Shown here: positions 1 through 64,000 of the stretch, one piece after another | Layout: each line of letters starts with the position of its first letter | How positions within the stretch are numbered: position 1 is the first letter of the stretch | From: Eledone cirrhosa | Lineage: Eukaryota | DNA length: 64,000 nt | NCBI GenBank assembly: GCA_964016885.1 | Contig: OZ024742.1 | Coordinates: 44,020,001 to 44,084,000 of the forward strand | Direction: 5' to 3' | The notes under the pieces: generated by a model | Told to the model about the DNA's origin: nothing | The model's input: the letters and a program-made list of their open reading frames with translations, nothing else | The model's database searches: none | Program-made: the position numbers and the translations under genes

Positions 1-506
1 GAAATATGGTATAGTCATCTGTCAGTTTCTACAATGAGTGTTCAGGTTGTTTAATCAATGGGAGTGCTTGTTCATCAAATTAACATGAATTACAGGCACA
101 ACTCATTTATTTCAGCTGGGTGGACTAGAGCAACAGTGAGTAGAAAGTATCTTGCTCAAGGACATATGGGAATCAAATTCATGACCTTACAATCATGAAC
201 TGAACACCTAACCATTAAGCTACATACCTTCACACTACTACTATTATTAACAATGATGTTGATGATATAATAGTTTAATTGAATTACTGTCATTTGTAGA
301 TGGTTGAAGTGTTGTGAAGACTTTCTGAATAGATATAGAACAAAACATGTAACAGGATATCTTTAATGTGGTATGATATAGATAAACCTTGCTTGGCATT
401 TAGAGAATGTTAATGTTGTTGTTGATAGCTGCTGGGGGCAGAGATGATGGACTTAAAATTACAGTGAACCAATCTGCCTGTGTCTGTTCATTTTTGTACT
501 TTTATA

Positions 507-563
<57 letters not shown>

Positions 564-1034
564 GGAAATAACATTAAAAAATAGTACCAGAGAACAACAC
601 AAAATAATAAGAGTATACTAGTATATTATTTGTTAAACTTTAGAAGAGTTTTAAGGTTTCAGACACTAGTCCTTCATCAGAAGTGAAGAGAGAATAGCTG
701 TTTGGGAGAGAGGGGTAAAAGGAAGACATACAAAATATAAATAGGAAAATGGAGAAAAGAGAAAGAAGAAATCATGTAGTTCTTAGTCAACCACCTTACA
801 TGATAAAATATACCCAGTACACTCTGTAAAGTGTTTGGAAGGGCATCTGGCTATAGAAACAATACCAAATAAAAGGGCAGAGAGGACTATTAGTTATGTC
901 AAAGACATGATAAGCACCCTAGTGTTGATGCCATGCTAAAATGCACCTAATGCACTCTTTAAAGTGGTTGATGGTAGTAGGAAAGGTATCCAGCTGTAGA
1001 AACCATGCCAAAACCAGAGGTCATTTGTCTAAGG

Positions 1035-1370
1035 CAGAGGTTCTTAAACTGGGTGCTACCGCTCCCCGGGGGAGCGTTGAGAAGATCCAGGGGGTGCTGG
1101 GGTCTAAGGGGGCAGTGGGGGGTGGTAGAGATACTATAGTATATTAAATATCAAATGATACATATTACATATTAATATACTAAAATAAAAAATGTATATT
1201 TATTTATTTATGCATAGTATATATTATTTATTATATATAAATTAATGATTTTATTATATATTATTTACAATTTCCGTGTGGGCAGGTCTCTCTGGAAATG
1301 GGGGGGGGGGGGCAATGAGAGTATTACGTGGCCGTGAGGCAGAGTGACCCAAAAAGTTTGAGAACCTCTG
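1035..1370. mobile_element. hAT (Charlie-like) MITE inserted into a SINE tail
   Basis: TIRs cagaggttcttaaact / agtttgagaacctctg. Flanks gtctaagg / gtctaggt form an imperfect 8-bp TSD resembling the NTCTAGAN target. Confidence 0.7.
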
Positions 1371-1574
1371 GTCTAGGTGGCATTCCCTGGTCCAACTAGG
1401 ACAGTGTCTCCAATACAGTACTGACTTGGACTGTGGTGACCTGTCCAGCCCATGCTAGCATGAAAATATGAACACTAAATGATGATTCCACATACACATG
1501 CACACATGCATATTTATTATATACAACAAAGCACAAGTGAGTTGAGAAAAAATCTGGATATATGAAGAATCATA

Positions 1575-1790
1575 TGCAGTGTGCAAGTGAGAAGGCTGCA
1601 CTGGTATAAACATGTGATATGTATATGGAAGATAAAGAGTGAAGATGTGCCAAGAGATCCTTGTGGAAAGAAGCTTCAGTAGAGGGAGACCAAGGAAGAT
1701 CAGGGCAAAAATTAGAGCTGTTCACAAAACACTGAACCTCTTGGAAGAGATAAAGGAGCATAATGAGTGGAAACAAGCATTTAAAAACAA
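1575..1790 (+). mobile_element. RTE-type LINE 3' coding remnant
   Basis: Degenerate VQVRRLHWYKHV...SRGRPRK, typical of RTE ORF2 C-termini. Confidence 0.6.
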
Positions 1791-2404
1791 ATATAAAATG
1801 TTGATGACAATGGTATATACATGTATTATTAGTGGTAAGGGTGTTGGACTTATGATCATAATTTTGTGGGTTAGATTCCTGGACTGGGTTGTGTGTTGTG
1901 TTCTTGAGCAAAACACTTCATTTTATGTTTCTCCAGTGTACTCAACTGAAAATGAGTACCAGCTGTACTTATAGTCAAATGTTGTTTATATCTTAATAAC
2001 AAACTAGAATTTAACTGAATGAAATAGCCAGTCTAATGTGCATACATCAGTGACATAATTATTATCATTATCATAATCATTTATCATCCATTTTGTCTGC
2101 TAGCAAAGGTTGGATGTGTCATTACAGACAGTCAGTACTCAAGCGGTCATCAACCTCCAGGTGGGCTGGGAGCCTGACATATTCTGCACTCTACTGAGTA
2201 CATTTTATTGTGGTACCAACACTGCTAAAGTTGTCATGTCCTGAAGAGTCCTTCCAATCCTTTGTTTGCTAGGTTTTATATGGCTAGATACTCAAGGCCA
2301 GCAAGTTTGAGACAATGGTAAAGTCAATGAAATTGACCCCTGTATTTGATTGGTAATTTATTTTATCAACTCTGGTGGTAGGTTGGAGGATTATTAGAGT
2401 ATTG

Positions 2405-2595
2405 GACAAAACCAACCGGCAGGAGACCCATGAGTAGACCCCAATCAAGATGGTTGGATAACATCCATGAGCTTGGCTGGTCTCACTTGGGGATCCAGTC
2501 GGATCAGTTGGAGATGGTTGCTTCTTACAGGACTCGCCGGAAGGAGTGTTTGCAGACTCTGCCCCCATGAACCTCTCAGGAATAAGTGGGCAAAA
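2405..2595 (+). mobile_element. RTE LINE 3' end fragment (same family at 6860-7210, 52060-52150, 54765-54990)
   Basis: KPTGRRP..RP..RWLDNIHELGWS.LG is repeated in several dispersed copies. Confidence 0.7.
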
Positions 2596-3495
2596 AAGAA
2601 CTCTGGAAGGAAGAAAGGCAAGTTTGACATTGGCAGGATTTGAATTCAAACTATAAAGGACCATAACTAGATGCCCAAAAATATTTTGTCCAACACTAAC
2701 AATTCTGCCAATCCACCACTGAGAATTAATTCACTCAAAATATTAAGTAGTCTAGTTAATATGAAGCATTCTGAGTTATGTAATAAATGACTGATAAATA
2801 TTTTAGAAAGCTGGTACAAAGCAGTATAAATATATAAAGGATAATAACCTTGAAATGTGTTGAAATATTACTTTGTTTGTCATCCTTTACCCTCCATATA
2901 TTTCTACCACATTGTATCAGCTTTCTGAAATATTTATCAGTTAATTATTTATTCATAATATGTATGTACAACTCAGTATATATTAGAAAATTTATGATAA
3001 ATTTAATGTAGTTACTACTTAAGTTTATAAGCCATGCTGCAAAATTGAAAATGAAGACACAGACAGACATATTCATTGGATTCCAGGATCAATGCCATTG
3101 TGTGTAACCTTTGTACCGGGTACTTTTTATCGTGGCACCAGCACTAAAGAGGCTTGTTCTCAATATCATCATTTAATGTCTGTTTTTCCTGGTAGCAAGA
3201 GTTGAGCAGGTCTTCATAGACTGAGTTAGTACTCAAGTGGGAATACTGACCTCTCTGCTCGTATAAAAACAAATTTTATTTTCCCCCTTATGTCAAAACA
3301 GAAAATGTATGTGAGTGAAAGGTGTCAACTCTCTCAACCAAACCAACCAAGAACTAGAACTACATAAAACGTTATTGTTTGTCATATGGAAAGGTCATTT
3401 CAAACTGAGTTTACTGGCACATTGATGCTTCAGGAAAATTATAACAATCCTCAACTATGACATTACCTGAGAAACTGTTTTTTTTTCTTTTTTGG

Positions 3496-3579
<84 letters not shown>

Positions 3580-3625
3580 ATATATATATATATACACACA
3601 CACATATATATATATATATATATTT
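3496..3625. repeat. Compound (CT)n-(TA)n-(CA)n microsatellite, representative of dozens in the window
   Basis: Direct reading. Confidence 0.95.
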
Positions 3626-4424
3626 CTTTTTCTGTCTGTCTCTGTTACTCTTCTTGTCTCCTTCAATTTCTCTGTCTATTTGTCTCTCTCTTTCGTTCAC
3701 TTTATATATATATCTTTTTCTCTGTCATTCCTTCTGTTTCTCTCATTCATCAACCATCAACAAAGCCCACTTGAAACGTTGACAAAGGATCCATTACACA
3801 TTAAATACAAATGCTAAAGTATTTTCACCGGGGAAACTACAGACTAGCTAGAAATGAAGTGGAACATTTATTTCCATAATTATTTTCTAGAGACTCACAA
3901 TATTCAACCAATGTCAACTACATCTCTTCCACACCCTCATAATTAACCAAAAACCTCACCTCCATCATTTCTATCCAACCCAGTAAGATTGTTTATCCGT
4001 CACTATACTTACTGTTAAACAATAGGTTGGTGGATATCTATTAACTCACTATATCCTCTGTTAAATCTTGAAATTCTATTATTAGATTTTCCCCTCCTCT
4101 CAATTTCTCCACACAAATAAAGACCACTCTATTACTACTCAAATGCCAAAGCAATTTGAAACTCTAAATTGTCGAGAATTCCGTATCTTAAAAGATCCCA
4201 TAATTATTTTACAGAATCTAACAATATTCATACAATATCATTTAGACTTTTTTCTTCAAATGAATGTCTGCCTCTCTCTCGCTCTCGCTCTCTCTCTCTC
4301 TCTCTCTGTGCAGTAGGATATGACGGGTTGTCATTGTTCATGACGTAGTATCTAAAGGCTGAATAGCCATATTTTTTTCATATTTTGACATGGCTTCTGT
4401 ATCTGGATGCCCTTTCTAATACAA

Positions 4425-4610
4425 ATCACTTTGCAGAGTGTACTGGGTGCATTTTATCATGACACCAGCACTGCCACTTTACAGAGTGTACTAGGTACAT
4501 TTTATTGTGACACCAGCACTGCTGCTTTACAAAATGTACTGAGTACATTTTATTGTGGCACCAGCACTACCACTTTACAAAGTGTGTTAGGTACATTTTA
4601 TTGAGGGACA
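4425..4610. repeat. About 4 tandem copies of a 48-bp unit derived from a SINE internal segment
   Basis: Unit cactttacagagtgtactgggtgcattttatcatgacaccagcactgc. A similar expansion occurs at about 7455-7600. Confidence 0.8.
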
Positions 4611-4899
4611 TTTTATTCTAACCACATGCCCATAGTGTCAGAGGTGTGATCTCTCAATTCAGAGTAGTAGCAACTCTCTGACCTCCAAGCTACATACTCT
4701 ATCGAGTAACATTACTCCAAAGACCTTTTGGAGGAATCCCATTTTGGCCACTTGTATTAATAATCATATTCTTTTGGGCGTTACCTAAGATTCTTCGCCA
4801 TCGGTAAGAGTTGGCATGAATACGAAAAATTAAAGGTAGCAGGTTTAGTTTTTACACATACCTCCCTCCCTTTTGATAATTGATTGCTGAAGCTGGCAC

Positions 4900-5475
4900 A
4901 TTACTGCACCAGCTCTTGCAATTCTTGTACTTAATTCAGCTTCCTGCCTTCCATCACTCATGAACACGATGCTGAGATACTTGAACTTCTCCACTTGCTT
5001 CAGTATAACTCCACTCACATGTAGAGTTCACTGTGCAGGCTTCCTTGAGAGGATGAGTGTCTCAGTCTTTGCAGCACTGATTTTTATTCCAGCTGTATAT
5101 CACTCAGCATCAAACCTATTAAGTGAAGAATCACTTTGTGGCAAGGGAAGTACTATGTTGTCATCTGCAAATTCCAGCCAAATGGTCCTACACCTGTCAA
5201 TCATGATAACACTTCCAGCCTTGTTGTGAATGTCAATCCTGTTCATGGAAGATTATGAACAGGTGAGATGACAGTATGGTTTCAATTTAGCACTTTTTAT
5301 CTGAACAAAGATACTAAGACATTCATATAGTATGGGATCTATGGGCAGCATCTTGTTGCCCTGATCCCATATTCCTTCATAGCAGCTCCCATGGAATGTG
5401 GTCATATGCCTTTTCGATGTCTATGAAGTAAGCATACATCTCTTGGCAGTACTCCCATGATTTCTCAAAGACCTG
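4900..5475 (-). mobile_element. Degenerate RTE-like reverse transcriptase fragment
   Basis: The minus strand gives FIDIEKAYD (about 5400-5428) and LEFADD (about 5160-5178), with frameshifts. Confidence 0.75.
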
Positions 5476-6038
5476 TATGATATGTATATCGTGTATACCA
5501 TAGCATGGATGAATTTTATTGTGGCACCAGCATTATCAGTTTATAGAATGTACTGGATGTATTTGATCATGGCACCAACACTACCACTTCACATAATGTA
5601 TTGCATGCATTTTATTGTGATACCAATGCTGCCACTTTGACTGGTTGTCCTTCCTATCACCAACCACTTTACAGTGTTGACTAGGTGTATTTTATCATGA
5701 CACATTATTACTACCAGTTTACCCACATAAATCCTGTCTGACTTGGTTCAAACCATGTATCTATTGCTTTCTAGGTCATTGTATAACTGATTATTCATCT
5801 AAAGAGCTTCTGTTATTCCATCTATAATTTGATTCATGAGGTTATTTCTCAATGATCCAAAATAGGACATGTTTCTTTCATCCTCATTTTATGTCTACTT
5901 TCCATGCTGGCATGAGTTGGATGAGTTGTCACGGTCCAAAGTCGTTTTTTTATTCAAAGTTATTGCTTGATAGATATATTATACTATAGCATGGTACATA
6001 TATCATTGCTCAGCATTTCTCATCTTATATTTTTGTAG

Positions 6039-6243
6039 CCAACTCACATTGCTGATTTCACTGATGTAGAATCTATCCAGACATCTGATGACAAAGGTGT
6101 ATTACAGCTGAAGATAGCCGGTGCTACGGAACCTTTGAATTTGACATGTGTGTCTGTGAGCGGCGCTGAAGATATGGCAGATCTTATTGATGGCTATTGT
6201 CGTTTGGTTAACAACACACACACTTCTTTGTGGAAACGGAAAA
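6039..6243 (+). CDS. PTK2: FAK exon, end of FERM domain (F3 lobe)
   Basis: ttttgtAG|...|GTaagt. Translates PTHIADFTDVESIQTSDDKGVLQLKIAGATEPLNLTCVSVSGAEDMADLIDGYCRLVNNTHTSLWKRK, matching the FAK FERM motifs PTHLADF, LQLKIAGAPEPL and MADLIDGYCRLVN. Phase 0 to 1. Confidence 0.96.
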
Positions 6244-8810
6244 GTAAGTTAAACGTGGTTTCATCTCATTCTTTGTTTTTTGAAATTTTGGTAAAATATT
6301 CTAACGGTTATATAAAGTAATTATTCTGATTCTAATATAAATGTTATTAGACATTCATCATCATCATCAATATTTTAGATCTAAAAGGGTGGAGTGGGGG
6401 CTTCTGCTTGCTACTAATACCATGTAACCCAGTACAACCTCCTTCATGCTTGAGTGGTCGGCGACTAGACCCCCCCCCCCCCACCAGGCCCATGTCTGGT
6501 GAGGAGGGTAAGTGAAACTACAGCAGCACAAAATACAAGAGCTGTTAAAAGGCCAGATGAACTCCAACTATGGGTTAAATAACCTCACCATCCCACAATT
6601 AGCCAAGCATGGTGAGTATGGCTACATTCCTGACATGACCAAAACCAAACAGAAAGTGGTGGAAGTCAACAGGAATGAGAATGTCTTGGATTGGAAGTAT
6701 TGGTAGAATATTGGACAAAATGTTTTGCAGTATTTAATTACAACTTTCTACATCTTGAATTCAAATCCCACCCTGGTCAACTTTATTTTATCGAACCTGG
6801 AAGGACGAAAGACAAAGTACCAGTTAAGTACTGGGATTGATATAATCATAATTGATTTTCTCTTCCTCCAAATTGGCATGGATTGGGTCTTTGGACTAAC
6901 TTTACCTGATAGTGCATAGCTTGGAGTCGCTCCAGCTAGAGCCACTACTTTTCCAAATTGAGATATCACAGCTCCGATATTATGAGCATGTGGTTAGAAT
7001 GTCTCGGGAAAGAATCGTTGGACAGATTTTACTGGCAGAAGACCCAAGGGTAGACCCTCCCCCCAAGCAAGATTGTTGGGTAACATCCATGAGCCTGGCT
7101 GGTCATGTTTGGGGGTCCAGCTGGATCAATTGGAGACGGTTGCTTCTGACAGGACTTGCTGGAAGGTGTGTTTGAGGACTCTATCCCCCACAACCCTCTC
7201 AGGAATAAGCTGTTTGGAGAGGTTGCACTGCAACTCACCACCTAACATGGTCCCTTCTCATCAGGCATATTCAGCAATGGTAAAGAGCTTCTGTCAACAT
7301 CATCATCATTATCATCATTTTACATTCATTTTCCATGCTAACATGGGTTGGACAGGTTGTCATAATCCATGACTCGACACAGATCTGAGAACTATGTCTT
7401 GTTCATATGTTCCATATTCTAGTTTCTGTTGCAGGATACCCTTCCTAACACAGACCACTTTATAGAGTGTACTAGCTGCATCTTATAGTGGCACCAGCAC
7501 TACTATTTTACTGTGTACTGCGTGCATTTTATCTCTGGCACCAGCATTACCAGTTTATAGAATGTACTGGATGTATTTTATCATGGCACCAATGCTACCA
7601 CTCTGACTGGGTGTCCTTCCTATCACCAACTACTTTAGTGTTCACTAGGTGTATTTTATCATGACACATTATAACTACCAGTCTGACTTGGTTCAAACCA
7701 TGTATCTATTGCTTTCTAGGTCATTGTATAACTGATTATTCATCTAAAGAGCTCCTGTTATTCCATCTTCTTAGATTAGATACTATAATTTGATTCATGA
7801 GGTTATTTCTCAATGACCTAACGTAGGACATGTTTCTGTCATACTTATTTTATTTACTTTCCATACTGGCATGAGTTGGATGAGTGTTACAGTCCAAGTC
7901 AGCTTTTATTCAGAGTTATTGCCCTTCTAGAGAGTTAGAGGACTACATCTCACTTGAACATTTCTTTTTTTTTTTTATGGCATACTTCCTACAGTTTAAT
8001 GCCCTTCCTAACACTAATCACTTAGCAGAGTGTACTCAGTGCATTTTGAGTCACCAAGGGTGTAATTGTCTTGTCCTCAGCAGGAATTAAAGCTTGAACA
8101 TAAGTAGATTGACCTACCCTGCTAGCAGTAATGATAAGATAATAGTTTAAAATAACAAGAAGAAAAATTATAGCATAATCAATAACACAGTATAATCAAT
8201 TCTTATGGGAACTTTTCTTTGTTGTTTACTATATTTTACTTGTGTAGCCATATAGGGTTTCCAAATTACTTGATAATGGTCTCTTCATTGTTTATGTAGA
8301 ACCTTTTATTTTAGATCGTCTGATGATGTGTAACCAATAAATAAATGTCAGATTGATGTCCTCTCATGTAAGTGTGCCATGTCTGTCACTATTATCTTAC
8401 CATCTTGCTGTAACTCATGCAGCCAGTCATTGGAATGCCACTCTAGACGTTCTGCTAGTCAGCTATTGTCATTGATCTCTATCTAGTGCCATGTGCAAAA
8501 GTATGACTGTTCAGACATGTCCAGTTCTTGATATTTGTCAAACTAGGATTGTGTCCTGGAGAATTATTATGGACAGGGAACTGTAATAGGATACATGCCT
8601 GACACAAATCTAAATTATACAAATGTATCTGATGTAGCTTGATCTTCATTACCCCCTCCTTTATTTATTTGAAAAAATTATTTTCTATTGTTGTTGTTAT
8701 TGATGATGATGATGATGATGATAATGTGAAACTGCAGATCAACCCTGATCTAGAACACCTATACCATGTAAGAAATCAATCATTTAGTCATGATCCACAG
8801 ATCCATTGCT

Positions 8811-8849
<39 letters not shown>

Positions 8850-10342
8850 GCCGTTCTACCACATTTCAAAACTCGGCAATATATTGTTTGGTATTTAGTA
8901 TGGTAGTCCTGGTATATTGTATTTCATCCATTGTCTAGTCTACTTGGTTCTGGTAGTGGGTGTAGTGGGTGGCCACTCTAGAGAGTAACTGTTGTTGATC
9001 TTCTGCACTTATCCCAACACAGTGAGTCTAATGAGGTTACTGATGATGGTGCTGACTGAGTCAGAAAGAGATAATGTGTTTCTAAGATGTTATTATGTTA
9101 GTGTTATGGGCTGTTGTAAATGTATCTGGACTGTCGGAGACATAGTGTTGTTTGGATGGTGTAACAGTAGTGTTGTGGGGTGTTGTAACAGTAGTGTTGT
9201 GGACTGTTATAAATGTATGTAGATTGTGTGGGAGACGTAGTGTGATAATGTTGTGGGGTGTGGTTAATAGGATAGGGATTTTAGGACGTTGTAGTAATGT
9301 GTCAACTGAGAGATAATGTTAAGATGGGAGAGGAGAGGATATATATGTGCCTGGAGGTGTGTGTAGATCTTCCTGCATTTTAAAACAGAGAAGATAATTG
9401 GGCTTCCATCAGAATGGTCGATCTACCACAGTTCTTTTCACATATCCACCTGGTTCTTGTGTATCGTAGTGTATTCCTGGGTTGGTCCCCTTCTCCGTTG
9501 CCCTTTTGTGTCCATGTTATTGTAGTCCTTGCATGCCAAGTAGCTAGCAGGTACAAAATGTAACCTGCTAAGCAAAACCAACACAGAGACACTTGTTTTG
9601 TTTATGTATATATGTGTGTGTCTGTGTATCTGGTTTTATATTCTGTAATTTAGTGGTTTGACAAAAAGTGATCAATGAACTAAGTACCAGACTTGAAAAA
9701 TATAAATAGTAGAGTCGATATGATCAACTAAATCCCTTTATGGCACTACACTAGCATGGCTACAATCTAATGAAACAAATAAGAGTGAATAAAAGTGTGT
9801 GTGCATGCACCTGCATGTGTGTGTTGGTATATTTTTCTCACAGATGATGTCTACATTGTAAAATAATTGAGAGTAATTAAGGTTTGGTCTGTGTATCTAA
9901 TTGTGTTCTGTTCCCAATAGGAAGTAGCTCAGTATGTGGAGTGTGAAGTGGTCTTCCTGCCACCACCACTTCTCCAATGAAACCCAGTAGTCAACAATCT
10001 TATATACTCTGTCGTTTATGTTCACTATATTTCACCGTGGAAACTGTTTTATCAATCATTACCATGCTGCTTCTTTATTAATCATCATCACCGCCTCCTC
10101 CACCACCATCATTATCACCAGAACAAGAACAAATGTACTTTCACTCACTCAAGTAAATTTTCTTCTTTTTTTTTTTTTAAATAATTATTTTTTGCAATAT
10201 TTTCAGTCAATTTTAATTTGATTTCCTTTTTTTTTTCTCTTTTTTTTTTTCAATTTAAATATTTTACTTTAGTTTTTTTTTTTTCTTAAATTTTTCTTTT
10301 CTTTTTTTTTATATTTTTTTCCCCTCTATTTCCTATTTGAAG

Positions 10343-10381
10343 CCAACAATTTCAGATGTTCTTCCGCCTCCGAAAGTGAAG
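10343..10381 (+). CDS. PTK2: Candidate FAK linker micro-exon (39 nt, symmetric phase 1-1; alternative acceptor at 10356)
   Basis: Long pyrimidine tract at 10160-10340, then tttgaAG|ccaacaat...gaaagtgaag|GTttgt. Reads TNNFRCSSASESE in the frame that continues to the next exons. No homology support. Confidence 0.5.
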
Positions 10382-12591
10382 GTTTGTAAACAGTTATTAA
10401 TTTCAACTTCAATATTATTATTATTATCTAATTCCTTGTGTGTAAGAGTGGAAAGGCAGAATCATTAGAGAGTTGGATAAAATACTTTCTGGCACTTCTC
10501 TTTATGTTCTGAGTTCAAATTCCAATCTTGCATAGGTCAACTTTTCCTTTCATCTTTCCGAAGCTGATAAAATGAAACACTAGTCATATACTAAGTTTGA
10601 TTTAATCATTAAAACACACAGGAAACCTCCTATGACAAACAACTTCATAGGAGGCCAGCTAAACCTGCTGTGAGCTATAATTCTTATTCTATTACAAGAC
10701 AAGAATCTGAATTTTTATTATATCTGTATGTGTCAACAGGCAAGGACAACCTTGGTGGGATTCAAAATTATAAAACGGGAGGTAACTGTGTAACAGAAAT
10801 ATTTAATCTGTCACTCTACCATTTATTTTATTCTTTAACTGGTTTTAGTAATTAAACTACAGACATGCTGGGGCAGTGATTTAAAGGGATTTAGTCAGTT
10901 GTATTGACCACAGTATTAACTTTTGAAGTTTAATTCTTATTCCATCCTTTTTTTGTTGAACAACTAAGTTATGGGATACAAACATTAAACATAAACACAG
11001 GTACGAACACACACACATACATATGATAGAATAAAGGCCCCTGACTAAATCTACTCTCACCTAAATCCACCCTCACTTGACACTTGGTTAAGTTCACTCT
11101 TACTCAAATCCTGATGAAATCTACCCACACTCATCTCCTAACCAAATCTACCCTTCAACCAACACCTACACACACTCAAGTCCAAAGAATAGCAATAAAA
11201 CCTAAACATTCACTAGCAATTGCAGTATATAGTTACGTACATCTCTTTACCTTCTGAGTTCAAATCTAGACAAAGTCAACTTTGCATTGAATCCGTTTAG
11301 AGTCAACAAAATAAATAAGTCAAGTGCTGGGGTCAACATAATTGACTATAAGTTCTATCGATTATGCCCATGTGCGCCATCATCATCGTCATTTTAACAT
11401 TTGCTTTCCCTTCTACCAAGGGTTAGATAGGTTTAGATAGTCAAAGTCAATTCTGAAGCGGTGTTACTGATCCCCAATTGAAACCAGGGAGCTACATCTT
11501 GCTTATGTATGGTCTCACATTCTACCAAGTGCACAGGAGAGGCCATCATTTCATTGACACACCTGAGGGGTCCTCCCAACCCTTGTTTGGCAAGATTTCT
11601 ATGGCTAGATGCCCTTCCTATTACCATCCACTTGACAGCATGTACTGGGTGCATTTACTGAGTAGGTCACCAACACTAGAAATGGTTAAAAAAAAAATAA
11701 GATTAGATATTTAAGATGTGGAGACATTGACCACAATCTTTGCAATTATTTCCAGACTGGTAGATGATATAACTGATTTTTAGCCTGGATATCTGTAGAA
11801 AAGAATCTGAAGGATCTGGTACCTATTGGCAATGGTATGATGGTGTTTGTGGTGGTGGTGGTTATACTAGATGAAAATTCTATCCATTTTAACACAATAC
11901 AAAAGTTTTAGTTTACTGAATCAAGTCTTAATATATTACTGGTACTTAATAATTTAACACTTTTAGTGCCAGACTGCTTGAAAATGACCTTGGTTCTATG
12001 ATACAAAACTTACATCATAATTTTATGAAAAAATTTAAATAACTCTTCAAACACAAGATGAGAAAGTTATATTACAAACACTAAATATATAAGAAAGTAA
12101 TTCTACAAAATATTTTTAAAATCATAGCCAGTTTATTTTGTTAGAAATATGGTAACAAAAGGATTAAACTATTATTGCTGTTGTTGTTGTTGATGTCTGT
12201 TTATAGTGATTTAGTATTATAACTAACTCAGTCATTGCTACCCCAGTGATACAAACCCTAACAGTTGAATATTGCTCTCTGGTGTACAGAATCCCAGACA
12301 TGTCTTATTATTATCCATACAATGTCCAAGTTTTTACTTTCTAAGTTCAAATCCCACCAAAGTCAACTTTGCTTCTCATCCTTCCAAGATCAATAAAATA
12401 ATGTGTCAAGCAATGGGATCAATATAATTACCCCCCTCTCCCCTCCTCCCCCAATAAAAGAGATTTGCTGGCTTTGTGCTTGAATTAGAAAGAATTATTA
12501 TCTATATAATGTTTTCAAACTTTTCTGGTTTGTTTTTATTTCTTGTTAGATGTCAAAGAACTAATGTGTTTTGTTTACTTCCATTTTTCAG

Positions 12592-12622
12592 CCGATACTA
12601 TGCCACGAACATCTCGTTCTAG
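12592..12622 (+). CDS. PTK2: Candidate FAK linker micro-exon (31 nt)
   Basis: ctaat...ccatttttcAG|ccgatactatgccacgaacatctcgttctag|GTaaga, with strong splice sites. Phase 1 to 2 reads (A/T)DTMPRTSRS. Confidence 0.65.
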
Positions 12623-14009
12623 GTAAGAAATATTTGAATTGACTTAAAACTTCACCTCAAATTTATTTACCATTACACTGGCCCAATTATTTACCTAAAT
12701 CCCTGTTAACCTAAAATTATTATTTATTGTGATGGCGATGTATTTGTTTTGCAAGGTTTTTTTTATATGAAATTGTGTGTTGAAACAGATATTTTTATAC
12801 TTGGGGAGGGTCATATTGTTCTAATATTGCCCCCAAAATATAGTAAAACACACTCACTGTTTGGTTTGGTTTTTGCTTGAGTATATTTTATATTTCTATA
12901 GATATTCAGCTGGCAATCAATGTTTATCATTGATTGACCAACAGTTAAAAATATAGATATAGTTTCTCAGAGTTCTTTCATCACACATCTGTGACATCAA
13001 TATGTAATTGAAGACAAATACTGTGGATTAGCATTTTTCGTCATTGTTTGTTGTTGTTCTGTGGCTGTGAGGTTCAAGTACTGGACTACCTGGTCACACA
13101 TTCAGTCCTTAATGCTTCAGTCTATCCGCTGTAAGCCTAATAATAAAAGAAGCATGTCACTAATTTGTGTTGGCCTCAGTCTGCCTGGTTGGTATGTAGG
13201 TTCCCCTCTTACTCCAAAGTTGTGAATCAAAGTGGAAGGGGAATCAAAATGTAAAAACAAAACGAAAAATGTGTCATATGTAACCCATAGAAACCCATAA
13301 AAGTCAGCAAAATGGCTCTAAAACAGGGATGTATGATTTTTAATTAATAATATTATGAAAGAACCTTTGCTTAGTTACTCTTCAGATGCCAGATAAATAA
13401 TGAGAAAGTTATAAAACAAACACCAAATATATGAGAAATGATTTGAAAATCCTAGACAGTGTATTAGAAATATGATGAAAGGGTTAGACTGCCATTGTTG
13501 GTGTCTGTAGTGATTTAGTAGAACAATATCCAGGTCTTTACTTCTTGAGTTCACAAAATTAAACGCACAACTTTATATTTTAATTAACTACCAATATACA
13601 AATTCATACATCTATCTCAGTATACTACTATTTCCTTGTTGTTTATATGATATGCATGCCTTCTAATGAAAGCCAAACAAGGCTTGAAAATCAATAGGGT
13701 TTATCATTTAAAAAAATTTACAATGAATTACAAGTATGTGGCATGTTTATATAAATTTACAAAACATTTGTAAATTTATATTCACATTTACACACTTGCA
13801 GTTACTTCTACTTAGTATATATAGATATAACTTTATCACACACAAACACACCCATATATAATATAAACATACATATACAGACAAAGAATTATACATCAAT
13901 TATAACACTGAGTAAACTCATTATGCAAGAATCATAAGTTCAAAATTGGAATAAGTAAGCAAGATAAAAAAATATACCTTCGTTCCTTCTCATCCCATCC
14001 TCATATCTG

Positions 14010-14225
14010 AGGGTCGGGGTCATGGACTTATGGACCAGCACTCTCCATCGTTTCCTGTCTCTTACCATTGCCGTACATTCCTCCAAACTCCTTCCTGTCC
14101 ATCTCCTTTTCTGCGATCTCTTGACTCTTTTCCTCTCTCTATTTGTCCCTCAAGAATGTAGGTAGTCAAATTTTGGGCCCTGATGACATGACCAAAATAC
14201 TGAAGTTTCCTTTTCCTTACACTTA
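14010..14225 (-). mobile_element. RTE LINE 3' fragment
   Basis: RKRKLQYFGHVIRAQNLTTYILEGQIE on the minus strand. Confidence 0.7.
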
Positions 14226-14590
14226 CTTTCAAATTGAAAGTAAGTGTATATCTTTTTATGTCACTTAACCCAATTTTGAAATTATATATATATGTGTGTG
14301 TTTTTCTCTGCATTAACAGGGGGAGGGGGAGCCTTAATCTTTTAGCATTTGCATTACTCTGTATTTACTACTATATTTTCACAGTATAGGCACATAATTA
14401 TCTCACATAATATTGAATGTATGAGATTTTGTTGTCATTTATTTTGAGAACAATACATTAACATCATTATGAGCGGCCAGTTTTAACAGAAAGAGATGAG
14501 AGAATTCTGGCCAGATACAGCTAGTTTAAATGTTAAAGAGTTAAATACTTGTATTCAAAAACCTCCATCCATGTCTCTCTTTTATTTCAG

Positions 14591-14625
14591 TATTCAACAT
14601 TCATCAAGCAGCAACTACAGTAGAG
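14591..14625 (+). CDS. PTK2: Candidate FAK linker micro-exon (35 nt)
   Basis: ctctctttatttcAG|tattcaacat...agtagag|GTaatg. Phase 2 to 1 reads SIQHSSSSNYSR. Together with the 31-nt exon (31+35=66 nt) it restores the frame into the DYAEI exon. Confidence 0.65.
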
Positions 14626-14686
14626 GTAATGATCCTCTCACTCCTACGGAACGTATGCATAACTCTATTGCCTATTATTATTATTA

Positions 14687-14727
<41 letters not shown>

Positions 14728-14733
14728 TGAATT

Positions 14734-15605
14734 GGCAGTATCGGTAGAGGGTCGGATGCCATGCTTTGACGCATAGTTACGGCCCTTGCCATTCTGAGTT
14801 CAAATCTCGCAGAGGTTAACTTTGCCTTTCATCCTTACGGGGGTCGATAAAATAAAGTACCAGTAATGCACTGGGTAATTGCTGGCCTTGTGCCAAAAGT
14901 AGAAACAATTATTATTATTATTATTATCATTACATAAGGGCGGGGCAGTATCGGTAGAGCGTTGGACACCGTTTCACGGCAGAAAGTTATGCCCCTTTAT
15001 GGTCTGAGTTCAAATCCCACCGAAAGCTTTGCCTTTCATCCTTACGGGGTCGATAAAATAAAGCACCAGTAATACGCTGGGGTCGATTTAATTGAGTTTC
15101 CCCTCTCCCCAAATTGCTGGCCTTGTGCCTAAAGTAGAAATCATTATATAAGGGTGAGGCATTGGCAGAGATGTTACAATACCAAATAGAATGAGTTGTG
15201 GTACATTCTGGGGTCAAATTCTGCCAAGATGACTTTGCTTTTCATTCTTGCAGAGTTGATAAAATAAAGTATCAGTTATGTACTGGGGTCAATATAATTA
15301 GCTTTCCCCTCTGTCGAAATTGCTGGCTTTGTGCCTAAATTAGAAAACATTATTATATTATATAATAAAGGTGGTGGATTGACAGTAATCATAGAGCATT
15401 GGACATGCTTTGCAGCATATAGTTACATCCCTTTATTATCTGAGTTTAAATCCCACCAAGGTTAGCTTTGCTTTTTATCCTTGTGGGGTTGATAAAATAA
15501 AGTACCAGTCATGCACTGGGGTCGATTTGATTGACTTTCCCCTCCCCTTCTGATTGCTGGTCTTGTACCTAAACTAGAAACAATTATTATTATTATTATT
15601 ATTAT
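14734..15605 (+). mobile_element. Head-to-tail array of four copies of a 180-210 bp SINE separated by (TAT)n tails
   Basis: Each copy reads ggcagtatcggtagag...ctgagttcaaat (B-box-like)...gcctttcatcctt...gataaaataaagtaccag...gctggccttgtgcc..agaaacaattatt. Antisense copies at 32279-32452, 40410-40592 and 48623-48802. Confidence 0.85.
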
Positions 15606-15804
15606 TATAAAATATTGTATGTGTGGGTGTTGCTGCATTCCAAGCTGCTTGCAGTTGATTGATCATAAGCAAGGGTCAATAGAAACCTCGTCATATAACA
15701 AACAGTGTAGTAGTAGTTTCAATAGGAGAATAGCAATGGATATAGTATTGTAGACCCAGCCAACCCATCTCAGGGGTAAAAAAAATAATAATAATAATAA
15801 TGGA

Positions 15805-16445
15805 ATTATTGTGTACAGTGCTCAGGTGCAGTACAATACATCAAAGGTGCATGTATAGTACTTAGAATAATTCTTTCTACTTTTGGCACAAGGCCAGCAA
15901 TTACCCAGTGTATTACTGGTACTTTATTTTATCGCCCCCGCAAGGATGAAAGGCAAAGTTAACCAATAATGTACAAGGAATAGTGAACAGCATATGAATT
16001 ATTATATACACAGATACATGCGTGTGTATGGAGGGGGAATATCAGGTATAGTGTTGGCGAATTTCAGGAAGCATGGAATTTCTGAAGGATGCAGTGTCCT
16101 GACAGTTAACAACTGATGCGGGTAGTTTGTTCTATGCTTCAGCATGGGACAAATGTCTCCGAGAGTCATGGGAGCTGTAGTTTTCTGATTTTGTAAGCAA
16201 GTCCACGTGTGTTAGACATGGAATTCAAAAAGGTGCTCAGGGTTGTTGTTGGAAAGGTGGTTAATAATCTTGTTGGTGTCTACCAAGTTAGTTGCTAATT
16301 GGAGCTTTAATGTATCCATGCCCAGGAATGCAAGTCACTCAGAGTATGGTAGATGCCTAATGGAGGGTATTTGTTTGGTTGTGCATTTCAATAGTTTCCA
16401 GGAGATCAATATTCTGAGCAAGATGGGGATTACAGACTGGTGATA
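15805..16445 (-). mobile_element. CR1-like LINE 3' end, interrupted by a SINE fragment (tails also at 30330-30660 and 40605-40850)
   Basis: Minus strand NPHLAQNIDLLE...TKQIPSIRHLPYSE.LAFLGMDTLK, followed by a 3' UTR and an (ATT)n tail. Confidence 0.7.
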
Positions 16446-16897
16446 CAAATTCCAAGTGTGGACGCATGGTAGTACATTTGTGTAGAGATGGTGGAAATGT
16501 GTTGAAGATGAGAATGGTATTGATGATGACAAATTGGTGGGGCTGATGATGCTGGTGTTGATTGTTGTGGTGGTGATGGTGATGCTGCAGATAATGAAAA
16601 TTGTTGTGATGATGATGGTAGGGGTGCTAGTGATGATTGTGGTGGTGGTGCAGCTAATGAAAATGTTTGTGATGATGATGTTGATGGTGATGATTGTGTT
16701 CCATCATGAAGATGGGTACACTGTAGTTAAGGGGGTTGGTAGCGATGATGTGTGTATGTAGTGGCAGTGAAGAGGATGGTGGTAATGAGTGGTAGTGGTG
16801 ATTAAATGTGGTGACAATGGTGGTAATCTTACTATAGTAGTAATGAGTAGTGGTGATGTAGAATATTATTAACATATGTACTAATATCCACTTTCAG

Positions 16898-16954
16898 GTT
16901 TGTCAGATTACGCTGAAATTGTAGAAGAGGAAGGTGACTACAGTGTCCCAGATG
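16898..16954 (+). CDS. PTK2: FAK exon with the autophosphorylation site (Y397 equivalent)
   Basis: ctttcAG|...|GTgagt. Reads GLSDYAEIVEEEGDYSVPD, matching FAK DDYAEIIDEEDTYTMP (Y397/Y407). Phase 1-1. Confidence 0.95.
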
Positions 16955-18696
16955 GTGAGTTAAACCCTTCATTTTACAAGAAACTTCATCTAATACATAT
17001 ATGTGCATATATATATGTATATATAGTGTTGGCTAATACATATACTACATTATACAATATGATCACTTACTGTTTTTTCTTAGTGAAACAGGTAAATGTA
17101 CAACAGATAAACTTATATTTATCATGGATAAATATAAGTTATGTTATGTCATAGACCCATTCAGTCACGAATGACCTACAAAGTTCTCTTCTGAGGCATA
17201 ATCCTGGGCAAGGTGTGTTTGTGGAAGACCAGATGTTGTCCAAGGCAATGGCTGATACAGCTTGGCACCAGTAACGTTGCAACTCAGTTCTAAGGTGTAT
17301 TGCTCAAGGACACAATGCACTACTTGATCTGGGAGTCAAACTCACAATCTTACGATTGTGAATTCAATGCTCTAACCACTAAGCCACCTGCCTTCACTCA
17401 ATTATATTATCTAATTGATAAATATATAGCTCTTCTACTGTTTATAGAGCTTTCATACCACTTGTTAATTAATACATAATACATACATACACACACACAC
17501 ACATACATATATATATATATGTATACACATACATATACACATTTACATACATATTCATAAACATATATGCAAACACATACACATTCACATACTTACACAT
17601 TCATATGCATACACACACATACACACTCACACATAATAATCTCTGCCTGTATGTTGGCCACATGGTTTCTATAATTCGGTGTGTCTATATAATAACACTG
17701 TTCTCCAAATTGTGACAGCATGTATGCATATCTAATTTTCGGAAGCATCCCAAAACATGTATGTACATACCTATATATGGAATTGGTCTATTCTACATGG
17801 AAATTCTATTTCCATGCCTTGTTGCTCATTTAACATATATCTAATATTTTCAGAGCTAGCTCTTTCATTACTGTATTTCAAATAGAATACACTCTATTTC
17901 AATTAATTAAGAATTTCCAGCAATTTACTAAAATTGTTTATTATTTCATTACTAAGATAGTAACTTAATGTATGGTGCTTATATAAAATTATGTTAAAAG
18001 ATTTTAATTTAAATAAAAACCTTTTAAAATGGGTGGGTTTGTTTCATAGAATCAGAAGAGTTGGTATCAAAATCTTAATCTTAAATTATTACTAAAACTT
18101 TTAGAACATGTAATCAGCAGAATGTCAGAATGGTTTAGGCCAGCAGTTTAGGGGTGGTATTGGTGAGGGCAGTTGAATACGTGATTGACACCACTGCTTA
18201 GCTGGTACTTTATTTTACCAACCCTTTGAGGATGAAAGGCAAAATTAACCTTGGCAGGATTTGAACTGAGAACATAAAGAGCCAGAACAAATGCTGCAAA
18301 ACACTTTGTCCCAACCTACTAATCATTGTGTCAATCTACCTCTCTGAACTGCTGACAGAATTCCATGCAGTATTAAGTTCGGTATCTTTACATTCTGAGT
18401 TCATATCTGATGTGGTTTGACTTTACCTTACATCTTTCCAGGATCGATAAAATAGCTACGTTATTAATATTGAGAGGATGGGAACAGTTTATTATATTGA
18501 GGTCAGTATAGTTGACTATTCATCATCAAACCATACCTTATTTTAAGTATGGTGTGTATATATATAGATCCCAAGTGAAATCAGGAGTGACGACAGTTGA
18601 AAAGGTACTCAATACATTAGTAGTGTAAACATCAGTATTTAATATAGAAATGGCTTCTACAGGACTATAAATAACAACTCGCTATGTCACTCAGCA

Positions 18697-18741
18697 TTCC
18701 TGATGATTTCATACAAATGAAACAGTATTAGTCCTGTAGAA
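18697..18741 (+). ncRNA. Second, more decayed copy of the same hammerhead motif
   Basis: UUC-CUGAUGA-uuucauacaaau-GAAA-CAG uauuaguc CUG-UA^-GAA. Confidence 0.55.
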
Positions 18742-20187
18742 GTCATTTCTATATTACCCATTCCAGTGTGGAAAATGGATGTTAAATGATGATGATGAGG
18801 ATATATCATCATCATCGATTAACATCTATCTTCCACGCTAGAATGGTTTAGACGGGTCCCATTTAGAGGCAAGTTGTTGAGTGACCATGTCTCGCTTGTA
18901 TAGGGGTGTTTCTGGCTGGTTTTGTACGGCTGGGTACCCTTCCTAACGCCAACCACATTGACAGTGTGGGGATATATATATTTATATATTGGCTTAGGAA
19001 GGGCATCCAGCTGTAGAAACCAAGCCAAAACCAGTTCTGTATGAGCAAGACATGGTCACCTTACTTGGCATTTCTCAAAACAGGACAACTCATTTAACCC
19101 ATATTAGCATGGAAAAATGAACGTTAAATGGTGATGAGATATATATATGTCTAACCTATGCTAGCATGGAAGATAGACATTAAATGATGATGATATAATG
19201 GGATTCCTTACAGTCTCTGCCTAACAAATTCACTCTCCAAGCATTGGTCAGTCTGAGGCTATAGTATACAATGGAATTGAATGCTAAGTATCCTGTCTGA
19301 CTCTTTAACAATTCCACCAATCCACTGCTCCAGGACTGGTACTTTATTCATTGACCCTGAAAGAATGAAAGTGTAAAGTTGACTTTGGCAGGATTTGAAC
19401 TCAGAGTACATTGCCAAAACATATACCAAGGCATTTCAAATACATTTATAAATATATACACACACACACATATATATATATATATTCCATGCTTGCATGG
19501 GTTAGACAGGTCGTCCACGTTGGGAGACGAGTCTGGCCAGAATTGGCCACACCCTACCTTGCTCCAGCAAGGACTGTAAATATATATATATCCTTATTAG
19601 TTTACTATATGAAAGAAAATATGCTATTCCATAATTTGTCATGCAAATAAATAAATCCTCATCCCAACCCCAAAAAATTCTTTCATAGCACGTTTTCCTT
19701 GTTAGCATGAAAAGTTTAATTATGAATGAAAAAATTAATTAATGTCAAAACAAAAACCAATAAAATATTTTTTTCTACTAAGATATACCAATATATAATT
19801 TCCATACTGATGTATTGTATATAATTACCTGCTCGATGTGGTGATTGTTTTTTTTTTATGTATTTTAAATCTTTTGAGTCTTTTTTAGCTATCTGTATTT
19901 TGGATGTATTTAAAAGCATTTTCATCTGGAATTAATAATAAATTAATCCAGATGAAATTGAAATTATTTGAGAGGTGGGGGGACATTTAAAAAAACATTT
20001 TGAACTTAATGTGATTGATGACTTTTATAGTATTTCATTTTACTTTATTTTTTTAAATTTTATATTTTAAGGTAATCATATTTAATTAATTTTATGTTTA
20101 TCAGTATGTATATACTATATGTATATTTGTGTTTGTGTGTGTGTGTGTGTATATACACACACACACAAATACATATATACATGTATG

Positions 20188-20224
<37 letters not shown>

Positions 20225-20389
20225 CCACATATACACCTCCATATATCTGTGTAAGTTTCAAGTGTTTTCTATAAAGTAAAAAATATATATACGTGTTCAG
20301 AGCTTTATCATTGTCATGTCTTTGTGTTGAAAACCGAACTGAACCTCTTTCCACTCTGTCTTCAACTGGATTCCTACTTGATATCTCAG

Positions 20390-20431
20390 GTGAACATCTA
20401 TGCGCTTCTCGCCGGAAGAAAGATGCTAAGC
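20390..20431 (+). CDS. PTK2: Candidate alternative cassette exon (42 nt, phase 1-1) between the Y397 exon and the kinase domain
   Basis: atatctcAG|gtgaacatctatgcgcttctcgccggaagaaagatgctaagc|GTgagt. Open in the correct frame (GEHLCASRRKKDAK), in a non-repetitive, locally GC-richer island. Confidence 0.5.
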
Positions 20432-21262
20432 GTGAGTTAATCGACTAAGCATGGTTTTCGTGCTTTTTGTTCTCCAACAACTTGGAGTTCTTTAAGCACT
20501 GTCACCAAAATTGGAATTTACATTTGCCACCACACTTCTTAGTATTCAGTTTAGCATGTTTCCTTTTTTTTTTTTTTTTTTTAAGCATCTCCAATTAAAT
20601 AATAATAATAATAGAAGCTACTAATCTAGTCACAGACCAACATGCTCTTTTGAGGCTTACAATCAGATATTTGCGAAAAAAAAAAAAAAAAATACACAGA
20701 GAAAAATGATAGTTTTAAAGAATATTGCATGAATTTGGAATTGTTTGAAACCAAATATATCAGGAAAAAAAGGCAATAATAAAATTAATCCAGAAAGTTC
20801 TTGACAATAAATTGCTGTTATGAGAATGTGAAAATAGCATGTATAACTCAAAACACTTCCTACTAATATTAACTGCACATAAAATAACTCTGCACATTGT
20901 GACAAATAAAAGACATAAAGAGAGAAAAAACTATTTGATTGAGCATTTGACTAGTAGATTAAATTTTTAATTTATTTTATATAACTGTGTATCTGAACAT
21001 GTGTGTGTAGATTACTGTGGAAGTGATCAGTGTGTGTGGAGGTCAGTGTCTATGTGGATCTGTGTGTGTGGATTACTGTGGAGGTAATCAGTGTGTGTGT
21101 GCATGCACATGTGTGCAGAAGTCTTGCATCACAGCTGAGAGTAAAATTAACATGTGTCTTTGATTTATGAAGATATGACTTAGCTATGACACATTCAGAA
21201 ATCATAGAAGTCCTTAATTTTCTTTTACACAAAAGCTGCCAAACCAAAGGCAACAAGTTAAC

Positions 21263-21497
21263 TACTGTATTTGATGGCTTATAACACCCATGGACATAAG
21301 ACCATTACTGACCGCCTTTATTTCAGCAGAGAATATTAAGGAAAAATATTTGTATGATTACCGGTAAGCATATTAACGTTATTAAAACATATAGCTCAAC
21401 TTTACATATAAGAGCTGTATAATATTTATAGCCTTTTCTTTTCATGAAAAATAAAAAAAAAATAAAAAATTGGTCTTATATGCCATCAAATATGGTA
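21263..21497. mobile_element. Tigger/pogo-like MITE
   Basis: TIRs tactgtatttgatggcttataa / ttatatgccatcaaatatggta, TA-flanked. Confidence 0.65.
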
Positions 21498-23616
21498 GCA
21501 AAACAAGATTTTCTTGGAGAAATTTTATTCATTTTTAAAATTCAGTGATGTAAAAAGAAATGTGTATGTCTATCAATCAATCCACAAACAAATGGGTGAC
21601 TTTGTACCTGCTTAAGAGATATATATATATATTTCTCTTTCTTAAACAGGTACAAAGTCACCAATTCGCTTATGTGGAGAGAGAGAGAGATAGGTATAAT
21701 CCTAACCACAGCCCATAGATATATATACTGAAACCACTGCCCACACAACTCATCCATCCTGATAAAGAGTTGTTTTTTTAATCTTCCAACCTCCTCTAGT
21801 TTTAGCCCTGTAGAAGTTATTTCTATAATAAAATGACTATACCTATACTCTACTAACATATTTTACATCAGGATCCTACATATATATATATATATTAATA
21901 ACAGGAAGAAGGGAGGAGTAAATTTAGTTTGTTTCATACACAAGATCCAAGTAGATAAATTGTGTGTTGAAAAGTGTTTAATAACTATTTGGATGTATTT
22001 GTTGCCTCTTTTGTAAGGTTTGTGTGAAAAACTTAACCACATTTATATCATTTTAATGTTACACTCAGCTTACTGTACAAACATGTCTATTTTGGTTTAG
22101 TGTCAAAAACCTTAGTACAACCAACTATGATACTCCTTTACTCATTAGACTGTGGTCATGCAGGGCCACCACCATCTTGAACAGTTTTAGTTGATCGACC
22201 CCACTGTTTGTTTTTTAAGTTTGGTTCTTAATTTATTAATTCTATTTGATGGGTGGGGGCATATATGAACAGTAAACACACACAATGGGTAAAGTTTAAA
22301 AAAAAATTTTTTAACCCTTTCCAATGCTTTCAAGAAAAGAATTGTTTTTTTCTTTTTTTTTCTTTTTGTAGAGGCAGGGGAGAGTGTTAATTTTTCAGCT
22401 GTAAGATATGTTCTTACCACAAATTGCTCAACCATTATATAGGGGTAGCCCGGTTGGGACCTGTTTTGGTTTGATTAGTCGAAGTAAGCTGAACAAAATG
22501 CTTGTTTCTTGTCAGCATTTAAATGTTCCCTGTATTAGCAAACAACATATTAAGAATTGTAGTGGAGGCATGTGGCCTAGTGTTCAACTCGGTCATAAGG
22601 CAGTGGGTTGATTCTTGGTCTAGACAGCATGTTGTCTTTGAGCAAGCCATTTCATTTCATGTTGATCCAGCCCACTTAGCTGAAAAAATTAAAAAGTGAG
22701 TACCAGCAGCAGCATCTATTTCAAATCTTGTCCTTGCATGATAGGACTTGGGACTATCATTAAAGCATCTAAGAAACCTATGAGGTGCAACCTTGTAGGA
22801 GGCCAACATTTTAAAACCATTTTCCCTGCTAAAGCAGGGGTTAGCCATACAGAGCTCCATAGCAAGCTTCTTCATTTTTCCCTATCATCTGCATCCTCCT
22901 CAAGGGTCATTCATGGACACTGCTTCTCCTACTTCCAATGCTATATGTTTAATGAAAATGTAGACAAGAGAACAGGAATCCGATAAGGAAGGTGATGGCA
23001 ATGGAGTTGAGGTGAAACAATGATTGCAGGTGGTTGTGGGGATTTCCATTGTTTTTTTCCAAGTAAGACTCATGACTTACTTATCTGACAGACAGGTTCC
23101 AAAACTGCGTCATCACAATTGTGCTGTTAGTAATTGAAAGAGATAGACATACATCTATCTAGCCATAAGATATAACTATTACTACAACCACTATAAATAA
23201 AGCCAACAAAAGTATTCTATTCATTCTTGCATGGAAAAAATTGTATGAAAATTACAGTGAAAGCACAACAAAACCAAAGATGGTGTGGTATGGAGTGGGA
23301 GTGGGGGACATTAAACATGGCAGCAGTTGATTTGTTTGGCTTCATTTTTGTGAAGAAATTTTCTGCAGCAGATAACTGGATGTTGAATTGTTTCACTGAA
23401 AACTGTCTTATCTTTTATGGTGGATGCTTTTCAAAGATGTTTTTATTCCACACATCAATGCTTTAATCCAATCTTCTTGGCTGCTATTATGTCATTACAT
23501 ACTTTATTTTTTTTATTTTCAGTATGTGTGTCTAATCCACCACCTGCCCACTATTTTTTTTTTTTTGGTATTTAGTAAATATTTTGACATTCCACATTAT
23601 GTAAATTATATTTTGA

Positions 23617-23668
<52 letters not shown>

Positions 23669-24457
23669 TCATTTAACATCTGTTTTCCTTACTGACAAAG
23701 GTTGGACATGTCTATCAACATCATCATTTAGCATTTATTTTCCATGCTTGCATGGCTTAGACAGGCTGTCACATTCTGATGCTAGACAGGTTAGGTGACC
23801 ATATTCTGTTTTTGCCTTGATTTCTATGTTTGGATTTCTTCCAAATGGCAGCCACTTTGCAGCATTGACTGGGTGTTTTTTGTCATGACACCAACACTAC
23901 CACCTTACTGGATACTTGTGGCACCAGCACTGGCATTAGTAAGGGCCTCTGGCTGTAGAAACCATGCTGAAAAATGAAACATTGAGATGTGGTCCCTCAA
24001 ATTATTTAGGACAGTAAACAGCAGCTTAACTGTCTTTGTCTCTCACAAATATACAATAGTTATACACACTTTCCCTCTACTTCCTTGCCATCTTTATAGG
24101 CACAATATACTGTTATTCTTACCATCTCATTGTCTACCTCTACACTAGACATCTATGTTGTTACCTATTGTTGCTATGGTTTAGTGAAGATTCATGGCTT
24201 AGTGATTAGGGTGTTCAGTTCACAAGAGCATGAGTTCAATTCAAGCAAGATACTTTAATTCACATTGCTCCAATCCACTCAACTGGCAAATATGTGTTGT
24301 ACATGTAATTCAAAGGGCTAGCTTTGTCACACACTGTCACACTGAACCCCACTGAGAACTGTTATGGTGCACATGTCTAGAATACTCGACCACATACACG
24401 TTAAATTTGCAACCATTCTGTTGTATTGTTCCAACAACTGGTATGTGTGTGTGTACC

Positions 24458-24708
24458 TTTAACATTTTTGGTACTAAACTACCCAAAACTAGCTCTGGTT
24501 ATATAAAACAAAAACAAAATCACCCATTTTAAAAGGTTCTTATTTAAATTAAAATCTTTCAACATAAATTGATATAAAAACTTTTTGTTAATGATACAAA
24601 TACCGTCTTAATAATGAAATAGATAATTTTAGTAAATGCTCCAGAAATGACTCCTTAACTGAGTGAAATACAGTGATTTCATTAGAAATATGGTAATGAA
24701 AGGGTTAA
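24458..24708. mobile_element. TTAA-ended MITE family B (also near 11955-12168, 32487-32670, 33175-33364, 34735-35083, 60360-60575)
   Basis: Recurrent ttaac(c)cttttg.tac...ttagaaatatggtaatgaaagggttaa ends. Confidence 0.6.
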
Positions 24709-27149
24709 TGTAATTCTAAGGCAGAATCCTGCATGTTTCAGCCAATCTCAGAAGTCAGTAGCTCGACTTCAGTACTGACCAGCATGTGACGACACTAGTA
24801 GGTTAAACAGATCTCAAATGATGATGATGAATCAGCATGACAATATATTACAAGGCTAGACTTATGAATTACAGGTACAACATATTTGATGGGCTTCCAC
24901 ACAATTTTTTTAAACATTTAGAAATTACACAGGAGATGATTAACTCCTATGCCCTGTACTCTGTAGCTCACAAAAAGATTAACTTTTATTGAAATATTTT
25001 TTTTTATTATTTCTAAATATTTTCAATCTTCACGCCCTTTTGAAATAATTGTTAGTCCTAAAACTGTAAATAGTGTTAATATAAAGAAGGGAGTGCTCAT
25101 GTTAATATAAAGAAGGGAGTGCCAAGTACTGGCTTAATGGTTTAAAGCACCTAGCCAGTATCTTGGAGATATGAGTTTCAATTCCTCATATCTGCCGATG
25201 CCAACTTCTTTTTCCATCTTTAAGGGTCTACACCCTATTTTATAGCATCTCCGCACATGAGCACTCCATTCTTTATATTAACTTTATTGCCCCAACACTT
25301 CGTAAAAGTCCGAGCTTTGTATACACAATGTTTGTTGCCTAAATAGTATACTGATGTTGAAAAAGGTTCTTATTAAGGTTTTCTCATTGTTGCTGTGAAA
25401 GGGGGAGGTTTTGTGATGTAAAAACATACCAATCACTACTAACACACTTGCATCAATAGCTTAATTAGTCAGTAGTGTTTAGTTCAGATATAGATTATGT
25501 ATTTTGATCTTGATTGGTTGATTCATTTATTGATCTGGTGCATGTTGATTATTCAAATATTCTTTTTTATTATAATAATAGTTATAATATTGGCACAAGG
25601 TCAGCAATTTGTTGAGAGGGGAAAGTAATTATACTTATCTCGGTATGTTACTGGTACTTTATTTTATCAACCACATAAGGATTAAAAGCAAAGCTAACCG
25701 CAATAGGATTTGAATTCAAAACGTAGAGAGCTGTAACTCTATGCCATGAAACATTGTATCTGATACTCAATTAATCCTGCTAATCTACCACACTGGCACA
25801 AGGCCAGCAATCTGGAAGTGGGGAAAGTCAATTATAGTAACCCTAGCTTTACTGGTACTTTATTTTATCTACCTTGAAAGGATGAAAGGCAGAATTGGTC
25901 CTGGTGAGATTCAAACTGAGAACGTAAAGAGCCAGAACAAATGTAAAGCATTTCGTCTGACACTCCACCAATGATAATGCCAATCCATGGTTTCTAACTT
26001 GAGATACAAGGTCAACAAATGGAAAAAGGGGAAAGTAATGATTTAGTAGAATGTCTTGTGAAGGTGCCTGGCTTATTAATTAGAGTATTGGATTCACAAA
26101 TGTGAGGGTGATGCACTTTATCCTTGGGCAAGACACTTTATTTCATGTTGCTCTTTCTGCCTGGAGTTGCGACCAATAGATAGTATCAACAATAGAAACA
26201 TTATTACCTTGGTCTGATTTGACAAGTTGCACCCCATTCAGTAAGCGAATGACATTTGGGATCTTGTCAATCGATTCCTAGAAGTAGAATGTCTTACAAA
26301 TAGGTTTGTTAACTCAAATGTTTATACTATCTTTACTAGTAGAGGAATTGTGAAAATTTGAGTATTAGAGGGAAGACTTTTTAATGTGATGCAATCATAG
26401 TACTGCTTTTTATTTTTCAAGAATACTTTGTGGTTTTGTGAGGCATTTACATTACTCTATATTTACTATTGTATTTTTGTGGTAAAGGCTTTATCACACA
26501 TAATTATCTCACATAATATCGAATCTATGAGATTTGATATTATTTATTTGAGAACGATACTTTAACATCACTATGAGTGGCCAGTTTGAACAGAAAGACA
26601 ATTCTGGCCAGATACAACCGGTTTAAATGCTAAAGGGTTAAGAGTTAAACTATTTCTATTGTATTTTTGCCAATCAGAGCATCACTGTTTTCTTTGGATA
26701 CTACTGTTTTGTTATTTATTATGTGAACAGTGATTGTAAGTTTAACACAATTACAGCAGTTACTATTGCTATAATTGTAATTACGTATTTCTATTTATTC
26801 ATCAGCTTTTCACAATTGTTTTAAATGCATATTATATAAACTATTATGTAGACTATTATATATATTATATATATATTTTTTTAAGAACAAGTTTTTCTAT
26901 ATTCAAGTGGTCAATATTGAATGAAGTTACATATTTGTACATTTAAATTGTGTGTGTTTGTGTGATTAAATAGTGTATGTATTCATGTGATTAAAATTGT
27001 ATTTGTCTGTGTTTGAACAGTTTTGATGTGTGTATATGGTTCATGTATTTTGATTGTAAACTTTTATTTGAACTGTCTTTTTATTTATAGCAATTGTGCG
27101 TGTGTCCAAGAGTGTGTGCATGAGTGTTATTGATGTGTATAGGCATTAC

Positions 27150-27262
27150 TTAACCTTCTGGGTGCTGTAGCGACATAAGTCGCTGATTGAGTAATCTCCC
27201 CTTAATACATAATGCACTGTCAAGGAAGCAATTCATAAAAACTTCAGCATCCTAAAGGTTAA
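27150..27262. mobile_element. Short TTAA-flanked MITE
   Basis: ttaaccttctgggtgctg ... cagcatcctaaaggttaa. Confidence 0.55.
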
Positions 27263-28539
27263 AATGACTCCAGTGAGATGAGATTTTACTAAGTTTTACT
27301 GAATGGAAGTTTTTCATTTTTTTTGGTCATTTTTCAAACAGTGAGTTTAACATTAAAACATTCATCCCTGAGTTAAATGTAAAGTCTGTTTTGTAGGTAA
27401 CATTTCTTGTTAATATCTGTTACTGTGGGAAAGATTTAATATGTTTATTTGAAGTGCAGTGAGAGATGTAAACAAAACAAGTAGCATGATAGACACTGAA
27501 TCAAGACAAACCACAACAATACTTAACATGAGTTTACAAAAAGGCAAATAATTTTTAAAGAATGACTAACAAACTCTTTATGATCAACAAGATCCCATAT
27601 CTCATTCACTTACTGAGTGAGGTGGAACTCCTTAAATTGGACCAATGAAACAATTTTTCTATTGGTCTTTCCAATTGTAAATATTATCTACTGATTGCAA
27701 TTCCTGGCAGAAAAAAAGCAACATGAAATAAAGTGTCTTGCTCAAGGACATAATGCATCGCCTGGTCCAGGAATCGAACTTGCAACCTCAGGATTGTGTA
27801 TTCGATTCTCTAACCAGTAAGTCACATCCTTCAATAACAAACTAGCAAAACTTATATGGAATTAAACAATCAAAGGCATAGATAATACTAGCCACAATTT
27901 CATAACAGCAACAACAATAATGAATACACACACACTTATGGAAGCACAATTTGACGCTTGACTTTTAGAAGTGAGGAGAAAGTGAAGACACAAGCAAAAA
28001 TATTGCACAAAATCCCCACTTGCAAGATCTCAGTGTGATGAATTAATCCTTTCTTTCTGACTTCTGATGACCATACATTTGAAGATCAATATCATGTGAA
28101 TTATTATTAATTGTAACAGATTAGTTAATTGTTTACATGTATTTACATGTCTCTTATCTGTATAGAAACAATTGTTTGGGTTAAAGATAGATTTGATTTA
28201 AAAGCCTTGGTTTATTTAGTATTAAGTATTTATGGTCAGCTGCCCTCACTGTCTTCAACTGCGGGTATCTTAACCTTCAAAGTACACCCTTGATTGCACT
28301 CAGATTCCTGTTTGCTGTCGACCTCAAGTGAACATTGAGTTTTTCACACCTTACCAAAAATAATAGTGGGCTCTTTCAATATAATTACTTACATATGATA
28401 TATATAAGTATGTTAATTGAAAGTAAGTTACTTAAATGTACATTTTTAAACCATAAAAATACTCCTGTTCGTGTGCATGTATGTATGTACATACATATAA
28501 TGTATGTATACTTATTTTGTATGCTTATTTAAATTGCAG

Positions 28540-28637
28540 CCAAAAACTATGAAATAGAACGAGAATCTATTCAGCTTGAAGAAATCTTGGGCGAAGGGCA
28601 ATTTGGTGATGTATATCGAGGCTTATTCTATGATAAG
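28540..28637 (+). CDS. PTK2: FAK kinase exon, Gly-rich loop
   Basis: ttgcAG|...|GTaagt. AKNYEIERESIQLEEILGEGQFGDVYRGLFYDK. Phase 1 to 0. Confidence 0.97.
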
Positions 28638-29327
28638 GTAAGTATCTCTTTATTGATCTTATGTAATTGAAGGGATTCTTTAGGTGAATTGAGTGAACCA
28701 ATGACCAGTATATTTGGTTTCAGTTAATATAGGCTATTCAATTTGGCCGTCTGGTTTATGTGGTCTCTAATTTTTAAAGATGGAAAAGGTTTAGCTGCTG
28801 GATTGAACAGTTTGAGTAAAAATACTCACTTGCTTATTACATTAGAAATTTCAATTGTCCTCTTTTCAAATTTCATTTACATTGAAGTGAAGCCCAAACA
28901 CTTTAGTTGGTTTTTTCATATACACTTGCATATAGAATATTTAATTGTTGCTTGTTTAGATATGGCTGTTGAGAAGTCCTTTTTGCCTACCATCCCAGTG
29001 TTACATCTTGGGTGTCTTCTACTATAGCCCCAGGTTAAGTAATTCCTTGTAAGTGAATTTGGTAGATGGAAATTGTAAGGAGGTCTGTCACACATGCTTG
29101 CATGTGTCTGCTTGTCTTCATAACACCTTTTAAAGCAAGTGGTGTTACTTGTTTATGTCTTGCATAAACAACACAGCTTGCAGTGTACCGTTCAATAGAG
29201 ATCAGTGGTATGTGCCATACTTATAAATAAAATATGTATTATTATCAGGAAAAACATGTAAAAAAACAGTGATATGTATTTTTGTGTGAAATAGTAATAT
29301 TGATATTGTTGTAAATACTATTTTCAG

Positions 29328-29412
29328 GACAAAAAAGAAATTCCAGTTGCTGTGAAGACTTGTAAAGAAGATGATGAAAATTTAATGACTGAGAAATTTC
29401 TGGAAGAAGCTT
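29328..29412 (+). CDS. PTK2: FAK kinase exon, VAVK lysine and helix C
   Basis: ttttcAG|...|GTaagt. DKKEIPVAVKTCKEDDENLMTEKFLEEA. Phase 0 to 1. Confidence 0.97.
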
Positions 29413-30807
29413 GTAAGTTAACTTTTCATTTGGATTAACTCAGGAACTGCTCCTGATTCTATGGTACAAAAGATGTTTATTTTAAAGTGGCTATATTTAT
29501 CTAAAATCATATCATGATTTTATTTAAAAACCTTTAAGTTATGCTCTAAATATCTGCTTATTCATGAAAAAGTTATGTTATCAAATCATAACAATAATGT
29601 TATGTATGTTGATGTAGTCATATAAAAATAATTGTTTCTACTTTTGGCACAAGGCCAACCTTTTAACATTTGCATTACTCTATATATACTATTGTATTTT
29701 TGTGGTAAAGGCTTTATCTCAAATAATATCGAATCTGAGATTTTGATATTATTTATTTTGAGAACAAAATCTTAACATCTGTATGAGTGGCTAGTTACGG
29801 CAAGTTTGAACAGAAAGAGGTGGCAGAATTCTGGCCGGATACAGCCGGTTTAAATGCTAAAGGGTTAAAGTAAAAAAAAGCAATAAAAGTCCATGGTAGA
29901 TATTTGGTGAAAGGATCTTTTCTGTTATCAAAGATAGAGTATTAACAATGTTAGTGTGGTTGGTTTAACCCTATTACCATATTTCTAATGAAAGACTGCC
30001 TACAATTGTGAAAATCACAATTTTGGAGGAATTTAGTAATATATATATATATAACTTTCTCATTATCAAACTGGTACTTGGAGCATAACTTAACAATTCT
30101 CACATAAAATTATGACCTCAGGATTTTGAATAAATATAGACCTGCTAAACAAAGGGCTGGAAAGACTCTTCAGATATGCCAAGAACGTGACAACATCCCT
30201 AGTGTTGGTGCCACAATAAAATGCACTCTGTAAATCACAGAGTTGTATGGTGGGCCCCTGACCTAGCTGGAAATTAGAGCAGGCTCCATTTGACTACTGA
30301 CCAGAGTGTGACAACGTGGACACTGCATCCTTCAAAACTTCCATGCTTCATGAAATTCACTAACACTATACCCGATATTCCCCCCTCCGTACACACGCAC
30401 ACATGTATTTGTGTATATATATCATGACTCATATGCTGTTCACTTTCCTGACATTTGTACATTATTCTATGTATGACCCTTTACGTTCTGAGTTCAAATC
30501 CCGCCGAGGTTAACTTTGCCTTTCATCCTTACGGGGTCAATAAAATAAAGTAATGCACTGGGATAATTGCTGGCCTTGTGCCAAAAGTAGAAAAAATTAT
30601 TCTATGTACTATACATGCACCTTTGATGAGTGGTAGTGCACCTGAGCACTGTACAGTCATTTTCATTTCATTTCATGTCCAACCCTTGCTATCAGGGAAA
30701 ACAGCTGTGAAACGGTGACTTGAATATAAGCAGTTTTGTATCAGAAGTGGTTTGGTATCAAAAGGATTAACATTTTTGATATGTATATTTATTTGATCTG
30801 AGGCTGA

Positions 30808-31143
<336 letters not shown>

Positions 31144-32793
31144 TAGTTCCAACCTCTTTACAGAGTGCACTAGGTGCATTTTCTTGTTGCATCATCTCTG
31201 CCATTTGACAGGGCATACTGGATGCATTTTATCATGGTATTAGCACTACCAGTTTAAAGAATGTACTGGTAGTATAGTGGGCTCATTTTATCATGGCAGA
31301 AAAATAAGAGAGGTTGCCATGTACTCAACAAGACTGGAGAGTCCTCTCTACCCTCTATTGTCTTTTTGATCTACTTTTATGTCTATGCACAGATATTTGA
31401 GAGTAGATATCACTCACTTGCAATGTATTTGTTATAGTCTAATAGAAAAATCTCCTACGATCTTCATTTTTAGTATTTGAGACATTCATGGAAGCTGGGC
31501 TGCTAACTACAATCTTTTTGTCACCATTGGTTGTTTGTCTTACTGAAGTGTATCAGGTGGTTTTTGTGAAGTGCATGGCTATACCAATGCCTTAGCTTTA
31601 CTATTACCTGCAGCAATGCCATGAGTGTCAAGGCTAGCCTCAAATTTCTTTTTAGGGAAACACCTGGGGCTTATATGCCAAACTCGTTAGACTATTTCTC
31701 ATTGTCAAAAACATTGACGCTACTAAAATTCAAAACTTCATATCACATAACGGTTCTAAATATAAATTGTTTAAAATATTACTATATTATTGAAGACTTG
31801 GATTGGAATTAACTGTGGCACAGGTAAAATCAGAGATTTAATATTCAAGCCTGCTATTGTGATATTAATGACTGAATATTTATTTTAGTGTATGTTATAT
31901 GAATATCAGAACATATCTAACACAATTAGTTTTATAACTGAAATGTTAAACATTAGACAAAATACACCATTTCTATTTATGAATATATTAACATAACTCA
32001 CTGTCATAAGCATAAAGAAGTGTTGAGATAAAAACCTATCTAATATATCCCCAATGTTTAATTATGTATTTCAATAGGAACTTACAGGTATGAGTGTGTA
32101 GTTAAGAAGCTCACTTTGCAATCATTTCATTTTAGATTCAATCCCCTTGCATAGTTTTACTATAACATATGGTTTACTATTGTCTTGTATGAAATTTCGT
32201 AGATAATGTGTGTGTTAGCAAATGTCTTTTACTATAGCTTAGGATTTACCATTGCCTTGTGTATAAAAGTTGATAGATAATTGTTTCTACTTTTTGGCAC
32301 AAGGCCAGCAATTACCCAGTGCTGGTACTTTATTTCATCGACCCCTTAAGGATGAAAGGCAAAGTTAACTCGGCGAGATTTGAACTCAGAATGACAAGGG
32401 CCGTAACTTTATGCGTCAAAGCATGGCGTCCGACCCTCTGCCGATACTGCCAAAATGTGTGTGTGTGTTATTGTCTCCACATTATTTAACCCTTTTGTTT
32501 CTATGAAGCAAAATCGCCCATTTCAGTGGGTTTTTATTTAAATTAACATTTTCCAACATAATTTATATTAGAACCATGTGTTAAGTTTACTATTTTAATA
32601 ATGAAATAATTAATAAATTTTAATAAATCGTTCCAAATTCACATTGGGTGTGTTTCTTTAGAAATATGTTAAAAAGATGAAACTAGTAAATGCCGTCGAT
32701 AAAGAAAAGCAACTCCGTAGGGGCAATAACTCAGGCGTATAGTTAGCCTTTCGAAAAGTAAAAATGGATAAAAGGAGTAACAGCCCTGGTTAA

Positions 32794-32937
<144 letters not shown>

Positions 32938-33315
32938 TAAGAAATTCATTTATTTAGAAAGGTATTTTATTAGTATGTGTGTGGACCTGTAATTCCTGAT
33001 ATTCATAGGAGTACTTTAGTGACACAGCGTGGCACAAACCTGTTTAGTATTTGTAATTAATAGCAACTGTTTGATGGTCTTTATTATAGGAGTAGATCTT
33101 CTACCTAAGCCGTTTGATAAAACTTTCAATCTTTTGGAGTAAGATTTTAAGGTACCTTTTCCTGTCCAGAAAACACTTTCTTTTGATACTGAACCACCTG
33201 AATCTTCCCATGGTTCTACAATACAAAGCTGTATATTCCATTGTTTATGTTATTTTGGACACCACTTAATTAGAAAATTCATTATATGACTAAATCTCTC
33301 CAAATTCTGATTATT

Positions 33316-34108
33316 TGAAAAGTACAAGCAGTGTCTTTCATTAGAAATATAACAAAAGGGTTAAAATCCTGGAAATTTTATTGAACTGCTTAGGTAAATT
33401 ATATATTTCTATGATGAAGTCCAACAAATAGTCTCAATTGTTTACAAATATTATATTGACTCTATAAACAGTGCATGAATCCTATATTCAGTACATGTTT
33501 AGTATTACTTACCTCAATAATCCCATATAACAAGTATTTATAATACTTTTTTATTAAATTTTATTAAAGACACTTTAACTTATGAAACCACAGAATTCTT
33601 TTCATGGAACTCACTAACTTAGGAAACACTGTTCTATGTGTTTGCTTAACCTGCTAGATATAACAACCAAATTCCTTTCAACTACATTGGATAATGTAAT
33701 CAACTATCTATAGAATAAATGAATGATCTTGACTGGACTACTGATAAGTTTGCACAGTCACGGCCAGCCTGTAACTGAATGACTATAAGTATGTAAACAG
33801 TGGTTATGTAAGAGAATTCCCAAAAGTGGAATATACAGTAAGAATACTCATATTTGGAATTCTTTTTTTTTCAAGAGAGAAGGTTGCTATGTTTAAAAAA
33901 TGGCTATGCTGTTAAAGTGTCGTGGAGGAACTTAACCTATTGGATTCATGCACTGTTTATAGAGTCAATATAATATTTGTAAACAATTGAGACTATTTGT
34001 TGGACTTCATCATAGAAATATATAATTTACCTAAGCAGTTCAATAAAATTTCCAGGATTTTAACCCTTTTGTTATATTTCTAATGAAAGACACTGCTTGT
34101 ACTTTTCA
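33316..34108. repeat. Inverted repeat with 167-bp arms (33316-33482 and 33942-34108)
   Basis: Base-by-base comparison of one arm with the reverse complement of the other showed no mismatch. Confidence 0.92.
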
Positions 34109-34531
34109 TAATATTGTGTTTGATTCCCTGGATCATGCAACATGTTGTATCCTTGAACAAAAACCTTTATTTCATGTTGCTTCAGTCAACACAGCTGGAG
34201 TACTGACAGTAGCAGAAGCTTAACTCTGCAACAGGCTGGTGCCCTGTCCAGTGGTGAACTCTTGTACTCACAGTTGATTAATGCCAGTGAAACCAAGATT
34301 AACTTCAGCCTGTTAGCCTCTGGGCTTGAAATAAACTTTAACTTGAACCAAAGTGCTGGGCTTCTGACCACATACATAGTCATAAATTCAAATTTCTTTT
34401 TCAGAAGACAAAAAGGAATGCCAAAAATCAGGTTCCACTCTTCTCTTCATGGTTAATTAGTTACTTGTAGAAGGGGTATTATCCAGCTGTATAATATAAT
34501 GGCTCCCTTAGATATGCGCTGTCATGCATGA

Positions 34532-34726
<195 letters not shown>

Positions 34727-35465
34727 TAATTATTTAACCCAGTGAGCCCCAAATAGCATTCAGCTCACTTCTCCTTCATTAACCCCAGACATGTACAAAA
34801 ATAAATCAGTAAACAGCATATGAAATAGACAATAAAGACGAATCGTATATATATATATATATTTATATATATAAATGGAATATGTCTGTGTGTGTCTTGT
34901 ACTCGGAAATATAAAACAAACACCCATGAAACTATATATATTTTATTTGGCAAATTCTCCAGATACCAACTTAATAATGACGATATTAGTTAAATCACTA
35001 AATCTCCAAATTCTTGTTATTTTCAAACTTACTTGAAAATCATAGGCAGTGTCATTCATTAGAAATATAGTAATGAAAGGGTTAGAGTGGATATGAGAAA
35101 TAAAATTCCCTACTTCAGGTTAGAATTCCAGTCTATAGCAGGTGACGTCCCCAGAGATTAGGGAAATTATATTCTGTTATCAATTGATACATTACAAAAG
35201 AATAAAAATATCATTCAGATGTTTAAAACCTTGAGGTTCTAATCATACAATTAAAGACGAACCAGTTTCAGACAGTTTGGTATCAAAAATGTTAAAAGCA
35301 CATCTATACTTTTCTCTAATTCACAAAGGAATTAATTGTTTCTTTACTTATTTCTTATTACCATTCAATATAATAACACTCTTAGGGAGTATCAGTCCTA
35401 CACATTACACTTCATATATTGTGTGCTGTTATTTCAAGTGTGTATTGTGTGTTATTTCAGTCTAA

Positions 35466-35714
<249 letters not shown>

Positions 35715-36372
35715 TAACAATGCACACCCAACAATAAATGCTTTATGGCTATTCTTCCCTACTTTGTGAGCCCCATGGTAGACTTCATACTCACTATGGG
35801 GTCCTTTATGAGGCTGTATTACAGCCAGATGACTTACTTAGCACCAACCTCTTCAGTTGCCTATTACAACACCCAGGTATATACAGTGTTCTTATTCTAA
35901 ACTCGATAAACGTACACATTTCAATAGCAATAACCAGGTAATTATTCATCTGAAATGAAGAGTTTGTAATATATTAATTTTGGTAATAATCATATCATTA
36001 TATATATACACACAAAAATATTATGTTGGTTCCACAAATCATCCAGCCCACACTGTAAAATGGTCACGTAGGAGAACGGCACAAAGCAGTGTTAAGAAGG
36101 GCATCCAGCCGTAGAAAACCAGCCAGAAACAGTCCTATATGAGCGAGACACGATCATTCGACCCAACTTGCCTCTAATGGGACAAACCTGTCTAACCCAT
36201 GCTAACATGGAAGATAGACGTTAAATGATGATGATAGCCGTTTGATTAACATCAGTAATTATAAGTGGCTTCCACTGTATTTACTTAAAATATAAGCAGA
36301 AAACAAGTTTATGGCAATCAGAGTTATCTACCTTGCACATAACGTGGATGTAAAGTGAAGATCTGTTTGTAA

Positions 36373-36609
<237 letters not shown>

Positions 36610-37430
36610 TAAGGTGGTACTTTTATTGTCATTGTGTGTGTGTTTGTATTTCTTCCATTGTGTGTATTTGTATGTCTTCCATTGTGTGTGTATGTGTATG
36701 TTTTCCATTGCATATGTGTGTGTGTTTCTATGTCTTCCATTGTGTTTGCATGTTTCTTCCTGTGTGTATGTGTGTGTCTTTGTATTTGTTCCATTGTGAG
36801 TATATGTGTGTTTTCTCTGTCTTTGAAATTACTTTTATGAATGTGTATGGCACCATCAATAGAGCACCTAACAATATCTTTTTACATTTTGTGTTCAAAT
36901 CTCAATGTGGGTGATTTTCATCTTTCATTTTTTAGGGTTAGGGGTTAGACCCTGAGGAAATGAAAAGTGAAGTTAGTCTTGATGGGACAATAATGATGAT
37001 AATGATGACGATGGCAACGATCAAAAAGGCAGAGATTCGAGGTTAACTTTATTAAATCAACATTCAGTACATGACTGGTACTTTATTTTATTGACCTGGG
37101 TAGGATAAATGACAAATTTGGCCTTGGCAAAATCTGAACATAGAATGTAGAGTTGAAACAAATATTAGAAAGCATTTTGTCCAACAGTCTGATTCACTGA
37201 TTCCACCAAATAATATTAATAATTGTTTGTAATGGGCAAAAAAGCCAGGTTTTGAGGGAGTGATAAGTCAATTAAATCAACCTCAAAAGACAGAAAAGCT
37301 GAGTTGAACACAGAATGTAAACAGACAGACAAAACAACTATCACAAGACATTTTGTCCAATGCTCTGATTCTGCCACTCCATCATTTTATAAATCCCAAA
37401 TTTTGAAGAACTGATAAATTTCTCTTAAAG

Positions 37431-37510
37431 ATCAATCCTGCAAGAAGAAAGATTTCGTCTTGAAGAAGAGATGAAGAGAGACAATCGAAGAGTTCATGCA
37501 ATATCTTGGG
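37431..37510 (+). CDS. PTK2: FAK exon, post-kinase helix
   Basis: cttaaAG|...|GTaagt. SILQEERFRLEEEMKRDNRRVHAISW, comparable to FAK TILEEEKAQQEERMRMESRRQATVSW. Phase 2 to 1. Confidence 0.93.
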
Positions 37511-37825
37511 GTAAGTTTCCTGACTTTCTTTATCAACAAACATGCATCACATATGTGTCTGTTTGTTTGTGTGTATATGTATACAAAATGGCCGACTGAA
37601 TATGCACGTGTTTTGTTTTTTTTTCATTTTCCCCATTCTTTCCTCTCATCACTCATTACTTTCTATTTATCTTCTCATAGAGGACTAGTGTCCGAAACGT
37701 TAAGACTCTCTTCCTGCTATTTCAAGCATTAAACTAATATATTTCTTCCATCTACTGTGCCATTTGTTTTGTTATTTTATTACTTTTATATACATATATG
37801 TTGTTTATTTATATATATATATATT

Positions 37826-38488
37826 AGTGAGGAATTCCAGATACAAGTAGGAGTACATCAAGATTCGGTCCTCAGCTCGCTCTTGTTCATTATAGTCCTC
37901 CAAGCCATAACAGGAGTTTAAGACTGGCTGTCCATGGGAACTTCTCTATGATGACAATCTGGTTCTTATAGCAGAATCAGTAGAGGAGCTAGAGAATAAA
38001 TTCTGGCTATGGAAACAGCAGTTGGAAGCAAGAGGACTGAGAGTGAACCTAGCTAAGACAAAAGTGTTGATGAGTAGAAAAGAGGACAAAACTCTGATTC
38101 CGTCAGGGAAATGGCCATGTTCGATATGCAGAAAAGGAACTGGCATAAATTCTATAAAATGTACACAATGCAGATCCTGGGGACACAGGAGATGTAGTGG
38201 GATAGCAGGCAAACTAACAGGTAGGGAGAAATACGTATGCAGTAGATGTACAGGGAAATTAGACAGTAGAAGTCGCATTGATAGACACATTTTTCAAATG
38301 CAGGCGGGTGCTATAGAAGTGGTGGATAGCTTCCGGTACCTAGATCAGATTAGCATGGGGGGGGGGGGGGTCCGAGGCCATAGTATCTAGAATGACGGGT
38401 TGGAAGAAGTTTAGGGAGCTGCTTCCTCTGCTGACGAAGAAGGGTTTCTCCCTGCGTATGAAAGGCCGGTTATATGATGCCTGTATGT
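37826..38488 (+). mobile_element. RTE-clade LINE RT fragment (decayed) with a C4HC3 zinc finger
   Basis: QVGVHQDSVLSSLLFIIVL...CPWELLYDDNL (decayed YADD)...GLRVNLAKTKVL...IEVVDSFRYL...WKKFRELLPLL...KGRLYDAC. Confidence 0.9.
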
Positions 38489-38578
38489 ATTTATTTAATA
38501 TCAATTACCTCTATTGTATTTTATTTACTTTATTCTTAACTCTGAAGCGGAGAATCATTCCGTTTCCTAGTTAGAATT

Positions 38579-38848
38579 TTAGTCTACGACTTCGGCTATA
38601 CCTTTACATGGTTTTGTCTTTGCGTGCAATTGTTCTCCATGCTCCACATATGACGTATTATCTTCGTTTTTTCCGTTCATTGCCAGAGAACGTCTCTATG
38701 AACCACCTAAAAGAACATTAGTCTACGACTTCTTTTATACCATAAACGTGGTTCTGTCTTTGTGTGTAATTGTTTTTCACCGCTCCTATTAATGACGTAT
38801 TATATTCGTTTTTTCCCGTTCTTTGCCAGGGAACGTTTCCACGAACCA
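38579..38848. repeat. Two diverged tandem copies of a unit of about 140 bp
   Basis: tagtctacgacttc...gtctttg.gtg.aattg...tgacgtattat.ttcgttttt..cgttc.ttgccag.gaacgt occurs twice. Confidence 0.75.
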
Positions 38849-39007
38849 AAGTATCGTCTTCCTGTCTTCCTCCGGTTGCAACGTTTTTTGAAATATCCAC
38901 TTCTGCGTTTACAGATTGACTTTGTTAGTTTCAGAAGATCCCATTAAGGGTGAAAGCAGCGATTCTTTGCTTAAACTTTAATCTGTTATTTTAATAAATA
39001 TATATAT

Positions 39008-39076
<69 letters not shown>

Positions 39077-39227
39077 CATGTTACTCTAAAAATAAACTAT
39101 AGCTTTGTAGAATTAGCTTTTAATGAATTCCCTTTTCTATCAACCAATGACCTACACCCATCCCACTCCCCACCCTCTCCTACCACTTGTAGAGACCTAT
39201 AAATACCATACTTATTTTTTGATACCC

Positions 39228-39278
39228 AGATTCCTGATGATTTCTAAAGAATGAAACAGTTCTAGTCCTGTAGAATCT
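39228..39278 (+). ncRNA. Type I hammerhead ribozyme motif (Penelope-like context)
   Basis: AGAUUC-CUGAUGA-u UUC uaaa GAA u-GAAA-CAG uucuaguc CUG-UA^-GAAUCU. Stem I has 6 bp, the core is intact and the cleavage triplet is GUA. There is a U-U pair at the base of stem II. Confidence 0.7.
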
Positions 39279-39339
39279 CATCTATATTAAAACTATATAT
39301 ATATATATGGTGGCTGCCAACTCGTTTTCGAGTACGGCC

Positions 39340-40212
39340 ACTACTTTATATCCATGTAGGAGAACCCCTACCGATGCGCTGAACGAGTGTGACTTTTTAG
39401 TCCAGCCAGCGACTTGAAAACTCTGGTACAAACACTACACTTGTGACAATTATTGACACATAGTGCTGGGCCCATGGTATCATGTGATGACAAGTGCAGA
39501 GAGAACTCCAGATATAAAGCAATGCCTGTGGCGTGAAGCTTTTATAGTGAGCAAAGGCACTGCACAAAGCCAGTCCCACTCTCTTAACCAAGATGATATT
39601 TACCAAAAAGAAGAACAAGTCAACATCATTGGATACCATCAGAGTTGCAGGTGTTATATCAGAGTTTTCCTTCTCCTAGAATTCTGCCTTGACAAAGGCT
39701 AAGGGGTCATCTCTCCCAGTGATTTTGGATGGCCATTGACTCTTAAGAGCTCCTTTGCCCTTTGACAGGTTTTGTTTTTAGTCCGGCAGGATGTCCAAAG
39801 TCACCCTCCTCACCAAGAAACCTTGGTGGGGTTGTCAGTTTAGTCGCCAACGACCCGACCATGAGACAGGTTGTACTGGGATACATGTTACCAGTAGCAC
39901 CAACTGGTGACCTGACATACATACATACATACATACCACTGCTTTATATGTAGGAGAACCCCTACCGATGCGCTGAACGAGTGTGAATTTTTAGTCCAGC
40001 CGGCGACTTAAACTCTGGTACAAACACTACACTTGTGACAATTATTTACAGTGCTGGGCCCATGGTATCATGTGATGACAAGTGCAGAGAGATCTCCAGA
40101 TACAAAGCAATGCCTGTGCCGTGAAGCTTTTATAGTGAGCAAAGGCACTGCACAAAGCCAGTCCCACTCTCTTAACCAAGATGATATTTACCAAAAAGAA
40201 GAACAAGTCAAC
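39340..40212 (-). mobile_element. Putative LINE (RTE-like) 5' region with a C2H2 finger, plus a partial tandem duplicate
   Basis: About 39340-39624 is repeated at about 39936-40212. Related sequence lies at 6400-6510 and 61800-61995. The minus strand encodes HKCSVCTRVFKSLAGLKSHTRSAH. Confidence 0.6.
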
Positions 40213-41185
40213 AAAAAATTCATCTAGGCTGACCTAGAAATGTACATGACTATAATTTACATAGTATATATTTAGCACACAATATATTAAAACAGGGTTG
40301 TACACATATAAGCTGTTCCCATTGATGGCCATCCTAGGAGATACTTTTCATTTTTATCTTTATCACCAGTTATTTATTTGTTAAATATATTAAACCCTTT
40401 TAAAAATAATAATTGTTTCTACTTTTTGGCACAAGACTAGCAATTACTCCAGTACATTACTGGTACTTTATTTTATCGACCCCGTAAGGATGACAGGCAA
40501 AGTTAACCTCGGCGGGATTTGAACTCAGAATGGCAAGGGCTGTAACTCTCTGCGTCAAAGCATGGCATCCGACCCTCTACCGATACTGCCAATCCAAATA
40601 ATGAAAATTATTGAGTACAGTGCTCAGGTGTACTGCAACGCACCGATATTGCATGTATAATATATAGAATAATGTACAAATGTTAGGAAAGTTAGTGTAT
40701 GAGTCATGATATACACATGCATGTGTGTATGTGTGGAAGAGGAATATCAGATGTAGTGTTGGTGAATTTCGGGAAGCATGGAAGGTTTGAAGGATACAGT
40801 GTCCCGACATATAACAACTGATGTAGGTAATTTGTTCCATGCTTCAAGCATGAAAAAAATTTGATAGCAACCTAGCCAAAACTGGCTCTGGTTCTATGGA
40901 ACAACCTCCCATTAAAGATTTCCTGTTTAAATTAAAATATTCCAACAAAATTTTATACAAGGACCATATGTTATATTACCATCTTAATAATGAAATTATC
41001 ATCACTTAACAGGCATAACAATACAGTTATTAAGAAGAAGAGTTGAAATTTATACATGCAAGATTTCACAGCTTACCCTCTTGGTGCTAGGTACACTATG
41101 TCTGAATAAAATATGGGATGGTCATGACTGGAACAGCAACATTTATAATTCACAAATACTGATCATGTGTTTTTATCATTTGTAG

Positions 41186-41220
41186 CTTCCAATGAATCTG
41201 ATGATGAACCCCCACCTAAG
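41186..41220 (+). CDS. PTK2: FAK small exon, start of the proline-rich PPKP.RP motif
   Basis: tttgtAG|...|GTaagt. ASNESDDEPPPK, comparable to FAK SGGSDEAPPK. Phase 1 to 0. Confidence 0.9.
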
Positions 41221-42497
41221 GTAAGTCCGATCAACATTTAGATATTTATGTAGCTAAGGTAAAACTGTACAATACTCAATGGAAAGTAGAAAATTATATA
41301 TGATAGTATATAATTGTCTTTTCAGAATTAGCTTAATGTGTTTATATGTTTGAAGAGAAAGAAGTTTTTAGTGAGAAAGATTTGGAGATGTAGACATACA
41401 GATGTAGACATACAGAGCAAATATAAACAAGTATCAACAAGTATATCGATGGAAAAATCAACCTTTATCTTTTAAAACCATATATATTTCCTTACACATG
41501 TTTCAAGGGAGTTGTACATCCAATTATTTGAGATGTTATGAAACATTTTGTATAATCCTTATCCATATACAGGATCATCATCATCCAGTTTTTTTATTAT
41601 ACAGGACACAATCCCTAAGTAGAGGTGGGTCCTGCCTGACAGTGCTTCCTAGCGTCCCGCTCCATGTGTTTCTGTCCACCAGTCTCAGTTGGGCCAGGCC
41701 AAGCCTAGCTTGATCCAAAGATATGGATTATATGAAATGTTTCATAACATTTCATATAATTGGATGTAAGGAAATAAATATGGTTTTCAAAGATATAGAT
41801 TGATTTTTTTTTTTCCATCTATATACTTGTTGATATTTTTATATATTAATATTTTCCCGTCCTATGAAATAAATTCTTATTAAAGTTATTTCATTGACAA
41901 ATATTGCAGTAGCAACGTATTTCCTATTTATTACTTACTGCCACTCTCCCTGCTGCCTCATACTGCATCGCTCTCCCTCTCTGTATTTCATTACTATAAC
42001 CTATTTCTTACATATATCAAATTACTAATCATTACCAGAAGTAAGTGAATGAGTTTTGTTCACTAAAAACATAGCATGTGACTATCTTTGTTTTCATATG
42101 ACCTTCAACTTACATTAACTCTGTTCATTCAAGGTGGTTGGTTAACTGGGTCTTTGCTCTAACTATCTTGCATGTCTGTCTTCTTCCTTCAAGTTGAATG
42201 AACACAAACTAAGAGTAGCTGCAGCATGAATAATCTGCTTTGATTAAATAAACTCTACTACATGTATTGAATATATATATAATAAGAGTGTTCTCTGTAT
42301 GTCCATCATGCTCACTTTATATAGAGAAGGGGAGTGCCAAGCAAGAGATATGTACATAGATAGAGAAAAGGGAATGCCATATGTTTTCGAGGTGACAGAA
42401 AGTTATGACGTCGCCCTCATCTATATAGAGAGAGAGAGATAGTATGTCTGTGTGACAGAAAGAGGGAGAAGACGATGTCGCTCTCATCTAGTATATA

Positions 42498-42536
<39 letters not shown>

Positions 42537-45500
42537 ATTTGTTTTCATGTTTGATTAACTTGTAATAAGCAAATACAAAACATCTGTAGCAGCGTATGGT
42601 GAAATATGAAATGGAAAACAAATGGTGTCTTGTTAGATGTTGAATCATTCAAATGTCAGACAAATGTTGAATCATTAGAATGTTGAACAAATGCTCTGTG
42701 GTATTTAGTTCCAGCTCTTTACGTTCTGAGGCCAAATCTTGCTGGGATCAACTTTTCCTGTCCTCTTTCTTTCCAGGGTTGATAAAATAAAATATTGATC
42801 GAGTACTGGGGTCGATTTAAATTGTTGCAACGTTACCAACAAAATAGATCAAGTCATGCAGTGATGGATGTACAGGAGACCCATCTAACACATTTGAATA
42901 TGAGTGGAGAGGGCATAAAAATAATGCTTTCTAATTTTGGTATAAGATCGGCAATTTGTTTTTCTTTTTCTTTTCTTTTTTTTTTGGCAGGGGGTAGGAA
43001 AAAGTCGATTATATCGACCCCAGTACTTGATTGGTACTTTATTTTATCAAACATATATGAATGAAAGGCGAAGTTGACCATGACGGAATTTGAACTCGGA
43101 ATATAAAGTGCCGGAATAAATACTGCCAAACCTCCATCCCTGCCATGAGTGGTTGGTTGTTTATAGTTTAGTCACGTAGCCGAGTTTCAAGTTATCTCCC
43201 TTGACACCTGTAGCTGCTGCATAGTTAATGTATAACTTTAAGATTAAGATTTTGGTTTCTCAATCGCCAAATCATCAACATGACTGATTAAGGGGATGTG
43301 GGTGCTTTACCATAATGTTTAACCCTTTCGGGTATATGTGTGTGTATGTATCTCTCTGTCTGAAGGCATGTGACATATCGATTAGGGTATTTCACTTAGG
43401 TGATTCTTGGTGGTACATTTTTTTGATAGTTCACATTATTTCAGGCTGCAAGAAAACTAGTTGTACCTGTAATTCAAACGGCCAGCCTTTTCACACATTG
43501 TGTCATGCTGAACCTCACTGGGAATTGCATTAATGGTGCTAGTGTATGTAGACTGCTCAAACAACTGAAGCTCTCGTTCTTGAAACTGATAGAAGTCCAA
43601 CATATGGTTGTGTGTGTATTTATAATTGGGGTTATACAAAAATAATTACTGCTTTAACTATTGGCTTTAAAGGATGTTAACTAAAAACAGGTTGATAGCT
43701 ATGATTCAAATTGAAGTTCCACTGTAAACCTATGAGATTTGCAAATCAAAAAGGGAGCCTTTATGAAGTTATTTAACTTGCTAGAAATAGCAGCCAATTC
43801 TCCCTGAAATCATACCTTACCATCTTCAAAATAAAGGAAGATCGCATTGGATAATATAGTTCTAGATTTATTGCCTCATCATCATTTAACGTCAGTTTCC
43901 TCTGCTACCAAGGTTTGGACCACCATAGACAAAGTCAGTACTTAATCAGAGCTACTGATCTCTCAGATGGACTGGGATTTCAACTTGTTTACACTCTACA
44001 GAGTATGCAGTGCATTTTATCATGGCCCAGCACTAGGGAAGTTACCCTTCACACAACTGAAGAGTTCTCTCAACCCTCTTTTGAAAAAAATGACAGACTG
44101 GTCTTACATGAAATGCCTGTGATCATATGTCTCCTGTATCAAGGCTGATCTGAAGTTAAACCTGCACACTCAGTCAAAATGTCTAAATATCTGAGATAAA
44201 GTGTCATTAGTTGTTTATAAGGTAATTTAAGGGGACTAATTAACCTCAGCATTACAGATGAAATATCCTTTTTAATAAGACATTCTGTGTCAATTTGAGT
44301 TGAAACTAATAAAAACATTGTATGGATTGCACAAAACCTTTTTGAAGCAAAATTCCTGACACAAACCCTTACACTGCTGATCTGTGGGACTTCTGTTTAT
44401 GTGGACAAAAACAAATATGCCCACCTATGGAAATGATATCAAGCGCAAAGAGCTGGAGATAAACACACGTGCACGCACGCGAGACTATGTACAATTTCCA
44501 TCTATCAAATTCACACGCAAGACATTGGTCGACTCAAGAATACACTTGCTGAAAGAGAACTTCTTAACTACACAGCCATGTCTACACATATTTAAGATAT
44601 TTTCACCTCTAACCATTATAATTTTATTAACAAGTGTGGTTTACTTTATAATAAATATTTGTACTGATTAGTTTGGACAACATGCTGCAACTTGATAGAC
44701 TGGTAAAGAGTAGGACAAAATAGCTTGTATTTGTTCTACCTCTTTAAGTTCTGAGTCAAATCTTGCTGTAGACGATAGACTTAATATGCGACACAGTTTA
44801 ATGCCACCACATTGCTCTTGAATGTGTTTAGTAGAGTGTGCTCTGTTGGAGGCACATGGGCCAGGTCTCCAGTTTGACTATATATTCTTCCCTCCCATCA
44901 ATTTCATACGTACTGAAATCCTCCCTGACTAAACAGTAAAAAATAATCACAAAAGAAACAGTATCTGTTTTTTTATTACAACTGCACCGGTTTTAATATA
45001 TTGCATTTCTTCTTTGCTACTAATTGAGCATTATAATGTCCTGTACCACATGAAACCACATAAACAAGAAATTCTTAAAGTACAAAAAAGCACTATGACT
45101 GCATCATCACTGTCATTTTATGCTTGTTTTTGCACATTTGCATTAAAAAATTAAGTCTTTACTTTAATATAGCAAATTTTCACAATAACCTATTTACTTG
45201 TAAAGATACTATAAAGATTTGAATTAATAAAGCCATTTAAAACCTTTTTTTTTTTTTTTTTACTACATCATTACAGAATGTTAAGAGTTAAATAGCTTTC
45301 TTTTAAAATTCATAGAAATAATTAGAAATCTCAACACAAGGATAGCTGTTAAAACAGCCATCAGTGACAGCATACAGGTTGGGTAAAAATACTTTTCGAG
45401 ACAGCATTTACTTTAGCTTTCTTTTAATTTTTACTTAACTTTGCATGTCGCTATTTTTACATTAACCTAAACCAGTCATATCTGGCCATAAACGGCTGCT

Positions 45501-46406
45501 GATACTTATGTATTGTTATCAAAATAAATATTATCTCATAGAATCGATATTATGTGAGGTAAGGCCTTTACTGTGAAAATACAATAGTAAATATAGAGTA
45601 ATGTAAATACTATAAAGGGTTAAGACTGCAGAAATTTACTGGATTCAGTTGTTAGGAGTTCTTGTTGCTTTGGTTTTATTGAAACCTTTTTCAGTCTTCA
45701 TTGCTTCCAATATATTAATTGATTGATGTTATAGGAAGGGCATCCAGCCATAGAAATCTGCCAAACAATGAATCTGGAAGGCTCTTCAGTTATCACAAGG
45801 ACATGACAACTTCCCTAGTATTGATGCCATGATAAAATGCATTCTATAGAGTACAGGATCATATGTCAGTCCACCCGGAGATCAGAGGCTCTGCTTAAGT
45901 ACTGACCAATCTGTGACATAGCCAACTCTTGTAAGCAAGGAAAATGGTGGTGGTGATAGCAGTGGTGATTAATTCTACTCTAAAAATAAACACAAACAAG
46001 AATCCCAAAAGTCAATGTTTATGTTAAATGGATGAGAGAAAGACGTTAGTTTATCACAAATAAGTTTCCATGTGGGGAAAAATTAAACTCAGTAGTGTAA
46101 GTGAGGGAGTTAGCTATTAATTCTATATTGCTGTTGCTTGCTACTTACAGCTGGTGGACTGAACTGTTGACAATTGTCTTGATGATAGGCTCTAGGAGGG
46201 CACTGAACTATACTGCATTCTTGCATAATTACAGCTATGTTGACCAGTTGTCAGGTCCATTGATACCATACCTTCAACAATACTACTGCAATTTGGTACA
46301 TACTTACAGGTGGATTGGACTAATGACAGTTAAGTGTTTTGAGCAGAGACATAATAGGGGCAACAATAGAACATAAACCACTAACCAGTATATATATATA
46401 TATAAT

Positions 46407-46940
46407 CAGGGTGCGGACGATATTTGTTCGCAAAATTACTGTCTAGGAAAAAAAAACACAGTAGTTTTATTTTTGGGTCAGTTTGTCTTCATGACTTGTT
46501 CTTTCGATCTCACTCGATAAACCCGCCATTGGCTTTGATGACGGCCTCGGAACCGGCTACAGGCTTTCGTCACTGTGTGTGTGTGTGTGTCCCCCCACCC
46601 CGACTTAGGCCTCTAAAGGCACTTGTGATCCTGGCCTTCAGATCGTCCTTCGTATTGCAGCTAGATCTGTTGGTGTCTCGTTCCACTGCGCCCCACACAT
46701 CCACCCCTTTCTCCTTTGCAATGGCACGCATCGACTTGCTAGGTTCAGTGTTGATGATATCCTGAACTTCAGCGACGAACTAGGGCGTTCTGAAGGCGTC
46801 AGATCGTCGATCATGTGTTTTCCTCTCTGAAGTTGCTTCGTAGTTGAATCCTGAATCTTCTAATTCCTTTCTGACCTTTTCCACCATTCTCCTGCTGACG
46901 CTGAGAAAGTCTGAAATTTCCTTATTTGTCGTCGTCGTCA
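46407..46940 (-). mobile_element. Internally deleted Tc1/mariner-family transposase remnant
   Basis: N-terminal HTH-like NKEISDFLSVSRRMVEKVRKELE...PSKSMRAIAKE is joined to C-terminal ACSRF..AVIKANGGFIE. The end cagggtgcggac abuts (TA)n. No DDE/D core seen. Confidence 0.7.
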
Positions 46941-48143
46941 TATATATATATATCCAGAACAATGAGCGATCTCAATAAAAACAGAGATGACTATGTTTGT
47001 ATTAGTACAGTGCAATAGAGTATCAAATTGTACATTACAAGATAATTCACAATGAACATCTGTTCCAAATTAAATGTATTGTGATGTGGTATTTTGAAAC
47101 AGAAGCATACAATTTACCTGATGAGCCAATGCTCATTGTGATGCACAACTCTTATGGTAAAACTTGAAGTAGCAATCATTTAGAGCTATCGTACTCTTCT
47201 AGTATATAAATGAATAAAAATAACCAGGATTAAATTACATTAAATTATTTCATTGATTTATGAATGTTTCAATCAATACAACAGGAATATTCATTTCTGC
47301 TGTATTGAACTCTTCAAAATCTATCAAACAACATAATTAACATAGATATCTACCAAACATGTCCAAACATCTCAATTTAAAAAATGTAAACAAATTTAAA
47401 ATACAGTTGAGATAACTAAACACACAACTAAATATTTATTAGTAATAAACATATAACGTGCAGTGACTAAAGGTATTTTACTAAACCATTATACACACGC
47501 AAGGTGGTCCAAAAGTCACTAGACCATTAGATGTGTATTGCTTATAAAAGAATAAATATAAATATTTGTGTTGTTTCCTTGAGCAAGACACTTTATTTCA
47601 CATTGCTCCAGTTTACTAAGCTGTAGAAATGAGATGATAGGACTGGAGTCCCTATCATTCCACTGCAAAGTGGTGCCACGGCAAAAAAGCACCCAGCACT
47701 CACTGTAAATGAGGTTGATGTTAGGAAGGGCATTCAGCTGTAGAAATCAAGCCAGAATCAGTTCCCGTCCCACCCTTGCAAGCAGGTAAAAGTGGACGTA
47801 AAATGAGATGATGATGAAAAGGGTTATTATAGCTTAAAATGGTCTGCAGACTTTTGAGCCACCCTGTGTTTGTGTGTATATATATATTCAGAATTTAGAT
47901 GTTTGGACATGTATTTGGTAAATAATTATACTATTTATGTTGTTTAATAGATTCTGAAGAAATCAATACATCAGAAATGGATATTCCTGCTACATTGATT
48001 GAAACATTCGTAAATCAATTAAATAATTTAATGTAATTTAATCCTGCATACTTTTATTCATTTTATATCTATATATATATCATATATATATGATATATAT
48101 CATCATCATCATCAACGTTTAACGTCCGTATATATATATATAT

Positions 48144-48178
<35 letters not shown>

Positions 48179-48622
48179 TATATATATATATATATATCAT
48201 ATATATAGGTAGTGAAATGGCAGTCGTTAGAACATCCGGTAGAATGCTTTGCAGGTTTCATTTCAACTATCTGCTCTCTGAGTTCAAATCCCGCTGAGCT
48301 CAACTTTGCTTTTCATCCTTTCGAGGTCAATAAAAAAAGAACCTGCCTAGTACTGGGGTCAATTCTTCCTCTATATCTCTTTCTCACTTCCTCTCTTTCA
48401 CTATCTATCCTTCTCTGGAAGAAATCTGCTGTTTTTAGACCTGGAGAGGATTGGGCTCTGCCAGGTTTAAAAATGACCTAGAAACACCGTATGTCAATAT
48501 AGAACCTCTATGACTCCTTTAGGAGTTACGGGACCATGCAAACAAAATATATATATATAATGCAGTGTAGTATACATTCAAGCAGGATGTTGAAATGCCC
48601 TGAAGCCAGGTAAAGAAATAAT

Positions 48623-48802
48623 TGTTTCTACTTTTGGCACAAGGCCAGCAAATACCCAGTACATTACTGGTACTTTATTTTATCGACCCCGTAAGGATGA
48701 AAGGCAAAGTTGACCTCAGCGGGGTTTGAACTCAGAATGGAAAGGGCCGTAACTCTATGCGTCAAAGCATGGTGTCCGACTCTCTACCGATGCTGCCAAT
48801 CC
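48623..48802 (-). mobile_element. Young SINE insertion with an 18-bp target-site duplication
   Basis: gccaggtaaagaaataat occurs at 48605-48622 and 48803-48820. Confidence 0.88.
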
Positions 48803-49760
48803 GCCAGGTAAAGAAATAATGGACTGAAGTATAATCTGTTATTTTACAACAGATTGATTATTTAGACTAGTTATATAAACCTTCACACCTTCTGCTGAAT
48901 ATTTCTATTATAATGCTTGCTTGTTTGTTTCTAACTTTGGCATTATTTTTTTGTAAATAACACTTTGTATACTAACTTTGTATTTTCTTATTCTTTTCAA
49001 GAAATATTTGTCCAGTTCTGACTTTAAAGTTTGTTTTGCTGCCTATATTCCTGTGTTATTGAATAATCCCTCTCTCCCCTTTTTTAATCAAATACCCTGT
49101 AAATCTTTTCATTACAACATGTACCATGTATACTTATATATAAGTCACCCTGGTAGACAAGTCAAGCCTCCATTTTACATAAAATATTTACAATGTACTA
49201 TATTGACTTGAGATTCTGTAGGCCCATTAGATAGGTCAAATGCTGGTTTTTCAAGTATTTTCATCAGGAGGGCAGAAGGTCAGATCCAACCAAGGAAACT
49301 GTTTCCCTTAGTTTTTCCATTACTGATAATATCTGCTCGTCACAACTACTGGTAGAAATGGCACTGATTTTCTGGTGGTGGTATGTAAGATTTGAGCTCA
49401 GAATGCACAGAGCTGGAACTGATATCCCAAAACATCCTGCCTAACTTTTTAACAATTCTGCCAATCCACCACCCCTGAACTGGTAATTTATTTATTGACC
49501 CCCAAAGAGATGAAGGGCAAAGTTGACTGTAACAAGATTTGAGCACAAATTTAGAATAAAAACTACGGTATTCATTCCAATGATGACTCTTCCAATTGAC
49601 CACAAGGTGTGACTTATACATGACTATATATGGTAAATCTCTTGGAGTTTTTTATGTTGATGTTGAAATGATTGCTTTGTTGTTTCAATCAATGCGGTTG
49701 ATTGCTATATAACGTTGGTGCATGTGTGTGACTAATGTTTGCTCACTGTTTTGTTTGCAG

Positions 49761-50192
49761 CCTGCTCGTCCTAGCCAGCCCATCTCCCCGACTGGTTCCA
49801 CTCCCAACTTGTCTTCTGACAGGACAGATTTGCACACTGACCACCACTGGAACAGCACTGGCTACCTCCCGTGTAGTCACGGTGATACTGCCAATTCAAA
49901 TACGGGTATGAGGAAGTTTGATAGTTTGGACAATGACGGTATAGCTCGGGGATACTTTTCTGCCGTTAGTGGTTATGGCCAGCTGCCAAAGACACTGCCG
50001 ACCGGTGGCTCAACTGGCCTCAGTGCAGAGCGTGATGTACCTCTGCCACATTTTAACTCAACGCAGGACATGCATCTGCTGAGGAGGAGTAGGGACCTTG
50101 CTGAACTGACGGCTACAGAATCTTACCAAGTTCCTTCCCTTAACAAATCTCCGGTGTTTTCAGCTTCATCATCCCAACATCCTGGAATAAAT
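49761..50192 (+). CDS. PTK2: FAK exon, Pro/Ser-rich C-terminal linker (144 aa)
   Basis: tttgcAG|...|GTgagt. PARPSQPISPTGSTP...HPGIN completes PPPK|PARP, comparable to the FAK SH3-binding PPKPSRP. Long GC-richer open frame, phase 0-0. Confidence 0.88.
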
Positions 50193-53100
50193 GTGAGTGA
50201 CAGCAACTGAGTTGCGTCTCTTAATATTTTGCCATTATTTTACAGTATCATTTCTTTTGATATATAATTGTCTGATTTTTTTCCTTTCTCATTTTATTTG
50301 TGTGTTCATGCATATATATATATATATACATACAGACTGTGTTGTAGGATACTAAGCAAAGCAGTGCTTCGTGTGTGTGTGTGTGTTTATTTTTAATATA
50401 TTTATGCCTCAAACTGCTTTTTACACACACATAATTCTTATGAATCTATATTACAAGAAACTTGTAACATTGTTTTTGTAGAGTTTTTTCAATATGCAAC
50501 ACTAGTATCTTTGTAATACTTCCTTTCCACCAAATTTTTGCATGAGAATAATGAATTCCATTCTTGGAACTGTTCAAATTAAGATGCTTCTTCTTCTAAC
50601 ATGATTTTGGTTTAATTTTTGCTTGTTTAAATATAGATAGTATTATTATTTTTGATTTTCTTATTACCATTATTAGTTGCTAAAATAATGTAGTTTACAT
50701 GTATTTGCTGTACCACACAACTAAGTTTCCAATGCTATTAGATAGAATTAGCCATTCTTTGTTATTGTTGTTATATTATTATTATTTGCCTTACAATGTT
50801 AGGCTTTCTCATATACAAGTTTGCTCGTGAAATTAACGTGAAGTGGCCAGGCATTCTACAGACACATTTAACATAATTCTCAAGCAGAGTCAACATGGCA
50901 TGGTGTGTGACAAGGCTAACCCTTTCAACCACAGATACAATTCATTTTTTTCCAGCTGAGTAGACTGGAGCAATGTGTAATATAGTGTCTTGCTCAAAGA
51001 CACACCACACTGCCTGGTTCGGATGTTGAACTCACAACTTTTTTGTTGAGCCCAACACCGAAACCATTGTGCCACAAACCTTTACTGACATTTATAGACT
51101 CACAGAAGCATAGTTTTATATGTAAACATCCTTTTTATATATATATATATATGTATATATGGGGGTCCATATCAGTTTACTCAGCTGTAGAAATGAGATG
51201 ATAGGGACTGGGGTCCCTATCATTCCACTACAAAGTGGTCATGGAGGTGCCACGGCAAAAAAGCACCCAGCACTCACTGTAAATGAGGTTGGTGTTAGGA
51301 AGGGCATCCAGCTGTAGAAATCAAGCCAGAATCAGTTCCTGTACCACCCTTGCAAGCAGGGAAAAAGCGGACGTAAAATGAAATGATGAATGAAATGATG
51401 AATGAAATGATAACGGCAATTACCCCTCACTGTGTCTACAAAATTTCTATCGATTTTTTTTTTTTTTTTTTTTTTTTCATGCATTTGGAAAATTGTTTAA
51501 CCCTTTAGCATTTAAACCGGCCGTATCCTTCCAGAAGTCTCTCACTTCTTTTTGTTCAAACTGGCTGTAACTAGCTGCTCATACCTACATTAAGGTATTA
51601 TTCTCAAAATAAATAACATCAAAATCTTGTAGATTCAATATTATGTGAGGTAAAGCCTTTACTGTGAAAATACAATAGTAAATATAGAATAATGTAAATA
51701 CTAAAGGGTTCAACCAGTTCTGGGTGTGATCTGATGGAGCCTGACATAAAGATTGTCTCTGTTATATCAGTAGAGAGTAAGCTGAATGGGATAGAGTTTG
51801 GAAGCCCAATGTGTTAAATTTCTGCTGAATCATTCACAATATATGTTCTGGTATAGATGAATCTAGGAAGACCTTGGGCACTCTCCCTTCCATCAGACCT
51901 ATCCAAATTAACAAAAAAAAAATGGTCAGATGCTGTCAAGAAGAATTGGTCATTTTCTATTGACCAATGCTTGGCTTTAACATTGCTATTCTTGGTACCA
52001 TTTGCTGAAAACCTCTCTCTTCTGGTGGTTTCGCCGAGTTTCAAGAAATAGTTATGGATTTGGGCATGTGGTTAGAATGTCTCAGGAAAGAATCACTGGA
52101 CATTTTACAGGCAAAACCAACTGGCAGGAGACCCAAGGGTAGACCTTGAGTCAAAAATGGCAAACAAATATAATAGTGATTTCTGTTATTTTCATTCAGC
52201 TTATGTAGGACCCATATATTGAGCATTTTTTGGTTTTCTATGTGATGCAGTTACCAAACAACTGTTGAATGGTCAACATTTAGTGCTAATTTAACTTCTG
52301 AAGTTGTTTTATGTGGATTTGCTTCAATAATGCCCTGCAATTGTTCATTGTTAGTTGCAAAAGGCCTTTGTCGCCATTACAAAACTTTTGGAATCAATGT
52401 TTAACTGCATGTTCATTGATGGCCTCCTTACCAAATACTTTGTTGGTATTGCAATCATCATCATCACCATTTAACTTCCATTTTTCCATGCTAACATGGG
52501 TTGGACAAGCTGTTCCATTGTGAGACAAGCCAGATTAGATTGCTGTGTCTTGCTCATACAGAACTGATTTTGGCTTGATTTCTATGACTGGATGCCCTTC
52601 CTAATGGCAACCACTTTACAGTGTAGAGTGGGTGCTTTTTGTCGTGTCACCAAAATGACCATTTTACAGTGTGGACTGGGGGCTGGGATGGAGATTTGAG
52701 AGGTAGATCTAGAGTAGGGCACTAATCTGGGGAAGGGTAGGGGTGTAGGGATGATAGATGAAAGGAGCCAATTTTCAAATCGGACCAATGAAGTTATGTT
52801 TCCATTGGTATTTCCATTTCTGATATTATCTACCTGGCAGAAAAAGGCAAGATTTGAACTCAGAATTCACAAAGCTAGATCAGCTACCTCAAACCATCCC
52901 ATTTGACTCTTTAACTTTATTTATCAACCTCTGAATAGATCAGACAAGGTTGACTTTGATGGGATTTGAACTCAGAGTGCAGAGACCCAGAACAAATACT
53001 GAAGCATTTAATCCAGTGCTCTAACAAATCTGCCAATTTGCCGCCTACTTTAAACTTATTCTATATACAATTACTCTAAATTGGATTTACTTTTACTTTT

Positions 53101-53288
53101 TTGTTCACCTTTAGTTTTACAGACTAAAATAAACAGAACCATTAGCATACATCAATAGCCATATATCTGGGATTCAAATTTTCACTTCTATGAACAGAGT
53201 TAAATAAATGTTTGTTCCATAATAAGCATCAAAGTTTTAAAAAATAAAAGCTACAGCTATTTTTGCAATAACCTAATGTGTGTGCAGT

Positions 53289-53321
<33 letters not shown>

Positions 53322-53718
53322 TGTGTGGGTGTTTATGCATGTTTGTATGTGTTGTGTATGCATACATTTGTATATGTGCATATGTATGTAGGTGCGAGTG
53401 TATGTATGTGCATTTGTATATAGGTGTGTGTATATTCCCAGCAATGGTTTCTGTATTCTCACTACCCACTTCTCTGTAAACACTACACAATACTCTATCT
53501 TTGCCACCATCAACCTAACATATATGGCTCTCGGCTCATTACAATTCAGGGCAGATTACTTTATGAATGGCACTATTGTAATGTAGGTTTGGGAGTTTTA
53601 CTCTATTTCAGTTTTATTTTGATATTTTCATTTTCATAAATATTCACACGCGAACACCCACACCCACACACATATGCATATACATACACACACACATGCA
53701 TATACTCATGCACATAGG

Positions 53719-53766
<48 letters not shown>

Positions 53767-54157
53767 GTACACTAGCATATTACCCATTAAAAATAGTAGT
53801 AGTAGAGGTGGTTGCAATGATCATTACCGTTTAACATCCATTTTTCCACTCTAACATGGGTTAGACAGATAGTCGTGTCGTGGCACCTACACAACCACTT
53901 TATAGTGTGGGCTGAGTGATATTCAGCATGCGCACATACACACACACATGTAAAAGAGACTAATAAATGCATATATGTATACATTCATATAAACTTTGAC
54001 GATGCTGTCAAACTTTTCGATTTAAACCAAACCCTATACTCTATATTTCATGCTTATTCAGTTAATGCTTGACTGTCTTTATGTATGAGTATACGTTAGA
54101 TACACACACACTAATGTATATATGCAATAAGACACATACAATAATGTATACATACAC

Positions 54158-54323
54158 AGACCTGTCAACTCTTCCCATCCAACGGGGAGATCTCCCCGTT
54201 TTTGTGAAAATGAGTATGGCTTTCATTATGTAAAATCTCCCCAATTTGCCTCATTTCTCCCCATTTTGGGGCACTTTTTTTCATGGTACTCCCCGTTTGG
54301 CTTTTTAGAGGTTAGTTGGTCTG
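54158..54323. mobile_element. Small MITE-like element
   Basis: Imperfect TIRs cagacctgtcaactct / agaggttagttggtctg and internal ctccccgttt repeats. Confidence 0.45.
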
Positions 54324-55004
54324 AATACACTATTGTGAACATTTCATCAGTGGATGTAGCACTGCCAAATGGCCAAGCTGTTTGGTAAGCAATCATAAGG
54401 TCTTGGATTCAATCCCACTGCATGACATCTTAGCTAAGTGTTATTCACTATAGCCTCAGATCAACCCATGCCTTGTGAATGAAATTTAGTCGATGAAAAT
54501 TGTTTCAAAACTCATTGATGGACTGTACCTGTAATTCAGAGCCAGCCTTATCACACATTGTGGAATGCTCAGCTACTTGCATGTTAATTTCATGAGTAGG
54601 ATGTTACATTGAAGGAACAACTTGAACATTCATCATTGACACTGATGGAGGTCTATTTCATACTTCATTATTATATTTGTGCTGGTGTAAGTTGATGCAC
54701 ATCTTCTTGTTTACAAAGTAGTAGAGGGCCAGACGATTTTGGTATTGTGTATATCTTTGGCATGTTGTGTCTCGGGAAAGAATTGCTGGACAGATTTTAT
54801 GGGCAAAACCAACTGGCAGGAGACCCAGGGCTAAACCCCGAGCAAGATGGTTGGATAACATCCATGAGCTTGGCTGGTCTTGCTTGGGATCCACCGAGAT
54901 CAGTTGGCGGCGGTTGCTTCTGACAGGACCAACTGGAAGGAGTGTTTGAAAACTCTGTCCCCATGATCCTTTCAGGAATAAGTGGGTGAAGACGAGTATA
55001 TCTT

Positions 55005-55145
55005 TGGTGCATTTTATTGGGGCCCTGGTACTCATTAAAGAAGTGCTTCAGAGTACTTTCAACACTGTATCAATTTACAACCCTGTTAGATGGGTAGTCT
55101 GTAATCCAGTTTGTGAAGTCCACATCCATTTTTGGCTAAGTTTCT
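55005..55145 (-). mobile_element. Very decayed LINE RT remnant (L2/Rex1/CR1-like)
   Basis: Minus strand NWITDYPSNR ... MSTRAPIKC resembles WI.DYLSNR...TGAPQGC. Confidence 0.35.
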
Positions 55146-56700
55146 ATTTGTTTGTTTTATTTAAATGTCTGTATAGAGCTAGTAAGTTGAGGGAACAGAA
55201 GCGTAAGAAAAAGATAAAAAATAAAGACAACTATAAAAAGACTACAAGTTCTGTTGTTGAATTTTGTCAAAGCCTCTATGTACTGGAAGATCTTGTTTAT
55301 GGTTGGTAGATCCTTGACAATATAGTGGCACCTCAAATCTTGATCATGTTTTTAAAGACCAGATTCAAGATGTCCTCTCTCTCTCTCCTAGCTTGGTAGT
55401 TTTTATATTAGAAGAAATAGTGCCATAGAGTTTCTGGGTAATCTCCAAGAACATTGAATACTCTTCTTGTGACCAATCACTTTACAGTGTATATGGGCTG
55501 GATTCCATCATACCTCCAGCCATGGAGATTTGGTCCTATGTGCAGAGGAATAAAGAGTCTACTCTATCAGTTATTATTTTGGAGTTACTACAATCCTACT
55601 CAGGTTGCCTATAATGTGGGGGTCCATCTCTTCATAATACATTCCATCAATGTAGGGGAGAGCTTTAGTTATCACACTGGGGGTATGGAGCCTAGCATTA
55701 AGATTGTCTCTGTTATATCAATAGAGGTATGGAGAGAGGGTTTAGAAAGTTACCTTGAGTGGCTCAAAGTGATGTTTGGTGGTGATTTATACCATGGTAA
55801 AATATGCTGGCTCTGTATAAATACTGCATGTTTCTAAAAGAAAGAATAAAAAGGAAAGAAATATATGGGCAGGGGAAGAAAAAGAATGACCTATACACAC
55901 AGAAATATATGCATAAACTTATACATGTACACACCCATACATATTTAGACACGTACACATCCATACACATACATGCATGTACAGATGTACACATGTATAC
56001 ATATACACATGCAGATAAATGTGTGTGCACTCATGCATGAAGAACAACATATAGGAAATTTGCAAACATTATATACAATTGAAAACCACAAAGATACAAA
56101 TTCATGAATATACAAATTGCATTGGTATAGACACATAAAACCACCTGAGTGTTTAATTACCATATGAATAAATAGAATGACATAAAATATTTTTATTACA
56201 AAAAATCATTGAGCAATTATTTTTAGTTAAAATACTTGTAGTGAATGAATGTGGCCAAATAAATGGTTAGTATAATGGACATAGAATCATAAGGTTGCAG
56301 GTTCGATTATTGGACCGGTCGGTGCATCATTTTCTTGAGCAAGACACTTCATTTCATGTTATTTTCTGTGATATGACTAGGGCCCTTACCATTAACCCTT
56401 TAGCATTTAAACTGGCCGTTTCCAGCTAGAATTCTCCCACCTCTTTCTGTTTGAACCGGCCATAACCGGCTGTTCATACTGATGTTAAGGTATTGTTCTC
56501 AAAATAAATATCAAAATCTTGTAGATTCTATATTATGTGAGATAATTATGAAGTAAAGCCTTTTACTACAAATATACAATAGTAAATATAGAATAATGTA
56601 AATGCTAATGGGTACACCTGAGAACCCTCCTGTGTGAGGAAACTGCATAAGAAGCCAAGTAAACCTACATAGGTGTGAGCTGTAAAACAAATAATAAATA

Positions 56701-56962
56701 CATGCACGCATATACACATGCATGTACATGACCATATACATGTTCATACATGCACGCATATACACATGCATGTACATGACCACATACATATACACGTTCA
56801 TACATGCACGCATATACACATGCATGTACATGACCATATACATGTTCATACATGCACGCATATACACATGCATGTACATGACCATATACATGTTCATACA
56901 TGCACGCATATACACATGCATGTACATGACCACATACATATACACGTTCATACATGCATGTA
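56701..56962. repeat. Minisatellite, about 5 copies of 48/54-bp units
   Basis: Unit catgcacgcatatacacatgcatgtacatgaccatatacatgttcata, plus a longer variant. Confidence 0.9.
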
Positions 56963-59299
56963 CACATTTATACATGCACACACATACTCATCCACATAAA
57001 TTCATGCACACACACATGCATACACCTATACACATACACAAATATTGTTACAATTTTTTTAATTATATAAATTAGAGAAGCTCCATAAATGAATTGCTAT
57101 ATAAATATTTAGACATATAATAATTGTGATATGGTTATATGATCAAAGATAATTGAACACATGCAGTTATATAAAGGAATGTAGCAATTAAATAATAAAA
57201 ATGCACATTATTGCACACTTGCATCAATATCTGTATGTACATGCACATGCTAATTTAAACTCCTGCTCCTGTGTGCATGTTTGCATATTTTGGAGAATAG
57301 AATGGATCTTTGTCAGTTTCAGTGATGAGTGTTTCAATTTGATCTACGATACAGCCTGCTTGTGAAAAGGATGTGTCAGTGTCTGAGCATTTCACAGACA
57401 TGTGTACTGATAATGTAATTCTCAGGGAGATTCAGCATGGCTTGGTGTATGGCAAGGCTTGTATTACAGATACAATTCATCTTATATTATGATGTAAATG
57501 GTTGAGTACACCATATTTCTAATGAAAGATACTGACTATTAATTTCAAACAATTTCAAAAATAATTAAGATTTTGGATGGATTTATCTAAACTATAATAA
57601 AGAAAGGAGTGCAGAACTGAATCCAGAATATAATTTTTTATCCCGTTTGTAAAATAAGTTGGATTACTTTGAATAAATAATGAATGAATATTACATAATT
57701 TATCTGCTAAATTTTGTAGCTTTTGATTAAATATATTTTATTTCTTATTTAAAGATTCACTTCTTTAAAATGTTCAAATGTCAACACTTCCGGTTAGTGA
57801 TCACTTAAATAAATATTCATATATTTCCATCACTAATTTTCTCCTAATGCAGTTTATATATAATATCATCTTTTTATTATGTATCAAGGATTGCGTTACT
57901 GATTACATAAGACAGTGTAACACAGTCTTCGTTCAATTTCTGTGTATATTGTCAATTACGATTTTATTTGATGTATCATATGTATGTGCGTATATACTTG
58001 CGTATAATATCAATATACACACTACACATGCTAGCAGAAAACCAGCCGGAGGGTAGCTTTTCTGCTAGTTAATATAATCAACTTTCTCATTATTTGGGTG
58101 ATATTTGGAATATAACTTAAATGTCCCTATATAAAATTATGATGGAAGATTTTTAAATATACACCCTGTAAAATAAACAGCTTAGTATTATAAAACTAGT
58201 AGTAAGTTTAGGAATCTTGGTATCAAACATAATTGTCAAAGAGATTCAGCCTGACACAGTGTGTAGCAAGGTAGGCTCTCTGAGTAACATATTTATGTAT
58301 TTCCCTGTTTCATGTCGAACATTAGCATTCCTAAATCCATCAATCTATTAACATTTGATGATCTCAACCTCATTTTGGTAATAAAACGGTTATAATGGTA
58401 TTTAGTTTGTACATTTCGCAGTAAGTTGTTATAGATCATAAGAATAGTGGTAAAGTCTTCAATGTCATATATAAAAATATTGAAGTTGAGTCCTAATAGG
58501 TTTCATAGTTGATTTTCACATGCTATATTTGGGTGTTGATTTTTGGTTTATAATTTGCTATAATTTATGCATCAATAGATACTCTTCTAATTTTTTGTGG
58601 AATTCTATAAAACAAATCACATATATAACACCTAATTACAAAATCATGTCATCACCATCAGTATGTCTGTATTCAATGTTAGCATGGATTAGACATTTCA
58701 TATTTTAGCACATTTCAGAATATACAAAAAGCCCAAAATAAAAAGTCCCCTCATCAAAACAAAACTACAAACTAGCACTCCATAGCACACACTTTCAACA
58801 ACAAATGTCTTATACAAATATCAATGTAAACATGAAAGTTTTCATCTGTCGTACAACTACAACACTTTCTCATCAGTTGACGATGCACTTACAAGGAGAC
58901 ACTGCAATAAATAGTGTACATAATAAAATTAGACACAAAAACATTTTCACTATCTTAAATGTTATGATACACTACACATCCAAATTACCCACCTTTGTGT
59001 GTGCATGTGTATACATATATATGTGTGTGTGTGCAAAAAAAAAATATATATGTGTGTGTGAGTATTTATAATTCTTTGAGTACTTATGTGTTTAAGTGTC
59101 TGTATACATATTTGTATATAAATGTGTGTGTGCACGTGTGCATTTATATATATGTGTATGTATATATAGGTGTGTGTATATATATTATATATGTGTGTAT
59201 GTATATATTTGTATGTATATTCCTGTATGTGTATGTATGTATATGTATGATGATATATTTGTATGTATTTGTATGGATGTATGTGTGTGTGTATGTGTG

Positions 59300-59331
<32 letters not shown>

Positions 59332-60152
59332 TGTGCATGTATATATATGTGTATGTATGTGTGTGTGTGTGTATTGTTTATTCATACTTCACTGTATCCT
59401 TCTGTTAGAGAAAAGACCAAATCAAAGTGAAACCCAGCTATAGACAGACAAGCTGTAGTGTTGGTGCTGGAGCCAAATATAATTAGCCTTTCCTTCCTCA
59501 TCTACCCTTACCTCAAACGAAGCAGTCTTTAATTAATGAAGATGTACACACACACTCTCTTCCTTCCTCCGACCACCCTCTCTCTGACACAGAAGGAGAA
59601 TTGTCCCCCCCCCCCTATTTCCTTCATTTCTCTCCCCCCTCTCTCACTATCTATTTATCTATCTATCTTTCCCTGTTTATATATATATATATATATACAT
59701 TCACGTTACACATCAATCGTTAGTCATTAGTTCATTAAGCACTATAAAAATAACTTCAATAAATATTAAAAAAAAAAACAACTTAGAATATCTAAAAAGT
59801 ATATATATATATGTAGATAAAAAGATGCTACCCTGTTTGTATGTATGTTTGTGTATACAAGTGTGTGTGTGTTTGAGTGCATATGTGTGTGTATGCGTGT
59901 ATATAAATATATATTTATATATATACACATACACACATTCACATTTATACACACACACGTATATATATATATATATACACACACACATACATATATATAT
60001 ATATGTATATTTATGCACTCACATATACACACACACTTGTGCACGTGTATTTGAGTGCTTATATATTTGAGTATATATATATTAATTAATGTGTCCTTGT
60101 CTTTGGCCTGGCCTGGCTCTCAATATCACTTTGTTTCTCATTGGTGCAACAG

Positions 60153-60320
60153 CCTCAGGAAAATAATAATTCCCTTCATTCAAACTGTGAGACTAGCTCT
60201 CTGCTGCCACAGATCCCAACTGAAGAGATGGAACAACAGAAGCTAGAGGAAAGGCTAAGACAACAGCAACGTGACTCAGAAGAAGATGCCAAGTGGTTAC
60301 AAAGTAGAGAGAACAAGCTG
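60153..60320 (+). CDS. PTK2: FAK exon, QQQ coiled region upstream of the FAT domain
   Basis: caacAG|...|GTaagt. PQENNN...EEMEQQKLEERLRQQQRDSEEDAKWLQSRENKL, comparable to FAK MEERLIRQQQEMEEDQRWLEKEERFL. Phase 0-0. An in-frame alternative acceptor lies 6 nt downstream (cctcAG). Confidence 0.9.
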
Positions 60321-60646
60321 GTAAGTTCACACACATCTTTATATATTTTTCTTTCTATCTTTAACATTTTTGAAACCAAACCAGCTGAAACCATCCCTGG
60401 TTTTATCATTCAAAGCTTTTTAAACTGTTTATATTTATTTATTTAAAAGCCTTCCATCATAATTTTATGTATGAACCTTTGTTAAGTTATGTTCCAAACA
60501 CCAGTTTAATACTGAGAAAGTTATATTACTAAATCTCTCCAAATTCTTGATGATAGTGTCTCATTAGAAATATGGACTCAATGGTGAGTTTGAAGCCTAT
60601 TAAGTTGCCTACTGGGCTAATCTCTGCTTTAGCAGGAAAAATAGCC

Positions 60647-60849
60647 TTAACCCTTTAGCATTTAAACCGTTCAGAATTCTCTCACCTTTTTTCTGTTCAA
60701 ACCGCCCATAACCGGCCATTCATACTGATATTAAGGTATTGTTCTGAAATAGATAATACTAAAATCTCATAGATTTGATATGTGAGATAAAGCCTTTACC
60801 ATGAAAATACAATAGTAGATATAGAGTAATGTAAATGCTAGAGGGTTAA
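60647..60849. mobile_element. piggyBac-type MITE family A, about 200 bp (also 51497-51710, 56392-56612, 45462-45622; reverse at 14335-14543, 26440-26641, 29662-29867)
   Basis: TTAA|ccctttagcattt ... aaatgctagaggg|TTAA. Confidence 0.8.
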
Positions 60850-61398
60850 AACATTTGCTTTTTTTATCTTCTGGTTAAGGCACGAAGCCTTAGACATGGA
60901 GGGAAGGTAGGGTACACTGAATGTCAACATACCACAGTACTTGACTGGTACTTTTATTTTATCAGTCCCATAAGGTGAAGTCCATCTCTGTGTATTGACT
61001 CCACCTTTCATCCTTCAATCAAATGCTGAAATTGATGTGATAAAATATTTTATGTGTATATGTGTGTATATGGGGTATGTATATGTTCTATATATATATG
61101 TGTGTGTGTGTATGTATATATGTGTATGCAGGGGGACGGTCTGTATTTGGGATTCTCTCATGTTCAAATTTCAAATCTATCAGCACTTCAGTATTTTATA
61201 TAGTATGTGTACTTTTAGCTATGTTCTAGCTCCAAGCTGTATAGTATATTATCCTAAAATAGATGAGAAAAAGTGCAGTCTCTTCATAGTGTAAAGGTAA
61301 TGGCCATTCTTTTTCATCTCTATAGGTATTTCACCTGATTTCTCAGCTATTATCTATAGTGACTGACTGTTATTGCAGTTATTTTCTGCATTTGGGAT

Positions 61399-61434
<36 letters not shown>

Positions 61435-62640
61435 CAACCAAGCTGAAACTTCGAAGTCGCTGCCACTTCTACTTAAAAATGAAATTTTACACTACATCCA
61501 CAATTATTTAGTTAATGTTTGAATCTTTTAAGTTCTATGGTATTTTAAACACCCAATCTTATATATATGCGTATACTTTGATAACTTTCAGCCAGTATTG
61601 GGCCAGACCATGTCTAACTTAATAGCACCACCTGGGGAAGTGTGTGTATATATATATTTATATAGGTGTATGTATATAGAGAGTCGTGTGTGTATATATA
61701 TATTTATATATGTGTATGTATATAGAGATGTGTGTATATATAGATGTGTGTGTATATATATATATATATATGTATATTTATGTGTGTGTCTGGGAGTGAA
61801 AGGCCCCCAGTTGTTATCACAACACCTTTCTAGGAGAGGGAAACTGAAAAAAACCTGCAGCTTTGGAAGCATCCAATGATGTTGACCGGTTCTGCTTTTC
61901 AGGTAGTATTTTCAATGCTCAAAGAGTGGGATTGGTTGAGTGCAAGGCCTTTCTCCACTTAAAAAAACCTTCAAAGCACAGGCATTGCTTGTTCAGCATG
62001 TTACAGGTTCATGTGGCTGTCCATAGCCTAAAAGTGCACCAAACTCTATAATCTGACAAGCGATTGCAGTACTCTTGGCAGAGTTTGCAGCCATCATATA
62101 TAATATATATACATACATATACAATTGGCAAAAGGTTTGGGAGGACCCATCAGTTGTGTTATGGTCATGACAACCTCCCTAGTGTTGGTGATCTACACTA
62201 TACACACCCAGTAAATGCTGTAAAGAGGTTGGTGATAGGAAGAGCATCCAGCCATAGAAAGCTTGCCAAACAAATGGCTAGGAGGATCCTGCAATTGCAT
62301 CATAGGCATGGCAACCTCTCTAATGCTCGTGCAACAATAAATTACACTCAGTGGGACCATATGTAAGCAAGATGCCTATTCCCGGCTTGTCTGGGTGGTA
62401 ATGTATTACCATTCTGATGTGATGCAAGCATCACACTAAGATGGTATTACATTAACGGCAGCATATCTGCATACTTGCATAACTACACCTCATAATTGTA
62501 TGAGCATCTGATGATGTCACATGGAGAGATTCAATGATGTTGAAATATATATTATGCAATAAAACAATTATATAAAAGTAACAACTCTGTCTTAACAATT
62601 TTTCGTGTGTGTGTGTATATAAATATATATATATGGCTCA

Positions 62641-62975
62641 TGGAGGCACATGGCTTAGTGGTTAGAGCATTAGCCTTGCAATCGAAAGGTTGTGAGTTCA
62701 ATTCTCAGACCGGGTGATGTGTTGTTTCCTTGAGCAAGACACTTTATTTCACATTGCTCCAGTTTACTCAGCTGTAGAAATGAGATGATAGGACTGCGGT
62801 CCATATCATTCCACTGCAAAGTGGTCGTGGAGGTGCCACGGCAAAAAAGCACCCAGCACTCACTGTAAATGAGGATTGTGTTAGGAAGGGCATCCAGCTG
62901 TAGAAATCAAGCCAGAATCAGTTCCCGTCCCACCCTTGCAAGCAAGGAAAAGCGGACATAAAGCGATGATGATGA
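62641..62975 (+). mobile_element. Full-length tRNA-headed SINE with a central core and an RTE-like (GAT)n tail (near-identical truncated copies at 47567-47816 and 51172-51390)
   Basis: A-box tggcttagtgg, B-box-like gagttcaattc, core ccttgagcaagacactttatttcacattgctccag, and tail aggaagggcatccagctgtagaaa...gatgatgat. Confidence 0.85.
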
Positions 62976-63134
62976 TATATATACATACAATTTATTTAGT
63001 CCAAAATTAGCCGTCGGGACGGCTTGAGCTCGGCCATCGGGGTCCTACTTGTTCCTATTACCCACTCTACTACCTCAAGTATTGAGTACTTTGGTGCGTT
63101 ATGGTCCATCTAGTTCCTTACCACATTTCCTTCG

Positions 63135-63180
<46 letters not shown>

Positions 63181-63234
63181 CGTTTCTGAATTTGCTTAGC
63201 AAGATTCTTTATCTGAAAACGTGTGTTGAAACCG

Positions 63235-63940
63235 ATATTGTTATACTTTGGGAGGGTCATGTTGCCAATAAGTAACACACGCACCAGTTGCTTTCACTTC
63301 AATTTATTATAATAAATTTATAAATTTAGGAATTTATAAATTTCCGGTTGGTTGGATGGTTCCACAACCAGAAGGTTGTTTCTATATTGTCAAAGTTCTT
63401 TCGTCACACATTCTGTGACCTCTTCAGTGACTGGGGATTCTTTTCTTTGTTTTTTGTGCCTCTCCTTTGTTCTGTCCTACGCCATCTTGTTTTTGTGTGT
63501 GTGTTGTGTGCTTAGTTTGCGCATGTGTTACATCCGGGTGTCTGTGTGTGTTTATATTTGTTTATTTATTTGTTTATTTACATGTTACTGGTTGGTTGTT
63601 TGTTCTATATGTGTATGTGTTTTCATTTTGTCCTTAATTGTAAGTTGTGATGTAACACATGCGCAAACTAAGCACACAACACACACACAAAAACAAGATG
63701 GCATAGGACAGAACAAAGGAGAGGCACAAAAAACAAAGAAAAGAATCCCCAGTCACTGAAGAGGCCACAGAATGTGTGACGAAAGAACTTTGACAATATA
63801 TAAACAACCATCTGGTTGTGGAACCAACCAACCAACCGGAAATTTATAAATTCCTAAATTTATAAATTTATTATAATAAATTGAAGTGAAAGCAACTGGT
63901 GCGTGTTTTTCTTATTGGCAACATGACCCTCCCAAAGTAT

Positions 63941-63948
<8 letters not shown>
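63235..63948. repeat. Near-perfect palindrome (300-bp arms, 114-bp spacer) between (TA)n tracts; foldback or MITE-like element
   Basis: 63235-63534 is the reverse complement of 63649-63948 with only a handful of substitutions. A decayed relative lies at about 12765-12990. Confidence 0.92.
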
Positions 63949-63980
<32 letters not shown>

Positions 63981-64000
63981 TAGATATTGATTTAACAGTG

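What the first reader, a model, noticed from the sequence alone, without database searches (positions are those of the whole stretch)
20390..20431. Candidate 14-aa basic cassette exon at the position of the vertebrate neuronal FAK 'box 7'
Seen: a 42-nt segment bounded by AG and GTGAGT, symmetric phase 1-1 and stop-free in the FAK frame (GEHLCASRRKKDAK). It lies in the intron between the DYAEI exon and the first kinase exon, in unique sequence with GCATG motifs downstream (about 20448 and 20554). The flanking exons also join correctly without it (D-A-KNYEI), so it would be optional. Known: vertebrate brain FAK isoforms insert short boxes 6 and 7 on either side of Y397 and alter autophosphorylation. 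Inference: an independently evolved, probably neural, cassette at the same regulatory position in an invertebrate, adding a basic RRKK patch beside the acidic Y397 linker.
Basis: partly seen in the sequence, partly recalled or inferred. Interest (0 to 1): 0.75.

Follow-up and report, generated by a model that had tools for sequence, protein, structure and literature searches.

The report
Mollusc-wide basic optional FAK exon
This is a conserved 42-base exon of the octopus focal adhesion kinase gene, included or skipped in database gene models across molluscs, that adds a positively charged stretch at the same spot where vertebrate brains add their own dissimilar insert, and it likely tunes the kinase's self-activation in a similar way.

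Summary
The exon is there as described (20390-20431, AG/GTGAGT, phase 1-1, GEHLCASRRKKDAK), in the single FAK gene of an octopod. It is not new to databases: gene models of Octopus bimaculoides, O. vulgaris/sinensis and Sepia pharaonis hold both included and skipped forms. A polybasic insert of 10-15 codons stands at the same junction in 26 of 34 mollusc genera sampled, so it is mollusc-wide, not octopus-specific. Exon, splice sites and the downstream GCATG are conserved in contigs of 4 of 4 runs from relatives. The junction is the one used by vertebrate box 7, but the sequences are unlike. No insert was seen in 173 arthropod, 6 other lophotrochozoan or 17 invertebrate deuterostome records. 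Anthozoans have a third, different insert there (8 of 17 records). Best reading: repeated independent gain at a hotspot; inclusion likely loosens the linker and raises autophosphorylation, with the basic patch adding membrane or phospho-control. Neural specificity and function are untested, and no junction reads were obtained. I found no paper describing it; the scan had noted only other FAK exons. Same-position convergence of alternative exons is a known general pattern.

The parts
20390..20431 (+). 42-nt phase 1-1 cassette exon of FAK/PTK2; adds 14 codons (G-EHLCASRRKKDAK-P replaces A)
   Evidence: Sequence; GENLCVSRRKKDTKP in O. bimaculoides/vulgaris/sinensis isoforms and GENLRASRRKKNIKP in Sepia; conserved in 4 of 4 runs laid
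20303..20389 (+). 3' splice region: 87-nt AG-free zone, pyrimidine-rich tract, CAG acceptor; no TGC within 100 nt, no CTRAY match
   Evidence: third longest AG-free zone of 17 acceptors, median 36; 20355-20389 unchanged
20432..20467 (+). GTGAGT donor and conserved downstream intron block
   Evidence: 20432-20458 invariant in 4 of 4 runs; no gap to 20467
20449..20453 (+). GCATG, candidate Rbfox element (proximal)
   Evidence: unchanged in 4 of 4 runs; binding not tested
20554..20558 (+). GCATG, candidate Rbfox element (distal)
   Evidence: the motif is present in the loose ends of the 2 runs whose contigs reach it, with changed neighbours (table 7); binding not tested
16898..16954 (+). Upstream 57-nt exon carrying the autophosphorylation motif DYAEI (Y397 equivalent) and the Y407 equivalent; phase 1-1
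28540..28637 (+). First kinase-domain exon (KNYEI...GEGQFGDV)

Best explanation
This is an optional exon of molluscan FAK that inserts a 14-residue basic peptide between the autophosphorylation segment and the kinase domain; it likely arose independently of vertebrate box 7, and inclusion is predicted to loosen autoinhibition and raise autophosphorylation. Shown: the exon, its frame, both isoforms in gene models of relatives, its spread over three mollusc classes and its position. Inferred step 1: inclusion is tissue-regulated, probably through the downstream GCATG elements (neural about 55%, muscle or other about 45%). Inferred step 2: the distance from the autophosphorylated tyrosine to the first kinase-exon tyrosine grows from 18 to 32 residues (25 with box 7), which would let the tyrosine leave its FERM/N-lobe sandwich and reach its own active site in cis, as reported for box 7. 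Inferred step 3: charge is what is conserved, so the basic cluster likely adds something a spacer would not, most likely electrostatic contact with PIP2-rich membrane or with the acidic EEEGD segment, possibly reversed by a basophilic Ser/Thr kinase.
For: Both forms in Octopus (12 included, 7 skipped of 19 records) and Sepia (1 and 2 of 3). Insert in 26 of 34 named mollusc genera: 2 of 2 cephalopod, 12 of 17 gastropod, 12 of 15 bivalve; the 8 without had 1-2 records each. Net charge is +2 to +8 in all 28 distinct genus-level inserts listed. The Sepia peptide aligns to 24 gastropod/bivalve inserts better than 999 of 1000 shuffles, the Octopus one better than 946 of 1000; three box 7 peptides do not (266-483 of 1000 shuffles reach them). 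Same junction as box 7 in lungfish, bat and hagfish records and in the alignment to solved FAK. No insert in 173 arthropod, 6 other lophotrochozoan and 17 invertebrate deuterostome records. Flanks and motifs conserved. Box 7 allows cis autophosphorylation (PMC10376711, PMC1570463, passages). Y397 lies sandwiched between FERM F1 and the N-lobe, and PIP2 binding through basic patches exposes it (PMC7072507, passages).
Against: No junction reads and no tissue data for this or any species; splicing rests on gene models of relatives. The contigs laid are unspliced and only guessed to be RNA. No UGC or CTRAY near the acceptor, unlike eMIC exons. All 3 exon differences from relatives change residues and none is silent, so the residues outside RRKK are loosely held. 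The [RK]xx[ST] site seen at the junction in 24 of 24 gastropod/bivalve genera is absent in cephalopods (Pro there), and the KKDT site of other octopuses is KKDA here. Outgroup sampling is thin outside arthropods (one of at least 9 amphioxus isoforms; single records for most annelids and nemerteans), and short exons are often missed by annotation. The predicted structure gives the whole linker pLDDT under 50 and says nothing on position. The cis mechanism is borrowed from a 7-residue non-basic insert.
Confidence: 0.55

Rival explanations
1. One ancestral optional exon at this junction predates the cnidarian-bilaterian split; box 7, the mollusc cassette and the anthozoan inserts are its diverged descendants, and other lineages lost it.
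For: Inserts at the identical junction in vertebrates including hagfish, in molluscs and in anthozoans. Anthozoan inserts also end in basic residues. One coral insert scores near the tail against mollusc inserts (58 of 1000 shuffles).
Against: No sequence likeness for box 7 or for the other 3 of 4 anthozoan inserts; lengths run from 7 to 25; at least four losses are needed (arthropods, non-mollusc lophotrochozoans, ambulacrarians, amphioxus/tunicates); same-position convergence of neural exons is common in bilaterians (10.64898/2026.09.05.749416, section 10).
Confidence: 0.15
2. The insert is mainly a targeting or phospho-switch motif (nuclear localisation signal, or PKA/PKC site) and does not change autophosphorylation much.
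For: Charge is conserved while length varies from 10 to 15 codons. Inclusion turns the junction Ala into Ser/Thr behind basic residues in 24 of 24 gastropod/bivalve genera, with [RK][RK]x[ST] in 20 of 24; S-x?-[RK] occurs in 22 of 28 inserts, cephalopods included. Motif assignments are from recalled consensus patterns.
Against: Four caenogastropod genera have only +2 to +3 and no basic run, a poor nuclear signal; cephalopods lack the junction Ser/Thr; this species lacks the KKDT threonine.
Confidence: 0.2
3. The exon is regulated in muscle or another non-neural tissue, so it parallels box 7 in position only.
For: Rbfox acts in brain, heart and muscle (listing abstracts of 10.1101/840272 and PMC8742874). 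No UGC at the acceptor. Box 7 itself is also the main form in testis (PMC1570463 passage).
Against: Long AG-free zone as in eMIC exons; same-position convergence is most prominent for neural exons. 0 of 10 unnamed squid/cuttlefish-like and 0 of 6 other mollusc-like Logan ORFs include it, which suggests restricted inclusion but names no tissue.
Confidence: 0.3
4. A chance exon-like stretch or splicing noise.
For: Nine segments of the intron pass a loose exon filter; no junction reads were obtained.
Against: Annotated in 26 genera across three classes; exon and flanks conserved without gaps while neighbouring intron is gapped or unalignable.
Confidence: 0.02

Closest known systems
Annotated molluscan FAK1 isoforms, e.g. 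Octopus bimaculoides XP_052826190.1 (X1, included) versus XP_052826191.1 (X2, skipped); Sepia pharaonis CAE1317510.1
   Same: The orthologous exon: same junction and length, 11 of 14 residues identical to other Octopus.
   Different: Automated gene models only; three residue changes here (N to H, V to A, T to A read from the other Octopus). I found no paper describing the exon.
Vertebrate FAK/PTK2 box 7 (exon 16; Corsi et al. 2006, PMC1570463)
   Same: Optional, frame-preserving, same junction between the Y397/Y407 segment and the kinase N-lobe.
   Different: 7 residues and not basic, against 10-15 and polybasic; no sequence likeness; box 7 is shown to be brain- and testis-enriched and to raise autophosphorylation, which is untested here. 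Corsi et al. found none of the vertebrate boxes in non-vertebrates.
Type I convergent alternative exons (bioRxiv 10.64898/2026.09.05.749416)
   Same: Different exons arising at the same protein position in orthologous genes of distant lineages.
   Different: That class is defined by neural specificity, not tested here. PTK2/FAK is not named in the main text; its supplements, which include O. bimaculoides data, were not available.
eMIC/SRRM4-dependent neural microexons (PMC8797185)
   Same: Short, symmetric, long AG-exclusion zone.
   Different: No UGC within 100 nt of the acceptor, no CTRAY branch motif; 42 nt is at the long end.

Membership tests
FAK/PTK2 gene | FERM-linker(DYAEI)-tyrosine kinase exons matching FAK | tested here: met
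   single FAK-level match in the genome
Conserved cassette exon | Canonical splice sites, symmetric phase, open frame | tested here: met
Conserved cassette exon | Included and skipped isoforms exist | tested here: met
   In gene models of relatives; not shown by reads for this species
Conserved cassette exon | Exon and flanking intron conserved in related species | tested here: met
   4 of 4 runs
Conserved cassette exon | Junction reads in this species | tested here: inconclusive
   No RNA holder listed for this organism; contigs laid were unspliced
Vertebrate FAK box 7 | Position between the Y397 exon and the first kinase exon | tested here: met
Vertebrate FAK box 7 | 7-residue KSYGIDE-like sequence | tested here: not met
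   14 basic residues; box 7 peptides score like shuffles against mollusc inserts
Vertebrate FAK box 7 | Continuous presence in intervening lineages (common descent) | tested here: inconclusive
   0 of 173, 0 of 6 and 0 of 17 records, but thin isoform sampling outside arthropods
Vertebrate FAK box 7 | Brain-enriched inclusion | not testable with these tools
   Runs are coded and carry no tissue
Vertebrate FAK box 7 | Raises autophosphorylation, allows reaction in cis | not testable with these tools
   Needs biochemistry; model uninformative
eMIC/SRRM4-type microexon | Long AG-exclusion zone | tested here: met
   87 nt, third of 17 acceptors, median 36; two apparently constitutive acceptors are longer
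eMIC/SRRM4-type microexon | UGC close to the 3' splice site and strong CUAAY branch point | tested here: not met
   None within 100 nt
Rbfox-activated exon | Conserved (U)GCAUG downstream of the exon | tested here: met
   Two GCATG, conserved in 4 of 4 and 2 of 2 runs that reach them; both lack the leading U
Rbfox-activated exon | Dependence on Rbfox binding | not testable with these tools
   Needs minigene or knockdown

The most novel reading that the evidence does not exclude
The FAK linker-kinase junction is a splicing hotspot used at least three times in animals (vertebrates, molluscs, anthozoans). In molluscs a neural polybasic cassette, kept since the cephalopod-gastropod-bivalve split, builds a self-activating, membrane-seeking FAK, and together with skipping of the Y397 exon it gives molluscs a three-state switch: no autophosphorylation site, standard, and hyper-activatable.
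Probability: 0.3. Interest if true: 0.62.

Novelty: new variant of a known kind. Interest (0 to 1): 0.42.

Why it matters
Linker inserts beside Y397 have been treated as a vertebrate invention. A mollusc-wide and an anthozoan insert at the same junction give natural variants with very different sequences (7 neutral, 10-15 basic, 11-25 hydrophobic-basic residues). They make a standing question directly testable: is it linker length or sequence that switches FAK to autophosphorylation in cis? If the cassette is neural, it is a clear case of convergent tuning of one kinase in vertebrate and cephalopod nervous systems. The exon itself is already in automated annotation and same-position convergence is a described pattern, which limits the surprise.

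Tried and rejected
Sequencing runs: no RNA holder listed for this organism; this is no evidence either way. Four small-share runs of other organisms gave unspliced contigs and no joints, so junction counts remain open. AlphaFold2 on an included isoform: linker 398-475 under pLDDT 50, no information on where the insert sits; no fold search run. The 50% representative search gave no non-mollusc protein with the basic cassette among the 31 of 139 new hits in which the linker could be read. Origin by duplication of the Y397 exon: the two donors share GTGAGTTAA but the exons look unlike by eye; not pursued. The KDAK/DAK echo of the skip junction is rejected as chance (KDTK and KNIK in relatives). 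Leading Gly as homology evidence is rejected: it follows from the G at exon position +1. In one search the box 7 and anthozoan peptides were cut one residue off at an end; this does not change the result. Papers not held: Toutant 2002 and the 2019 eMIC paper (DOI recalled). Literature searches showed no description of a mollusc or cnidarian FAK linker exon; (microexon + octopus + PTK2) returned 0; for most hits I saw only the listing. Earlier scan findings: none near this place; three on other FAK exons in other genomes, which did not bear on this one.

Full report
Observation. The window holds the middle of a FAK/PTK2 gene on the + strand; a kinase exon matches Octopus FAK records at 100% and other exons differ at scattered residues, so this is an octopod not identical to those records. 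It is the only FAK-level match in the genome. The segment 20390-20431 is 42 nt, bounded by CAG and GTGAGT, phase 1-1. Inclusion gives DYSVPD-GEHLCASRRKKDAKP-KNYEI and skipping gives DYSVPD-A-KNYEI; the linker reads open from the FERM exon to the kinase exon with it. GCATG starts at 20449 and 20554. The pattern alone is not rare: 9 segments of the intron pass a loose exon filter, and two GCATG in 130 nt have P about 0.03.

Conservation at DNA level. The run search listed 17 runs: 3 that hold the whole stretch and 14 guessed-RNA runs of three other organisms with a small share; none is on record as RNA of this organism. I laid 4 of those 14. Each gave one unspliced contig over the exon. From 20345 to 20467 there is no gap, both splice sites are unchanged and 20432-20458, with the first GCATG, is invariant; outside this block three contigs carry 10-12 gaps. 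The second GCATG is kept in the 2 contigs that reach it. The exon differs at 3 places in all 4 runs, each changing a residue (H/N, A/V, A/T), none in RRKK. No joint was seen, so these data show conservation, not splicing. Junction counts remain open.

It is already annotated, and it is mollusc-wide. Octopus bimaculoides, vulgaris and sinensis records include GENLCVSRRKKDTKP in 12 of 19 and skip it in 7; Sepia pharaonis includes GENLRASRRKKNIKP in 1 of 3. An insert of 10-15 codons at the same junction occurs in 12 of 17 gastropod and 12 of 15 bivalve genera; the 8 genera without it had 1-2 records each. Examples: Haliotis GAHNSRGSKRKKT, Biomphalaria GKPKKRSVRRKS, Mya GRRRKGRKKKS, scallops GQYGSRRKKKKS. 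Net charge is +2 to +8 in all 28 listed. The Sepia peptide matches the 24 gastropod/bivalve inserts better than 999 of 1000 shuffles and the Octopus one better than 946 of 1000, which favours one molluscan origin. In gastropods and bivalves inclusion turns the junction Ala into Ser/Thr behind basic residues (24 of 24 genera); cephalopods have Pro there. Of 16 unnamed full-length Logan ORFs (10 squid/cuttlefish-like, 6 other mollusc-like) none includes it: a weak hint that inclusion is minor or restricted, with no tissue named.

Relation to box 7. Lungfish, bat and hagfish records carry a 7-residue insert at the same junction (4 of 22 vertebrate records have an insert), and the alignment to solved FAK places the gap there, between residues 411 and 412 by my count from Y397. 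Box 7 peptides score like shuffles against the mollusc set. No insert was seen in 173 arthropod or arthropod-like records, 6 other lophotrochozoan records (Owenia, Lamellibrachia, Tubulanus, Lineus, Lingula) or 17 invertebrate deuterostome records (13 Apostichopus, 2 Saccoglossus, 1 Branchiostoma, 1 Ciona). Most of these are cluster representatives, one search used a skipped-form query and one an included-form query, and sampling outside arthropods is thin. Anthozoans have a further optional insert at this junction in 8 of 17 records: 11-13 residues in Nematostella and Actinia, 23-25 in Porites and Desmophyllum; whether these are cassettes or shifted splice sites was not tested. Three gains are simpler than one gain and four or more losses; I put independence from box 7 at about 75%.

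Regulation. The acceptor has an 87-nt AG-free zone (third of 17, median 36), one feature of eMIC-dependent neural exons (PMC8797185, passage), but no TGC or CTRAY within 100 nt, so I do not file it there. Conserved downstream GCATG fits Rbfox activation (position rule recalled); Rbfox acts in brain, heart and muscle (listing abstracts). Neural-enriched inclusion is therefore about 55%.

Mechanism. In autoinhibited FAK the Y397 segment is sandwiched between FERM F1 and the kinase N-lobe, and PIP2 binding through basic patches exposes it (PMC7072507, passages; further basic PIP2 sites proposed in PMC4505859, passages). Boxes 6 and 7 raise autophosphorylation and box 7 allows it in cis (PMC10376711 and PMC1570463, passages; the primary paper was not held). 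The mollusc cassette lengthens the same tether from 18 to 32 residues. I infer that it works like box 7, and that the conserved charge adds membrane or acidic-linker contact, perhaps under Ser/Thr kinase control. None of this was tested; the structure model leaves the linker disordered. Rivals: one ancestral exon (0.15), mainly a targeting or phospho motif (0.2), non-neural regulation (0.3, compatible with the rest), noise (0.02).

What is known. Corsi et al. 2006 found none of the vertebrate boxes outside vertebrates (PMC1570463, sections 10 and 12 read). A 2026 preprint covering 20 bilaterians, O. bimaculoides among them, reports that neural exons often arise at the same protein position in orthologous genes (section 10 read); it does not name PTK2 or FAK in the main text, and its supplements, which I could not see, may list this event. 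Mouse Ptk2 microexons are under functional study (PMC12868881, passages). Nine literature searches showed no description of the mollusc or anthozoan insert; subscription journals are mostly not covered.

Verdict. A real, old, already annotated but apparently undescribed cassette; an analogue, not a member, of box 7. New variant of a known kind; interest 0.42.

Noticed in passing
window 16898-16954 and orthologues (P0009, P0013, P0020, P0021, P0025, P0045, P0046, P0202, P0207 and others): The 57-nt exon with the autophosphorylation tyrosine is itself phase 1-1 and is missing from 16 gastropod/bivalve gene models in 7 genera and one Logan ORF, in one case (P0207) with the basic cassette kept; 0 of 32 cephalopod records lack it. 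If real, molluscs make a FAK without its Src docking site.
   Followed up: partly
P0198, P0199, P0522, P0523, P0184, P0186, P0191, P0120: Sea anemones (11-13 residues, shared PV-SIWY-basic core) and stony corals (23-25 residues) have their own optional inserts at the box 7 junction.
   Followed up: partly
P0163, P0164, P0166, P0170, P0173 versus P0169, P0174, P0175: The spider Argiope has an optional 12-residue insert just before DYAEI, the side where vertebrates put box 6.
   Followed up: no
window 10343-10381: A second symmetric small linker exon (39 nt, NNFRCSSASESE); absent from an O. vulgaris isoform (P0128), so probably also optional.
   Followed up: partly
window 6040-6243: This FERM exon lacks 4 codons (LSAT) in frame relative to O. 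bimaculoides and O. sinensis; Sepia is also longer here. Lineage-specific deletion or assembly feature, not checked by reads.
   Followed up: partly
P0041; P0099: Longer versions at the same junction: Crassostrea gigas cassette extended by 5 residues, Conger box 7 extended by 21; possibly alternative splice sites or model errors.
   Followed up: no
window 16955-16963 and 20432-20440: The donors of the Y397 exon and of the cassette share 9 bases (GTGAGTTAA).
   Followed up: no
window 37911-38387 (+): Intronic open frame of about 159 codons that resembles, from recall, the end of a non-LTR retrotransposon reverse transcriptase followed by a Cys-rich finger.
   Followed up: no
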